Source of the DNA: a virus | Length of the DNA: 11,947 nt | UHGV virus genome: UHGV-1581813 | Strand: one strand, 5' to 3' | Part shown: positions 1 to 11,947 of the stretch, piece after piece | Position numbering within the stretch: position 1 is the stretch's first letter | How the letters are laid out: the number at the start of each line of letters is the position of its first letter | The notes under the pieces: model-generated | The model's input: the letters and a program-made list of their open reading frames with translations, nothing else | What the model was told of the DNA's origin: nothing | Database searches by the model: none | Translations under genes and position numbers: made by a program

Positions 1-347
1 GCCTGACGGATATCACCGCGATCAATCATCGGTAAAGCGCCACGCTCTTTAATCTGCTGCAATGCCACAGCGTCCTGGCTTTTGGGAGAGAAGTCTTTCA
101 GGCCAAGCTGCTTACGATAGGCATCCCACCAACGGGAAAGAAGCTGGTAACGTCCGGCTGCTGTTGATTTGAGTTTGGGGTTTAGCGTGACAAGTTTGCG
201 AGGGTGATCGGAGTAATCAGTGAATAGCTCTCCGCCAACAATGACGTCATAACCATGATTTCTGGTTTTCTGACGTCCGTTATCAGTTCCCTCCGACCAC
301 GCCAGCATATCGAGGAACGCCTTACGTTGATTATTGATTTCCACCAT
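1..347 (-). CDS. R: Endolysin R (lytic transglycosylase), 5' part only; gene runs off the window start
   Basis: Minus-strand translation from ATG at 347 gives [10 protein letters not shown]..., and the window edge reads ...[11 protein letters not shown]; both match lambda R as I recall it. The start overlaps the 3' end of S, as in lambda. Not in the ORF track because it is truncated. Confidence 0.85.
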
Positions 348-654
348 CTTCTACTCCGGCTTTTTTAGCAGCGAAGCGTTTGATAAGCGAACCAATCGAG
401 TCAGTACCGATGTAGCCGATGAACACGCTCGTTATATAAGCGAGATTGCTACTTAGTCCGGCGAAGTCGAGAAGGTCACGAATGAACCAGGCGATAATGG
501 CGCACATCGTTGCGTCGATTACTGTTTTTGTAAACGCACCGCCATTATATCTGCCGCGAAGGTACGCCATTGCAAACGCAAGGATTGCCCCGATGCCTTG
601 TTCCTTTGCCGCGAGAATGGCGGCTAACAGGTCATGTTTTTCTGGCATCTTCAT
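331..654 (-). CDS. S: Holin/antiholin S (class I holin, dual-start)
   Basis: 107-aa [35 protein letters not shown]..., which matches lambda S. It begins ATG-AAG-ATG, giving the S107/S105 dual starts, and is preceded by a CCCC..GGGGG stem covering the ribosome-binding site. Confidence 0.9.
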
Positions 655-946
655 GTCTTACCCCCAATAAGGGGATTTGCTCTATTTAATTAGGAATAAG
701 GTCGATTACTGATAGAACAAATCCAGGCTACTGTGTTTAGTAATCAGATTTGTTCGTGACCGATATGCACGGGCAAAACGGCATGAGGTTGTTAGCGCAA
801 CCTCTTGCCACCCGCTTTCACGAAGCCAGCCATTGAGCTGGTTTTCTTTTATGCAAAGCACACCGCACCGTAGCCACAGCGGATAAGGTGATTATTTTTG
901 TCTGTCTGGTATTTGGTTTGATGTGCTTTCAGAAAGGCCGTGCTTA

Positions 947-980
947 AAACGCAAAAAGCCCCGAGCTATTAACTCAGGGC
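947..980 (-). terminator. Intrinsic terminator downstream of pR' (tR'-like, end of a short 6S-like leader RNA)
   Basis: On the minus strand: GCCCTGAG-loop-CTCGGGGC, an 8-bp stem with one G-U pair, followed by TTTTTGCGTTTT. It lies about 60 nt downstream of the predicted pR' start. Confidence 0.6.
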
Positions 981-1016
981 TTTATTTAACGAGTGCATTT
1001 ATCCATCGTTGGGTCA

Positions 1017-1045
1017 AATTTACCCAACTTTATTCAAAAAGTCAA
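1017..1045 (-). promoter_or_regulatory. Late promoter pR' (with overlapping qut region expected)
   Basis: Minus strand has -35 TTGACT (1045..1040), a 17-bp spacer, and -10 TAAATT (1022..1017), directly downstream of the Q stop. The arrangement and sequence resemble lambda pR'. Confidence 0.6.
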
Positions 1046-1087
1046 TATCATGCCGTCAATATGTTGCCATCCGTGGCAATCATGCTG

Positions 1088-1711
1088 CTAACGTGTGACC
1101 GCATTCAAAATATTGTCTGCGATTGACTCTTCTTTGTGGCATTGCACCACCAGAGCGTCATACAGCGGCTTAACAGTGCGTGACCAGGTGGGTTGAGTAA
1201 GGTTTGGGATTAGCATCGTTACAGCGCGATATGCGGCGCTTGCTGGCATTCTTGAATAGCCGACACCTTTGCATCTTCCGCACTCTTTCTCAACAACTCT
1301 CCCCCACTGCTCTGTTTTGGCTATATCAACCGCACGGCCTGTACCGTGGCAATCTCTGCATCTTGCGCCCGGCGTCGCGGCACTACGGCAATAATCCGCA
1401 TAAGCGAATGTTGCGAGCACTTGCAGCACCTTTGCCTTAGTATTTCCTTCGAGCTTTGCCACACCACGGTATTTCCCCGATACCTTGTGTGCAAATTGCA
1501 TCAGATAGTTGATAGCCTTTTGTTTGTCGTTCTGGCTGAGTTCATGCTTACCGCAGAATGCAGCCATTCCGAATCCGGCCTGTGATTGTGCCATCCCCAT
1601 AGCAGCCATCACATCAGTACCGGAAAGAGAGTCAGAAGCCGTGGCCCGTGGTGAGTCGCTCATCATCGGGCTTTTTGGCGAATGAAATTTAGCTACGCTT
1701 TCGAGTCTCAT
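1088..1711 (-). CDS. Q: Late antiterminator Q
   Basis: 207-aa [30 protein letters not shown]... with the CxxC...CxxC zinc motif. It matches lambda Q in length and sequence as I recall, and sits directly upstream of pR'. Confidence 0.9.
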
Positions 1712-2319
1712 GCGGCCTCACTTCTGCTATTTCGCAGGTCTTTGAGTTTCTGCTGATACTCCGCCTTGATGGCCCTGCACTCTTCGACAGTCCAGCGATG
1801 GCGGTTATGGTTTGATTCGATTTCATCTACTGCTTCCTGCCCGATGCGGCTAATCAGTTCGACGCGATACGGAACGAGATTTCCGCTTTTGTGCTGGTTG
1901 CACACCACGCATTGCTTGTGAATATTGCGTTCATCAAATCGGAGTTGAGGCGCCGCAGCAGTTGTCCGGTAATGCCCGGCATCCCACTGAGCAGACGTGA
2001 GCGTTCCGCACGAGATACATGGTAAGTCGCGGTCTCTTTCTCTGATGAAGGCGTTTACGGCTTGTTGGGCTTGTTTAATCCAGTAACTGCGGGGCTTTAA
2101 GGCGAGTTTTCGAATCTTAAGTTTATCTTTCTGTTTCTGCTCCTCTCGTCGTAGTTTCTTCTCTGCTGCTTTTTCCGCTTTTTCGCGTTCTTTGCTTCGT
2201 CGTTCGAGTGCTATCTTGGTTCCACACTCTGGAGAGCACCACCACTGATTAGCGAATGCAGGGTGAAACCATTCCCGACAATCATCGTTTTTACATCGTC
2301 TTCGCGCTTGTTTAGCCAT
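1708..2319 (-). CDS. ninG: NinG / Rap recombination protein (Holliday-junction endonuclease family)
   Basis: 203-aa [36 protein letters not shown]..., matching lambda NinG. An ATGA overlap joins it to Q. Confidence 0.9.
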
Positions 2320-2588
2320 TATGGTTCGCTCCAGTAATTCTCAATTGCAGCAGCCATTCTCTGCATCCACTCAGCCAGCTTTAACGCGGCTTCTCTTTCA
2401 GAACCACATTTAGGGAAATCCTTCATTTCCATGCTGGCCTTATATGTTCTGAATGCCAGGTCTCCGGTAATAACCAGCTCCTGATCAAGCACCGAGCGTT
2501 TATTCCGGTGTTGAACGTAATAGACAGATTCAGTCCGCATTTCTTCTCTGTCTTTTTTGAAGGAAATAAGCTCAGAGAAATCACTCAT
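2319..2588 (-). CDS. Hypothetical 89-aa protein inserted between ninF and ninG
   Basis: [33 protein letters not shown].... Its ATG overlaps the ninF stop (ATGAGTGA) and its stop overlaps the ninG ATG (TAATG), so it is tightly coupled within the operon. I do not recognise the family. Confidence 0.6.
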
Positions 2589-2757
2589 CGTCTTCTTCCT
2601 CGTACATTGAGCTATTCGGATCGCTCATCAGTTCTGCGCAGCAGTGCTCACATACGTGAACTTCCAGAACATGCAGCTTCTGACCGCAGTTAGCGCACGT
2701 TAAAGCCAGCTCGACGCTTTCTTTCTGGTATTGAATGGATTGGGATGGGCTAAGCAT
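2581..2757 (-). CDS. ninF: NinF-like small zinc-binding protein (58 aa)
   Basis: Not in the ORF track (<60 aa). Translation is [58 protein letters not shown], matching lambda NinF as I recall. Its ATG overlaps the stop of the upstream NinX-like gene (TAATG). Confidence 0.75.
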   Translation of the reverse strand: MLSPSQSIQYQKESVELALTCANCGQKLHVLEVHVCEHCCAELMSDPNSSMYEEEDDE

Positions 2758-3122
2758 TATTGGATTCTCTGCATCATGAGAAAGACAATCATGGCGGCGC
2801 GGAGGGGATTTTCATGTATAGCTCGCTTAGATTTACAGTAGGCCACACCGCGTGCACCCCACTCGTCTTCATCGAGATTGATAATGCTAATCCTGTATTT
2901 TTCAATAATCGGCCATGCGTCTGCTGGGTTTGCGCATGGGTTAAAGGATCCGCGCTCAACTTCTACTTCAACTGCGTCTCCGTTTACAATGTCTCCCTCA
3001 AATGAGACAAACACCATATCGCCATTCTCACCTTCTTTGTAATCCGGTGATCCGTTATGAATGGCTTCGAATACCGCCACGTTAATCTCAAAATCACTTA
3101 ACTGTGAATAATCCATTGTCAT
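2757..3122 (-). CDS. NinX-like (DUF2591-type) nin-region protein
   Basis: The track ORF is 2757..3158. I place the start at the ATG at 3122 ([20 protein letters not shown]...) because it makes an ATGA overlap with the ninE stop; a second ATG at 3116 has a GAGGAA ribosome-binding site 6 nt upstream. Family assignment is from memory only. Confidence 0.55.
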
Positions 3123-3295
3123 TTCCTCGCACGATGTCTTAGCCACCGGATATCCCACAGGTGAGCCGTGTAGTTGAAGGTTTTTACGTCAGATTCTTTT
3201 GGGATTGGCTTGCGTTTATTTCTGGAGCGTTTCGTTGGAAGGTGTTTGCAGTTTTCACAGGTTATGTCGGTGATACTTCGTCGCTGTCTCGCCAT
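3119..3295 (-). CDS. ninE: NinE-like protein (58 aa)
   Basis: Not in the ORF track. Translation is [58 protein letters not shown], with a GGAGG ribosome-binding site 4 nt upstream. It matches the NinE family as I recall. Confidence 0.7.
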
Positions 3296-3435
3296 ACGTC
3301 CTCCTTTTCCTGCGGTAGTGGTAAAACTCCTGTTGGTGTTCTTTCACACCGGAGACACCATCGATTCCAGTAAGGTTGCCCGGGTCGAAAGCGATCGCCT
3401 TCCTTTCGCTCTCCACATCGATAACAGTGCTTCAT
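3262..3435 (-). CDS. Small zinc-ribbon protein (CxxC...CxxC), possibly NinD-like
   Basis: The ATG at 3435 makes an ATGA overlap with the methyltransferase stop. Product is [34 protein letters not shown].... Its 3' end overlaps the ninE start by 34 nt in another frame, which lowers confidence. Confidence 0.45.
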
Positions 3436-4022
3436 GCGATCACCATTTTGCATGGTTTAATCGCCATGCCGGTAGCCAGTTCAAAATCGGAGTCGCACTG
3501 ATTGCCCCACATATCCCACCCGGTCACTTTGTCGCGGCTAAATAACTCACAGCGCGGCACGTCGCCAAGCAACTTAGCTAACATGTCTCTTACGATCGGT
3601 GGTTTTGCACTGTGCTCCATTCTCGGTGCGGTAAAGTGCTGGCATATGGAAGCGTCCATTCTCTCAGGCAACCGCCCTCGAACAGCAAACAAGCAATCCT
3701 CGCTATTTGCCCGGGTCATATGCCCCATTCCGATCGCACTGTTGCCTTTGTGCTTATTGGTTTTGTGCCAAGTAAAGCCTTTCATAGTCATCAACCTGAA
3801 TCCCCACGCCTCAATTACCTTTAGCGCTTCGGCTGGCTGTGTCGGCACCCACCACATCGCTAACAAGCAAGATTCTGGATCCGCTAAATCCCATACTGGC
3901 AGTCGGCAAATGTCCTGAACATTCATAACATCGTATTTATGTCCAGCACCGCGATTGCCATCGTTGGCTTTGTCGCGATATTGCCAAGGCGGATCTGCGT
4001 AAATAAGTCGGTATTTGTTCAT
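3432..4022 (-). CDS. DNA N6-adenine methyltransferase (MT-A70 family), orphan
   Basis: 196-aa ORF with an N-terminal DPPW catalytic motif ([18 protein letters not shown]...). An ATGA overlap joins it to ninB. No restriction endonuclease partner is evident nearby. Confidence 0.85.
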
Positions 4023-4462
4023 GCAGCTTTATCTCCCCATCTCGCTTTCCACTCCAGAGCCAGTCGCGCTTCGTCTGACCACTTAACGCCACGTTCTGTA
4101 CCGAATGCCTGTATAAGCTCTAATAGCTCCGCAAATTCGCTTACACGCATCCTGCTGGTTGACTGGCCTATTACCACAAAGCCATTCCCGGCAAGGTTAG
4201 GAACAACATCCTGCTGCTTTAAGGCTGCGGTAAACACACACTTCCAGCTTTCTGCATCCAGCCAGCGACCATGCCATTCAACCTGACGAGAGACGTCACC
4301 AAGGCAAGCCCAAAGCTTCCGATTCTGGTCTAAGCTGCGGTTGCGTTCCTGAATGGTTACTACGATTGGTTTGGTTGGGTCTGGAAGGATTTGCTGGATA
4401 GCTTGAATGGCGTTCCGCTGATGGATGGGGCTTCTTAGTTCAAACGTTAGTTTCCTCACCAT
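4019..4462 (-). CDS. ninB: NinB (Orf-family recombination mediator)
   Basis: 147-aa ORF MVRKLTFELRSPIHQRNAIQAIQQILPDPTKPIVVTIQERNRSLDQNRKLWACLGDV..., matching lambda NinB. Confidence 0.9.
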   Translation of the reverse strand: MVRKLTFELRSPIHQRNAIQAIQQILPDPTKPIVVTIQERNRSLDQNRKLWACLGDVSRQVEWHGRWLDAESWKCVFTAALKQQDVVPNLAGNGFVVIGQSTSRMRVSEFAELLELIQAFGTERGVKWSDEARLALEWKARWGDKAA

Positions 4463-4604
4463 TTACGCTCCTGTAATCGTCAAGTGCAGCTGCAATAGTC
4501 CCTATCGGGTCATGGTCTTGCCCGATAATCTCATTTACGTTTTCATCTTCTTCCACACCGAAAAAGAATCGCAGGGCTAACATGATTTCTTCGTATGCGC
4601 TCAT
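4440..4604 (-). CDS. Unannotated small acidic protein (54 aa), hypothetical
   Basis: Not in the ORF track. AAGGAG lies 5 nt upstream of the ATG at 4604. Product is MSAYEEIMLALRFFFGVEEDENVNEIIGQDHDPIGTIAAALDDYRSVNGEETNV. Its stop overlaps the ninB start and it begins 3 nt after the upstream gene's stop. Confidence 0.4.
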   Translation of the reverse strand: MSAYEEIMLALRFFFGVEEDENVNEIIGQDHDPIGTIAAALDDYRSVNGEETNV

Positions 4605-4606
4605 AC

Positions 4607-4879
4607 TCACTCCTTCACTTTGACTCCAGCAGCGCGGATGTTTTCCTCATAAGCATCCATTCCATCACCGAAGCCATTGGAATAATCAACAGTAAACCCT
4701 TTGGCTAATGCTTCTCTGCTGTCGATAAACTTTGGCGCGGTTATTTCAATAGCTGCTCGCGATGCCTGCCACGCCTCCCATGCAATCTCGACCTTGATGT
4801 GCATAATCTTCATCACGTCACTTGAAACGTGATATTTGTTTTTAAACCACTCTTCAAACTGCTTTCTTGATTCGTCCAT
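4607..4879 (-). CDS. Hypothetical protein (90 aa)
   Basis: ORF MDESRKQFEEWFKNKYHVSSDVMKIMHIK..., co-oriented and tightly packed in the early-right operon. No motif recognised. Confidence 0.55.
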   Translation of the reverse strand: MDESRKQFEEWFKNKYHVSSDVMKIMHIKVEIAWEAWQASRAAIEITAPKFIDSREALAKGFTVDYSNGFGDGMDAYEENIRAAGVKVKE

Positions 4880-4890
4880 ATCAATCCCCG

Positions 4891-5091
4891 TTATGACAGG
4901 TTAATTTTCACCCAACCCTTCCCACGCACATTTGCAACAAGCCCTTTCTTTCTCAGGTATTGCATACGGCGATCGATGGTTTCGATATACATTCCATTGC
5001 TCCGCCATTTAAGCCAGATATCAAAAATAGGTGTTGGTCTTTCACTCAGCATTGAAAGAATGTTTTGATCTAATTTTTCGTACTTGCTCAC
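4891..5091 (-). CDS. Small putative winged-helix protein (66 aa), occupies a Ren-like position
   Basis: ORF MSKYEKLDQNILSMLSERPTPIFDIWLKWRSNGMYIETIDRRMQYLRKKGLVANVRGKGWVKINLS. An ATGA overlap joins it to the upstream membrane-protein gene. The winged-helix call is inferred from the sequence pattern only. Confidence 0.5.
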   Translation of the reverse strand: MSKYEKLDQNILSMLSERPTPIFDIWLKWRSNGMYIETIDRRMQYLRKKGLVANVRGKGWVKINLS

Positions 5092-5414
5092 AAATACCCT
5101 CTCTCACTTAATCGCCTCCACGCTTCGTTAAACTCTTCTCGGGTTGCGCCGGATTTTCTTTCTTCAAACATCATGCATTCGCTGATGTCTCCCCATGACT
5201 TTGGTCGCTTTTCAGCGAACAGATCATCCCATTCGAATACCCAGCGGCCTGATTTTCGGTAGTGGTAAATGGTCAGCCATGTTGTGCTGTTCGCTGGATA
5301 CCCATAGAGAACTTCGACTTTTTGATCACGGTCTTTATGCTTTTTCAGCAGGATAAAGCCAGCAACCAGCGAAGCTCCGGCAAGAATGATGATTGGAATT
5401 TGCCAGTCAGCCAC
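5088..5414 (-). CDS. Small membrane protein (one N-terminal transmembrane helix), hypothetical
   Basis: GTG start at 5414 preceded by a GGGGGAGAGGGAAG purine-rich ribosome-binding site. The N-terminus IPIIILAGASLVAGFILL is hydrophobic and followed by KKHKDRDQK (positive-inside). Confidence 0.5.
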   Translation of the reverse strand: MADWQIPIIILAGASLVAGFILLKKHKDRDQKVEVLYGYPANSTTWLTIYHYRKSGRWVFEWDDLFAEKRPKSWGDISECMMFEERKSGATREEFNEAWRRLSERGYL

Positions 5415-5428
5415 ACTTCCCTCTCCCC

Positions 5429-5461
5429 CAAATAAAAAGGCCTGCGATTACCAGCAGGCCT
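5429..5461 (-). terminator. Intrinsic terminator between replication genes and the nin-side cluster (tR2-like)
   Basis: Minus strand: AGGCCTGC-(8-nt loop)-GCAGGCCT, a perfect 8-bp stem, followed by TTTTTATTT, directly after the helicase stop. Confidence 0.6.
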
Positions 5462-5490
5462 GTTATTAGCTCAGTGATGTAGATGGTCAT

Positions 5491-7371
5491 TTAATACTCC
5501 GTCACGTTTTCCTGTCGCCACGCCTCGTCATATTCCGATTTCGGCATATTGGCGATGTAGCTATATGGCGATCCTGATTCAAGTTGCAGGAACTGGTGCG
5601 ATTGCTCGTCAAGGAACAACGGGACACCACCCTCCCAACCTTCGCCGTTACGTTGTTTTTCAAGCATCAAAACAGATGCCGGAGATGCCAGTAGCTGTTC
5701 GTCCTTCTCTGACATCTTTTCACCACTCTGAACTCTCTGTAACGCTCTCTCGCGAGCCTTGTTACGCCAGATGATGAAAAGGTTGTCTGTCAGGTCTGTT
5801 ATCGCTCCAGAGCCTTTTACGTCCATTTTCCCGGTTGGTTTTTCTTCGCTGTCTCCTTTTCGCGAGTGAGTAACGAGAATGACGTGGGAGTTTGTTTTGT
5901 TTTTGAAGTCGCAAATCGAGTCAACAAACGCCTTCTGCCCGTTATAGTCATCGTCGCCTATGCCACATTTCATCAGGCTGTCGATGATGAATAACTGGAT
6001 ACCGTATCGGCGGCGAGCGTAGTCGAATATTTCGATCAGCCTGTCGGCTTTCGCCGTTCCGGTCAGGCCAAACACCCAAAGTCTTTCGTCATAAAATTTA
6101 AATGCAGAGTCAATTTCCAGCACTGGCGGCATCTTGCAGCACGTTGCCTGACGGGTAAGTCGCTTAAGGAGAATGCCTGGCTTCAGCTCAAGTGACGCGA
6201 TGCACGTCTTCACACCCTGACGCATTGCCTCAAGTGCCATATGCCCGACAACCTCCGTTTTTCCGTGACCGTTCACACCATTGACCAGCGTCAACTCTGC
6301 CTCACGGAACTGGAATTTATCTGCCAGAGATTCCCACGGTGGATTAAACAGATACTGCTGCTTGCCGTAGAAAGCGTTGATAGTGTCCTGGTAAAACTCT
6401 CGCGCACTGTAGAGTTCTTCAGGATCGAAGTAGGATGCCGTGCCGATGTACTGCCAGATTTCATCCTCGGTAACACCGTTCATCAGGCATTCGTTGATGT
6501 CTTTGTACGGCAGAGTAACAAGACGGCAACGATGTTCACCGAGTCGGCTTGCGATTTCCCTTGCGGCTTCACGACCAACATCATCAACGTCCATCGAGAT
6601 GAATATCTCCTCAAACCTGTCGAGGTTGTGATACTCAAACTCAATCCACTGTTGCTTAGCACCTTTCCCGCCACCAAACGGCACGGATAACGCCGAGATG
6701 CCGTATTGCGCATAGCTCATACAATCAATTTCGCCTTCGCAAAGCACAACCGCCCTCACGCCAGCGTCCAGAGCCTGCCATCCGAACAGACAAGGTTCGC
6801 AATCACCTTCTGCCATAATGACTTTCTTCCCGTCCGGGCGCTCAGTGCTGATTCGCTTGACCTGCAACAACTCACCATCGCGTTTGTACGGAAGCACCAG
6901 AGCATCCAGTTCTCGTTCTCCATTCCACACCTTGCCGCTGACAACCTCGTAGCGCTTTACGACTTCTGGCGATATGCCACGCGATTGCAGGTACTCAAGA
7001 TGGGATTCTGTTCTGGTAACGTAGCGGGCGATTTTCTTGCGATCAGGTCTGGAGAATTTCTTCTCACGTTTGGCATCGAAATGGTGATCGTCATCCTTGA
7101 TACCGAGAAATGCTTTCGCTTCCTGCATAGCCTGATGCAGGTTAATTCCTCGACATGCCATCCACAAATCAAGCATGTCACCGCCGTCTCCCTCAGCGAA
7201 ATCAGCCCATTTTTTCTTGCCGCTAAGGTTGACCTTAAGGCTGTTTCCCTTGTCACCGTTGACGTTACCGGCAACCCACTCATGCCCCTCTTTCTTGCCG
7301 TTCGGCAACAGGTGCGGAGCCACCCTGTCAACCTGCGCCCAAAGCAGGTCGCTAAGTTCACTTGGCGTCAT
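5491..7371 (-). CDS. Replicative primase-helicase (Toprim-like domain plus DnaB/RepA-type P-loop helicase)
   Basis: 626-aa ORF with a Toprim-like VLCEGEIDCMS motif, Walker A GVNGHGKT and Walker B LFIIDSLM. It lies immediately downstream of the O-like initiator, in place of lambda P. Confidence 0.8.
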   Translation of the reverse strand: MTPSELSDLLWAQVDRVAPHLLPNGKKEGHEWVAGNVNGDKGNSLKVNLSGKKKWADFAEGDGGDMLDLWMACRGINLHQAMQEAKAFLGIKDDDHHFDAKREKKFSRPDRKKIARYVTRTESHLEYLQSRGISPEVVKRYEVVSGKVWNGERELDALVLPYKRDGELLQVKRISTERPDGKKVIMAEGDCEPCLFGWQALDAGVRAVVLCEGEIDCMSYAQYGISALSVPFGGGKGAKQQWIEFEYHNLDRFEEIFISMDVDDVGREAAREIASRLGEHRCRLVTLPYKDINECLMNGVTEDEIWQYIGTASYFDPEELYSAREFYQDTINAFYGKQQYLFNPPWESLADKFQFREAELTLVNGVNGHGKTEVVGHMALEAMRQGVKTCIASLELKPGILLKRLTRQATCCKMPPVLEIDSAFKFYDERLWVFGLTGTAKADRLIEIFDYARRRYGIQLFIIDSLMKCGIGDDDYNGQKAFVDSICDFKNKTNSHVILVTHSRKGDSEEKPTGKMDVKGSGAITDLTDNLFIIWRNKARERALQRVQSGEKMSEKDEQLLASPASVLMLEKQRNGEGWEGGVPLFLDEQSHQFLQLESGSPYSYIANMPKSEYDEAWRQENVTEY

Positions 7372-7478
7372 GATTCCCTCAGATTGAGATTTTTAAACCA
7401 GAAATCGACAAACGAAATACTTAACCAGCCGTGGTTATAACCAGCGACCAGTAGCGATTTGATTTTTGATTTCATGGT

Positions 7479-8339
7479 TCACCTGTCGAAAAACACGTAG
7501 CCAGTTTTCGATACGGTGATTGCGGATGATGGTTTAGATTGTGGTTGAATGGTTTCTGGCTTTTCGTCGTTCCAGCGCTGACCGTTCAGGTAGCTCGATG
7601 GTAACAACCTGTCGAATCCGAACTGCTTACCATTCCTGCATGCGATGTCTTCTGCCAGCATCGTGGCAAACTCGCTTGCCGTACCCTTGGTAGTTTTACG
7701 CCATTCCCTGAACTGTGTTCTGAATGCCGTAGCTGCGTTTTTCTTCCCGGCTTTCCGCATGCCTGCACACCAGAATATTTCCTCGAATGCCTTGTCGGTT
7801 TCTTCGTGACGGTCAGGTGATTTTTCACACTCCGTCCGAACACTTTCGGACATAGTGTTTTTATTATTTCTTTTTTCTTTTGTAATAGTTTCTTTTGTGT
7901 GTCCCTGTTTTGGTGACAGCGCTGTCACCGTTTTGGTGACACTTTTTGTCACCAATGCAGTGACATTATCACCAGAGTAGTGACACCCTTCGATTTTCCA
8001 TTCTTCGATGTTCTTGTTAGGCCCGATTTGCTGGCCTTCGCGAAGGATAACCTTCATCGCGATAAGCTCATTCTTGGCCTTGTTTACCTTCTGTCTTGGC
8101 AGCCTGGTAATTTGAGCTAACTGACTATCAGAGATGCGATCCATCTTTTTACCGTAGCCGTATGTTTTACGGCATATGGCGTGGGCAACCTTGCTCTGAT
8201 TTTTCGTTAAATCTGCGCCGATAAGCTCTTCATACAGGGCATTTGCAAGACGGGTATAACCATCTTCAACTTCTGCCACACGACGCTCCACAGGCCGTTG
8301 TGAAGGCCTTAAATGTGTTACGGTTGCAAGATTAATCAT
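7479..8339 (-). CDS. Replication initiator, lambda O-like N-terminal domain
   Basis: 286-aa ORF. Its N-terminal ~110 aa (…[14 protein letters not shown]…ADLTK…[25 protein letters not shown]…GPNKNIEEW) are clearly homologous to lambda O as I recall. The gene contains the iteron array, as O contains ori-lambda. Confidence 0.85.
7858..7990. repeat. Candidate origin of replication inside the O-like gene: four GTGACA-containing iterons plus an adjacent AT-rich tract
   Basis: GTGACA occurs at 7913, 7936, 7960 and 7980 (20-24 bp spacing), each within an inverted-repeat unit such as GGTGACAGCGCTGTCACC. An AT-rich block lies at 7858-7900. The order iterons-then-AT-rich in the direction of O transcription matches ori-lambda architecture. 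Confidence 0.6.
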
Positions 8340-8478
8340 GACCTTTCTCCTTCTGCATCAGCTTCACTTTTTCCAACTCAGCCCGGAATCGACCAGGCTG
8401 CTTGAAGCTGGACAGGAAGCGATCACGTAGTATGTGTTTGTGAATTTTGTCCTGGTAAGGACTGAGTTGTTTTGTCAT
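8332..8478 (-). CDS. Unannotated small basic protein (48 aa) between cII and the O-like gene
   Basis: Not in the ORF track. ACAGGAGTAATT precedes the ATG at 8478. Product is [48 protein letters not shown]. Its stop overlaps the O-like start. The start context resembles the lambda O start context as I recall. Confidence 0.45.
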
Positions 8479-8487
8479 AATTACTCC

Positions 8488-8566
8488 TGTGGATTGATCC
8501 AGTAATGACCTCAGAATTCCATCTGGATTTGTTCAGAACGCTCGGTTGCCGCCGGGCGTTTTTTAT
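8488..8566 (+). ncRNA. oop: OOP-like antisense RNA (pO promoter to the 'to' terminator), antisense to the cII 3' end
   Basis: Plus strand has an extended -10 TGTCATAAT at 8473-8481. Downstream is a hairpin GCTCGG-UUGCCG-CCGGGC (8540-8557) followed by GTTTTTTATT. The resulting ~78-nt transcript overlaps the last ~55 nt of cII on the opposite strand, as in lambda. Confidence 0.55.
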
Positions 8567-8804
8567 TGGTGAGAATCGAAGCAACTTGTCGTGCCAATCG
8601 AGCCATGTCGTCGTCAACGACACCCCATTCAAGAACAGCAAGCAGCATTGAGAACTTTGGAATCCAATCCCTCTTCCACCTGCTGATCTGCGACTTATCA
8701 ACTCCCACAGCTTCCGCTGTCTTCTCAGTTCCAAGCATTGCGATTTTGTTAAGCAACGCACTCTCGATTCTTAGAGCCTCGTTGCGTTTGTTTGCACGAA
8801 CCAT
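8511..8804 (-). CDS. cII: Transcriptional activator CII
   Basis: From the ATG at 8804 the product is [51 protein letters not shown]..., 97 aa, matching lambda CII. The classic TAAGGAAATACTTACAT-ATG start context is present. The track ORF (start 8891) is an upstream in-frame extension across nutR. Confidence 0.9.
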
Positions 8805-8862
8805 ATGTAAGTATTTCCTTAACAAATAAGAAGTTATGCGCATCAACTTATGCGCGTTGTAT

Positions 8863-8905
8863 TCCCGCATTTCGGCGGGAATGAGGACCATGACTGTTAA
8901 AGAGC
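8863..8905 (-). promoter_or_regulatory. nutR (boxA plus boxB hairpin)
   Basis: On the minus strand, just after the cro stop: boxA-like TGCTCTTTAACA, then 14 nt, then hairpin TCCCGC-CGAAAU-GCGGGA. The same boxA and an identical hairpin recur downstream of pL on the plus strand. Confidence 0.6.
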
Positions 8906-8912
8906 AATTTGC

Positions 8913-9098
8913 TTATGCCGCTTTGCGGTAAGCGCTTTCTTGATACTTCAGGGCGCCAGCTGTAACGACTTCCAGTCGATAGGCGTCTTTCTCTGGGATG
9001 ACTTCCTTCCACTGAGAGACTGCTGCGTCGCTAATGCCTAACGCTTTAGCTACAGCACGCTGGGTTCCGAAGTGGTCGATAACATCTTTCTTGTACAT
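8913..9098 (-). CDS. cro: Cro repressor (P22-type)
   Basis: 61-aa ORF MYKKDVIDHFGTQRAVAKALGISDAAVSQWKEVIPEKDAYRLEVVTAGALKYQ... with a helix-turn-helix, divergent from the repressor gene. It resembles P22 Cro as I recall. Confidence 0.85.
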   Translation of the reverse strand: MYKKDVIDHFGTQRAVAKALGISDAAVSQWKEVIPEKDAYRLEVVTAGALKYQESAYRKAA

Positions 9099-9112
9099 AG
9101 ACTCGCTCCGAA

Positions 9113-9178
9113 ATTAAAGAACACTTAAATTATCCACTAAAGGAATCTTAAGTCAAGTTTATTTAAGATGTCTTAACT
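9113..9178. promoter_or_regulatory. Right operator region (three 18-bp operators, OR1-OR3) with divergent pR and pRM
   Basis: Three imperfectly palindromic 18-mers: ATTAAAGAACACTTAAAT (9113-9130), ACTAAAGGAATCTTAAGT (9136-9153) and ATTTAAGATGTCTTAACT (9161-9178), with centres 23 and 25 bp apart. The last ends 1 nt before the repressor ATG, consistent with a leaderless pRM transcript. Confidence 0.65.
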
Positions 9179-9829
9179 ATGAAAACTCAATTGATGGGAG
9201 AGCGCATTCGCGCTCGGAGAAAAGAACTCAAGATCAGGCAGGCCGCACTTGGAAAGATGGTCGGCGTGTCTAATGTTGCCATATCTCAGTGGGAACGCTC
9301 TGAGACAGAGCCAAATGGAGAGAATCTTCTCGCCCTGGCTAATGCGTTGAAGTGTTCCCCTGACTATCTGATGAAAGGAGAGGAAAGTCTTTCAAACATT
9401 GCCTATCACAGTAGGCATGATCCAAGAGGGTCATACCCTCTGATTAGCTGGGTGAGCGCAGGATGCTGGATGGAAGCTGTAGAACCATATCATAAGCGTG
9501 CAATAGATAACTGGTACGATACAACCGTAGACTGTTCAGAAGATTCGTTTTGGTTGGACGTGAAGGGAGACTCAATGACGGCTCCGGCCGGTCTCAGTAT
9601 CCCTGAAGGAATGATAATACTCGTCGATCCTGAAGTAGAGCCGCGTAACGGGAAACTGGTAGTTGCAAAGCTCGAAGGAGAAAACGAGGCAACTTTCAAG
9701 AAGTTAGTTATTGATGCAGGCAGGAAGTTTCTAAAACCACTTAACCCACAATATCCGATGATCGAGATCAACGGGAACTGCAAAATCATCGGCGTAGTTG
9801 TCGATGCAAAACTAGCAAACCTTCCATAA
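9179..9829 (+). CDS. c2: Prophage repressor, P22 c2-type (HTH plus LexA-like S24 autopeptidase domain)
   Basis: 216-aa ORF MKTQLMGERIRARRKELKIRQAALGKMVGVSNVAISQWERSETEPNGENLLALANAL... with a C-terminal S24-type domain (…WLDVKGDSM…). It closely resembles the P22 C2 repressor as I recall. Confidence 0.9.
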   Translation: MKTQLMGERIRARRKELKIRQAALGKMVGVSNVAISQWERSETEPNGENLLALANALKCSPDYLMKGEESLSNIAYHSRHDPRGSYPLISWVSAGCWMEAVEPYHKRAIDNWYDTTVDCSEDSFWLDVKGDSMTAPAGLSIPEGMIILVDPEVEPRNGKLVVAKLEGENEATFKKLVIDAGRKFLKPLNPQYPMIEINGNCKIIGVVVDAKLANLP

Positions 9830-9830
9830 G

Positions 9831-9855
9831 GGGGCATTCGCCCCTTTTTTTATTT
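9831..9855 (+). terminator. Intrinsic terminator after the repressor gene
   Basis: GGGGC-ATTC-GCCCC hairpin followed by TTTTTTTATTT, starting 2 nt after the repressor stop. Confidence 0.6.
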
Positions 9856-9890
9856 CCTTTAAAAATCAAAGCCAAACTTAAGTTACGAAA

Positions 9891-9948
9891 GAAAATTTAA
9901 GTTTTCTTCAAAAATACTCTTGACCATTAATTAAAGAGATCTTAAATT
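9891..9948 (+). promoter_or_regulatory. pL promoter with overlapping left operator(s)
   Basis: -35 TTGACC (9920-9925), 17-bp spacer, -10 TAAATT (9943-9948). Operator-like ATTAAAGAGATCTTAAAT (9930-9947) overlaps the spacer and -10, and a second palindromic site GAAAATTTAAGTTTTC lies at 9891-9906. Confidence 0.55.
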
Positions 9949-9993
9949 TAAGCCATCAGCAGGACGCTGGTAGCCAAACGGAACAGATTGGCA

Positions 9994-10035
9994 GGCTCTT
10001 TAACATTGATGGAATTGTCCCGCCGAAATGCGGGA
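9994..10035 (+). promoter_or_regulatory. nutL (boxA plus boxB hairpin)
   Basis: boxA-like GGCTCTTTAACA (9994-10005), then 12 nt, then hairpin TCCCGC-CGAAAU-GCGGGA (10018-10035), identical to the hairpin at nutR. Confidence 0.6.
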
Positions 10036-10177
10036 ACCAAAGAGTAGTTGGCTTTGGGATTGGATGAATGCGCAGGCTGATGCGCGCAGGAGAGCTTCGG
10101 GAGAACAAGGTGCCTGTAAATAAGCCGGAGTTCAGCACCGGCCATCCAATCGCCAAAGTCAATCATCGGAGGTCAAC

Positions 10178-10483
10178 ATGGCAGTAGTCATTACATATCT
10201 GGCTGACGATAACGCCAGAAATCGCCGCAGAGCACGCAGACAGGCTCAACGTGAACAGGCAATGCAAGAGCAGCGACTGGCGCGAAAAATTGCGCTAAAG
10301 CTCTCTGGTTGCGTCAGAGCAGATAAAGCAGCATCACTCGGAAGCCTTCGCTGCAAGAAGGCAGAAGAAGTCGAGCGTAAACAGAACCGTATTTACTACC
10401 GCAAGCCACGCAGTGAAATGGGTGTGACTTGCTCAGGCCGCCAGAAACAACGCGGAAAATCAATTCCAGCTTATTACGATTGA
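10178..10483 (+). CDS. N: N-like transcription antiterminator (arginine-rich motif at N-terminus)
   Basis: 101-aa ORF with GGAGG 5 nt upstream. The N-terminus carries an arginine-rich motif (DDNARNRRRARRQAQREQ). The C-terminus (…RIYYRKPRSEMGVTCSGRQKQRGKSIP…) resembles the lambda N C-terminus as I recall, but the N-terminal motif differs from lambda. Confidence 0.8.
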   Translation: MAVVITYLADDNARNRRRARRQAQREQAMQEQRLARKIALKLSGCVRADKAASLGSLRCKKAEEVERKQNRIYYRKPRSEMGVTCSGRQKQRGKSIPAYYD

Positions 10484-10491
10484 GGTGAGCC

Positions 10492-10629
10492 ATGCTCAAG
10501 AAAGTCAAACGCCGACTTTACAAAGAAGGTAGATATTCATGCCATTTGCCAAAATGCGACACAGCAAAATGGAGTGTCGATGATTGGTGTAACTGGATAG
10601 ATAGATACGGAACTTGGTGGGATAAATAA
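10492..10629 (+). CDS. Unannotated small Cys/His/Trp-rich protein (45 aa), hypothetical
   Basis: Not in the ORF track. The ATG at 10492 lies 8 nt after the N stop and is preceded by TGAGGTGAG. Product is MLKKVKRRLYKEGRYSCHLPKCDTAKWSVDDWCNWIDRYGTWWDK. Confidence 0.45.
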   Translation: MLKKVKRRLYKEGRYSCHLPKCDTAKWSVDDWCNWIDRYGTWWDK

Positions 10630-10683
10630 CAGGTAACTTAAGCGGATTTATTTTCGCAGCAAACCACTTATTTGAGGTGAGAT

Positions 10684-10947
10684 ATGGACGAGAAAATTAA
10701 ATCATTGAAGCCAGGAATTGTTATCAGAGACATAAGTGGTTATTACGATACAGAGACATATGATATTTTATATGTGCATGCAGATGGAAAATGTCAGTAT
10801 TCGAACGACATTTTTAATAATAAAGGCGATGCCGAAATTGCTGCCACCACAGTTAATAAAGAGCTCGTAGCTAACGAGTCGTGGGATTATTTTATGCCAT
10901 CATCCACTTCTATGAACTGGAAAGTGGTTTTGTACATTCCATCATAA
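10684..10947 (+). CDS. Hypothetical protein (87 aa), AT-rich accessory gene downstream of N
   Basis: ORF MDEKIKSLKPGIVIRDISGYYDTETYDILYVHADGKCQYSNDIFNNKGD..., preceded by the same TGAGGTGAG ribosome-binding motif as the 45-aa ORF. AT-rich codon usage; an intrinsic terminator follows. Confidence 0.55.
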   Translation: MDEKIKSLKPGIVIRDISGYYDTETYDILYVHADGKCQYSNDIFNNKGDAEIAATTVNKELVANESWDYFMPSSTSMNWKVVLYIPS

Positions 10948-10988
10948 TTGTAGCTGCCGTTCAAAAATGAAAGTAAATCTAACATCAC

Positions 10989-11012
10989 AGGCCGCATAGT
11001 CGGCCTTCTTTT
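10989..11012 (+). terminator. Intrinsic terminator after the 87-aa ORF
   Basis: AGGCCG-CATAGT-CGGCCT hairpin followed by TCTTTTGG. Confidence 0.5.
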
Positions 11013-11131
11013 GGCATAAACAACAGAATAAACACTGCACTGTGTATTCATTCCAACGAGTGAATACACTGAGCAATGTCGCTCGTAACTAAACAGGAGC
11101 CGACTTGTTCTGATTATTGGAAATCTTCTTT

Positions 11132-11157
11132 GCCCTCCAGTGTGAGGGCGATTTTTT
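11132..11157 (+). terminator. Intrinsic terminator upstream of ea10
   Basis: GCCCTC-CAGTGT-GAGGGC hairpin followed by GATTTTTTAT, 20 nt before the ea10 start. Confidence 0.55.
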
Positions 11158-11177
11158 ATCTATGAGGATATGAATAG

Positions 11178-11546
11178 ATGTCAAACATCAAAAAATACAT
11201 CATTGATTACGACTGGAAAGCATCAATGGAAATTGAAATCGACCATGACGTAATGACAGAGGAAAAACTTCACCAGATTAATAATTTCTGGTCAGACTCT
11301 GAATACCGACTCAATAAACACGGCTCTGTATTAAATGCTGTATTAATCATGCTGGCGCAACATGTTCTGCTTATAGCAATTTCAAGCGACTTAAATGCAT
11401 ATGGTGTTGTGTGTGAGTTCGACTGGAATGATGGAAATGGTCAGGAAGGATGGCCTCCAATGGATGGTAGTGAAGGAATAAGAATTACCGATATCGATAC
11501 ATCAGGAATATTTGATTCAGATGATATGACTATCAAGGCCGCCTGA
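11178..11546 (+). CDS. ea10: Ea10-like protein (122 aa; function in lambda poorly defined)
   Basis: ORF MSNIKKYIIDYDWKASMEIEIDHDVMTEEKL... with an acidic C-terminus. Its length, its position immediately upstream of cIII, and its spacing to cIII match lambda ea10 as I recall. Confidence 0.65.
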   Translation: MSNIKKYIIDYDWKASMEIEIDHDVMTEEKLHQINNFWSDSEYRLNKHGSVLNAVLIMLAQHVLLIAISSDLNAYGVVCEFDWNDGNGQEGWPPMDGSEGIRITDIDTSGIFDSDDMTIKAA

Positions 11547-11618
11547 GCGCGGCGTTACCGCATACCAATTACGCTTCACTCGAGGCGTTTTTCGTTATGT
11601 ATAAATAAGGAGCACACC

Positions 11619-11783
11619 ATGCAATATGCCATTGCAGGGTGGCCTGTTGCTGGCTGCCCTTCCGAATCTTTACTTGAACGAATCACCCGTAAATTACGTG
11701 ACGGATGGAAACGCCTTATCGACATACTTAATCAGCCAGGAGTCCCAAAAAATGGATCAAACAATTATGGCTATCCAGACTAA
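11619..11783 (+). CDS. cIII: CIII (inhibitor of FtsH-mediated CII degradation)
   Basis: Not in the ORF track (54 aa). AGGAG lies 6 nt upstream of the ATG at 11619. Product is [54 protein letters not shown], matching lambda CIII as I recall. Confidence 0.75.
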   Translation: MQYAIAGWPVAGCPSESLLERITRKLRDGWKRLIDILNQPGVPKNGSNNYGYPD

Positions 11784-11895
11784 ATTCACTATCGCCACTT
11801 TTATTGGCGATGAAAAGATGTTTCGTGAGGCCGTCGACGCTTATAAAAAATGGATATTAATACTGAAACTGAGATCAAGCAAAAGCATTCACTAA
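11752..11895 (+). CDS. kil: Kil (FtsZ-inhibiting host-killing protein)
   Basis: From the ATG at 11752 (AGGAG 9 nt upstream) the product is [47 protein letters not shown], 47 aa. It overlaps the 3' end of cIII by 32 nt, as the lambda kil/cIII pair does. The track ORF 11626..11895 is an upstream in-frame extension. Confidence 0.7.
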
Positions 11896-11947
11896 CCCCC
11901 TTTCCTGTTTTCCTAATCAGCCTGGCATTTCGCGGGCGATATTTTCA

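Follow-up and report, generated by a model that had tools for sequence, protein, structure and literature searches.

The window analysed here (the whole stretch of 11,947 nt from the viral genome UHGV-1581813) comes from a lambdoid E. coli prophage of the Sf101/mEp043-like type and covers its segment from immunity to lysis. On its minus strand, ninB, an MT-A70 methyltransferase gene, ninD and ninE follow one another in this order, as summarized in Table 1. An earlier note, made from the sequence alone, had described an orphan methyltransferase between ninB and ninE, coupled to a small zinc-ribbon open reading frame (ORF). The ORFs, the DPPW motif, the ATGA and the 34-nt overlaps that it listed were all found in place on the minus strand. 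The methyltransferase gene is not directly next to ninE, as ninD intervenes.

Table 1. Features of the window (positions are those of the whole stretch)
Feature	Position	Strand	Evidence or remark
ninE, 58 aa	3119-3295	-	Pfam NinE PF05322, E 5.6e-43; overlaps ninD by 34 nt at 3262-3295
ninD, 57 aa	3262-3435	-	Pfam NinD PF17466, E 9.5e-39; phrog_8091
ATGA junction methyltransferase/ninD	3432-3435	-	TGA stop 3432-3434 overlaps ATG 3433-3435
N6-adenine methyltransferase of the MT-A70 family (beta class), reduced to the catalytic core; 196 aa	3432-4022	-	PF05063, E 4.7e-25
DPPW catalytic motif IV, residues 10-13	3984-3995	-	codons GAT CCG CCT TGG, read from the sequence
ATGA junction ninB/methyltransferase	4019-4022	-	ninB TGA stop overlaps methyltransferase ATG
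ninB (Orf recombination mediator), 147 aa	4019-4462	-	Pfam NinB PF05772, E 3.9e-54; 94% identical to lambda NinB
Strong intrinsic-terminator-like hairpin	5438-5461	-	8-bp stem, 6 GC pairs, then T-run
cro	8913-9098	-	Pfam
pR-like promoter	9129-9156	-	10/12 consensus match; between cI and cro; likely origin of the nin transcript
cI	9179-9829	+	Pfam
N-like ORF with Arg-rich motif	10178-10483		Pfam N_peptide only below threshold (E 0.002)

Pfam also assigned cII and O in the window, and four unassigned ORFs of at most 108 aa each lie between the primase-helicase gene and ninB. The hairpin at 5438-5461 separates the primase-helicase and other replication genes from the nin genes, which is the position of tR2 in lambda; its position suggests a role as a terminator, and such a terminator implies that the methyltransferase would be expressed only with antitermination. 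The location in the early rightward operon, as proposed in the earlier note, was thus borne out by the pR-like promoter and the terminator-like hairpin upstream on the minus strand and by the N-like ORF. Because these three elements are present, N-dependent, lytic-phase expression of the methyltransferase can fairly be inferred. In this operon stretch, 11 of 12 gene junctions overlap, and ATGA junctions are typical of lambdoid nin regions (PMC8022706). The ATGA overlaps in nin regions are a sign that the operon as a whole is compactly packed and translationally coupled, and do not point to partnerships between particular proteins.

The identification of the 196-aa product as an MT-A70 adenine methyltransferase was supported by the PF05063 match (88.9 bits against a cutoff of 23.9), in which residues 4-175 cover model positions 1-172 of 172, and by an intact DPPW. 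The protein also matches phrog_359 (E 3e-106) and the PADLOC model MTase_II for type II methyltransferases (E 4e-70), and NCBIfam gave no match for either the methyltransferase or NinD. DPPW occupies residues 10-13, and this N-terminal location corresponds to the circularly permuted order of motifs. Among 32 homologues, D10, P11 and W13 never vary, and P12 is conserved in at least 90%. An AlphaFold model (pLDDT 76, pTM 0.79) was best matched by Foldseek to the METTL3 catalytic core (E 6e-14, TM 0.69), with MTA1 at TM 0.66, and the core contains no recognizable target-recognition domain. The dN/dS values of 0.03-0.08 against relatives indicate strong purifying selection. Neither the adjacent genes nor the window ORFs searched with Pfam nor the nine nin-region proteins searched with PADLOC include a cognate endonuclease of a type II restriction-modification system, in line with the earlier description of the enzyme as an orphan. 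The methyltransferase is a member of a family of orphan 'Dam-like' methylases that is very common in temperate phages of enterobacteria.

The small CxxC...CxxC ORF is, by sequence homology, NinD, a conserved lambdoid nin gene product known in lambda as "Nin 57". The ORF list and RefSeq alike give a 63-aa version starting from an ATG at 3453; the PF17466 match (131.7 bits against a cutoff of 35) places model positions 1-57 of 57 on residues 7-63 of this ORF. Because the Pfam alignment begins at residue 7, the start conserved in the family is judged to be the ATGA one at 3435, not that at 3453. The cysteines of NinD at positions 4, 7, 27 and 30 form a CxxC(19)CxxC N-terminal half of zinc-binding type, which is followed by an acidic tail that is probably disordered; in the structure model, pLDDT is about 80-85 over residues 1-30 and falls below 50 in the tail. 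All four cysteines are invariant across the 15 protein variants that were taken from loci of phages and prophages; in an eight-sequence database alignment, C4, C7 and C27 are invariant, and position 30 is Arg in a single cluster representative (P0129). A Foldseek search of the PDB with the NinD model returned nothing better than E 1.0, with only generic zinc modules at this non-significant level. The small ORF is 89% identical to lambda-type NinD alleles and shows a dN/dS of 0.12 against lambda, and its polymorphic sites are distributed over the three codon positions as 6/6/19. Given the low dN/dS of both genes, this codon-position pattern and the invariant cysteines, the methyltransferase gene and the small ORF are, as judged from the sequences, real coding genes and not chance ORFs. 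Homologue searches with NinD recovered only 12 clusters, all at least 75% identical, and no distant relatives. The names of these clusters refer to Enterobacteriaceae, except for one labeled Streptococcus pneumoniae. In the literature, we found nothing usable on ninD translation by ribosome profiling, and a CRISPRi screen of lambda left ninD out (PMC10695390).

We compared the neighbors of the two genes, using 80 loci of the methyltransferase and 80 of NinD. Upstream of NinD, 28 of its 80 loci have NinB, 26 the MT-A70 methyltransferase and 26 NinC, whereas NinD begins at an ATGA in all 80, whatever gene lies upstream, and is directly followed by NinE in all 80. In lambda, ninD (41950-42123) likewise follows ninC with an ATGA and overlaps ninE (42090-42272) by an identical 34 nt. 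Methyltransferase copies at 91-92% identity (L032-L034) have NinE directly downstream and lack NinD, and NinD is likewise missing beside most of the more distant methyltransferase relatives. In two further loci (L020 and L030), a methyltransferase 96-98% identical to the one studied here is combined with a NinD allele of only 77% identity, and the divergence begins at the ATGA or just after it. The zinc-ribbon ORF was therefore not upheld as a coupled partner of the methyltransferase, the role that the earlier note had suggested for it: it is NinD, which follows NinB or NinC in 54 of the 80 loci. An apparent natural fusion of the methyltransferase with NinD in L020 was also rejected, since the TGA-to-TGG change adds 34 codons in another frame and the two are not joined in-frame.

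When the locus was aligned with lambda, homology extended up to the ninB stop and resumed at the ATGA of ninD. This alignment shows that the methyltransferase exactly replaced ninC, ORF for ORF, by an exchange of modules at ATGA gene junctions. Among 80 close NinB loci, the slot after ninB is occupied by a Dam-type methylase of PF05869 in 33 and by an MT-A70 gene in 14, and 32 have no methylase downstream. The PF05869 and MT-A70 genes therein look like interchangeable cassettes. M.EcoVT2Dam of phage VT2-Sa, which is listed as GATC-specific (PMC6602927), is identical to gp34 of 933W. No MT-A70 gene was found near the 933W int; the nin-region methylase of 933W belongs to PF05869.

The earlier note had regarded the target motif as not determinable from sequence, which was overstated, as homology yields GATC as a prediction. 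The methyltransferase is 44% identical to p32 of Serratia phage BZS1, which methylates GATC as judged by MboI and DpnI digests (PMC7556043), and 64% identical over 187 residues to the presumed phiPA8 enzyme sequence, which was retrieved with the mutagenesis primer of PMC10810198 and whose identity is assumed. The phiPA8 enzyme was described as highly similar to M.EcoGV (PMC10810198), and M.EcoGV was reported to methylate GATC in vivo (PMC10810198, PMC6602927). Because of this homology to BZS1 p32 and phiPA8/M.EcoGV and the presence of PF05869 Dam in the same slot, a GATC target is predicted, by extrapolation from enzymes that share 44-64% identity with this one. When purified, the phiPA8 enzyme alone showed almost no activity on DNA or GATC and, together with a winged helix-turn-helix (wHTH) partner encoded upstream, preferred 16S rRNA, and the authors argued that the GATC methylation seen when M.EcoGV is overexpressed may be an off-target activity (PMC10810198). 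The window contains 33 GATC sites against about 61 expected, a depletion that does not separate the hypotheses on the target. Moreover, as the closest solved relatives (METTL3-METTL14 and the MTA1 complex) all act as heteromers, a bare 196-aa core of this kind may need a partner.

Considering these results, we suggest that the methyltransferase is most likely a lytic-phase, N-dependent, Dam-like DNA m6A enzyme with GATC as its predicted target. To the explanation as a whole, in which a module in the ninC slot, followed by an ordinary NinD, is expressed lytically under N and places m6A on GATC of the phage DNA, we assign a probability of roughly 0.58. The operon layout suggests that the gene would be silent in the lysogen. 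Upon induction or infection, the pR transcript would pass the hairpin at 5461-5438 by N-type antitermination and the methyltransferase would be made, its translation presumably being coupled to that of ninB. Homologues and the equivalence of the slot suggest that the enzyme, probably a homodimer like other beta-class enzymes, would then methylate GATC of the fast-replicating phage DNA in a SAM-dependent manner. This extra methylation would supplement limiting host Dam, and, once fully methylated, the DNA would be shielded from methyl-sensitive restriction directed at GATC and from nicking by MutH. Self-protection against restriction, the role put forward in the earlier note, would be plausible, although the closest studied relative was reported to act on 16S rRNA instead (PMC10810198). 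E. coli already has Dam, and that a further GATC methylase would be of benefit is argued here rather than observed.

A different substrate is suggested by phiPA8, whose holoenzyme, formed with M.EcoPA8orf6770P, prefers 16S rRNA and raises spontaneous induction (PMC10810198). By this analogy, the methyltransferase would be a 16S rRNA m6A enzyme that tunes prophage induction instead of a DNA methylase, and both its identity with the presumed phiPA8 sequence and its fold, which is nearest to the core of the RNA methylase METTL3, are consistent with such a function. However, rRNA targeting in phiPA8 needs PNB-2, which is encoded directly upstream, whereas the upstream gene here is NinB, and tblastn searches of the window for homologues of PNB-2, PerC or wHTH proteins gave only E values above 0.1. 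The C-terminal tail that PMC10810198 links to PNB-2 binding also differs: the protein is 12 residues shorter (196 aa against 208 aa), and beyond residue 187 of its 196 it no longer aligns with the presumed phiPA8 sequence; short variants without PNB-2 are described in PMC10810198. Furthermore, the gene lies in an operon predicted to be lytic and N-dependent and not under a stationary-phase promoter, and even in the case of phiPA8 it was never established which rRNA base is modified. We therefore consider rRNA methylation unlikely for this enzyme. As a candidate partner, a 66-aa ORF at 4891-5091 with a faint HTH match (E 0.067) was rejected, as it accompanies the methyltransferase in at most 3 of 80 loci (2 of 31 near-identical copies).

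It is also improbable that the enzyme is a DNA adenine methylase of relaxed or no specificity, like M.EcoGII or p24 of the Serratia prophage OS31, that protects DNA broadly. A catalytic core without an obvious target-recognition domain might be expected of such an enzyme, phage-borne non-specific adenine methylases do exist (PMC7544214, PMC7556043), and broad protection would suit an orphan enzyme made early in lytic growth. However, PMC7544214 treats M.EcoGII as beta-class, apart from the MT-A70 group, and those MT-A70 relatives for which tests exist gave GATC: with BZS1 p32, sensitivity to other enzymes that m6A would block persisted (PMC7556043), and the specificity listed for M.EcoGV is GATC (PMC6602927).

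The position after ninB raises the question of whether the two genes are functionally connected. In 47 of the 80 methyltransferase loci, the methyltransferase comes directly after a NinB-family gene from one of three divergent lineages, usually with a stop/start overlap, and the PF05869 Dam methylases likewise lie right after ninB. We regard it as very unlikely that this recurrent coupling of a small adenine methylase to NinB/Orf reflects a functional link rather than synteny. If it did, one such link would be that fast, full GATC methylation blinds MutH-dependent mismatch repair, so that Orf/Red recombination can run to completion between lambdoid genomes that have diverged. In another, NinB would serve the bare MT-A70 core as a subunit that binds nucleic acid, acting on single-stranded DNA. 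Still less probable is the specific proposal that the methyltransferase works with the upstream-encoded NinB/Orf, a single-stranded-DNA-binding recombination mediator, in the way in which the phiPA8 enzyme works with its upstream partner. The NinB of this phage is nearly the same protein as lambda Orf, which is functional without an adjoining methylase; close NinB loci often have no methylase downstream, as counted above, other genes lie upstream in 33 of 80 methyltransferase loci, and the adjacency is explained by the conserved order of the nin genes (PMC4118853).

Finally, a translationally coupled two-subunit enzyme in which the zinc-ribbon NinD provides nucleic-acid recognition is barely credible: the ATGA at the junction, the frequent requirement of MT-A70 enzymes for a nucleic-acid-binding partner (PMC10810198) and the presence of NinD downstream of 31 of 31 methyltransferase copies at 96% identity or more would agree with it, but the last is explained by recent common descent, and the neighbor statistics and diverged alleles described above speak against NinD as the partner, since the same ATGA follows NinB or NinC, lambda has NinD without a methylase in its nin region, methyltransferase relatives at 92% identity or less mostly lack NinD, one methyltransferase type pairs with diverged NinD alleles, and NinD is tied to NinE.

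The preferred reading, that of a Dam-like enzyme in the ninC slot, concerns genes that are already on record. RefSeq annotates the same four-gene arrangement, the 1381-bp ninE-ninB stretch is matched over at least 80% in 39 out of 5,426 complete genomes of E. coli, and the 90%-identity protein cluster of the methyltransferase holds 228 member sequences. The gene, its family, NinD and the gene order are already known, so that what was observed is genuine but not unusual; lambdoid phages commonly carry an orphan adenine methylase directly behind ninB. The substrates reported for the closest relatives conflict, being 16S rRNA with a partner (PMC10810198) and GATC in DNA on overexpression (PMC6602927, PMC10810198). 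The methyltransferase is thus a natural test case of whether small phage MT-A70 enzymes act on GATC in DNA or, via a partner, on rRNA. This copy has no wHTH partner, and its place in a lytic operon is one that a PF05869 Dam-type methylase fills in other phages; its substrate would tell whether, without a partner, such an enzyme is an analogue of Dam acting on DNA.

Among known systems, the lambda nin region shares the order ninB-ninC-ninD-ninE and the ATGA and 34-nt overlaps, as well as the high identities of ninB and ninD, and differs in carrying a PAPS-reductase-like ninC where this phage has a methylase. The M.EcoVT2Dam/933W gp34 type (PF05869 'Dam', phage HP1/T1-like Dam), the commonest occupant of the slot, lies in the same place after ninB, and gp34 is an orphan of 175 aa with a 4-nt overlap with ninB. 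However, this type belongs to a Pfam family other than PF05063, and neither protein matched the model of the other; the resemblance is one of functional analogy, not of membership. M.EcoPA8orf6770P of phiPA8 and M.EcoGV of an O104:H4 prophage, both from lambdoid Stx phages, share the Pfam family, the DPPW start and the core-only architecture and are likewise orphan, prophage-borne and translationally coupled to an upstream gene, whereas their genes are located near the integrase end after PNB-2 and not in the nin region after NinB. BZS1 p32 is also an MT-A70 orphan methylase of a temperate enterobacterial phage, and its identity extends across the whole core; it is encoded next to integrase/excisionase genes instead of in the nin region and has an insertion of about 24 residues, and at 44% identity the transfer of its specificity is not certain. 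METTL3-METTL14 and the ciliate MTA1 complex have the same fold and the same DPPW active site, although they are only about 21-25% identical and work solely as heteromers, in which additional subunits or domains bind RNA or DNA.

The DNA alignment to lambda was near-identical through ninB as far as its stop, the lambda ninC stretch and the methyltransferase stretch were unrelated, and homology resumed at the ninD ATGA. On this alignment, the methyltransferase replaces ninC ORF for ORF. The lambda record (ninB 40644-41084, ninC 41081-41953, ninD 41950-42123 and ninE 42090-42272) shows both overlaps of the window, 4 nt where ninD starts and 34 nt between ninD and ninE, and the window NinB is 94% identical to lambda Orf. 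The methyltransferase, its DPPW motif, the ATGA junction, the small ORF and its 34-nt overlap with ninE were all found on the minus strand where the earlier note had placed them.

Coordinates and strands of the features discussed
Feature	Position	Strand	Remarks
89-aa ORF	2319-2588	-	between ninF and ninG; 8-nt overlap with ninF, 1-nt overlap with ninG
ninE	3119-3295	-	contains the last 34 nt of the small ORF
small ORF (ninD)	ATG at 3435, end at 3262	-	57 aa; Cys at 4, 7, 27 and 30
methyltransferase	3432-4022	-	196 aa; N-terminus [17 protein letters not shown]...; DPPW at residues 10-13; TGA stop overlaps the ninD ATG at 3435 (ATGA)
ninB	4019-4462	-	overlaps the methyltransferase start via a second ATGA
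four small ORFs (108, 66, 90 and 56 aa)	4440-5414	-	between the terminator and ninB; lambda ren position
strong terminator hairpin	5461-5438	-	divides replication genes from nin genes; lambda tR2 position
626-aa Toprim and DnaB-like primase-helicase	5491-7371	-	in place of lambda P
O-like initiator	7479-8339	-	upstream of the primase-helicase
pR-like promoter	9156-9129	-
N-like ORF	10178-10483	+	Arg-rich motif; Pfam match sub-threshold only

The methyltransferase covers the whole Pfam MT-A70 model (E 4.7e-25), matches PHROG 359 ("DNA methyltransferase") and the PADLOC type II methyltransferase model (E 4e-70), and consists of an intact MT-A70 catalytic core with no further domain. Its predicted fold (pLDDT 76) superimposes on the catalytic domains of METTL3 and MTA1 (TM 0.66-0.69), solved structures that are also matched at the sequence level. 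We obtained dN/dS values of 0.03-0.08 against relatives at 92-96% identity, and for the small ORF 0.12 against lambda, with 6/6/19 polymorphic sites by codon position and invariant cysteines; hence neither is a chance ORF.

On balance we favor a Dam-like enzyme that methylates the replicating phage DNA, a reading to which we assign a probability of about 0.55-0.6. The methyltransferase is 44% identical to BZS1 p32, the MT-A70 methylase of a Serratia phage, which in a dam-negative strain conferred MboI resistance and DpnI sensitivity (PMC7556043), and Dam-type methylases of PF05869 are interchangeable with it by position; both points argue for GATC. It is also 64% identical to the presumed sequence of the phiPA8 enzyme, which has been termed highly similar to M.EcoGV (PMC10810198), an enzyme listed as GATC-specific (PMC6602927). 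However, Gong et al. saw almost no activity of the purified phiPA8 enzyme on DNA, whereas it acted on 16S rRNA once bound to PNB-2, the wHTH protein whose gene lies directly upstream; they also cautioned that the GATC methylation obtained with overexpressed M.EcoGV may be an off-target effect (PMC10810198). An rRNA methylase is nevertheless unlikely here: the upstream position of PNB-2 is taken by NinB, no PNB-2, PerC or wHTH homologue was detectable in the window, the C-terminal tail is unlike that of the phiPA8 enzyme, and shorter variants occur without PNB-2 (PMC10810198). The absence of PNB-2, the different tail and these short variants favor a DNA target, and DNA methylation of relaxed specificity is an improbable form of it. 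A homodimer would be the simplest working form, since beta-class methylases are generally homo- or heterodimers (PMC7544214). GATC is scarce in the window (33 sites over 1-11947, where a trinucleotide Markov model predicts approximately 61 and base composition 46), a depletion that does not separate these readings, and one site (3992-3995) lies within the DPPW codons.

The small ORF is NinD: Pfam PF17466 matches it with E 9.5e-39, model positions 1-57 aligning with residues 7-63 of the longest ORF. As this alignment begins at residue 7, the conserved ninD start is the one at the ATGA, which is also favored by lambda and by loci with NinB or NinC before NinD. RefSeq (PGAP) annotates a 63-aa NinD from an ATG at 3453, within the methyltransferase coding sequence, a longer start possible only with the present methyltransferase upstream; both start codons fall in 3433-3453. 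NinD has a narrow distribution: among 5.8 billion proteins it forms no more than 12 clusters, none of them below 75% identity. Its predicted structure has moderate confidence only over the Cys-bearing N-terminal 30 residues, and no significant structural match to this model was found.

We counted neighbors in 80 IMG/VR loci with methyltransferase relatives and 80 with NinD. The gene before NinD was NinB in 28 loci and the methyltransferase or NinC in 26 each; the ATGA junction and a following NinE were seen in all 80. Among the methyltransferase loci, NinD was present only beside near-identical copies (at least 96%, 31 loci) and one 92% copy; three copies at 91-92% (L032-L034) were followed directly by NinE, and most of the more distant copies had neither gene. 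In two loci (L020 and L030), a methyltransferase 96-98% identical adjoins a NinD allele of only 77%, diverging from the ATGA or just past it. In the prophage L020 (3543-3775, against 3250-3480 of the window), the junction reads ATGG (TGA to TGG) with the ninD ATG kept, and the methyltransferase ORF is extended by 34 codons over the ninD start in a different frame. From the 108-aa ORF to Q, 11 of 12 junctions in the window overlap, six by a 4-nt NTGA. Published work describes junctions of the ATGA kind as usual in the nin regions of lambdoid phages (PMC8022706) and the synteny of ninD, ninE and ninF as conserved (PMC4118853). Given the neighbor statistics and the overlaps throughout the operon, the methyltransferase/ninD overlap reflects operon-wide packing and translational coupling rather than specific pairing. 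The neighbor statistics speak against NinD as a partner, and NinD and NinB taken together are very improbable in that role; the earlier reading of an orphan MT-A70 methylase in an N-dependent operon stands, without the zinc-ribbon ORF as its coupled partner.

The minus-strand order is holin, Q, ninG, the 89-aa ORF, ninF, ninX, ninE, ninD, methyltransferase, ninB, four small ORFs, primase/helicase, O, cII and cro, with cI and the N-like ORF on the plus strand; the replication module is of the Sf101/P22-like kind. From the pR-like promoter, terminator and N-like ORF, lytic-phase, antitermination-dependent expression of the methyltransferase can reasonably be inferred. The scans of window ORFs yielded no restriction endonuclease. 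The 89-aa ORF is probably a further nin-region gene, given its overlaps with both neighbors; neither it nor the four small ORFs matched Pfam or PADLOC. A faint HTH match (E 0.067) was seen for the 66-aa ORF, and the 108-aa ORF opens with a hydrophobic segment that probably spans the membrane.

The arrangement ninB, "MT-A70 family methyltransferase", "protein NinD", NinE is already in RefSeq, so that the feature is known and annotated. Among phages, Sf101 and mEp043 match the window best. Of the complete E. coli genomes, 39 out of 5,426 match 80% or more of the 1381 bp from ninE to ninB; the 90%-identity cluster of the methyltransferase protein has 228 member sequences, and the family exceeds 1,000 clusters across Enterobacterales. 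Two public records appear to be lambda contamination, from a vector or spike-in: 'Campylobacter phage CJLB-4' (MW057783.1, 48.4 kb), which carries lambda nin genes and aligns to the query just as lambda itself does, and, in the NinD protein cluster P0127, the NCBI entry 'protein ninD [Streptococcus pneumoniae]'.

The slot following ninB is a known variable position. In the 80 closest IMG/VR NinB loci (L178-L257, NinB at least 94% identical), the next gene was PF05869 "Dam" (33), NinE (15), MT-A70 (14), NinD (12) or NinC (5), so that an adenine methylase of one of two Pfam families lies directly 3' of ninB in 47; in L255, a PF05869 gene lies approximately 0.5 kb past ninB. Phages 933W and Sf101 carry the PF05869 type in this slot, and M.EcoVT2Dam, the identical enzyme from phage VT2-Sa, has GATC as its listed specificity (PMC6602927). 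The MT-A70 type is found behind NinB/Orf genes of three divergent lineages: PF05772, DUF1367 and a weak group resembling NinB. A methylase after ninB may reflect a recombination hot spot only, or may hint at a tie between Orf-mediated recombination and adenine methylation.

A passage of PMC8022706 cites earlier work in which lambda and P22 virion DNA was under-methylated by host Dam. A phage GATC methylase made early in lytic growth could complete this methylation. It would thereby shield the DNA from methyl-sensitive GATC-directed restriction, where a host has such a system, and keep MutH from nicking phage DNA that is hemimethylated; the self-protection proposed in the earlier note would be compatible with such a role. 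If the partner-less nin-region form methylates GATC in DNA, this would bear on the disagreement over phage MT-A70 enzymes. In the phiPA8-type Stx prophage L090 (2219-3273), the presumed 208-aa methyltransferase and PNB-2 (longest ORF 143 aa, with a weak HTH_11 match) also overlap by 4 nt, and in phiV10 and Tyrion, both uetakeviruses, a PerC or wHTH gene runs 8-11 nt into the start of the methyltransferase. The methyltransferase is thus typically coupled in translation to whatever gene precedes it.

Follow-up and report, generated by a model that had tools for sequence, protein, structure and literature searches.

How might a lambda-like phage start its replication when the O-type initiator is followed not by P but by a primase–helicase? 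The question is raised by positions 5491–8339 of the window, an 11,947-nt stretch of the virus genome UHGV-1581813. These positions hold the replication module, of the ES18/mEp043 type, of a lambda-like prophage of E. coli, situated in the early right operon. It encodes an O-type origin-binding protein whose gene contains the origin, a protein of 35 residues and a primase–helicase resembling T7 gp4. The two large reading frames lie where the original prediction had placed them, both on the minus strand (7479–8339, 286 amino acids (aa); 5491–7371, 626 aa). They would be transcribed from a pR promoter (9129–9156, minus strand), and an intrinsic terminator (5438–5461, minus strand) composed of an 8-bp stem with six G–C pairs, then TTTTTATTT, stands just past the primase–helicase stop codon. 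Among the window ORFs that were tested, none resembles P, DnaC or DnaB; what follows the initiator gene is the 35-aa ORF and the primase–helicase gene, and the P homologue that would define an O–P module is absent. We consider an ES18/mEp043-type module working through a helicase of its own to be, as a whole, the best explanation of the locus and probably the correct one.

The initiator and the origin inside its gene

The 286-aa product is assigned to the O-type replication initiators by Pfam, TIGR01610 and PHROG ('replication initiation O-like'). Residues 20–114 match Pfam Phage_rep_O (PF04492; E 1.1e-37, 128.8 bits against a cut-off of 28.7), and TIGR01610 phage_O_Nterm is matched at E 1.7e-30 (105.3 bits, cut-off 45.5), both above the curated thresholds. 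The predicted N-terminal origin-binding domain (aa 1–118; 7986–8339, minus strand) is 53% identical to aa 1–115 of lambda O (E 1e-41), in agreement with the lambda O-like N terminus originally proposed.

A pattern search located four 19-bp palindromic iterons of the form TGTCACC-N5-GGTGACA inside the initiator gene, at 7900–7918, 7923–7941, 7947–7965 and 7967–7985. Read in the direction of O transcription they are spaced by 20, 24 and 23 bp, exactly as are the lambda iterons at 39034, 39054, 39078 and 39101. The bare GTGACA hexamer is not significant across the window (9 observed versus 5.3 expected), and the test was therefore run on the 19-bp dyad pattern. With up to two mismatches allowed, TGTCACN7GTGACA has six matches in the window against 0.42 expected, a count that none of 200 shuffles reached, and four of the six are packed into 86 bp. 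What carries the iteron signal is the 19-bp palindrome, together with its clustering, and not the hexamer. The claim that inverted GTGACA repeats unlike those of lambda lie within the initiator gene thus holds, in the form of four 19-bp units at 7900–7985. The near-matches at 4816 and 7251 were considered as auxiliary sites and rejected as chance occurrences, as each is isolated and has two mismatches.

Adjoining the iterons is an AT-rich tract (7855–7899; GC content 17.5% at 7860–7899) that is A-rich on the O-coding strand and constitutes a putative unwinding region. In sequence (CACAAAAGAAACTATTACAAAAGAAAAAAGAAA) it is almost the same as its counterpart in the lambda origin, and the order found here, clustered dyad iterons in the initiator's own gene and then an AT-rich tract, is that of an O-type origin. 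The iterons also encode initiator residues 119–147, in which every V–T dipeptide corresponds to an in-frame GTCAC(T/C) or GTGACA half-site; the protein repeat is thus written by the iterons themselves, as was first noticed.

Alternatively, the GTGACA repeats might have no origin function and could instead reflect repetition at the coding level, or a regulatory site of another kind; in a consensus scan of the window they are also picked up as weak, terminator-like hairpins. We consider this very improbable, given that the position in the gene, the copy number of four, the 19-bp dyad and the 20/24/23 spacing match the experimentally defined lambda iterons, that the same AT-rich tract adjoins them, and that a model, albeit of low confidence, places the encoded peptide in a disordered linker. 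Moreover, iteron sequence and N-domain vary together from homologue to homologue. The Proteus homologue has the same geometry and the same iteron sequence (TGTCACCAAAACAGTGACA), whereas the Xenorhabdus homologue has the same geometry with different half-sites (TTTACCGAATCAGTAAA). The window and the Proteus homologue, with their common iterons, also have one and the same recognition segment in the N-domain; lambda and Xenorhabdus, whose iterons are different, differ in this segment as well. This covariation across the four systems lends indirect support to the putative binding of the iterons by the initiator N-domain.

The C-terminal domain (about aa 163–286; 7479–7854, minus strand; phrog_33384, E 3e-88), which may recruit the partner protein, has no similarity to the C-domain of lambda O (BLASTP E 0.27; hhalign probability 0.13%), consistent with the earlier statement that this half of the protein is unlike lambda's. 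A lambda-like C-domain that has diverged beyond the reach of BLAST was rejected as an explanation, as the profile comparison does not support it. Pfam returned nothing for the C-domain even at E 10, and a PDB sequence search with the initiator gave no meaningful match. The AlphaFold model of the initiator, built from a shallow alignment of 11 sequences, has a pLDDT of 45.9 and is too poor for judging the fold of the C-domain or of the tail.

The protein ends in a 19-residue tail with the motif ITVS-K/E-x-G-x-VF (7482–7538, minus strand). It is near-identical in five of the enterobacterial initiators compared, with one Lys replaced by Arg in SI8, and S107 and SI8 have the same tail although the rest of their C-domain differs. 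The motif is kept in Proteus and Xenorhabdus and is absent from lambda O and PhiR12 O. The sharing with S107 and SI8 is in part a matter of near-identical DNA (97–100% over about 135 bp), which could reflect a recombination junction instead of a functional contact.

The primase–helicase and the gene before it

The 626-aa protein is a bifunctional primase–helicase of the gp4/Twinkle type, as indicated by Pfam, phrog_239 (E 2e-171), PDB and AlphaFold. A PDB sequence search retrieved T7 gp4 (2.7e-23) and Twinkle (6.5e-14), and with the AlphaFold model (pLDDT 86.2) Foldseek retrieved T7 gp4 (5ikn_J, target TM 0.75, rmsd 4.2 over 501 columns; 1q57_A, 0.72) and Twinkle (E 5e-27), the overall fold of the model being that of the solved gp4 and Twinkle structures. 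The Toprim primase catalytic domain (aa 209–296; 6484–6747, minus strand; Toprim_2, E 3e-12) contains E212, E214, D216, D261, D263, D291 and N293, which are invariant among 63 homologues of 42–95% identity; the Toprim residues, including the acidic ones, align with the EGEID, DMD and KDANE motifs of T7 gp4. The SF4 (DnaB/gp4-like) helicase domain (aa 355–594; 5590–6309, minus strand; AAA_25, DnaB_C) matches gp4 helicase and DnaB structures in Foldseek. Its residues invariant in the 63 homologues are G365, G370 and K371 of Walker A, D464 of Walker B, Q479, H502, K505 and R536, so that the SF4 core of Walker A, Walker B, sensor His and Arg finger (K371, D464, H502 and R536) is complete. Pfam, PDB and fold searches, domain searches of the kind suggested at the outset, recover both primase and helicase domains, and the proposed fusion of Toprim and P-loop helicase at the position of lambda P is borne out.

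As in T7 gp4 and mitochondrial Twinkle, a single chain combines a zinc-binding-domain (ZBD)-like region, an RNA-polymerase/Toprim region, a linker and an SF4 helicase, with aligned catalytic motifs and a matching fold, although identity to either is only about 20–22%. In the mechanism proposed below an O-type initiator would bring the protein to an iteron origin, unlike in T7, whose origins are primed by the phage's own RNA polymerase and whose replisome includes a phage DNA polymerase.

The N-terminal region departs from the gp4 pattern at its zinc site. About aa 24–90 (7102–7302, minus strand) form a zinc-less domain resembling the zinc-binding domain of DnaG; it is recognized by TIGR01391 dnaG (aa 26–143, E 9e-10), modelled with a pLDDT of about 90 and matched by Foldseek to 2au3 (2.4e-12). 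A Cys4 or CHC2 site is absent: the fold is ZBD-like, but the ligand positions are Asp/Glu or unconserved. The loss of all four zinc ligands of the DnaG/gp4 ZBD had gone unnoticed in the original prediction.

The degenerate zinc site bears on whether the protein is a helicase only, with a Toprim domain that is weak or dead through ZBD degeneration, as in metazoan Twinkle, and a continuing need for host DnaG. In favour of this reading, D57 and E60 occupy the Cys positions of the Aquifex DnaG CFGC motif in a weak alignment, no Cys or His in aa 1–100 is conserved across the family, and neither zf-CHC2, Prim_Zn_Ribbon nor any other Pfam entry matches the N-terminal 200 aa, even at E 10. The zinc ligands have likewise been lost in metazoan Twinkle; the Toprim acidic residues are kept in the 626-aa protein, unlike in metazoan Twinkle. 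A phage precedent for dependence on host primase is the P22 gp12 helicase, which works with host DnaG in the account of Wickner 1984 relayed by PMC8022706. A helicase-only protein nevertheless seems unlikely to us, as the six acidic Toprim residues are invariant down to 42% identity at positions aligned to the catalytic motifs of T7 gp4, and the zinc-less domain is strongly conserved (G35, G42, S44, D57, G64 and D65 are invariant) and confidently folded, which argues for a retained function. Primase activity of the bifunctional protein is therefore likely but, because its zinc-binding domain has lost the ligands, not assured. The zinc-binding domain of T7 gp4 is needed for template-directed priming, and its degeneration here makes independence from DnaG less secure than independence from DnaB.

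Between the initiator and primase–helicase genes lies a conserved 35-aa gene (MKSKIKSLLVAGYNHGWLSISFVDFWFKNLNLRES; 7368–7475, minus strand; phrog_21848, E 4e-26). It begins 3 nt past the O stop codon and ends in a stop that overlaps the ATG of the primase–helicase gene (ATGA). The encoded protein is that of ES18 gp60 and epsilon34 gp51, is conserved despite diverged DNA in Proteus, Xenorhabdus and SaltyDalty, and occurs in 39 phage records, directly upstream of the primase–helicase in each record inspected. The gene is often left unannotated, and the original prediction had also passed over it. One possible, though rather doubtful, reading assigns the module three essential components: the 35-aa protein would be an obligatory adaptor or loader and the initiator tail (ITVSKxGxVF) a portable docking peptide for O-type or HTH_36-type origin-binding proteins, the whole forming a minimal replicon free of DnaB, DnaC and DnaG. 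If so, origin specificity would be plug-and-play.

Natural domain exchanges and a proposed mechanism

Related phages combine these parts in other ways. PhiR12_1 to 5 have the same N-domain and iterons (99.4% nucleotide identity) but the lambda C-domain, P and Ren. Reciprocally, ES18 and epsilon34 join the lambda N-domain and lambda iterons to the window's type of C-domain, 35-aa gene and primase–helicase (see also PMC2629481). The Stx2 phages F451, Min27 and 24B and the Salmonella phages S107 and SI8 have HTH_36 initiators with other repeats and the same C-domain or C-terminal tail, and all of them retain the 35-aa gene and the primase–helicase. The C-domain hence occurs behind lambda-type, GTGACA-type and HTH_36-type N-domains, with the primase–helicase next to it each time; the linkage between N-domain type, C-domain type and partner was seen in about a dozen loci. 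The C-domain homologue search yielded mostly partial or frameshifted fragments and was used only for the co-occurrence of PF04492 and PF13730 N-domains with the C-domain. In PhiR12 and the Stx2 phages the AT-rich tract is the point of crossover.

These reciprocal swaps, read from sequence, support the following putative mechanism. Transcription from pR would yield the initiator, the 35-aa protein and the primase–helicase as a translationally coupled set. Dimers of the initiator would bind the four iterons inside its gene through the lambda O-type N-domain and form an O-some-like complex that destabilizes the adjoining AT-rich tract. The distinct C-domain, possibly together with the conserved tail, would then recruit the phage's gp4-like hexameric primase–helicase to the opened DNA, a step in which the 35-aa protein may take part and whose lambda equivalent is the P–DnaB complex. 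The primase–helicase would load itself, unwind the DNA and prime it for synthesis by host Pol III; host DnaB and DnaC would then not be needed, and probably not DnaG either. That the phage supplies its own helicase and replicates independently of DnaB, as originally suggested, is a reasonable inference from the genes present: it fits the lack of a P- or DnaC-like gene, the homology to the self-loading T7 gp4 and the co-inheritance of C-domain and primase–helicase.

Alternatively, the initiator could still recruit host DnaB without P, leaving the primase–helicase to a late rolling-circle stage or to priming only. Some O-type initiators manage without a phage partner, as 34 of 314 surveyed lambdoids encode an O homologue only, without helicase or loader (PMC12315714). 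We judge continued use of DnaB improbable in the present module: the helicase motifs are invariant, and the primase–helicase gene sits exactly at the position of P or gene 12, is linked to the initiator gene by translational coupling via the 35-aa gene, and goes with a particular C-domain or tail of the initiator in at least four N-domain types.

The module illustrates how lambdoids keep origin recognition apart from helicase recruitment: the N-domain with its iterons forms one exchangeable unit and the C-domain with its partner a second, joined at the conserved AT-rich crossover point. A replicon independent of DnaB and DnaC, if this is what the module provides, could serve as a tool, and it may evade blocks that the host or its defences impose on P–DnaB loading.

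Relatives and distribution of the module

The original prediction described the module as a hybrid, implying something unusual, a view that its relatives do not sustain: the module is real but ordinary, a recognized type widespread among lambdoids (ES18, epsilon34, mEp043, Sf101 and Stx2 phages), with near-identical annotated copies already available in mEp043 and Sf101. Nucleotide identity across the module is 98.3–98.6% to mEp043, Sf101 and vB_EcoP-720R6, with 98.6% for mEp043 and Sf101, and 91.7% to SEN22. These four have the same genes, gene order, O N-domain and GTGACA iterons as the window. From the mEp043/Sf101 group it does not differ in essence, the flanking immunity and nin genes varying by ordinary lambdoid mosaicism, and the 626-aa protein is 100% identical to that of mEp043 (94.2% to ES18 gp61). 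All three proteins are of the ES18 sequence type (phrog_33384, phrog_21848 and phrog_239), and the tightly coupled order of initiator, 35-aa gene and primase–helicase in the pR operon is that of ES18; the order is identical in ES18, epsilon34, mEp043, S107, SI8, F451, Proteus, Xenorhabdus and SaltyDalty. Published genome papers describe the type, an O homologue plus a primase–helicase, for ES18, epsilon34 and the Anderson typing phages (PMC2629481, PMC10307801). The papers on mEp043, Sf101 and lambdoid co-transfer contain little or nothing on its replication mechanism, and we found no binding, replication or host-dependence assays on this module type in the open-access literature. The module is nothing new in kind, and is of use chiefly for correct annotation and for the clean chimera experiments that it allows one to define.

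ES18 (gp59–gp60–gp61) and epsilon34 (gp50–gp51–gp52) share the C-domain, the 35-aa gene, the primase–helicase (94% aa identity) and the location of the origin in the initiator gene, but resemble lambda in their N-domain (94% identity to lambda O) and in their lambda-type iterons (ATCCCTCAAAA-GAGGGA), where the window has 53% identity and TGTCACC-N5-GGTGACA. The lambda O–P module agrees with the window in its homologous N-domain, in the 20/24/23 spacing of its four 19-bp dyad iterons, in its nearly identical AT-rich tract and in its place in the pR operon downstream of cII; its O C-domain is unrelated, and its partner P is a loader that captures host DnaB, whereas the partner here is the phage primase–helicase with the 35-aa protein. 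P22 genes 18 and 12 likewise pair an O-related initiator and internal origin with a phage replicative helicase that replaces P and DnaB (PMC8022706), but gp12 belongs to the DnaB family of helicases, lacks a primase domain and partners host DnaG.

The Stx2 phages F451, Min27 and 24B, which probably correspond to 'Eru5' of PMC8951638, share the C-domain, 35-aa gene and primase–helicase (about 98% aa identity outside the intein), and differ in an HTH_36 N-domain with GGGCAGCTCCTGCCCC repeats and in a 342-aa intein in the Walker A motif of the primase–helicase. The module is also present in Stx2-converting phages, in which toxin output has been linked to replication efficiency (PMC8044961). Among 5426 complete E. 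coli genomes, 2017 match part of a 3.2-kb query, and 172 contain nearly all of it.

An O-like initiator and a gp4/Twinkle-type primase-helicase

The window corresponds to the early region of a lambdoid prophage, whose replication genes are encoded on the minus strand. Opposite a P22-type cro (8913–9098) stands the gene for a cI-like repressor with HTH_3 and Peptidase_S24 domains (9179–9829, plus strand), and a pR-like promoter is located at 9129–9156. After cII and a 48-amino-acid DUF2740 gene comes the O-like initiator gene (7479–8339, minus strand), and downstream of it the gene for a 626-amino-acid protein (5491–7371, minus strand), which is followed by an intrinsic terminator (5438–5461). 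The lambda-type cII lies in a mechanical open reading frame (ORF) of 126 amino acids (8511–8891, minus strand), but the Pfam CII match is limited to residues 30–120, and the true start is therefore probably an internal, lambda-like Met about 97 amino acids before the stop. The DUF2740 gene (8332–8478, minus strand) shares 8 nt with the start of the initiator gene; judging from its position, the name 'tail protein' that it bears in PHROGs and RefSeq seems to be a misnomer. Proteus and Xenorhabdus loci have ORFs of 58 and 55 amino acids at this position, overlapping the start of the O-like gene that they precede, and the DUF2740 gene may belong to the replication module.

Consistent with the original prediction of a lambda O-like N-terminal domain, the initiator matches Phage_rep_O over residues 20–114 (Pfam, E = 1.1e-37) as well as TIGR01610, and over residues 1–118 it shares 53% identity with lambda O (E = 1e-41). 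The C-terminal half differs, as also proposed: no likeness to the lambda O C-domain was detected in the last 130 residues (BLASTP E = 0.27; profile comparison probability 0.13%).

The 626-amino-acid protein is a gp4/Twinkle-type primase-helicase. Pfam places Toprim_2 at residues 209–296 and both AAA_25 and DnaB_C over residues 355–594, and PHROGs labels the protein 'DNA primase/helicase' (E = 2e-171). A sequence search of the PDB returned T7 gp4 (2.7e-23, residues 192–539) and Twinkle (6.5e-14). The AlphaFold model (mean pLDDT 86.2, 63-sequence alignment) has Twinkle and T7 gp4 as its top structural matches (target TM 0.75 for 5ikn_J and 0.72 for 1q57_A), with DnaB helicases and Aquifex DnaG ranking next. 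Moreover, the Toprim acidic residues (E212, E214, D216, D261, D263 and D291) and the helicase motif residues (K371, D464, Q479, H502, K505 and R536) are invariant among homologues 42–95% identical. Taken together, these results bear out the predicted Toprim and P-loop helicase fusion; because both folds are present, a missing primase or helicase fold cannot be held against it. The protein differs from gp4 in having lost the zinc ligands of its N-terminal domain. This DnaG-ZBD-like domain (about residues 24–90; pLDDT about 90; TIGR01391 over residues 26–143, E = 9e-10) has D57 and E60 at the CxxC cysteine positions in a weak alignment to Aquifex DnaG, and family-wide no Cys or His is conserved within residues 1–100. 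The invariant Toprim residues make primase activity likely, although not assured. The family comprises 853 clusters at 50% identity (E ≤ 1e-30). The 59%-identical homologue in Elizabethkingia phage EKP1 (OM284015.1), which is assigned a Flavobacteriia host, is unexpectedly close for the taxonomic distance; horizontal transfer or an incorrectly assigned host may explain it.

A lambda-type origin with a different half-site

Four 19-bp dyad-symmetric iterons lie inside the initiator gene (7900–7918, 7923–7941, 7947–7965 and 7967–7985), followed by a tract of 17.5% GC. With up to two mismatches allowed, 6 instances of the dyad pattern were counted over the window where 0.42 would be expected, a number that none of 200 shuffles reached. 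This result upholds the proposed internal origin of GTGACA inverted repeats; the bare GTGACA hexamer count over the whole window, taken alone, was not significant. The protein repeat is indeed encoded by the iterons themselves: in the O frame they specify a 29-residue stretch in which every Val-Thr corresponds to a half-site, GTCACn or GTGACA.

Counted along O transcription, successive iteron starts are separated by 20, 24 and 23 bp, exactly the spacing of the four annotated lambda iterons (39034, 39054, 39078 and 39101). The AT-rich tracts are nearly identical (CACAAAAGAAACTATTACAAAAGAAAAAAGAAA in the window and CACAAAAGACACTATTACAAAAGAAAAAAGAAA in lambda), and the central CAAAAC of lambda is kept in two of the four window iterons. 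The window origin is thus of the lambda type, with another half-site. A prophage of Proteus mirabilis (TGTCACCAAAAC(A/G)GTGACA, four copies) and one of Xenorhabdus (TTTACCGAATCAGTAAA, four copies) have the same 20/24/23 spacing. A putative 21-residue recognition segment of the N-domain is the same in the window and Proteus, which have common iterons, whereas lambda and Xenorhabdus, with other iterons, have a different segment; such covariation suggests, indirectly, that the repeats are read by the N-domain. No description of a TGTCACC-N5-GGTGACA iteron was found in the searchable literature, and it is simply one more specificity in a well-known series.

Natural domain swaps and a proposed mechanism

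Most likely, the initiator would assemble on the four iterons as an O-some and open the AT-rich tract. The initiator C-domain or tail would then recruit the phage's own hexameric primase-helicase, possibly helped by a 35-amino-acid protein; the primase-helicase would unwind and prime, with synthesis by host Pol III. In lambda, the O C-domain contacts P, and the ES18-type module would apply the same paradigm to a different partner.

Natural domain swaps support this mechanism. PhiR12_1 to 5 share the window N-domain and iterons (99.4% nucleotide identity, 7867–8339), but from a point within the AT-rich tract onward they have the lambda O C-domain, and after it lambda P and Ren. Reciprocally, in ES18 and epsilon34 an N-domain of lambda type (94% to lambda O residues 17–148; PMC2629481) and lambda iterons are combined with the window-type C-domain, 35-amino-acid gene and primase-helicase. 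The Stx2 phages F451, Min27 and 24B join an unrelated HTH_36 N-domain and GGGCAGCTCCTGCCCC repeats to the window-type C-domain and primase-helicase. These swaps indicate that N-domain and iterons move together, as do the C-domain or tail and the partner. The HTH_36 initiators of Salmonella phages S107 and SI8 have different C-domains and still end in a near-identical 19-residue tail; the 35-amino-acid gene and the primase-helicase come next. This tail sits in a stretch 97–100% identical at the DNA level and could mark a recombination junction instead of a functional contact; the tail motif ITVS(K/E)xGxVF is kept in Proteus and Xenorhabdus.

The original prediction missed the 35-codon ORF (7368–7475), which begins 3 nt past the O stop codon and whose own stop overlaps the primase-helicase ATG. 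Its product matches phrog_21848 (E = 4e-26), with ES18 gp60 and epsilon34 gp51 as counterparts, and is conserved despite diverged DNA in Proteus, Xenorhabdus and phage SaltyDalty, the helicase of which is only 60% identical. The gene occurs in 39 phage records, about the number with a close primase-helicase homologue (73% identity or more); many leave it unannotated, and in every record inspected its place is immediately before the primase-helicase gene. It is absent from Pseudomonas and Vibrio relatives, in which the initiator overlaps the helicase start.

Since none of the window ORFs screened proved to be P-, DnaC- or DnaB-like, the natural inference is that replication would be independent of DnaB and DnaC; a lambdoid phage that supplies its own helicase has a precedent in P22 gene 12 (PMC8022706). 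Given the zinc-less domain, the case for independence from DnaG is weaker still.

Occurrence and variant loci

The module is 98.3–98.6% identical in mEp043, Sf101 and vB_EcoP-720R6 and 91.7% in SEN22, where its genes are annotated 'DNA replication protein O' and 'DNA primase/helicase'; at the protein level, the primase-helicase does not differ from that of mEp043 (100% identity). Among 5426 complete E. coli genomes, 2017 match part of the module and 172 carry nearly all of it, and the pairing of O-like initiator and primase-helicase reaches Pseudomonas phages. Surveys of Stx phages list HTH_36 and primase modules as an 'Eru' type (PMC8951638). The feature is real and was correctly interpreted, and it is ordinary and already annotated, of a type recognised in the literature and not novel in kind. 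What remains of interest is the 35-amino-acid protein, the conserved tail of the initiator and the question of whether a gp4-type primase lacking zinc is functional.

Elsewhere in the window, a strong intrinsic terminator (8535–8562, plus strand; 12-bp stem and T-run) is antisense to the 3′ part of cII, and we take its position and sequence to resemble those of the lambda oop RNA terminator. A cIII thermoregulator (Rfam Lambda_thermo, 11606–11664, plus strand, 88.5 bits) covers the start of a lambda-like cIII ORF (11619–11783). Three small genes of 108, 66 and 90 amino acids (4607–5414, minus strand; phrog_5903, phrog_7185 and phrog_343) separate the primase-helicase terminator from NinB (4019–4462), beyond which lie further nin-region genes; the 108-amino-acid product has a hydrophobic N-terminus, and the trio is unlike the genes at the equivalent position in mEp043, ES18 and F451.

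In the Stx2-converting phages F451 (L005:1840–4746) and Min27 (L001:1840–4748), a 342-amino-acid intein with Hom_end_hint and LAGLIDADG_3 domains interrupts the primase-helicase Walker A (GVNGHGK|ACPL...VATHN|TEVVGH; first residue Ala, +1 residue Thr). In the Min27 record, a frameshift divides the primase-helicase gene into 'P' and 'DNA primase', and O is frameshifted too. One genome, E. coli elppa4 (NZ_CP083512.1, 4104581–4108274), has a NUMOD4-motif HNH endonuclease gene within the module; together with the intein, this insertion suggests that the module is often targeted by homing elements. On E. coli contig JACYIN020000002.1 (L011:1845–2963), where the 35-amino-acid gene is absent, a 372-amino-acid protein matching phrog_704 ('DNA repair exonuclease') takes the place of the O-like initiator before a 73%-identical primase-helicase, and may be an alternative initiator type for the same helicase family.

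Follow-up and report, generated by a model that had tools for sequence, protein, structure and literature searches.

Genes and antisense elements between cII and the initiator

The window, the whole 11,947 nt stretch of virus genome UHGV-1581813 that was analysed, carries a cII gene, a small ORF and an O-like replication initiator gene on its minus strand, with the elements of an OOP-type antisense RNA on the plus strand. The features at this junction are as follows.

7479..8339 (-), O-like replication initiator gene, 286 aa (PF04492, E=1.1e-37; TIGR01610)
8332..8339 (-), 8 nt overlap ATGATTAA of the small ORF and the O-like gene (O-like ATG at 8339-8337, small-ORF TAA at 8334-8332)
8332..8478 (-), small ORF, assigned as a DUF2740 gene (ORF listing, PF10872, tblastn, dN/dS, AlphaFold2)
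8346..8352 (-), Shine-Dalgarno sequence of the O-like gene, AAGGAG (sequence)
8453..8458 (+), candidate weak pO -35, TGGTAA, with a 17 nt spacer, within small-ORF codons 7-9 (read from the sequence)
8473..8481 (+), pO extended -10, TGTCATAAT, overlapping the small-ORF start codon (register identity to lambda pO)
8484..8488 (-), Shine-Dalgarno sequence of the small ORF, AGGAG (sequence; alignment)
~8489..8565 (+), OOP antisense RNA, ~77 nt (three differences from lambda in the RNA, alignment A4)
8511..8804 (-), cII gene, 97 aa (Phage_CII, E=1.4e-47; BLASTP against lambda CII)
8535..8565 (+), tO intrinsic terminator, a 12-pair hairpin and T-run within the cII 3' end (terminator scan; identical to lambda)

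The small ORF comprises an ATG start and 48 codons followed by TAA. Its 48 aa product contains 12 K+R and 6 D+E residues, with a pI of 10.1 and a net charge of about +5.8, and AGGAG precedes the ATG (8478-8476) by 5 nt, bearing out the preliminary description of a basic ORF with a strong ribosome-binding site. This AGGAG was unchanged across an alignment with lambda, P22, HK022 and an Erwinia phage, and is the element used by gene O in lambda. The small-ORF stop overlaps the O-like start, as had also been described; the minus strand reads GGT CAT GAT TAA in the frame of the small ORF and ATG ATT AAT in that of the O-like gene. The Shine-Dalgarno sequence of the O-like gene lies within the last small-ORF codons (K-E-K-G-H-D), 7 nt before the O ATG, and a purine-rich counterpart was kept in all diverged relatives. 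The initiator itself has an N-terminal Phage_rep_O domain, with four iteron-like repeats at 7900-7985 within its gene.

A 33 bp lambdoid block, ACTGGATCAATCCACAGGAGTAATTATGACAAA, published by Hayes et al. 2012 (PMC3349717), was matched exactly at 8471-8503 (-), a match produced by 0/200 shuffles. The oop 5' end, the pO -10 and the translation start of the small ORF all fall within this block, which is universal among lambdoid phages and in lambda provides the start of gene O itself. The extended -10 that had been read on the plus strand across the small-ORF start is indeed present, matching base for base the lambda pO -10, which itself overlaps the start codon of lambda O. The two promoters differ in the part preceding the -10, that of the window lying within codons of the small ORF and that of lambda within O codons; because this upstream part lies in small-ORF codons, the -35 departs from that of lambda (TTGAGT) and is weak, its TGGTAA matching the consensus at 3/6 positions. 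P22-type phages also have a pO -35 unlike that of lambda (Hayes et al. 2012, PMC3349717). A simple sigma-70 consensus scan did not call pO, and its activity is predicted from homology to lambda pO and from the extended -10.

The tO hairpin at 8535-8562 is followed by TTTTTT, in agreement with the earlier proposal of an OOP-like antisense RNA ending at a conserved terminator within cII. The predicted RNA is complementary to the intergenic leader between cII and the small ORF and to the final 55 nt of cII including its stop codon (8511-8565); it thus has the same cII overlap as lambda oop, along with the same -10 and terminator. The 79 nt stretch holding it (8489-8567) folds at -28.4 kcal/mol (z = -3.1). 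An Rfam search returned no OOP family, the sole sub-threshold match being to a Burkholderia sRNA (E=0.32) and regarded as noise. The cII product is 99 % identical to lambda CII (95/96 by BLASTP), and the window has its own cIII with a thermoregulator element. As far as can be judged from sequence, OOP and pO here are an ordinary lambda-type cII antisense system, and their sharing of the small-ORF 5' end reflects nothing more than the use of one conserved block by both. The earlier statement that both the OOP promoter and its transcript overlap the small ORF holds for the promoter, whose -10 and -35 region lie on approximately the first nine codons, and fails for the transcript, which begins 11 nt before the ATG, immediately next to the Shine-Dalgarno sequence.

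Family membership and coding status of the small ORF

The small ORF is, by homology, a DUF2740 family gene and a homologue of P22 ORF48, HK620 hkaW and HK022 orf48. Pfam PF10872 (DUF2740) matched at E=1.6e-28 and 98.6 bits across profile positions 1-43/43, the gathering cutoff being 27 bits, and PHROG 1913 matched at E=2.7e-28. A tblastn search with the small ORF found the family in 127 phage records, and annotated homologues comprise P22 ORF48, HK620 hkaW, an HK022 hypothetical protein, ES18 gp58 and epsilon34 gp49; PGAP names the family 'DUF2740 family protein'. The length of 48 aa (family range about 46-50) and the core HK[NH]I[LI]RD...E[LW][ED].VK are features of the family, whose basic character is kept throughout (pI 9.8-10.6), and residues K3, H13, K14, I16, D19, R20, L22, E34, E36, K39 and H47 were invariant in alignment A1. 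A 235 nt query comprising the small ORF, the OOP region and the cII 3' end had at least a partial match in 1,971/5,426 complete E. coli genomes and was at least 80 % covered in 250. Separately, PHROG 1913 calls the family 'tail protein', an annotation error whose label has been copied into RefSeq phage records.

The layout cII-oop-orf-O-P was already described by Hayes et al. 2012 (PMC3349717); the small ORF and its arrangement with OOP were therefore correctly recognized but are not new, this being a catalogued lambdoid gene. The suggestion that the ORF had been inserted between cII and O puts the comparison backwards, given that the slot between oop and O is occupied in many lambdoid phages, by DUF2740 genes in P22, HK022, HK620, ES18, epsilon34 and Stx2 phages, and that orf48 is called 'naturally missing' from lambda (Hayes et al. 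2012, PMC3349717). Nor did the ORF prove to be a remnant of an O N-terminus. The tblastn search found only DUF2740 genes, and not lambda; sharing with lambda O is limited to the ribosome-binding site and first two to three codons (ATGACAAA), which are part of the conserved 33 bp block.

Alignment with relatives, which had been proposed as a way to separate a conserved gene from a remnant, showed a conserved gene. Among the 91 related loci from which the small ORF was extractable, an intact frame of 47-48 codons was present in 91/91. Among diverged pairs (dS of 0.3-1.8), almost all gave dN/dS estimates of 0.10-0.35, and two gave 0.46-0.49. The third codon position was the most variable (41/46 columns), one invariant Leu was encoded by five different codons and one invariant Ile by three, and distant members of 35-55 % identity kept the HK[NH]I[LI]RD motif. 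Intact frames, low dN/dS and invariant residues with multiple codons together indicate that the small ORF truly encodes a protein, and the substitution pattern points to selection on the peptide itself, not only on its translation. Mean pairwise identity was ~0.95 within the small ORF and 0.5-0.65 outside it, a contrast that is inflated because the 80 viral loci were picked by similarity to the small ORF. No report of translation or of a phenotype for the DUF2740 family, and no Ribo-seq or proteomic report on a DUF2740 protein, was found within the searchable literature.

These data also bear on the reading that the small ORF is not a gene, its frame being open by chance and its conservation owed to pO upstream elements or to DNA or RNA structure. 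The pO elements cover approximately the first nine codons, and the near-palindrome GTCCTTACCAGGAC at 8449-8462 is conserved. Set against this are the intact frame at every locus, the codon-position pattern and dN/dS, the strong family HMM match and the strong Shine-Dalgarno sequence; the substitution pattern already contradicts the reading, and we regard it as highly improbable. Conserved mRNA structure as the cause of conservation was likewise unsupported. In the window the mRNA has a fold z-score of -2.9, and its minimum free energy (MFE) structure pairs both translation starts over 15 bp. RNAalifold detected no covariation (term -0.25; 1/32 pairs compensatory), the central hairpin is broken in the Erwinia phage, and the junction sequence usual in the family, ATGAGTAA, weakens the pairing of the two starts.

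Linkage to the initiator and candidate functions

Across the 91 loci the overlap between the small ORF and the initiator was ATGAGTAA in 89, ATGATTAA in the window only and ATGGATAA in one. The DUF2740 gene also lies directly upstream of the initiator and overlaps its start in P22, HK022, an Erwinia phage and PhiR12_1, and in distant relatives it overlaps the initiator by 4 or 8 nt, three of these members overlapping an initiator whose protein begins MSN. The 8 nt overlap of the window is probably a site of translational coupling, which may not be needed since the initiator has a good Shine-Dalgarno sequence of its own (AAGGAG, 7 nt spacing). One identical 147 nt allele adjoined Phage_rep_O-type initiators in 46 loci and HK022-type initiators, which are without the Phage_rep_O domain, in 27 loci, and occurred beside no fewer than 29 different cII C-termini. 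The helicase partner encoded downstream was a gp4-like primase/helicase, a DnaB-like helicase or a lambda P-type loader. A rule that the gene never occurs with a P-type loader was true in the 96 loci examined and is refuted by PhiR12_1 (cII-DUF2740-O-P-Ren).

In most loci the DUF2740 gene lies 18-36 nt downstream of cII. In one distant relative (L095), ORFs of 30 and 249 aa separate the two and the overlap with the initiator start is kept, and in four diverged relatives the sequence 5' of the shared Shine-Dalgarno sequence and ATG bears no relation to the 5' region of a lambda-type oop. The constant overlap with the initiator, the pairing with two unrelated initiator families and three kinds of helicase, and the separation in L095 place the gene in the replication module and not in the cII/OOP node. 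Comparison of these loci indicates that the small ORF opens the replication module as its first cistron and goes with the initiator gene rather than with cII. The preliminary description offered replication or the lysis-lysogeny decision as what an ORF embedded in the cII/OOP node might modulate; the linkage favours the former, and of these two guesses at function that of embedding in the node is the weaker.

A protein acting at that node, as a CIII-like stabilizer of CII or a Rop-like aid to OOP-cII pairing, seems to us quite unlikely. It would suit the proximity to cII in most loci, the overlap of pO with the small-ORF start and the abutment of OOP on its Shine-Dalgarno sequence, and a basic helical hairpin would be apt for RNA binding. 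The locus where the gene stands apart from cII still overlapping the initiator, the four relatives lacking a lambda-type oop 5' region and the many cII alleles served by one allele of the gene all speak against it, and the window already has a cIII with its thermoregulator. A CIII-like FtsH inhibitor, considered on account of an LRD...QPG resemblance, was rejected, as hhalign against lambda CIII gave a probability of 0.5 % over 11 aligned columns. PDB sequence and fold searches matched neither Rop nor another protein.

AlphaFold2 modelled the small-ORF protein as a two-helix hairpin (helices 7-23 and 28-44, pLDDT 79.7). Fold searches with this model gave no informative structural match, and neither a PDB sequence profile search nor NCBIfam nor PADLOC returned a meaningful match. 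Nucleic-acid binding by the protein we infer from its charge only. The linkage to the initiator gene and one allele serving two initiator families and three kinds of helicase, with the peptide itself under selection, suggest a generic partner, such as a host factor or nucleic acid.

The best explanation, to which we give roughly even chances of being correct, is that the ORF48/DUF2740 gene, as first cistron of the replication module, is coupled to the initiator and probably acts in trans on a common partner. Transcripts from pR would be translated from the conserved AGGAG and ATG of the small ORF, and ribosomes finishing it would stop 5 nt past the initiator ATG, where they could re-initiate or keep the site unfolded. 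Termination beside the initiator ATG would mean that small protein and initiator are made together at a fixed ratio. The protein would most likely act in trans on a partner common to all the modules, which could be DNA, RNA or one of the replication factors of the host; that it contacts one phage initiator specifically is less probable. A more specific form, possible if doubtful, makes the DUF2740 protein a trans-acting, nucleic-acid-binding helical hairpin at a fixed ratio to the initiator that tunes the start of replication or, Rop-like, the pO/OOP-cII interaction, with the gene doubling as a conserved recombination linker for the exchange of immunity and replication modules.

Alternatively, the gene may be a purely cis-acting leader or adapter, in which translation alone matters: it would deliver ribosomes and space the initiator start from pO and OOP, its DNA would be a homologous linker for swapping immunity and replication modules, and its peptide would have no function. 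Several observations fit, including a stop/start overlap kept over dS > 1, a C-terminal K-x-K-G-H-E dictated by the initiator Shine-Dalgarno sequence and ATG, the MFE pairing of the two starts in the window, and an unrelated small basic ORF that fills the slot and likewise overlaps O in HK97. The identical 147 nt block beside varied cII C-termini and two initiator families, with identity falling outside it, fits as well, an island of identity that is partly an ascertainment effect. This reading is nonetheless rather unlikely given a dN/dS well below 1, multi-codon invariant residues in the middle of the ORF far from both starts, the HK[NH]ILRD motif retained by distant members, and a fold that is without covariation in RNAalifold and has its central hairpin broken in the Erwinia phage.

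The gene might also encode a host-directed accessory protein for anti-defence or host takeover, a moron-like rider in the early-right operon. Its small size, the lack of a detectable homologue of known function, its module-boundary position, its indifference to initiator and helicase type and its dispensability in lambda are in keeping with such a role. Accessory genes tend to evolve fast and to vary in position, whereas the DUF2740 gene is fixed in position, length and overlap and has low dN/dS, and PADLOC gave no match. The 'orf48' equated with gnarl1, the O-antigen modifier of Silas et al., bears a library number and is reported in those screens from lytic phages, and was set apart by that description. 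We consider a host-directed role unlikely.

The feature is ordinary for lambdoid phages, being annotated in P22, HK022, HK620 and many prophages. The small protein occurs in 127 phage records, and the 235 nt region that contains its gene with the neighbouring OOP and cII end has at least a partial match in roughly one in three complete E. coli genomes. For experimenters, the relevant points are that the gene follows the initiator and not cII, that one allele serves two initiator families and three helicase strategies, and that selection acts on the peptide itself. If true, the trans-acting hairpin reading would assign a role to a gene that is among the most widespread uncharacterized ones in the lambdoid early-right operon.

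Comparison with related phages and plasmid leader peptides

The small-ORF protein is 83 % identical to P22 ORF48 and 98 % identical to the HK022 and HK620 proteins, whose genes have the same length, occupy the same slot between cII/c1 and the initiator and have the same 8 nt overlap. The window differs in its last codon, GAT (Asp) where the P22/HK620/HK022 family has GAG (Glu), and in its junction, ATGATTAA in place of ATGAGTAA. Its initiator is followed by a 35 aa ORF and a gp4-like primase/helicase, and not by a DnaB-like helicase. In HK97, the slot between oop and O holds gp53, a basic protein of 53 aa (pI 10.7) that uses the same ribosome-binding site and overlaps the O start by 14 nt. The first ~11 codons are common to both genes (MTK..YQ[DE]K), and beyond residue 11 gp53 is unrelated to DUF2740 (hhalign probability 0.6 %, no Pfam match). 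Since replication proceeds well in lambda and its close relatives, which lack the DUF2740 gene, and HK97 has an unrelated ORF in the slot, the function of that gene is dispensable or replaceable.

The arrangement also resembles that of tap-repA with CopA in plasmid R1 and of repY-repZ with Inc RNA in ColIb-P9, where leader peptides are coupled to initiators under antisense-RNA control. As in those systems, the stop of a short ORF overlaps the initiator start (ATGATTAA here), and a small antisense RNA pairs beside the ribosome-binding site of the leader. The target known for OOP is cII rather than the initiator. In the plasmids the sequence of the peptide is unimportant and the Shine-Dalgarno sequence of the initiator is sequestered. 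In contrast, no conserved sequestering structure was found here by RNAalifold, the initiator has a consensus Shine-Dalgarno sequence that is probably exposed, and the DUF2740 peptide is under purifying selection.

Gene content of the window and identity of the small ORF

The window represents the early region of a lambdoid phage or prophage, in reverse orientation, with the following features.

11606-11664 (+), lambda cIII thermoregulator RNA element (Rfam RF01804, full-length match, 88.5 bits)
9179-9829 (+), P22 c2-type repressor
8913-9098 (-), P22-type cro
8511-8804 (-), cII, 99 % identity with lambda CII
8332-8478 (-), small ORF (DUF2740)
7479-8339 (-), O-like initiator with an N-terminal Phage_rep_O domain
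7900-7918, 7923-7941, 7947-7965 and 7967-7985, iteron-like repeats within the O-like gene
7368-7475 (-), 35-aa ORF (MKSKIKSLLVAGYNHGWLSISFVDFWFKNLNLRES) between the O-like and primase/helicase genes
5491-7371 (-), Toprim/DnaB-type primase-helicase, 626 aa

The thermoregulator was the sole above-threshold Rfam match in the window and shows that the phage carries a cIII of its own. The four 19-nt repeats (TGTCNCC-N6-GTGACA) occupy the place where a lambda-type module would be expected to have its origin. The stop of the 35-aa ORF overlaps the primase/helicase start, and a near-identical copy was present at the same position in 47 related loci; searches of Pfam, NCBIfam and PADLOC returned no match to it. 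Gene types in the window are mixed, with a lambda-type cII as opposed to P22-type cro and repressor genes. A mosaic joint lies at approximately 8503-8515, in the 5' part of oop adjoining a conserved 33-bp block: to its left the O gene and small ORF match mEp043 and Sf101 at 99 %, and to its right the 99 % matches of cII, cro and repressor are to CUS-3, JEP4 and Gally.

The small ORF is a known and annotated feature. It matched Pfam DUF2740 with 98.6 bits (cutoff 27), carries the PGAP name 'DUF2740 family protein', and was found by tblastn in 127 phage records, annotated as P22 ORF48, HK620 hkaW, HK022 hypothetical protein, VT2-Sakai H0097 or 'DUF2740'; ES18 gp58 and epsilon34 gp49 were covered by DNA match. 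A 235-nt query running from the small ORF through the OOP region into the 3' end of cII matched at least partially in 1,971 of the 5,426 complete E. coli genomes, 250 of them with at least 80 % coverage. The family is narrow: word-indexed searching recovered 54 clusters from 5.8 billion proteins, and exhaustive profile searching about 20 from 1.84 billion representatives. Named members were all enterobacterial or from Erwinia, with the exception of a single 386-bp contig bearing the label Xanthomonas pisi. In PHROG 1913 the family is called 'tail protein', which looks like an annotation error because the gene is small and located in the early replication operon; the label has spread to many RefSeq phage annotations (e.g. 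NC_019706, NC_027398, NC_070949).

The literature searched contained no mention of DUF2740, and P22 orf48 figured there solely as a feature on maps or a landmark for cloning. It is stated as not required for prophage maintenance, and it forms part of a functional P22 phagemid replicon, in a study that did not examine whether it was needed there. In the name 'orf48 = gnarl1' used by Silas et al., orf48 is a library number, and the gene was reported there in lytic phages.

The pO promoter and OOP RNA

The preliminary description was accurate in its observations and partly right in their interpretation. The ORF is indeed basic, with 12 K+R and six D+E among 48 codons and a pI of 10.1, and its ATG follows a strong ribosome-binding site (AGGAG) at a spacing of 5 nt. 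Its TAA overlaps the O-like ATG in ATGATTAA, as had been described. The proposed extended -10 across the ORF start, TGTCATAAT at 8473-8481 (+), aligned base for base with that of lambda pO; the 77 nt downstream differed from lambda oop at three positions, and the terminator hairpin (8535-8562) and T-run were the same as lambda's. The 33-bp lambdoid block used by Hayes et al. 2012 (PMC3349717) to find this locus in 21 lambdoid phages matched exactly at 8471-8503, and none of 200 shuffles did so. The pO -35 is weak (TGGTAA), and a consensus promoter scan did not call pO.

Overlap of the ORF by both promoter and transcript had been claimed, but only the former held: pO overlies the first codons, whereas the start of the OOP RNA is 11 nt upstream of the ATG, its first (5') nucleotide pairing with the base immediately 5' of the Shine-Dalgarno (SD) sequence. 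A near-palindrome, GTCCTTACCAGGAC, lies at 8449-8462 (codons 6-10), at and just upstream of the candidate pO -35 hexamer. It was retained in nine diverged relatives and is a perfect palindrome in P22 (GTCCTGACCAGGAC), and a scan flagged it as resembling a plus-strand terminator. It might serve for protein binding or simply reflect coding constraint.

Peptide-level selection and linkage to the initiator

Frame disruption, sought in relatives as had been suggested, was not seen: the frame was intact, at 47-48 codons, in all 91 related loci from which the ORF could be extracted. Among pairs with a dS of 0.3-1.8, nearly all had dN/dS ratios of 0.10-0.35 and two had ratios of 0.46-0.49. In a codon alignment including three distant members, the third position was the most variable, and five different codons were used for invariant Leu22 and three for invariant Ile16. 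Members of only 35-55 % identity still carried the core HK[NH]I[LI]RD, which lies in the first predicted helix. RNAalifold found no covariation (term -0.25, compensatory pairs 1/32), and the central RNA hairpin was broken in the Erwinia phage. Together these alignments indicate that selection acts on the peptide, except at the six or so C-terminal residues (K-x-K-G-H-E), where the initiator SD and ATG set the sequence. The DUF2740 ORF is thus a real gene encoding a conserved, basic peptide with a predicted two-helix hairpin, and that it is not a gene is extremely improbable. A leader or recombination adapter that acts purely in cis is unlikely, being weakened by this peptide-level selection.

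The order cII, DUF2740 gene, initiator was kept with an 8-nt overlap in P22, HK022, the Erwinia phage and PhiR12_1. The junction was ATGAGTAA in 89 of the 91 loci, so that the initiator starts MSN; the others were ATGGATAA (one locus) and ATGATTAA (this window). The latter, at 8332-8339, was unique to the window, making the last ORF residue Asp and initiator residue 2 Ile, and it makes the two translation starts perfectly complementary over 10 bp in the MFE fold (UAAUUAUGAC / GUCAUGAUUA; 8332-8339 and 8476-8490). Three distant members (P0056, P0062, P0071) overlapped by 4 or 8 nt an initiator starting MSN. In one related locus (L095), a 30-aa ORF and a 249-aa gene separate cII from the DUF2740 gene, and the initiator overlap is retained. 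The stop/start overlap is therefore conserved even away from cII, and the gene belongs, as first cistron, to the replication module and not to the cII/OOP node in which it had been proposed to be embedded. A role in that node is very unlikely, given L095, the comparison with CIII and the pairing of a single allele with many cII alleles.

An identical 147-nt allele was present in 76 loci, alongside at least 29 different cII C-termini; the initiator was of the Phage_rep_O type in 46 and of the HK022 type, without that domain, in 27. Helicase partners were a gp4-like primase-helicase, a DnaB-like helicase or a lambda P-type loader, and the gene is thus independent of initiator and helicase type. 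The idea that it avoids P-type modules was ruled out by PhiR12_1. In four loci (L002, L011, L095, L096), the first 12 or so initiator residues after MSN were mosaic across families (e.g. MSNVRKISDYR in a Phage_rep_O-type protein, MSNVLRISDFR in an HK022-type one), suggesting that the exchangeable linker may reach slightly into the initiator gene.

Proposed role and comparison with lambda and HK97

We propose that ribosomes would load at the conserved SD of the small ORF and terminate 5 nt beyond the initiator ATG, coupling the two cistrons, and that the peptide would then act in trans on a target common to all modules, be it DNA, RNA or a host replication factor. Coupling and a generic trans-acting function together have, in our estimation, an even chance of being correct; a host-directed accessory protein seems quite unlikely. 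What is added here is the linkage to the initiator rather than cII, the occurrence of one allele with initiators of two families and with three helicase strategies, and selection at the peptide level. These results would not surprise a specialist, and help in the design of knockout or recoding work.

Alignment of the cII-to-O junction, as had been advised, supported a conserved DUF2740 gene sharing only the SD, ATG and next five bases (ATGACAAA) with lambda, where the same element starts gene O, as previously stated by Hayes et al. 2012 (PMC3349717); beyond it the sequences part ways. In HK97, the oop-to-O slot holds an unrelated 53-aa basic ORF (gp53; 1221-1382 in the HK97 locus, L097) that has only its first 11 or so codons in common with the DUF2740 ORF; its overlap with the O start is 14 nt. 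Occupation by a small, basic, overlapping ORF thus seems to be a general property of the slot.

What the first reader, a model, noticed from the sequence alone, without database searches (positions are those of the whole stretch)
8863..10035. Matched nutL and nutR with identical boxB hairpins, paired with a divergent N arginine-rich motif
The same boxA (GCTCTTTAACA) and an identical 18-nt hairpin (TCCCGC-CGAAAU-GCGGGA) occur once downstream of pL (plus strand) and once downstream of cro (minus strand), exactly where nut sites should be. The hairpin has a 6-nt loop and differs from the lambda and P22 boxB sequences I recall, and the N protein's arginine-rich motif is also distinct. Together these suggest a separate N/boxB specificity class.
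Basis: partly seen in the sequence, partly recalled or inferred. Interest (0 to 1): 0.45.

Follow-up and report, generated by a model that had tools for sequence, protein, structure and literature searches.

The report
HK620-type N/nut antitermination sites
These are the two RNA landing sites (nutL, nutR) and the matching N protein that let a P22-like E. coli phage read through terminators; the pair differs from the textbook lambda, P22 and phage 21 versions, but it is the same one annotated in phage HK620 in 2001 and is common in E. coli prophages.

Summary
An identical 18-nt hairpin (UCCCGC-CGAAAU-GCGGGA) follows an identical boxA (GCUCUUUAACA) once downstream of pL/upstream of N (+ strand) and once downstream of cro (- strand). 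The boxB and the N arginine-rich motif (ARM) differ from those of lambda, P22 and phage 21, and comparative evidence supports a matched ARM/boxB pair. Against phage 21, boxA, cro, cI, pL and N residues 33-90 are conserved, while both boxBs and the ARM are replaced together. The ARM/boxB link held in 80 viral loci, and 149 of 151 N genes with this ARM have the hairpin upstream; both exceptions are explained. The ARM sits on at least 12 different N backbones in Escherichia, Cronobacter, Pantoea and Erwinia phages, always with the CGAAAU loop, and the stem covaries. It is not new, however. nutL, nutR and the ARM match the 'putative N-utilization' sites and N of coliphage HK620 (AF335538) apart from one spacer base and one residue. 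They recur in CUS-3, IME10, N7, HK630, HK140 and mEp213, and in 455-508 of 5426 complete E. coli genomes. I found no biochemical characterisation of this pair. The loop reads as a GAAA tetraloop flanked by C/U, closest to P22 nutR. Ordinary lambdoid biology; low interest.

The parts
8511..8807 (-). cII gene (lambda-type), first gene downstream of nutR/tR1 in the pR operon
   Evidence: Pfam Phage_CII E=1.8e-48. The 5' end plus tR1 region is 100% identical to HK620 over 8802-8905.
8838..8855 (-). Hairpin GCGCAU-AAGUUG-AUGCGC between nutR and cII (tR1 region)
   Evidence: Read from the sequence. The HK620 record annotates tR1 a few bases 5' of this hairpin, directly after nutR. The same stem with another loop is present in P22, and a different stem at the same place in phage 21.
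   Evidence: identical to the HK620 nutR annotation; stem covariation.
8895..8905 (-). nutR boxA GCUCUUUAACA
   Evidence: The same boxA core is in phage 21, HK620 and P22 nutL. It lies in the 13-nt overlap (8893-8905) between HK620-like and phage-21-like sequence.
8913..9098 (-). cro (P22/phage 21 type)
   Evidence: Pfam P22_Cro E=8e-28; within the 87% identity block shared with phage 21, 8893-10013.
9129..9156 (-). pR promoter-like site (TTGACT-16-GATAAT)
   Evidence: a consensus match in the expected cI-cro intergenic position.
9179..9829 (+). cI repressor (HTH + S24 peptidase), followed by terminator tIMM at 9828-9847
9920..9948 (+). pL promoter-like site (TTGACC-17-TAAATT)
   Evidence: homologous to the phage 21 pL/OL region.
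9995..10005 (+). nutL boxA GCUCUUUAACA
   Evidence: It lies in the leader segment shared by HK620 and phage 21 (9948-10013).
10018..10035 (+). nutL boxB hairpin UCCCGC-CGAAAU-GCGGGA
   Evidence: identical to the HK620 nutL annotation. Similarity to phage 21 stops at 10013, just before it.
10037..10057 (+). Conserved hairpin CCAAAG-N9-CUUUGG just 3' of boxB (counterpart of the lambda boxC region)
   Evidence: Conserved in HK620, Pantoea PA-1 and Erwinia EhrS_49. Lambda nutL shows CAAAG-N7-CUUUG at the corresponding place. The boxC name rests on my own knowledge of lambda.
10178..10273 (+). N codons 1-32: HK620-type RNA-binding module MAVVITYLADDNARNRRRARRQAQREQAMQEQ (ARM core residues 12-22)
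   Evidence: The block is HK620-like, and phage 21 similarity resumes at 10276.
10274..10483 (+). N codons 33-101: phage-21-type middle region and lambda-like C-terminal RNAP-binding tail
   Evidence: 96.5% nt identity to phage 21 N over 10276-10447. Residues 62-98 match lambda N in PDB 6GOV, E=6e-7. The whole protein matches PHROG 271 'anti-termination protein N-like', E=5e-36.
5438..5461 (-). Strong intrinsic-terminator-like site in the pR operon, downstream of the primase/helicase gene; a likely target of N-modified RNAP
   Evidence: 8-bp stem, 6 GC pairs, U tract. Its role as an N target is inferred.
11130..11151 (+). Intrinsic-terminator-like site in the pL operon downstream of N; a likely target of N-modified RNAP
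   Evidence: Its role as an N target is inferred.

Best explanation
This is the early antitermination system of a P22-like temperate coliphage, of the type first sequenced in phage HK620. Transcripts from pL and pR each carry a nut site, made of boxA followed 12-14 nt later by the boxB hairpin. By analogy with lambda, the host NusB/NusE pair binds boxA. The N-terminal arginine-rich helix of N (about residues 9-27, core NARNRRRARRQ) binds the boxB loop. The phage-21-type middle of N and its lambda-like C-terminal tail engage NusA and RNA polymerase, so the polymerase reads through tR1 and downstream terminators and expresses cII, the replication genes, the nin genes and Q on one side and the pL operon on the other. 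ARM and boxB are a co-inherited recognition pair. The immunity cassette (cro-cI-operators) can be exchanged by recombination at the universally conserved boxA/leader sequences without separating N's ARM from its two boxBs. The boxB loop C-GAAA-U is most likely a canonical GNRA tetraloop flanked by a C/U non-Watson-Crick pair. Shown here: sequence identity, position, gene context, mosaic junctions, ARM-boxB co-occurrence and stem covariation. Inferred: RNA binding, Nus dependence, the loop fold, and specificity relative to lambda and P22.
For: (1) Position and identity of the sites.
(2) N homology: 64% amino-acid identity to phage 21 N, a lambda N C-terminal match in 6GOV, and PHROG 271.
(3) Identity with the HK620 annotated nutL, nutR and N ARM.
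(4) Co-replacement. Phage 21 similarity covers 8893-10013 and 10276-10447 and excludes both boxBs and N codons 1-32. HK620 similarity covers exactly the complementary parts, 8802-8905 and 9948-10369.
(5) Co-occurrence. In 80 IMG/VR loci, every N with this ARM has the CGAAAU boxB at every nut site found, and every phi21-ARM N has CUAACC-type loops. 149 of 151 N genes with this ARM have boxA plus the hairpin within 750 nt upstream. One exception has it 930 nt upstream, and the other is a rearranged prophage.
(6) The ARM module is conserved on at least 12 otherwise dissimilar N backbones and beside several different cI/cro types, in Escherichia, Cronobacter, Pantoea and Erwinia phages.
(7) Among 17 distinct hairpins the loop and the closing C-G pair are invariant, 5 of 8 stem pairs change on both sides (15 cells), and 1 of 500 shuffles reaches the covariation score. 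Seven cells are G-U/U-G wobbles that pair only on the transcribed strand, which points to RNA rather than DNA.
(8) Loop architecture. The solved phi21 boxB hexaloop CUAACC is a 4-nt GNRA-like fold flanked by a C-C pair (PMC12550061), and P22 nutR is CCGC-C-GACAA-C-GCGG. The present CCGC-C-GAAA-U-GCGG is the same frame without the looped-out C.
Against: There is no functional data for this N or these sites, either here or in the held literature. Pfam N_peptide scores below its cut-off (18.9 against 27.9 bits), but so does phage 21 N itself. Fold z-scores are weak. The hairpins used for the covariation count were pre-selected for at least 4 of 5 inner pairs, which inflates the percentage paired, and many loci are near-identical prophages, so the co-occurrence reflects few independent events. 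The GNRA-plus-C/U reading of the loop is an inference, and ViennaRNA simply draws a hexaloop.
Confidence: 0.9

Rival explanations
1. This is not a separate specificity class. The HK620-type pair is a cross-reactive variant within the GNRA-recognising lambda/P22 group, so P22 N (and perhaps lambda N) can use this boxB and this N can use theirs.
For: The loop core GAAA is a GNRA sequence, like lambda GAAAA/GAAGA and P22 GACAA. The stem and loop frame is nearly that of P22 nutR (CCGC-C-GA(C)AA-C/U-GCGG), and the window aligns with P22 at 78.5% across the pR side, 8315-10011, including the nutR region. The ARM core aligns with P22 (NAKTRRHERRR vs NARNRRRARRQ) and with lambda (TRRRERR vs NRRRARR). 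From my own memory of Cocozaki et al. 2008 (J Bacteriol; not held), P22 N tolerates many GNRA-like loops and overlaps with lambda.
Against: According to PMC12550061, P22 residues His7 and Arg11 contact the looped-out C. Assuming the peptide numbering starts at the Asn, these align with Arg and Gln here, and the looped-out C is absent. Lambda's Trp18, which stacks on the loop (my own knowledge), has no counterpart. The loop and closing pair are invariant across 17 distinct hairpins from four host genera, which suggests sequence-specific reading. P22 N reportedly prefers U:A or A:U next to the loop (my memory), whereas here it is C/U on a C-G pair.
Confidence: 0.25
2. The two inverted repeats act at the DNA level (protein-binding palindromes) or as terminators, rather than as N-binding RNA hairpins.
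For: They are perfect inverted repeats in regulatory intergenic DNA flanking the immunity region.
Against: No U tract follows either hairpin. Each lies at the canonical spacing 3' of boxA on the transcribed strand. Stem variants include seven G-U wobble cells, which would be A-C mismatches on the other strand and meaningless in duplex DNA. The asymmetric loop CGAAAU is invariant and always in the transcript orientation. The sites co-vary with the N ARM.
Confidence: 0.02

Closest known systems
Coliphage HK620 N, nutL and nutR (GenBank AF335538; Clark et al. 2001 J Mol Biol, paper not held)
   Same: boxA, spacer and boxB of nutR are identical. nutL is identical except for one spacer base. N residues 1-56 are identical except T2A. 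Over 8802-8905 the DNA is 100% identical. The same type is in CUS-3, IME10, N7, Gally, JEP4, HK630, HK140, mEp213, mEpX2 and some Stx phages.
   Different: The immunity cassette between the two boxA sequences is imm21/P22-like here (87% to phage 21), whereas HK620 has its own cI/cro. The N C-terminus here is phage-21/lambda-like (...GVTCSGRQKQRGKSIPAYYD), whereas HK620 N ends with the H-19B/P22-like ...CLPNVAIYAAGYRKSKQLTAR. The HK620 sites are annotated as 'putative', and I found no experimental test.
Phage 21 N-boxB (NMR structure PDB 1NYB, Cilley & Williamson 2003)
   Same: The boxA core, the pL leader, cro/cI (87%) and N residues 33-90 (96.5% nt) are shared. Both have a hexaloop boxB with the architecture pyrimidine + 4-nt GNRA-like turn + pyrimidine: C-UAAC-C against C-GAAA-U.
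   Different: The loop sequence, the stem sequence and the ARM (GTAKSRYKARRAELIAERR against DDNARNRRRARRQAQREQ) are all replaced.
P22 gp24-boxB (PDB 1A4T, Cai et al. 1998), especially P22 nutR
   Same: The N-terminus is MTV(V)ITY... and the ARM core is NA[KR]xRRxxRR. The nutR boxB frame is CCGC-C-GA.AA-Y-GCGG, with a pyrimidine-pyrimidine mismatch closing the loop. The surrounding pR-side region is homologous at 78.5%.
   Different: P22 has a pentaloop GACAA with a looped-out C, whereas here the loop is GAAA without it. The P22 residues reported to touch that C (His7, Arg11) are Arg and Gln here. P22 has a 3-residue insertion before the ARM.
Lambda N-boxB (Legault et al. 1998; lambda N-TAC, PDB 6GOV)
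   Same: Overall mechanism and layout are the same. The ARM core is RRRxRR, the loop has a GNRA-type G-A-A-A core, and the C-terminal RNAP-binding tail is similar (E=6e-7 to 6GOV chain N).
   Different: Lambda has a pentaloop GAAAA/GAAGA on a U-A closing pair and the boxA variant CGCUCUUA. Lambda's Trp18 has no counterpart here, and the middle region is unrelated.

Membership tests
Lambdoid N/nut early antitermination system | One nut site in each early transcript: downstream of pL before N, and downstream of cro before cII, on the transcribed strand | tested here: met
   nutL 9995-10035 (+) lies between pL (9920-9948) and N (10178). nutR 8905-8863 (-) lies between cro (ends 8913) and cII (starts 8807).
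Lambdoid N/nut early antitermination system | boxA element matching the (C)GCUCUUUA(ACA) consensus, 5' of boxB | tested here: met
   The boxA core is identical to the annotated boxA of phage 21 and HK620 and to P22 nutL.
Lambdoid N/nut early antitermination system | boxB: a short stem-loop a few nucleotides 3' of boxA, maintained as RNA structure | tested here: met
   Fold. Covariation: 5 of 8 pairs with double changes, wobble pairs only on the sense strand, invariant loop. Caveat: the hairpins were pre-filtered for pairing.
Lambdoid N/nut early antitermination system | Small basic N protein with an N-terminal arginine-rich motif, encoded as the first gene of the pL operon and homologous to known N proteins | tested here: met
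   64% identity to phage 21 N, PHROG 271 at E=5e-36, and a lambda N (6GOV) C-terminal match at E=6e-7. Pfam N_peptide is below its cut-off (18.9 against 27.9 bits), as it also is for phage 21 N.
Lambdoid N/nut early antitermination system | N binds boxB RNA and, with NusA/B/E/G, makes RNAP terminator-resistant | not testable with these tools
   This needs reporter or binding assays. Candidate terminators downstream in both operons are present.
HK620-type N/boxB pair | boxB loop CGAAAU on a C-G closing pair at both nut sites, together with the N-terminal module MT(V/I)V(I/M)T(Y/I)LA(D/S)DNA(R/K)NRRRA(R/K)R | tested here: met
   The window differs from HK620 by one residue (T2A) and one nutL spacer base.
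Phage 21 N/boxB specificity class | boxB hexaloop CUAACC and ARM GTAKSRYKARRAELIAERR | tested here: not met
   both are replaced, although the flanking sequence is phage-21-like.
P22 gp24/boxB specificity class | boxB pentaloop GACAA with a looped-out C, and ARM GNAKTRRHERRRKLAIER | tested here: not met
   the loop lacks the C, and the ARM differs at 10 of 17 aligned positions, including the positions aligned to His7 and Arg11. Functional cross-reactivity was not tested.
Lambda N/boxB specificity class | boxB pentaloop GAAAA/GAAGA on a U-A pair, and ARM MDAQTRRRERRAEKQAQW with Trp18 | tested here: not met

The most novel reading that the evidence does not exclude
The HK620-type ARM and its C-GAAA-U boxB form a fourth, functionally orthogonal N-boxB recognition pair. 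An arginine-rich helix would read a canonical GNRA tetraloop closed by a C/U mismatch, with no looped-out base and no Trp or His stacking residue. The pair would not cross-talk with lambda, P22 or phi21 N. It has never been characterised biochemically, despite being present in about 8-9% of complete E. coli genomes.
Probability: 0.45. Interest if true: 0.35.

Novelty: already known. Interest (0 to 1): 0.2.

Why it matters
The biological interest is small. The element is a textbook lambdoid N/nut system, and this exact version has been in GenBank, annotated, since 2001. Three points have some value. First, it is a clean natural example of how specificity modules travel. The RNA-binding ARM and both boxBs stay together while the immunity cassette between the two boxA sequences, and the NusA/RNAP-binding part of N, are exchanged independently. 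The junctions fall on the conserved boxA/leader sequences, which are the 'boundary sequences' marked in the CUS-3 record. Second, lambda N-boxB is a standard RNA-tethering tool, and a very common, uncharacterised pair built on a plain GAAA tetraloop could serve as an additional orthogonal tether if it proves specific. Third, there is an annotation gap: most NCBI E. coli records call this N 'hypothetical protein'.

Tried and rejected
- A tblastn search of the 41-aa N-terminus against the phage collection found nothing, probably because of the low-complexity filter on the Arg-rich query. A blastn search with the ARM-coding DNA replaced it and worked.
- An Rfam scan of 8400-10700 returned only two sub-threshold chance hits and no nut/boxB family.
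- Pfam N_peptide is below its cut-off for this N, and equally for phage 21 N, so it is uninformative.
- Four papers could not be read: Cocozaki 2008, Cilley & Williamson 2003, Casjens & Hendrix 2015 and the HK620 paper (the PMC ids were my guesses for some of them).
- A full-text search for the peptide and RNA strings gave only irrelevant siRNA hits.
- The pattern scan for boxA plus CCGAAAUG also pulled in chance matches with stems of 1-3 bp, and one 5-bp case (L106) with no N-like ORF downstream. These were excluded from the covariation set.
- I considered a terminator or a DNA palindrome and rejected both (no U tract, sense-strand wobble pairs).
- I did not run structure prediction, because AlphaFold2 on a 30-residue ARM without RNA would not bear on specificity.
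Full report
**Observation.** The 18-mer TCCCGCCGAAATGCGGGA occurs exactly twice in the window, at 10018-10035 on the + strand and 8863-8880 on the - strand. None is expected by chance. GCTCTTTAACA also occurs exactly twice, at 9995-10005 (+) and 8895-8905 (-), in each case 13-14 nt 5' of the hairpin on the same strand. Both fold into a hairpin with a 6-nt loop, with a 6-bp stem at the + strand site and an 8-bp stem at the - strand site. The folding z-scores of the surrounding 56-58 nt are unremarkable, so the case rests on identity, position and comparison rather than on energy.

**Context.** The window is a P22-like temperate coliphage early region. It is about 99% identical over 8800-10500 to phages IME10, N7, Gally, CUS-3 and JEP4. 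The layout is as follows:
- cI: 9179-9829 (+), HTH plus S24 peptidase, followed by a terminator at 9828-9847
- cro: 8913-9098 (-), P22_Cro family
- cII: 8511-8807 (-)
- pR-like promoter: 9156-9129 (-)
- pL-like promoter: 9920-9948 (+)
- N: 10178-10483 (+)

The + strand site is therefore nutL, lying between pL and N. The - strand site is nutR, lying between cro and cII. Terminator-like sites lie downstream in both operons, for example at 5461-5438 (-) and 11130-11151 (+).

**Comparison with the three characterised systems, read from database records.**
- Lambda: nutL is GCCCU-GAAGA-AGGGC and nutR is GCCCU-GAAAA-AGGGC.
- P22: nutL is GCGCU-GACAA-AGCGC and nutR is ACCGC-C-GACAA-C-GCGGU.
- Phage 21: nutL is UCUCAAC-CUAACC-GUUGAGA and nutR is UCACCU-CUAACC-GGGUGA.
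- This window: the boxB UCCCGC-CGAAAU-GCGGGA is none of these.

The N-terminal motif DDNARNRRRARRQAQREQ differs from lambda DAQTRRRERRAEKQAQW, P22 GNAKTRRHERRRKLAIER and phi21 GTAKSRYKARRAELIAER.

**A matched pair: evidence from the mosaic structure.** The most informative comparison is with phage 21.
- Similarity to phage 21 (87%) runs from 8893 to 10013. That span goes from boxA-R through cro, cI, the operators and pL to boxA-L, and it stops a few bases short of each boxB.
- Similarity to phage 21 resumes at 10276-10447 (96.5%), which is N codons 33-90.
- The excluded pieces are nutR boxB with the tR1/cII start (8802-8905, 100% identical to HK620) and nutL boxB with the leader and N codons 1-32 (within 9948-10369). 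These are HK620-like.

Relative to phage 21, both boxBs and the RNA-binding end of N have therefore been replaced together, while the Nus/RNAP-binding part of N and the boxA elements have not. The junctions fall on boxA-R (overlap 8893-8905) and on the pL leader/boxA-L (overlap 9948-10013). The CUS-3 record marks the cI-N interval as a 'boundary sequence'. Recombination at these conserved sequences can swap the immunity cassette without separating N from its two targets.

**A matched pair: evidence from co-occurrence.**
- In 80 IMG/VR loci found with N, all loci with this ARM carry the CGAAAU hairpin at every nut site detected. All 10 loci with the phi21 ARM carry CUAACC-type loops.
- Across all loci fetched, 149 of 151 N genes with this ARM have boxA plus the hairpin within 750 nt upstream. 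One exception (L084) has it 930 nt upstream behind an inserted ORF. The other (L045) is a rearranged prophage in which unrelated DNA abuts the N ribosome-binding site.
- The module MT(V/I)V(I/M)T(Y/I)LA(D/S)DNA(R/K)NRRRA(R/K)R occurs on at least 12 N backbones that are otherwise dissimilar. Some have lambda-like ...GRQKxKGKSIPLI tails and others have P22/H-19B-like ...CLPxVAxYxAGxRK... tails. It sits next to several unrelated cI/cro types, in Escherichia and Cronobacter prophages and in Pantoea phage PA-1 and Erwinia phage vB_EhrS_49.
- All of these have the CGAAAU loop.
- Many of the E. coli loci are near-identical, so the number of independent events is much smaller than the number of loci.

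**RNA structure.** Among 17 distinct hairpins, the six loop bases and the closing C-G pair never vary. Five of the eight stem pairs show changes on both sides (15 cells), for example CUCCAC/GUGGAG and CUCCGC/GCGGAG. Only 1 of 500 shuffles reaches the covariation score, and slid registers collapse. Seven cells are U-G or G-U wobbles, which pair only on the transcribed strand, so the structure is in the RNA. One caveat is that I kept only hairpins with at least 4 of 5 inner pairs, which biases the percentage paired. A subgroup of nutR sites (Pantoea/Erwinia type) has a mismatch at the third pair (C-A or C-C).

**Not new.** A blastn search with the ARM-coding DNA identified HK620 N at 99% identity. 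The HK620 GenBank record (AF335538) annotates 'nutL; putative N-utilization leftward' at 7753-7794 and 'nutR; putative N-utilization rightward' at 9423-9468. These features span boxA through boxB and read GGCTCTTTAACATTGATGGGATTGTCCCGCCGAAATGCGGGA and CGCTCTTTAACAGTCATGGTCCTCATTCCCGCCGAAATGCGGGAAT. They match the window except for one spacer base in nutL and the base just 5' of boxA-R.

HK620 N residues 1-56 equal the window's N except for T2A. The same ARM is in HK630, HK140, mEp213, mEpX2, CUS-3, IME10, N7, Gally, JEP4, ECP1 and several Stx phages. The nutL segment is found in 455-508 of 5426 complete E. coli genomes.

The general idea that a divergent N-terminus of an N homologue implies a new boxB specificity is also already in the literature, for example for phage epsilon34 (PMC2629481). 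For phage L and P22, identical boxBs are taken to mean equal specificity.

I found no paper in the held library that characterises the HK620-type pair, or that even prints its sequences. No PDB entry contains this ARM.

**What the loop probably is (inference).** In the solved phi21 complex, the hexaloop CUAACC is a four-base GNRA-like turn (UAAC) flanked by a non-canonical C-C pair. In the P22 complex, the pentaloop GACAA is a GNRA fold with the C looped out and touching His7 and Arg11 of the peptide (PMC12550061). P22 nutR reads CCGC-C-GACAA-C-GCGG. The boxB here reads CCGC-C-GAAA-U-GCGG, which is the same frame without the looped-out C and with C-C replaced by C-U.

In the protein alignment, the positions corresponding to P22 His7 and Arg11 (numbering from the Asn) are Arg and Gln here. 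The simplest reading is a canonical GAAA tetraloop stacked on a C/U pair, read by an ARM helix closest to that of P22. This makes it uncertain whether the specificity is truly separate from P22 or lambda. That rival gets about 0.25.

**Mechanism.** By homology, NusB/NusE bind boxA and the ARM helix of N binds boxB. N's middle region is phage-21-type and its C-terminal tail is lambda-like (residues 62-98 match lambda N in the 6GOV antitermination complex, E=6e-7). These parts engage NusA and RNA polymerase. The modified polymerase then reads through tR1 and later terminators. The region functions of lambda N come from established knowledge, not from tests done here.

**Verdict.** The feature is real, correctly located and correctly identified as nutL, nutR and N. 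It is distinct from the three textbook specificity types, and the ARM-boxB pairing is well supported by comparison. It is nevertheless an already annotated, very common type (HK620-type), so its novelty is nil and its interest is low. The only open question is the biochemical specificity and loop fold of this uncharacterised pair.

Noticed in passing
window 10037-10057 (+): A second conserved hairpin, CCAAAG-N9-CUUUGG, lies immediately 3' of nutL boxB. It is also present in HK620, Pantoea PA-1 and Erwinia EhrS_49. Lambda nutL has CAAAG-N7-CUUUG at the corresponding place, which is the boxC region of lambda as I recall it.
   Followed up: partly
window 8838-8855 (-): Hairpin GCGCAU-AAGUUG-AUGCGC lies between nutR and the cII start. 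P22 has the same stem with another loop, and phage 21 has a different stem at the same position. HK620 annotates tR1 just 5' of it, directly after nutR.
   Followed up: partly
window 10178-10483 (+): N is a three-part mosaic. Residues 1-32 are HK620-type, residues 33-90 are phage-21-type, and the extreme tail ...TCSGRQKQRGKSIPAYYD is lambda-like and differs from the ...TCVGRQKMKLGSKPLI tail of CUS-3 and most relatives.
   Followed up: partly
L001 (CUS-3) 2531-3051; L084 2069-3000: The distance between nutL and N varies. CUS-3 has about 300 bp more between nutL and the N start than the window, and a Cronobacter prophage has a 46-aa ORF inserted there.
   Followed up: no
L076, - strand nut site: One viral contig has a nutR whose boxA-boxB spacer and 5' stem flank are those of nutL (GCTCTTTAACATTGATGGGATTGTCCCGC...). 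This suggests recombination or conversion between the two nut sites.
   Followed up: no
L211 about 826-780 (-), L212 about 464-420 (-), and L096, L112, L199: The nutR boxB of Pantoea/Erwinia-type phages has a consistent mismatch at the third stem pair from the loop (C-A or C-C), while their nutL boxB is fully paired.
   Followed up: no
L045 2400-2500: A prophage in which N with this ARM has lost nutL. Unrelated coding-like DNA is fused just upstream of the N ribosome-binding site, so this is probably a decayed or rearranged prophage.
   Followed up: partly
window 10492-10629 (+) and 10684-10947 (+): Two small ORFs lie directly after N. One is a 45-aa Cys/Trp-rich protein (phrog_1871) and the other is an 87-aa protein (phrog_33140). 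Both have unknown function, and they sit where CUS-3 and phage 21 carry ral.
   Followed up: no
window 8535-8562 (+): A strong terminator-like hairpin lies on the strand opposite to cII, overlapping its 3' end. This is the position of the oop antisense RNA terminator in lambda and P22.
   Followed up: no
protein clusters P0001-P0034: NCBI records name this N 'hypothetical protein' in most E. coli genomes, whereas N proteins with the phage 21 ARM are named 'regulator'. Pfam N_peptide misses both at its cut-off. This is an annotation gap for a very common prophage gene.
   Followed up: no
L003 (mEp235) 2752-3398: Phage mEp235 encodes a phi21-ARM N immediately followed by a Nun-like termination factor gene.
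   Followed up: no

Follow-up and report, generated by a model that had tools for sequence, protein, structure and literature searches.

The intergenic interval at 10948-11177 of the 11,947-nt stretch of viral DNA analysed here (the window) is very probably the lambdoid intergenic region between the ral slot and ea10 of the pL operon, and comprises chiefly the gene for PreS (LPR1), a small RNA (sRNA) of phage lambda. The features that an initial annotation had pointed out in this interval could be confirmed. The principal one has been described before: it is PreS/LPR1 with the terminator tL2a, in a copy identical to that of lambda.

The window covers the immunity and early-left region of a lambdoid prophage and is oriented along pL transcription (Table 1). 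The gene context supports the assignment of the interval, as an N-like gene, ea10, cIII and a Lambda_thermo element are all present. Upstream of PreS, and with the same orientation, are the N-like gene and nutL; ea10 starts 20 nt 3′ of the sRNA gene. Near-identity to lambda was detected over ~11007-11177 and on through ea10, which corresponds to the ral-ea10 intergenic region of lambda. The two phages differ upstream, where the window has orf87 (phrog_33140) and a stronger T1 hairpin, whereas lambda has ral.

Table 1. Features of the window, with coordinates counted from its first base.
Feature	Position	Strand	Details
cro-like gene	8913-9098	minus	
cI-like repressor gene	9179-9829	plus	
Terminator	9828-9847	plus	
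pL-like promoter	9920-9948	plus	
nutL-like boxA and boxB	~9994-10030	plus	
N-like gene	10178-10483	plus	phrog_271
orf45	10492-10629	plus	
orf87	10684-10947	plus	phrog_33140, function unassigned; upstream neighbour of the interval; occupies the lambda ral slot
Intergenic interval under study	10948-11177		
Terminator-like hairpin T1	10989-11012	plus	stem AGGCCG/CGGCCT, 10989-10994/11001-11006; 6-nt loop CAUAGU
Conserved RNA hairpin directly 5′ of PreS	11037-11074	plus	the 9-bp repeat is its core
Inverted repeat	11042-11050/11061-11069		GTGTATTCA-N10-TGAATACAC; perfect, 9 bp
PreS (LPR1) sRNA gene	11071-11158	plus	88 nt; 88/88 positions identical to lambda
Processed PreS form	predicted start near 11091		~68 nt
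PreS seed region	11106-11132	plus	UGUUCUGAUUA 11106-11116; AAAUCUUCUUUG 11121-11132
Intrinsic terminator tL2a of the early-left operon	11130-11157	plus	8-bp stem 11130-11151; TTTTTT 11152-11157
Small hairpin over the ea10 translation start	11158-11180	plus	AUCUAU 11158-11163 pairs with AUAGAU 11174-11179
ea10	11178-11546	plus	122 aa, DUF2528/phrog_646; downstream neighbour, as in lambda
Rfam Lambda_thermo element	11606-11664		overlaps the cIII start
cIII	11619-11783	plus	
Putative kil-like ORF	11626-11895	plus	

PreS of phage lambda is unchanged in the window

PreS is the name now given to LPR1 of phage lambda (Silverman, Nashef, Bruner, Noy and Melamed, bioRxiv 10.1101/2024.10.31.621285; hereafter Silverman et al.). 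We took its ends, 5′ GAGCAATGTCGCTCGTAACT... and 3′ ...GAGGGCGATTTTTTA, from the cloning and T7 primers P810, P1103 and P1104 (Silverman et al., Table S5). As these primers fix the ends of the sRNA, the copy in the window can be placed at 11071-11158.

In lambda, PreS is an Hfq-dependent and Hfq-bound sRNA that appears on Northern blots as species of ~88 and ~68 nt (Silverman et al.). It is visible no later than 10 min after prophage induction and absent in lysogens, and is confined to the lytic cycle (Silverman et al.). Through a single-stranded seed that pairs with the dnaA 3′ end/dnaN leader, PreS raises the translation of dnaN. A dnaAN-gfp fusion was activated >4-fold and alaS, with which PreS also pairs, was repressed ~2-fold, and both effects were confirmed via compensatory mutations (Silverman et al.). 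Deletion of the seed resulted in less lambda DNA replication and less spontaneous phage release, and the effects of PreS are reported to aid phage DNA replication and the lytic cycle (Silverman et al.).

The window carries this sRNA unchanged, with seed, terminator and dnaN complementarity intact. The seed was placed by means of the mutagenesis primers P838/839 and P888/889 and the seed-deletion primers P970/971. The published mutation sites M1 (CTG) and M2 (GAA) correspond to 11110-11112 and 11120-11122 of the window, and both are unaltered; the bases that pair with alaS (the M2 site) are likewise present. Both parts of the seed, UGUUCUGAUUA (11 nt) and AAAUCUUCUUUG (12 nt), are exact complements of the MG1655 sequence just upstream of dnaN (dnaA 3′ end/dnaN leader). 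The likeness to lambda PreS comprises the 88-nt sequence, the operon position just 5′ of ea10, tL2a, the seed and the dnaN complementarity. On the strength of sequence identity, we expect that the PreS of the window would bind Hfq, be expressed in the lytic cycle and activate dnaN as it does in lambda.

The initial annotation had proposed an sRNA of ~120-150 nt that ends at the second of two terminators and has the inverted repeat as its core. An sRNA does end there, namely LPR1/PreS at tL2a, in an identical copy; its size, however, is ~88 nt (processed, ~68 nt), and the repeat lies outside the RNA rather than forming its core.

Other sRNAs encoded by lambdoid prophages of E. coli, such as AgvB/AsxR, DicF and StxS, also regulate host genes and are mostly Hfq-associated. 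The Pas sRNAs, svsR and HnrS share these properties with PreS but were rejected as the identity of the interval because they belong to other loci, the Pas sRNAs being located in late/Q-lysis or structural regions and svsR at the 3′ end of cI. In the papers searched for the Pas sRNAs, svsR and HnrS, no link to LPR1, ea10 or ral is made.

We searched the whole window against Rfam (release 15) at both the gathering threshold and permissive settings. Lambda_thermo was the sole gathering-level match, and nothing with E < 0.65 was detected in 10600-11400. PreS has no model in this release, and its relatives (described below) likewise match no family. A weak RyhB-like match (18 bits, E = 1.3) was rejected, as it merely reflects the shape of a terminator.

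Terminators, adjacent elements and homology breakpoints

Two plus-strand intrinsic terminators had been proposed for the interval, at 10989-11012 and 11132-11157, and both terminator-like hairpins are present. T1 and the element at 11130-11157 satisfy a scan for a GC-rich stem-loop followed by a U-rich tract, and the region 9500-11947 as a whole contains eight terminator-like sites, compared with 2.2 +/- 1.5 in shuffled sequences. The second element has an 8-bp stem, a tail of six U and a hairpin energy of -12.9 kcal/mol. The 3′ end of LPR1 is equated with tL2a in the preprint (Silverman et al.). As PreS ends at tL2a and the copy in the window is identical, this second terminator is tL2a. Its hairpin and U-tail likely form the Hfq-binding 3′ end of PreS.

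For phage HK106, the annotation labels this element a "rho-independent terminator." Among members of the family, tL2a varies mostly in the loop, or by changes that keep pairing through G·U. Luk and Szybalski reportedly described the tL2 terminator cluster of the lambda early-left operon in the early 1980s, and the preprint, according to which tL2a is documented in lambda, cites this work as its reference 47. The element in the window has the same hairpin and U-tract as that cluster, at the same distance (~21-26 nt) upstream of the ea10 start. There is no sequence difference between the tL2a of lambda and that of the window; the N protein of this phage is a different one. One point stands against our reading of the interval: N-modified polymerase should read through tL2a, which is the site of the PreS 3′ end.

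The T1 tail, TCTTTTGG (also given as UCUUUUGG), contains a weaker, interrupted U tract (UCUUUU). The T1 hairpin has an energy of -9.7 kcal/mol, whereas the weaker lambda-type sequence at the same place has -6.0 kcal/mol. T1 in the form found in the window was detected in 18 IMG/VR loci and in Stx phages, whose homology begins exactly at 10989. It is absent altogether from many phages, and in many only the stop codon of varied upstream ORFs lies directly 5′ of the PreS hairpin (...GAATAA-GCAC). T1 is an optional mosaic module outside the conserved core. It is also the first intrinsic terminator candidate after the N-orf45-orf87 block, and in this phage the putative terminator would stop unmodified pL transcription at that point. 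Because T1 would be the first terminator after N, PreS and ea10-cIII-kil should depend on N antitermination.

The interval folds better than shuffled sequences (z = -3.5), as does the 148-nt stretch 11013-11160 (z = -4.5). No sigma-70-like promoter site was found in 10948-11177 by the scan, and the hexamers read by eye at ~11011-11067 are poor. A boxA-like CGCTCGTAA at 11080-11088 was rejected, as two such matches compared with 2.7 expected is within chance; it has one mismatch relative to what we take to be the boxA of lambda nutL. The small hairpin over the ea10 translation start is an adjacent feature outside PreS. It holds the Shine-Dalgarno sequence GAGGA in its loop, and the AUG is at 11178-11180. 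At the fifth pair the window has A-U where lambda has G-C, and across loci G-C was detected 37 times, A-U 21 times, G·U nine times and A·C seven times.

The initial annotation had also suggested that the interval marks a recombination seam, and the homology boundaries agree with this. The lambda homology of the window begins within 10973-11007, and the breakpoints of other phages cluster at 10973-11037, 11070 and 11157/11159, along the borders of the elements described here. Among the 331 phage records that match the interval, homology starts recur at 10973, 10989, 11009, 11027 and 11037 and often ends at 11157/11159. All full-length matches among these records share 11037-11157 (121 nt), i.e., the hairpin and PreS. 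In IMG/VR, 191 high-scoring segment pairs, a sample biased by the choice of scan patterns, had left ends at 11070 (67), 11037 (35), 10988/10989 (26), 11009/11010 (17) and 10973 (14), and right ends at 11157/11159 (120). Many of the matches to genome contigs look like lambda DNA contamination of unrelated assemblies, and they added no diversity.

A conserved hairpin at the 5′ end of PreS

A 9-bp inverted repeat without a following T-tract had been noted at about 11041-11068. The repeat is perfect and lies one base further to the right (11042-11050/11061-11069), and no T-tract follows it. A perfect 9-bp repeat with a loop of 3-20 nt was found twice in the window, compared with 0.88 expected, which is unremarkable; for a 230-nt stretch it is uncommon, as 1.6% of shuffled stretches of this length contain one. 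The weight of the inverted repeat rests mainly on its conservation.

Folded as plus-strand RNA, the repeat is lengthened to a 12-bp stem (11042-11053/11058-11069) with one G·U pair and the loop CAAC (11054-11057), and to imperfect arms of 22 nt (11032-11053/11058-11079). The 12-bp stem ends one base upstream of the PreS 5′ end. At the base of the hairpin, G11037 pairs with C11074, C11038 with G11073 and C11040 with G11071, while A11039 and A11072 form a mismatch and U11041 lies opposite U11070. The 5′ strand of this base is GCAC(U), 11037-11041, and its partner is (U)GAGC, 11070-11074; the GAGC with which PreS begins therefore makes up the 3′ side. The base just 5′ of PreS is T in the window and G in lambda, so one G·U pair is lost at the hairpin base in the window. 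The hairpin is not mentioned in the preprint, which does not give the origin of the PreS 5′ end (Silverman et al.).

We examined the co-occurrence of the hairpin and PreS in 120 loci chosen by the seed sequence alone. At the PreS 5′ end, 110 of these carry a hairpin of the type found in the window (class A), nine carry a second type (class B), and the last is truncated at the end of its contig; every complete PreS copy in this sample is accompanied by a hairpin. Class A carriers include lambda, HK106, H-19B, Stx phages, Sf101 and the phage of the window. Class B hairpins (UAUAGCAGAUU-UACG/UGCG-AGUCUGCUAUG) occur mostly in Salmonella P22-like phages and also in mEp043 and mEp213. They are flanked as in class A, by ...GAAUAAGC(A/G)C on the 5′ side and GAGCAAUG on the 3′ side. 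The three pairs next to the loop and the basal GC·C/G·GC pairs are shared with class A, whereas the other eight pairs are changed on both sides with all eight still paired, so that the geometry is the same.

A covariance model built from class A alone detects class B at ~29 bits. In an alignment fitted to the covariance model, and therefore to the structure, the covariation score was 0.280, compared with 0.127 +/- 0.010 in shuffles (0 of 500 reached the observed value) and with at most 0.158 when the partners were slid. Reverse-strand palindrome rows in this alignment lowered the percentage of paired bases at G·U columns. RNAalifold did not predict the hairpin from MAFFT alignments because MAFFT placed the class A and B arms out of register or gapped them apart; the two classes were instead compared in a manual register and in the alignment fitted to the covariance model.

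The exchange of arms between class A and class B may have arisen in a single step or a small number of steps (cassette exchange or template switching, for instance) rather than through eight independent compensatory changes. Single changes within a class are mixed, as three keep pairing through G·U and three break a pair. A hairpin that has an arm-swapped second class suggests an RNA boundary or processing element.

Pairing with dnaN, release of PreS and competing readings

In nearly all family members chosen independently of the seed sequence, the seed is unchanged. Relatives of PreS were found in some loci and in many Salmonella phages (ES18, epsilon34, g341c, BTP1 and others). They share with PreS the 5′ stem-loop GAGCAAUAUCGCUC but have diverged in the middle and possess another terminator (GCCGCUC...GGGCGGC), and where annotated at all they are labelled only "terminator." When PreS and three divergent relatives were aligned locally to both strands of a 50-kb E. 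coli region, the top antisense alignment was in each case the dnaA-dnaN junction, with scores of 17-21 compared with a background of 7.2-7.8 +/- 1.5 and a next best of 15-16. The alignment of locus L131 to this junction spans 44 columns with ~36 identities. A ranking of the dnaN site in the 50-kb region by RNAduplex energy was rejected as unspecific because GC-rich windows score equally; only the antisense alignment at the DNA level singles out the junction. These similarities suggest that dnaN targeting is old and common to PreS and its relatives.

As there is no sigma-70-like site in the interval and PreS is silent in lysogens, the sRNA is probably excised from a pL read-through transcript. 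Among processed sRNAs, Hfq-binding RNAs derived from 3′ UTRs or from within operons are cut by RNase E. PreS resembles them in having no promoter-like site of its own, a terminator-type 3′ end that belongs to the parent operon, and a 5′ end located at the base of a conserved helix. This hairpin probably acts as the 5′ boundary element of PreS. After induction the pL transcript would be made, and an endonuclease would cut at the 3′ base of the hairpin, which would generate the PreS 5′ end; the upstream mRNA would keep the hairpin as its 3′ cap. The released PreS would be bound by Hfq and pair with the dnaN leader, and the resulting increase in DnaN would support phage replication.

The candidate enzymes are RNase III, acting in the imperfect extended helix, and, equally possible, RNase E just beyond the helix, or another enzyme. 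RNase III sites are known in lambda pL RNA, in the N leader and in sib. The PreS hairpin is shorter than these classical sites: compared with the ~20 bp (about two turns) expected for RNase III, it has 12 perfect bp, or 17-20 bp with two to four mismatches, depending on the flank. The perfect helix is short for RNase III, and the PreS 5′ end falls inside the basal helix; this end is presumably unlike the sites that RNase E prefers.

In its full form, our proposal is plausible but short of probable. The hairpin at 11037-11074 would be a dedicated, exchangeable processing and insulator element that frees PreS via RNase III or RNase E and leaves the upstream mRNA capped. It has at least two arm-swapped forms, class A in E. 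coli lambdoids and class B chiefly among Salmonella P22-like phages. In the same reading, the PreS family, together with the divergent relatives from Salmonella phages that have another terminator, may have arisen as an inverted copy of ~44 nt of the host dnaA-dnaN junction that has since diverged, with dnaN targeting ancestral and conserved across genera.

The hairpin may instead be unrelated to PreS maturation and serve as a general 3′-end stabiliser or barrier to decay, or be a neutral palindrome at a recombination hotspot. We consider this unlikely, though it has some claim to attention. Some loci have the hairpin but no PreS, namely L136, in which the cIII leader follows it directly, and four class B loci, so its function is possibly not tied to PreS; its position directly 3′ of the stop codons of varied ORFs in many phages and the crowding of mosaic breakpoints in the region point the same way. 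However, every complete seed-selected PreS copy has a hairpin, the 3′ base of which overlaps the PreS 5′ end in both classes, and the replacement of a neutral palindrome by a different one of the same size at the same spot would be unexpected. A stabilising role is compatible with, and included in, the boundary element that we favour.

It is improbable that the functional product is a longer RNA of ~120-150 nt that starts upstream of the repeat, ends at tL2a and has the hairpin as its core. A precursor containing the hairpin must exist transiently in the pL transcript, the minimal class A unit (11037-11157) measures 121 nt, and the 148-nt stretch folds well, as noted above. Northern blots of lambda, however, gave ~88 and ~68 nt, and a species of ~120-150 nt was unreported (Silverman et al.). 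In addition, there is no promoter-like site between T1 and the hairpin, the upstream sequence varies between phages right up to 11037, and class B phages share no arm sequence yet keep PreS from 11070/11071 on.

The initial annotation had also raised the possibility that the inverted repeat is an operator for a dimeric regulator; such a protein, from phage or host, would control transcription of ea10-cIII-kil or PreS. A perfect 9-bp palindrome with a 10-bp spacer that is highly conserved would fit such a site, and the two arm classes could conceivably represent two binding specificities. The pairing, however, is strand-asymmetric. The extension to 12 bp needs a G·U pair in plus-strand RNA, which is a mismatch as DNA, and in both classes the minus strand folds less stably: the cores have energies of -14.2 (plus) and -11.6 kcal/mol (minus) in class A and of -11.6 and -9.4 kcal/mol in class B, and the extended lambda form has -20.2 and -14.6 kcal/mol. 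The arms were replaced wholesale by other sequence while geometry and pairing were kept, and pairing at the hairpin base with the start of the sRNA is part of the conserved unit. Moreover, the repeat is part of an operon that is transcribed under N antitermination, and no promoter-like site is close to it; since class A hairpins occur in phages with differing annotated N and immunity genes, no co-varying regulator is apparent. Given this, we regard an operator as very improbable.

Finally, a small protein encoded by a 29-codon ORF that runs from an ATG at 11076 across the seed and terminator to a stop at 11163-11165 is scarcely credible: the frame is open in the window and lambda has GGAG just 5′ of the ATG, but these Shine-Dalgarno-like bases are only ~2-3 nt from the ATG, family variants alter the 3′ part (terminator flanks and loop) freely with no codon constraint seen, the frame is not kept in the Salmonella-type relatives, and function at the RNA level is backed by compensatory mutations in sRNA and target (Silverman et al.).

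The sRNA, its terminator and its function are already published for the identical lambda sequence, so that the interval has small weight as a discovery. Its value is in annotation, as 2239 of 5426 complete E. coli genomes contain the module unannotated, and hundreds of phage records, those of Stx phages among them, contain it too; it lacks an annotation or is called simply "terminator," and no Rfam model covers it. What goes beyond the preprint is limited to the hairpin where PreS begins, which is conserved and has exchangeable arms, and to the dnaN-antisense relatives; these are modest leads. The hairpin bears on how PreS is made, and the dnaN-antisense similarity in the relatives from Salmonella phages bears on the breadth of dnaN targeting.

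Divergent relatives of PreS and exact matches to it

RNAs resembling PreS, the 88-nt phage lambda sRNA, were identified at four comparative loci (see table) and also in phages ES18, epsilon34, g341c and BTP1. They share the 5′ stem-loop with PreS and differ from it in the middle segment and in the terminator. Such divergent PreS-like RNAs are common in Salmonella P22-like phages, where their sole annotation is “terminator.” The best alignment of their reverse complements is to the E. coli dnaA-dnaN junction, the host region with which the PreS seed pairs in lambda.

The exact 5′ sequence of PreS was also found in assemblies of unrelated bacteria (L202, L204, L208, L215, L216, L219, L228 and others), including Pseudoxanthomonas, Shewanella, Pseudomonas, Neobacillus and Oceanobacillus. 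The contigs involved are often about 48.4-48.5 kb in length, or are short and have coverage near 1. These matches look like lambda DNA that contaminated the sequencing libraries.

Coordinates of features in the window and at the comparative loci
Feature	Location	Strand	Details
Divergent PreS-like RNA	L132:7426-7562	-	
Divergent PreS-like RNA	L131:7732-7872	-	
Divergent PreS-like RNA	L129:5741-5935	+	
Divergent PreS-like RNA	L124:592-786	+	
Hairpin, most of PreS missing	L136:7336-7530	-	
Second PreS copy, fused	L192:8450-8680	-	class B
9-bp inverted repeat	window 7933-7955		loop 5 nt
cI-like 3′ end and terminator	window 9780-9847		AAGGGGGCATTCGCCCCTTTTTTT
nutL-like site	window 9994-10030		downstream of pL-like promoter; boxA GCTCTTTAACA; boxB-like hairpin CCCGC-CGAAAT-GCGGG
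29-codon ORF	window 11076-11165		MSLVTKQEPTCSDYWKSSLPSSVRAIFYL; spans PreS seed and terminator
6-bp hairpin AUCUAU/AUAGAU	window 11158-11180		loop contains ea10 Shine-Dalgarno; overlaps AUG

Partial, doubled and fused modules

At L136, the conserved hairpin that lies just 5′ of PreS occurs with the first ~8-12 bases of PreS, the remainder of the RNA is absent, and the cIII leader is fused directly to the hairpin. Four loci with GAGCAATATCGCATAACTATG..., which carry the hairpin in its arm-swapped form (class B), likewise have the hairpin and the first ~8-12 PreS bases without the rest. These hairpin-only loci are either deletion remnants or a sign that the hairpin works independently.

Additional copies were also detected. 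One locus (L193) has two complete class-B modules, and at L192 a second PreS copy is fused inside its own terminator stem (GCCCTCC joined to GAAATGCGGGAAC) to an apparent nutL boxB of the type that goes with the window's N, beyond which lies the window's N-like gene. The fusion resembles the product of illegitimate recombination through a short motif common to both partners.

Candidate control elements and the ea10 start in the window

The nutL-like site of the window precedes a gene whose N-like product has an N terminus rich in arginine (NARNRRRARRQAQRE), and this N/nut type differs from that of lambda. The cI-like gene leads at its 3′ end directly into a strong terminator; a 2026 paper (PMC12803456) assigns svsR, a candidate sRNA, to the cI 3′ end of a lambdoid E. 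coli NC101 prophage. Apart from the repeat in the PreS hairpin, the window contains just one 9-bp inverted repeat that is perfect and has a short loop.

The 29-codon ORF across PreS was considered as a coding sequence and rejected. It is probably untranslated, because its Shine-Dalgarno spacing is poor and the frame is unconserved in relatives.

Pair 5 of the hairpin at the start of ea10, the downstream neighbor of PreS, is A-U in the window and G-C in lambda; across loci it is G-C in 37, A-U in 21, G.U in nine and A.C in seven. The hairpin could be an element that controls translation of ea10; alternatively, this pattern could reflect mere linkage between neighboring sites.
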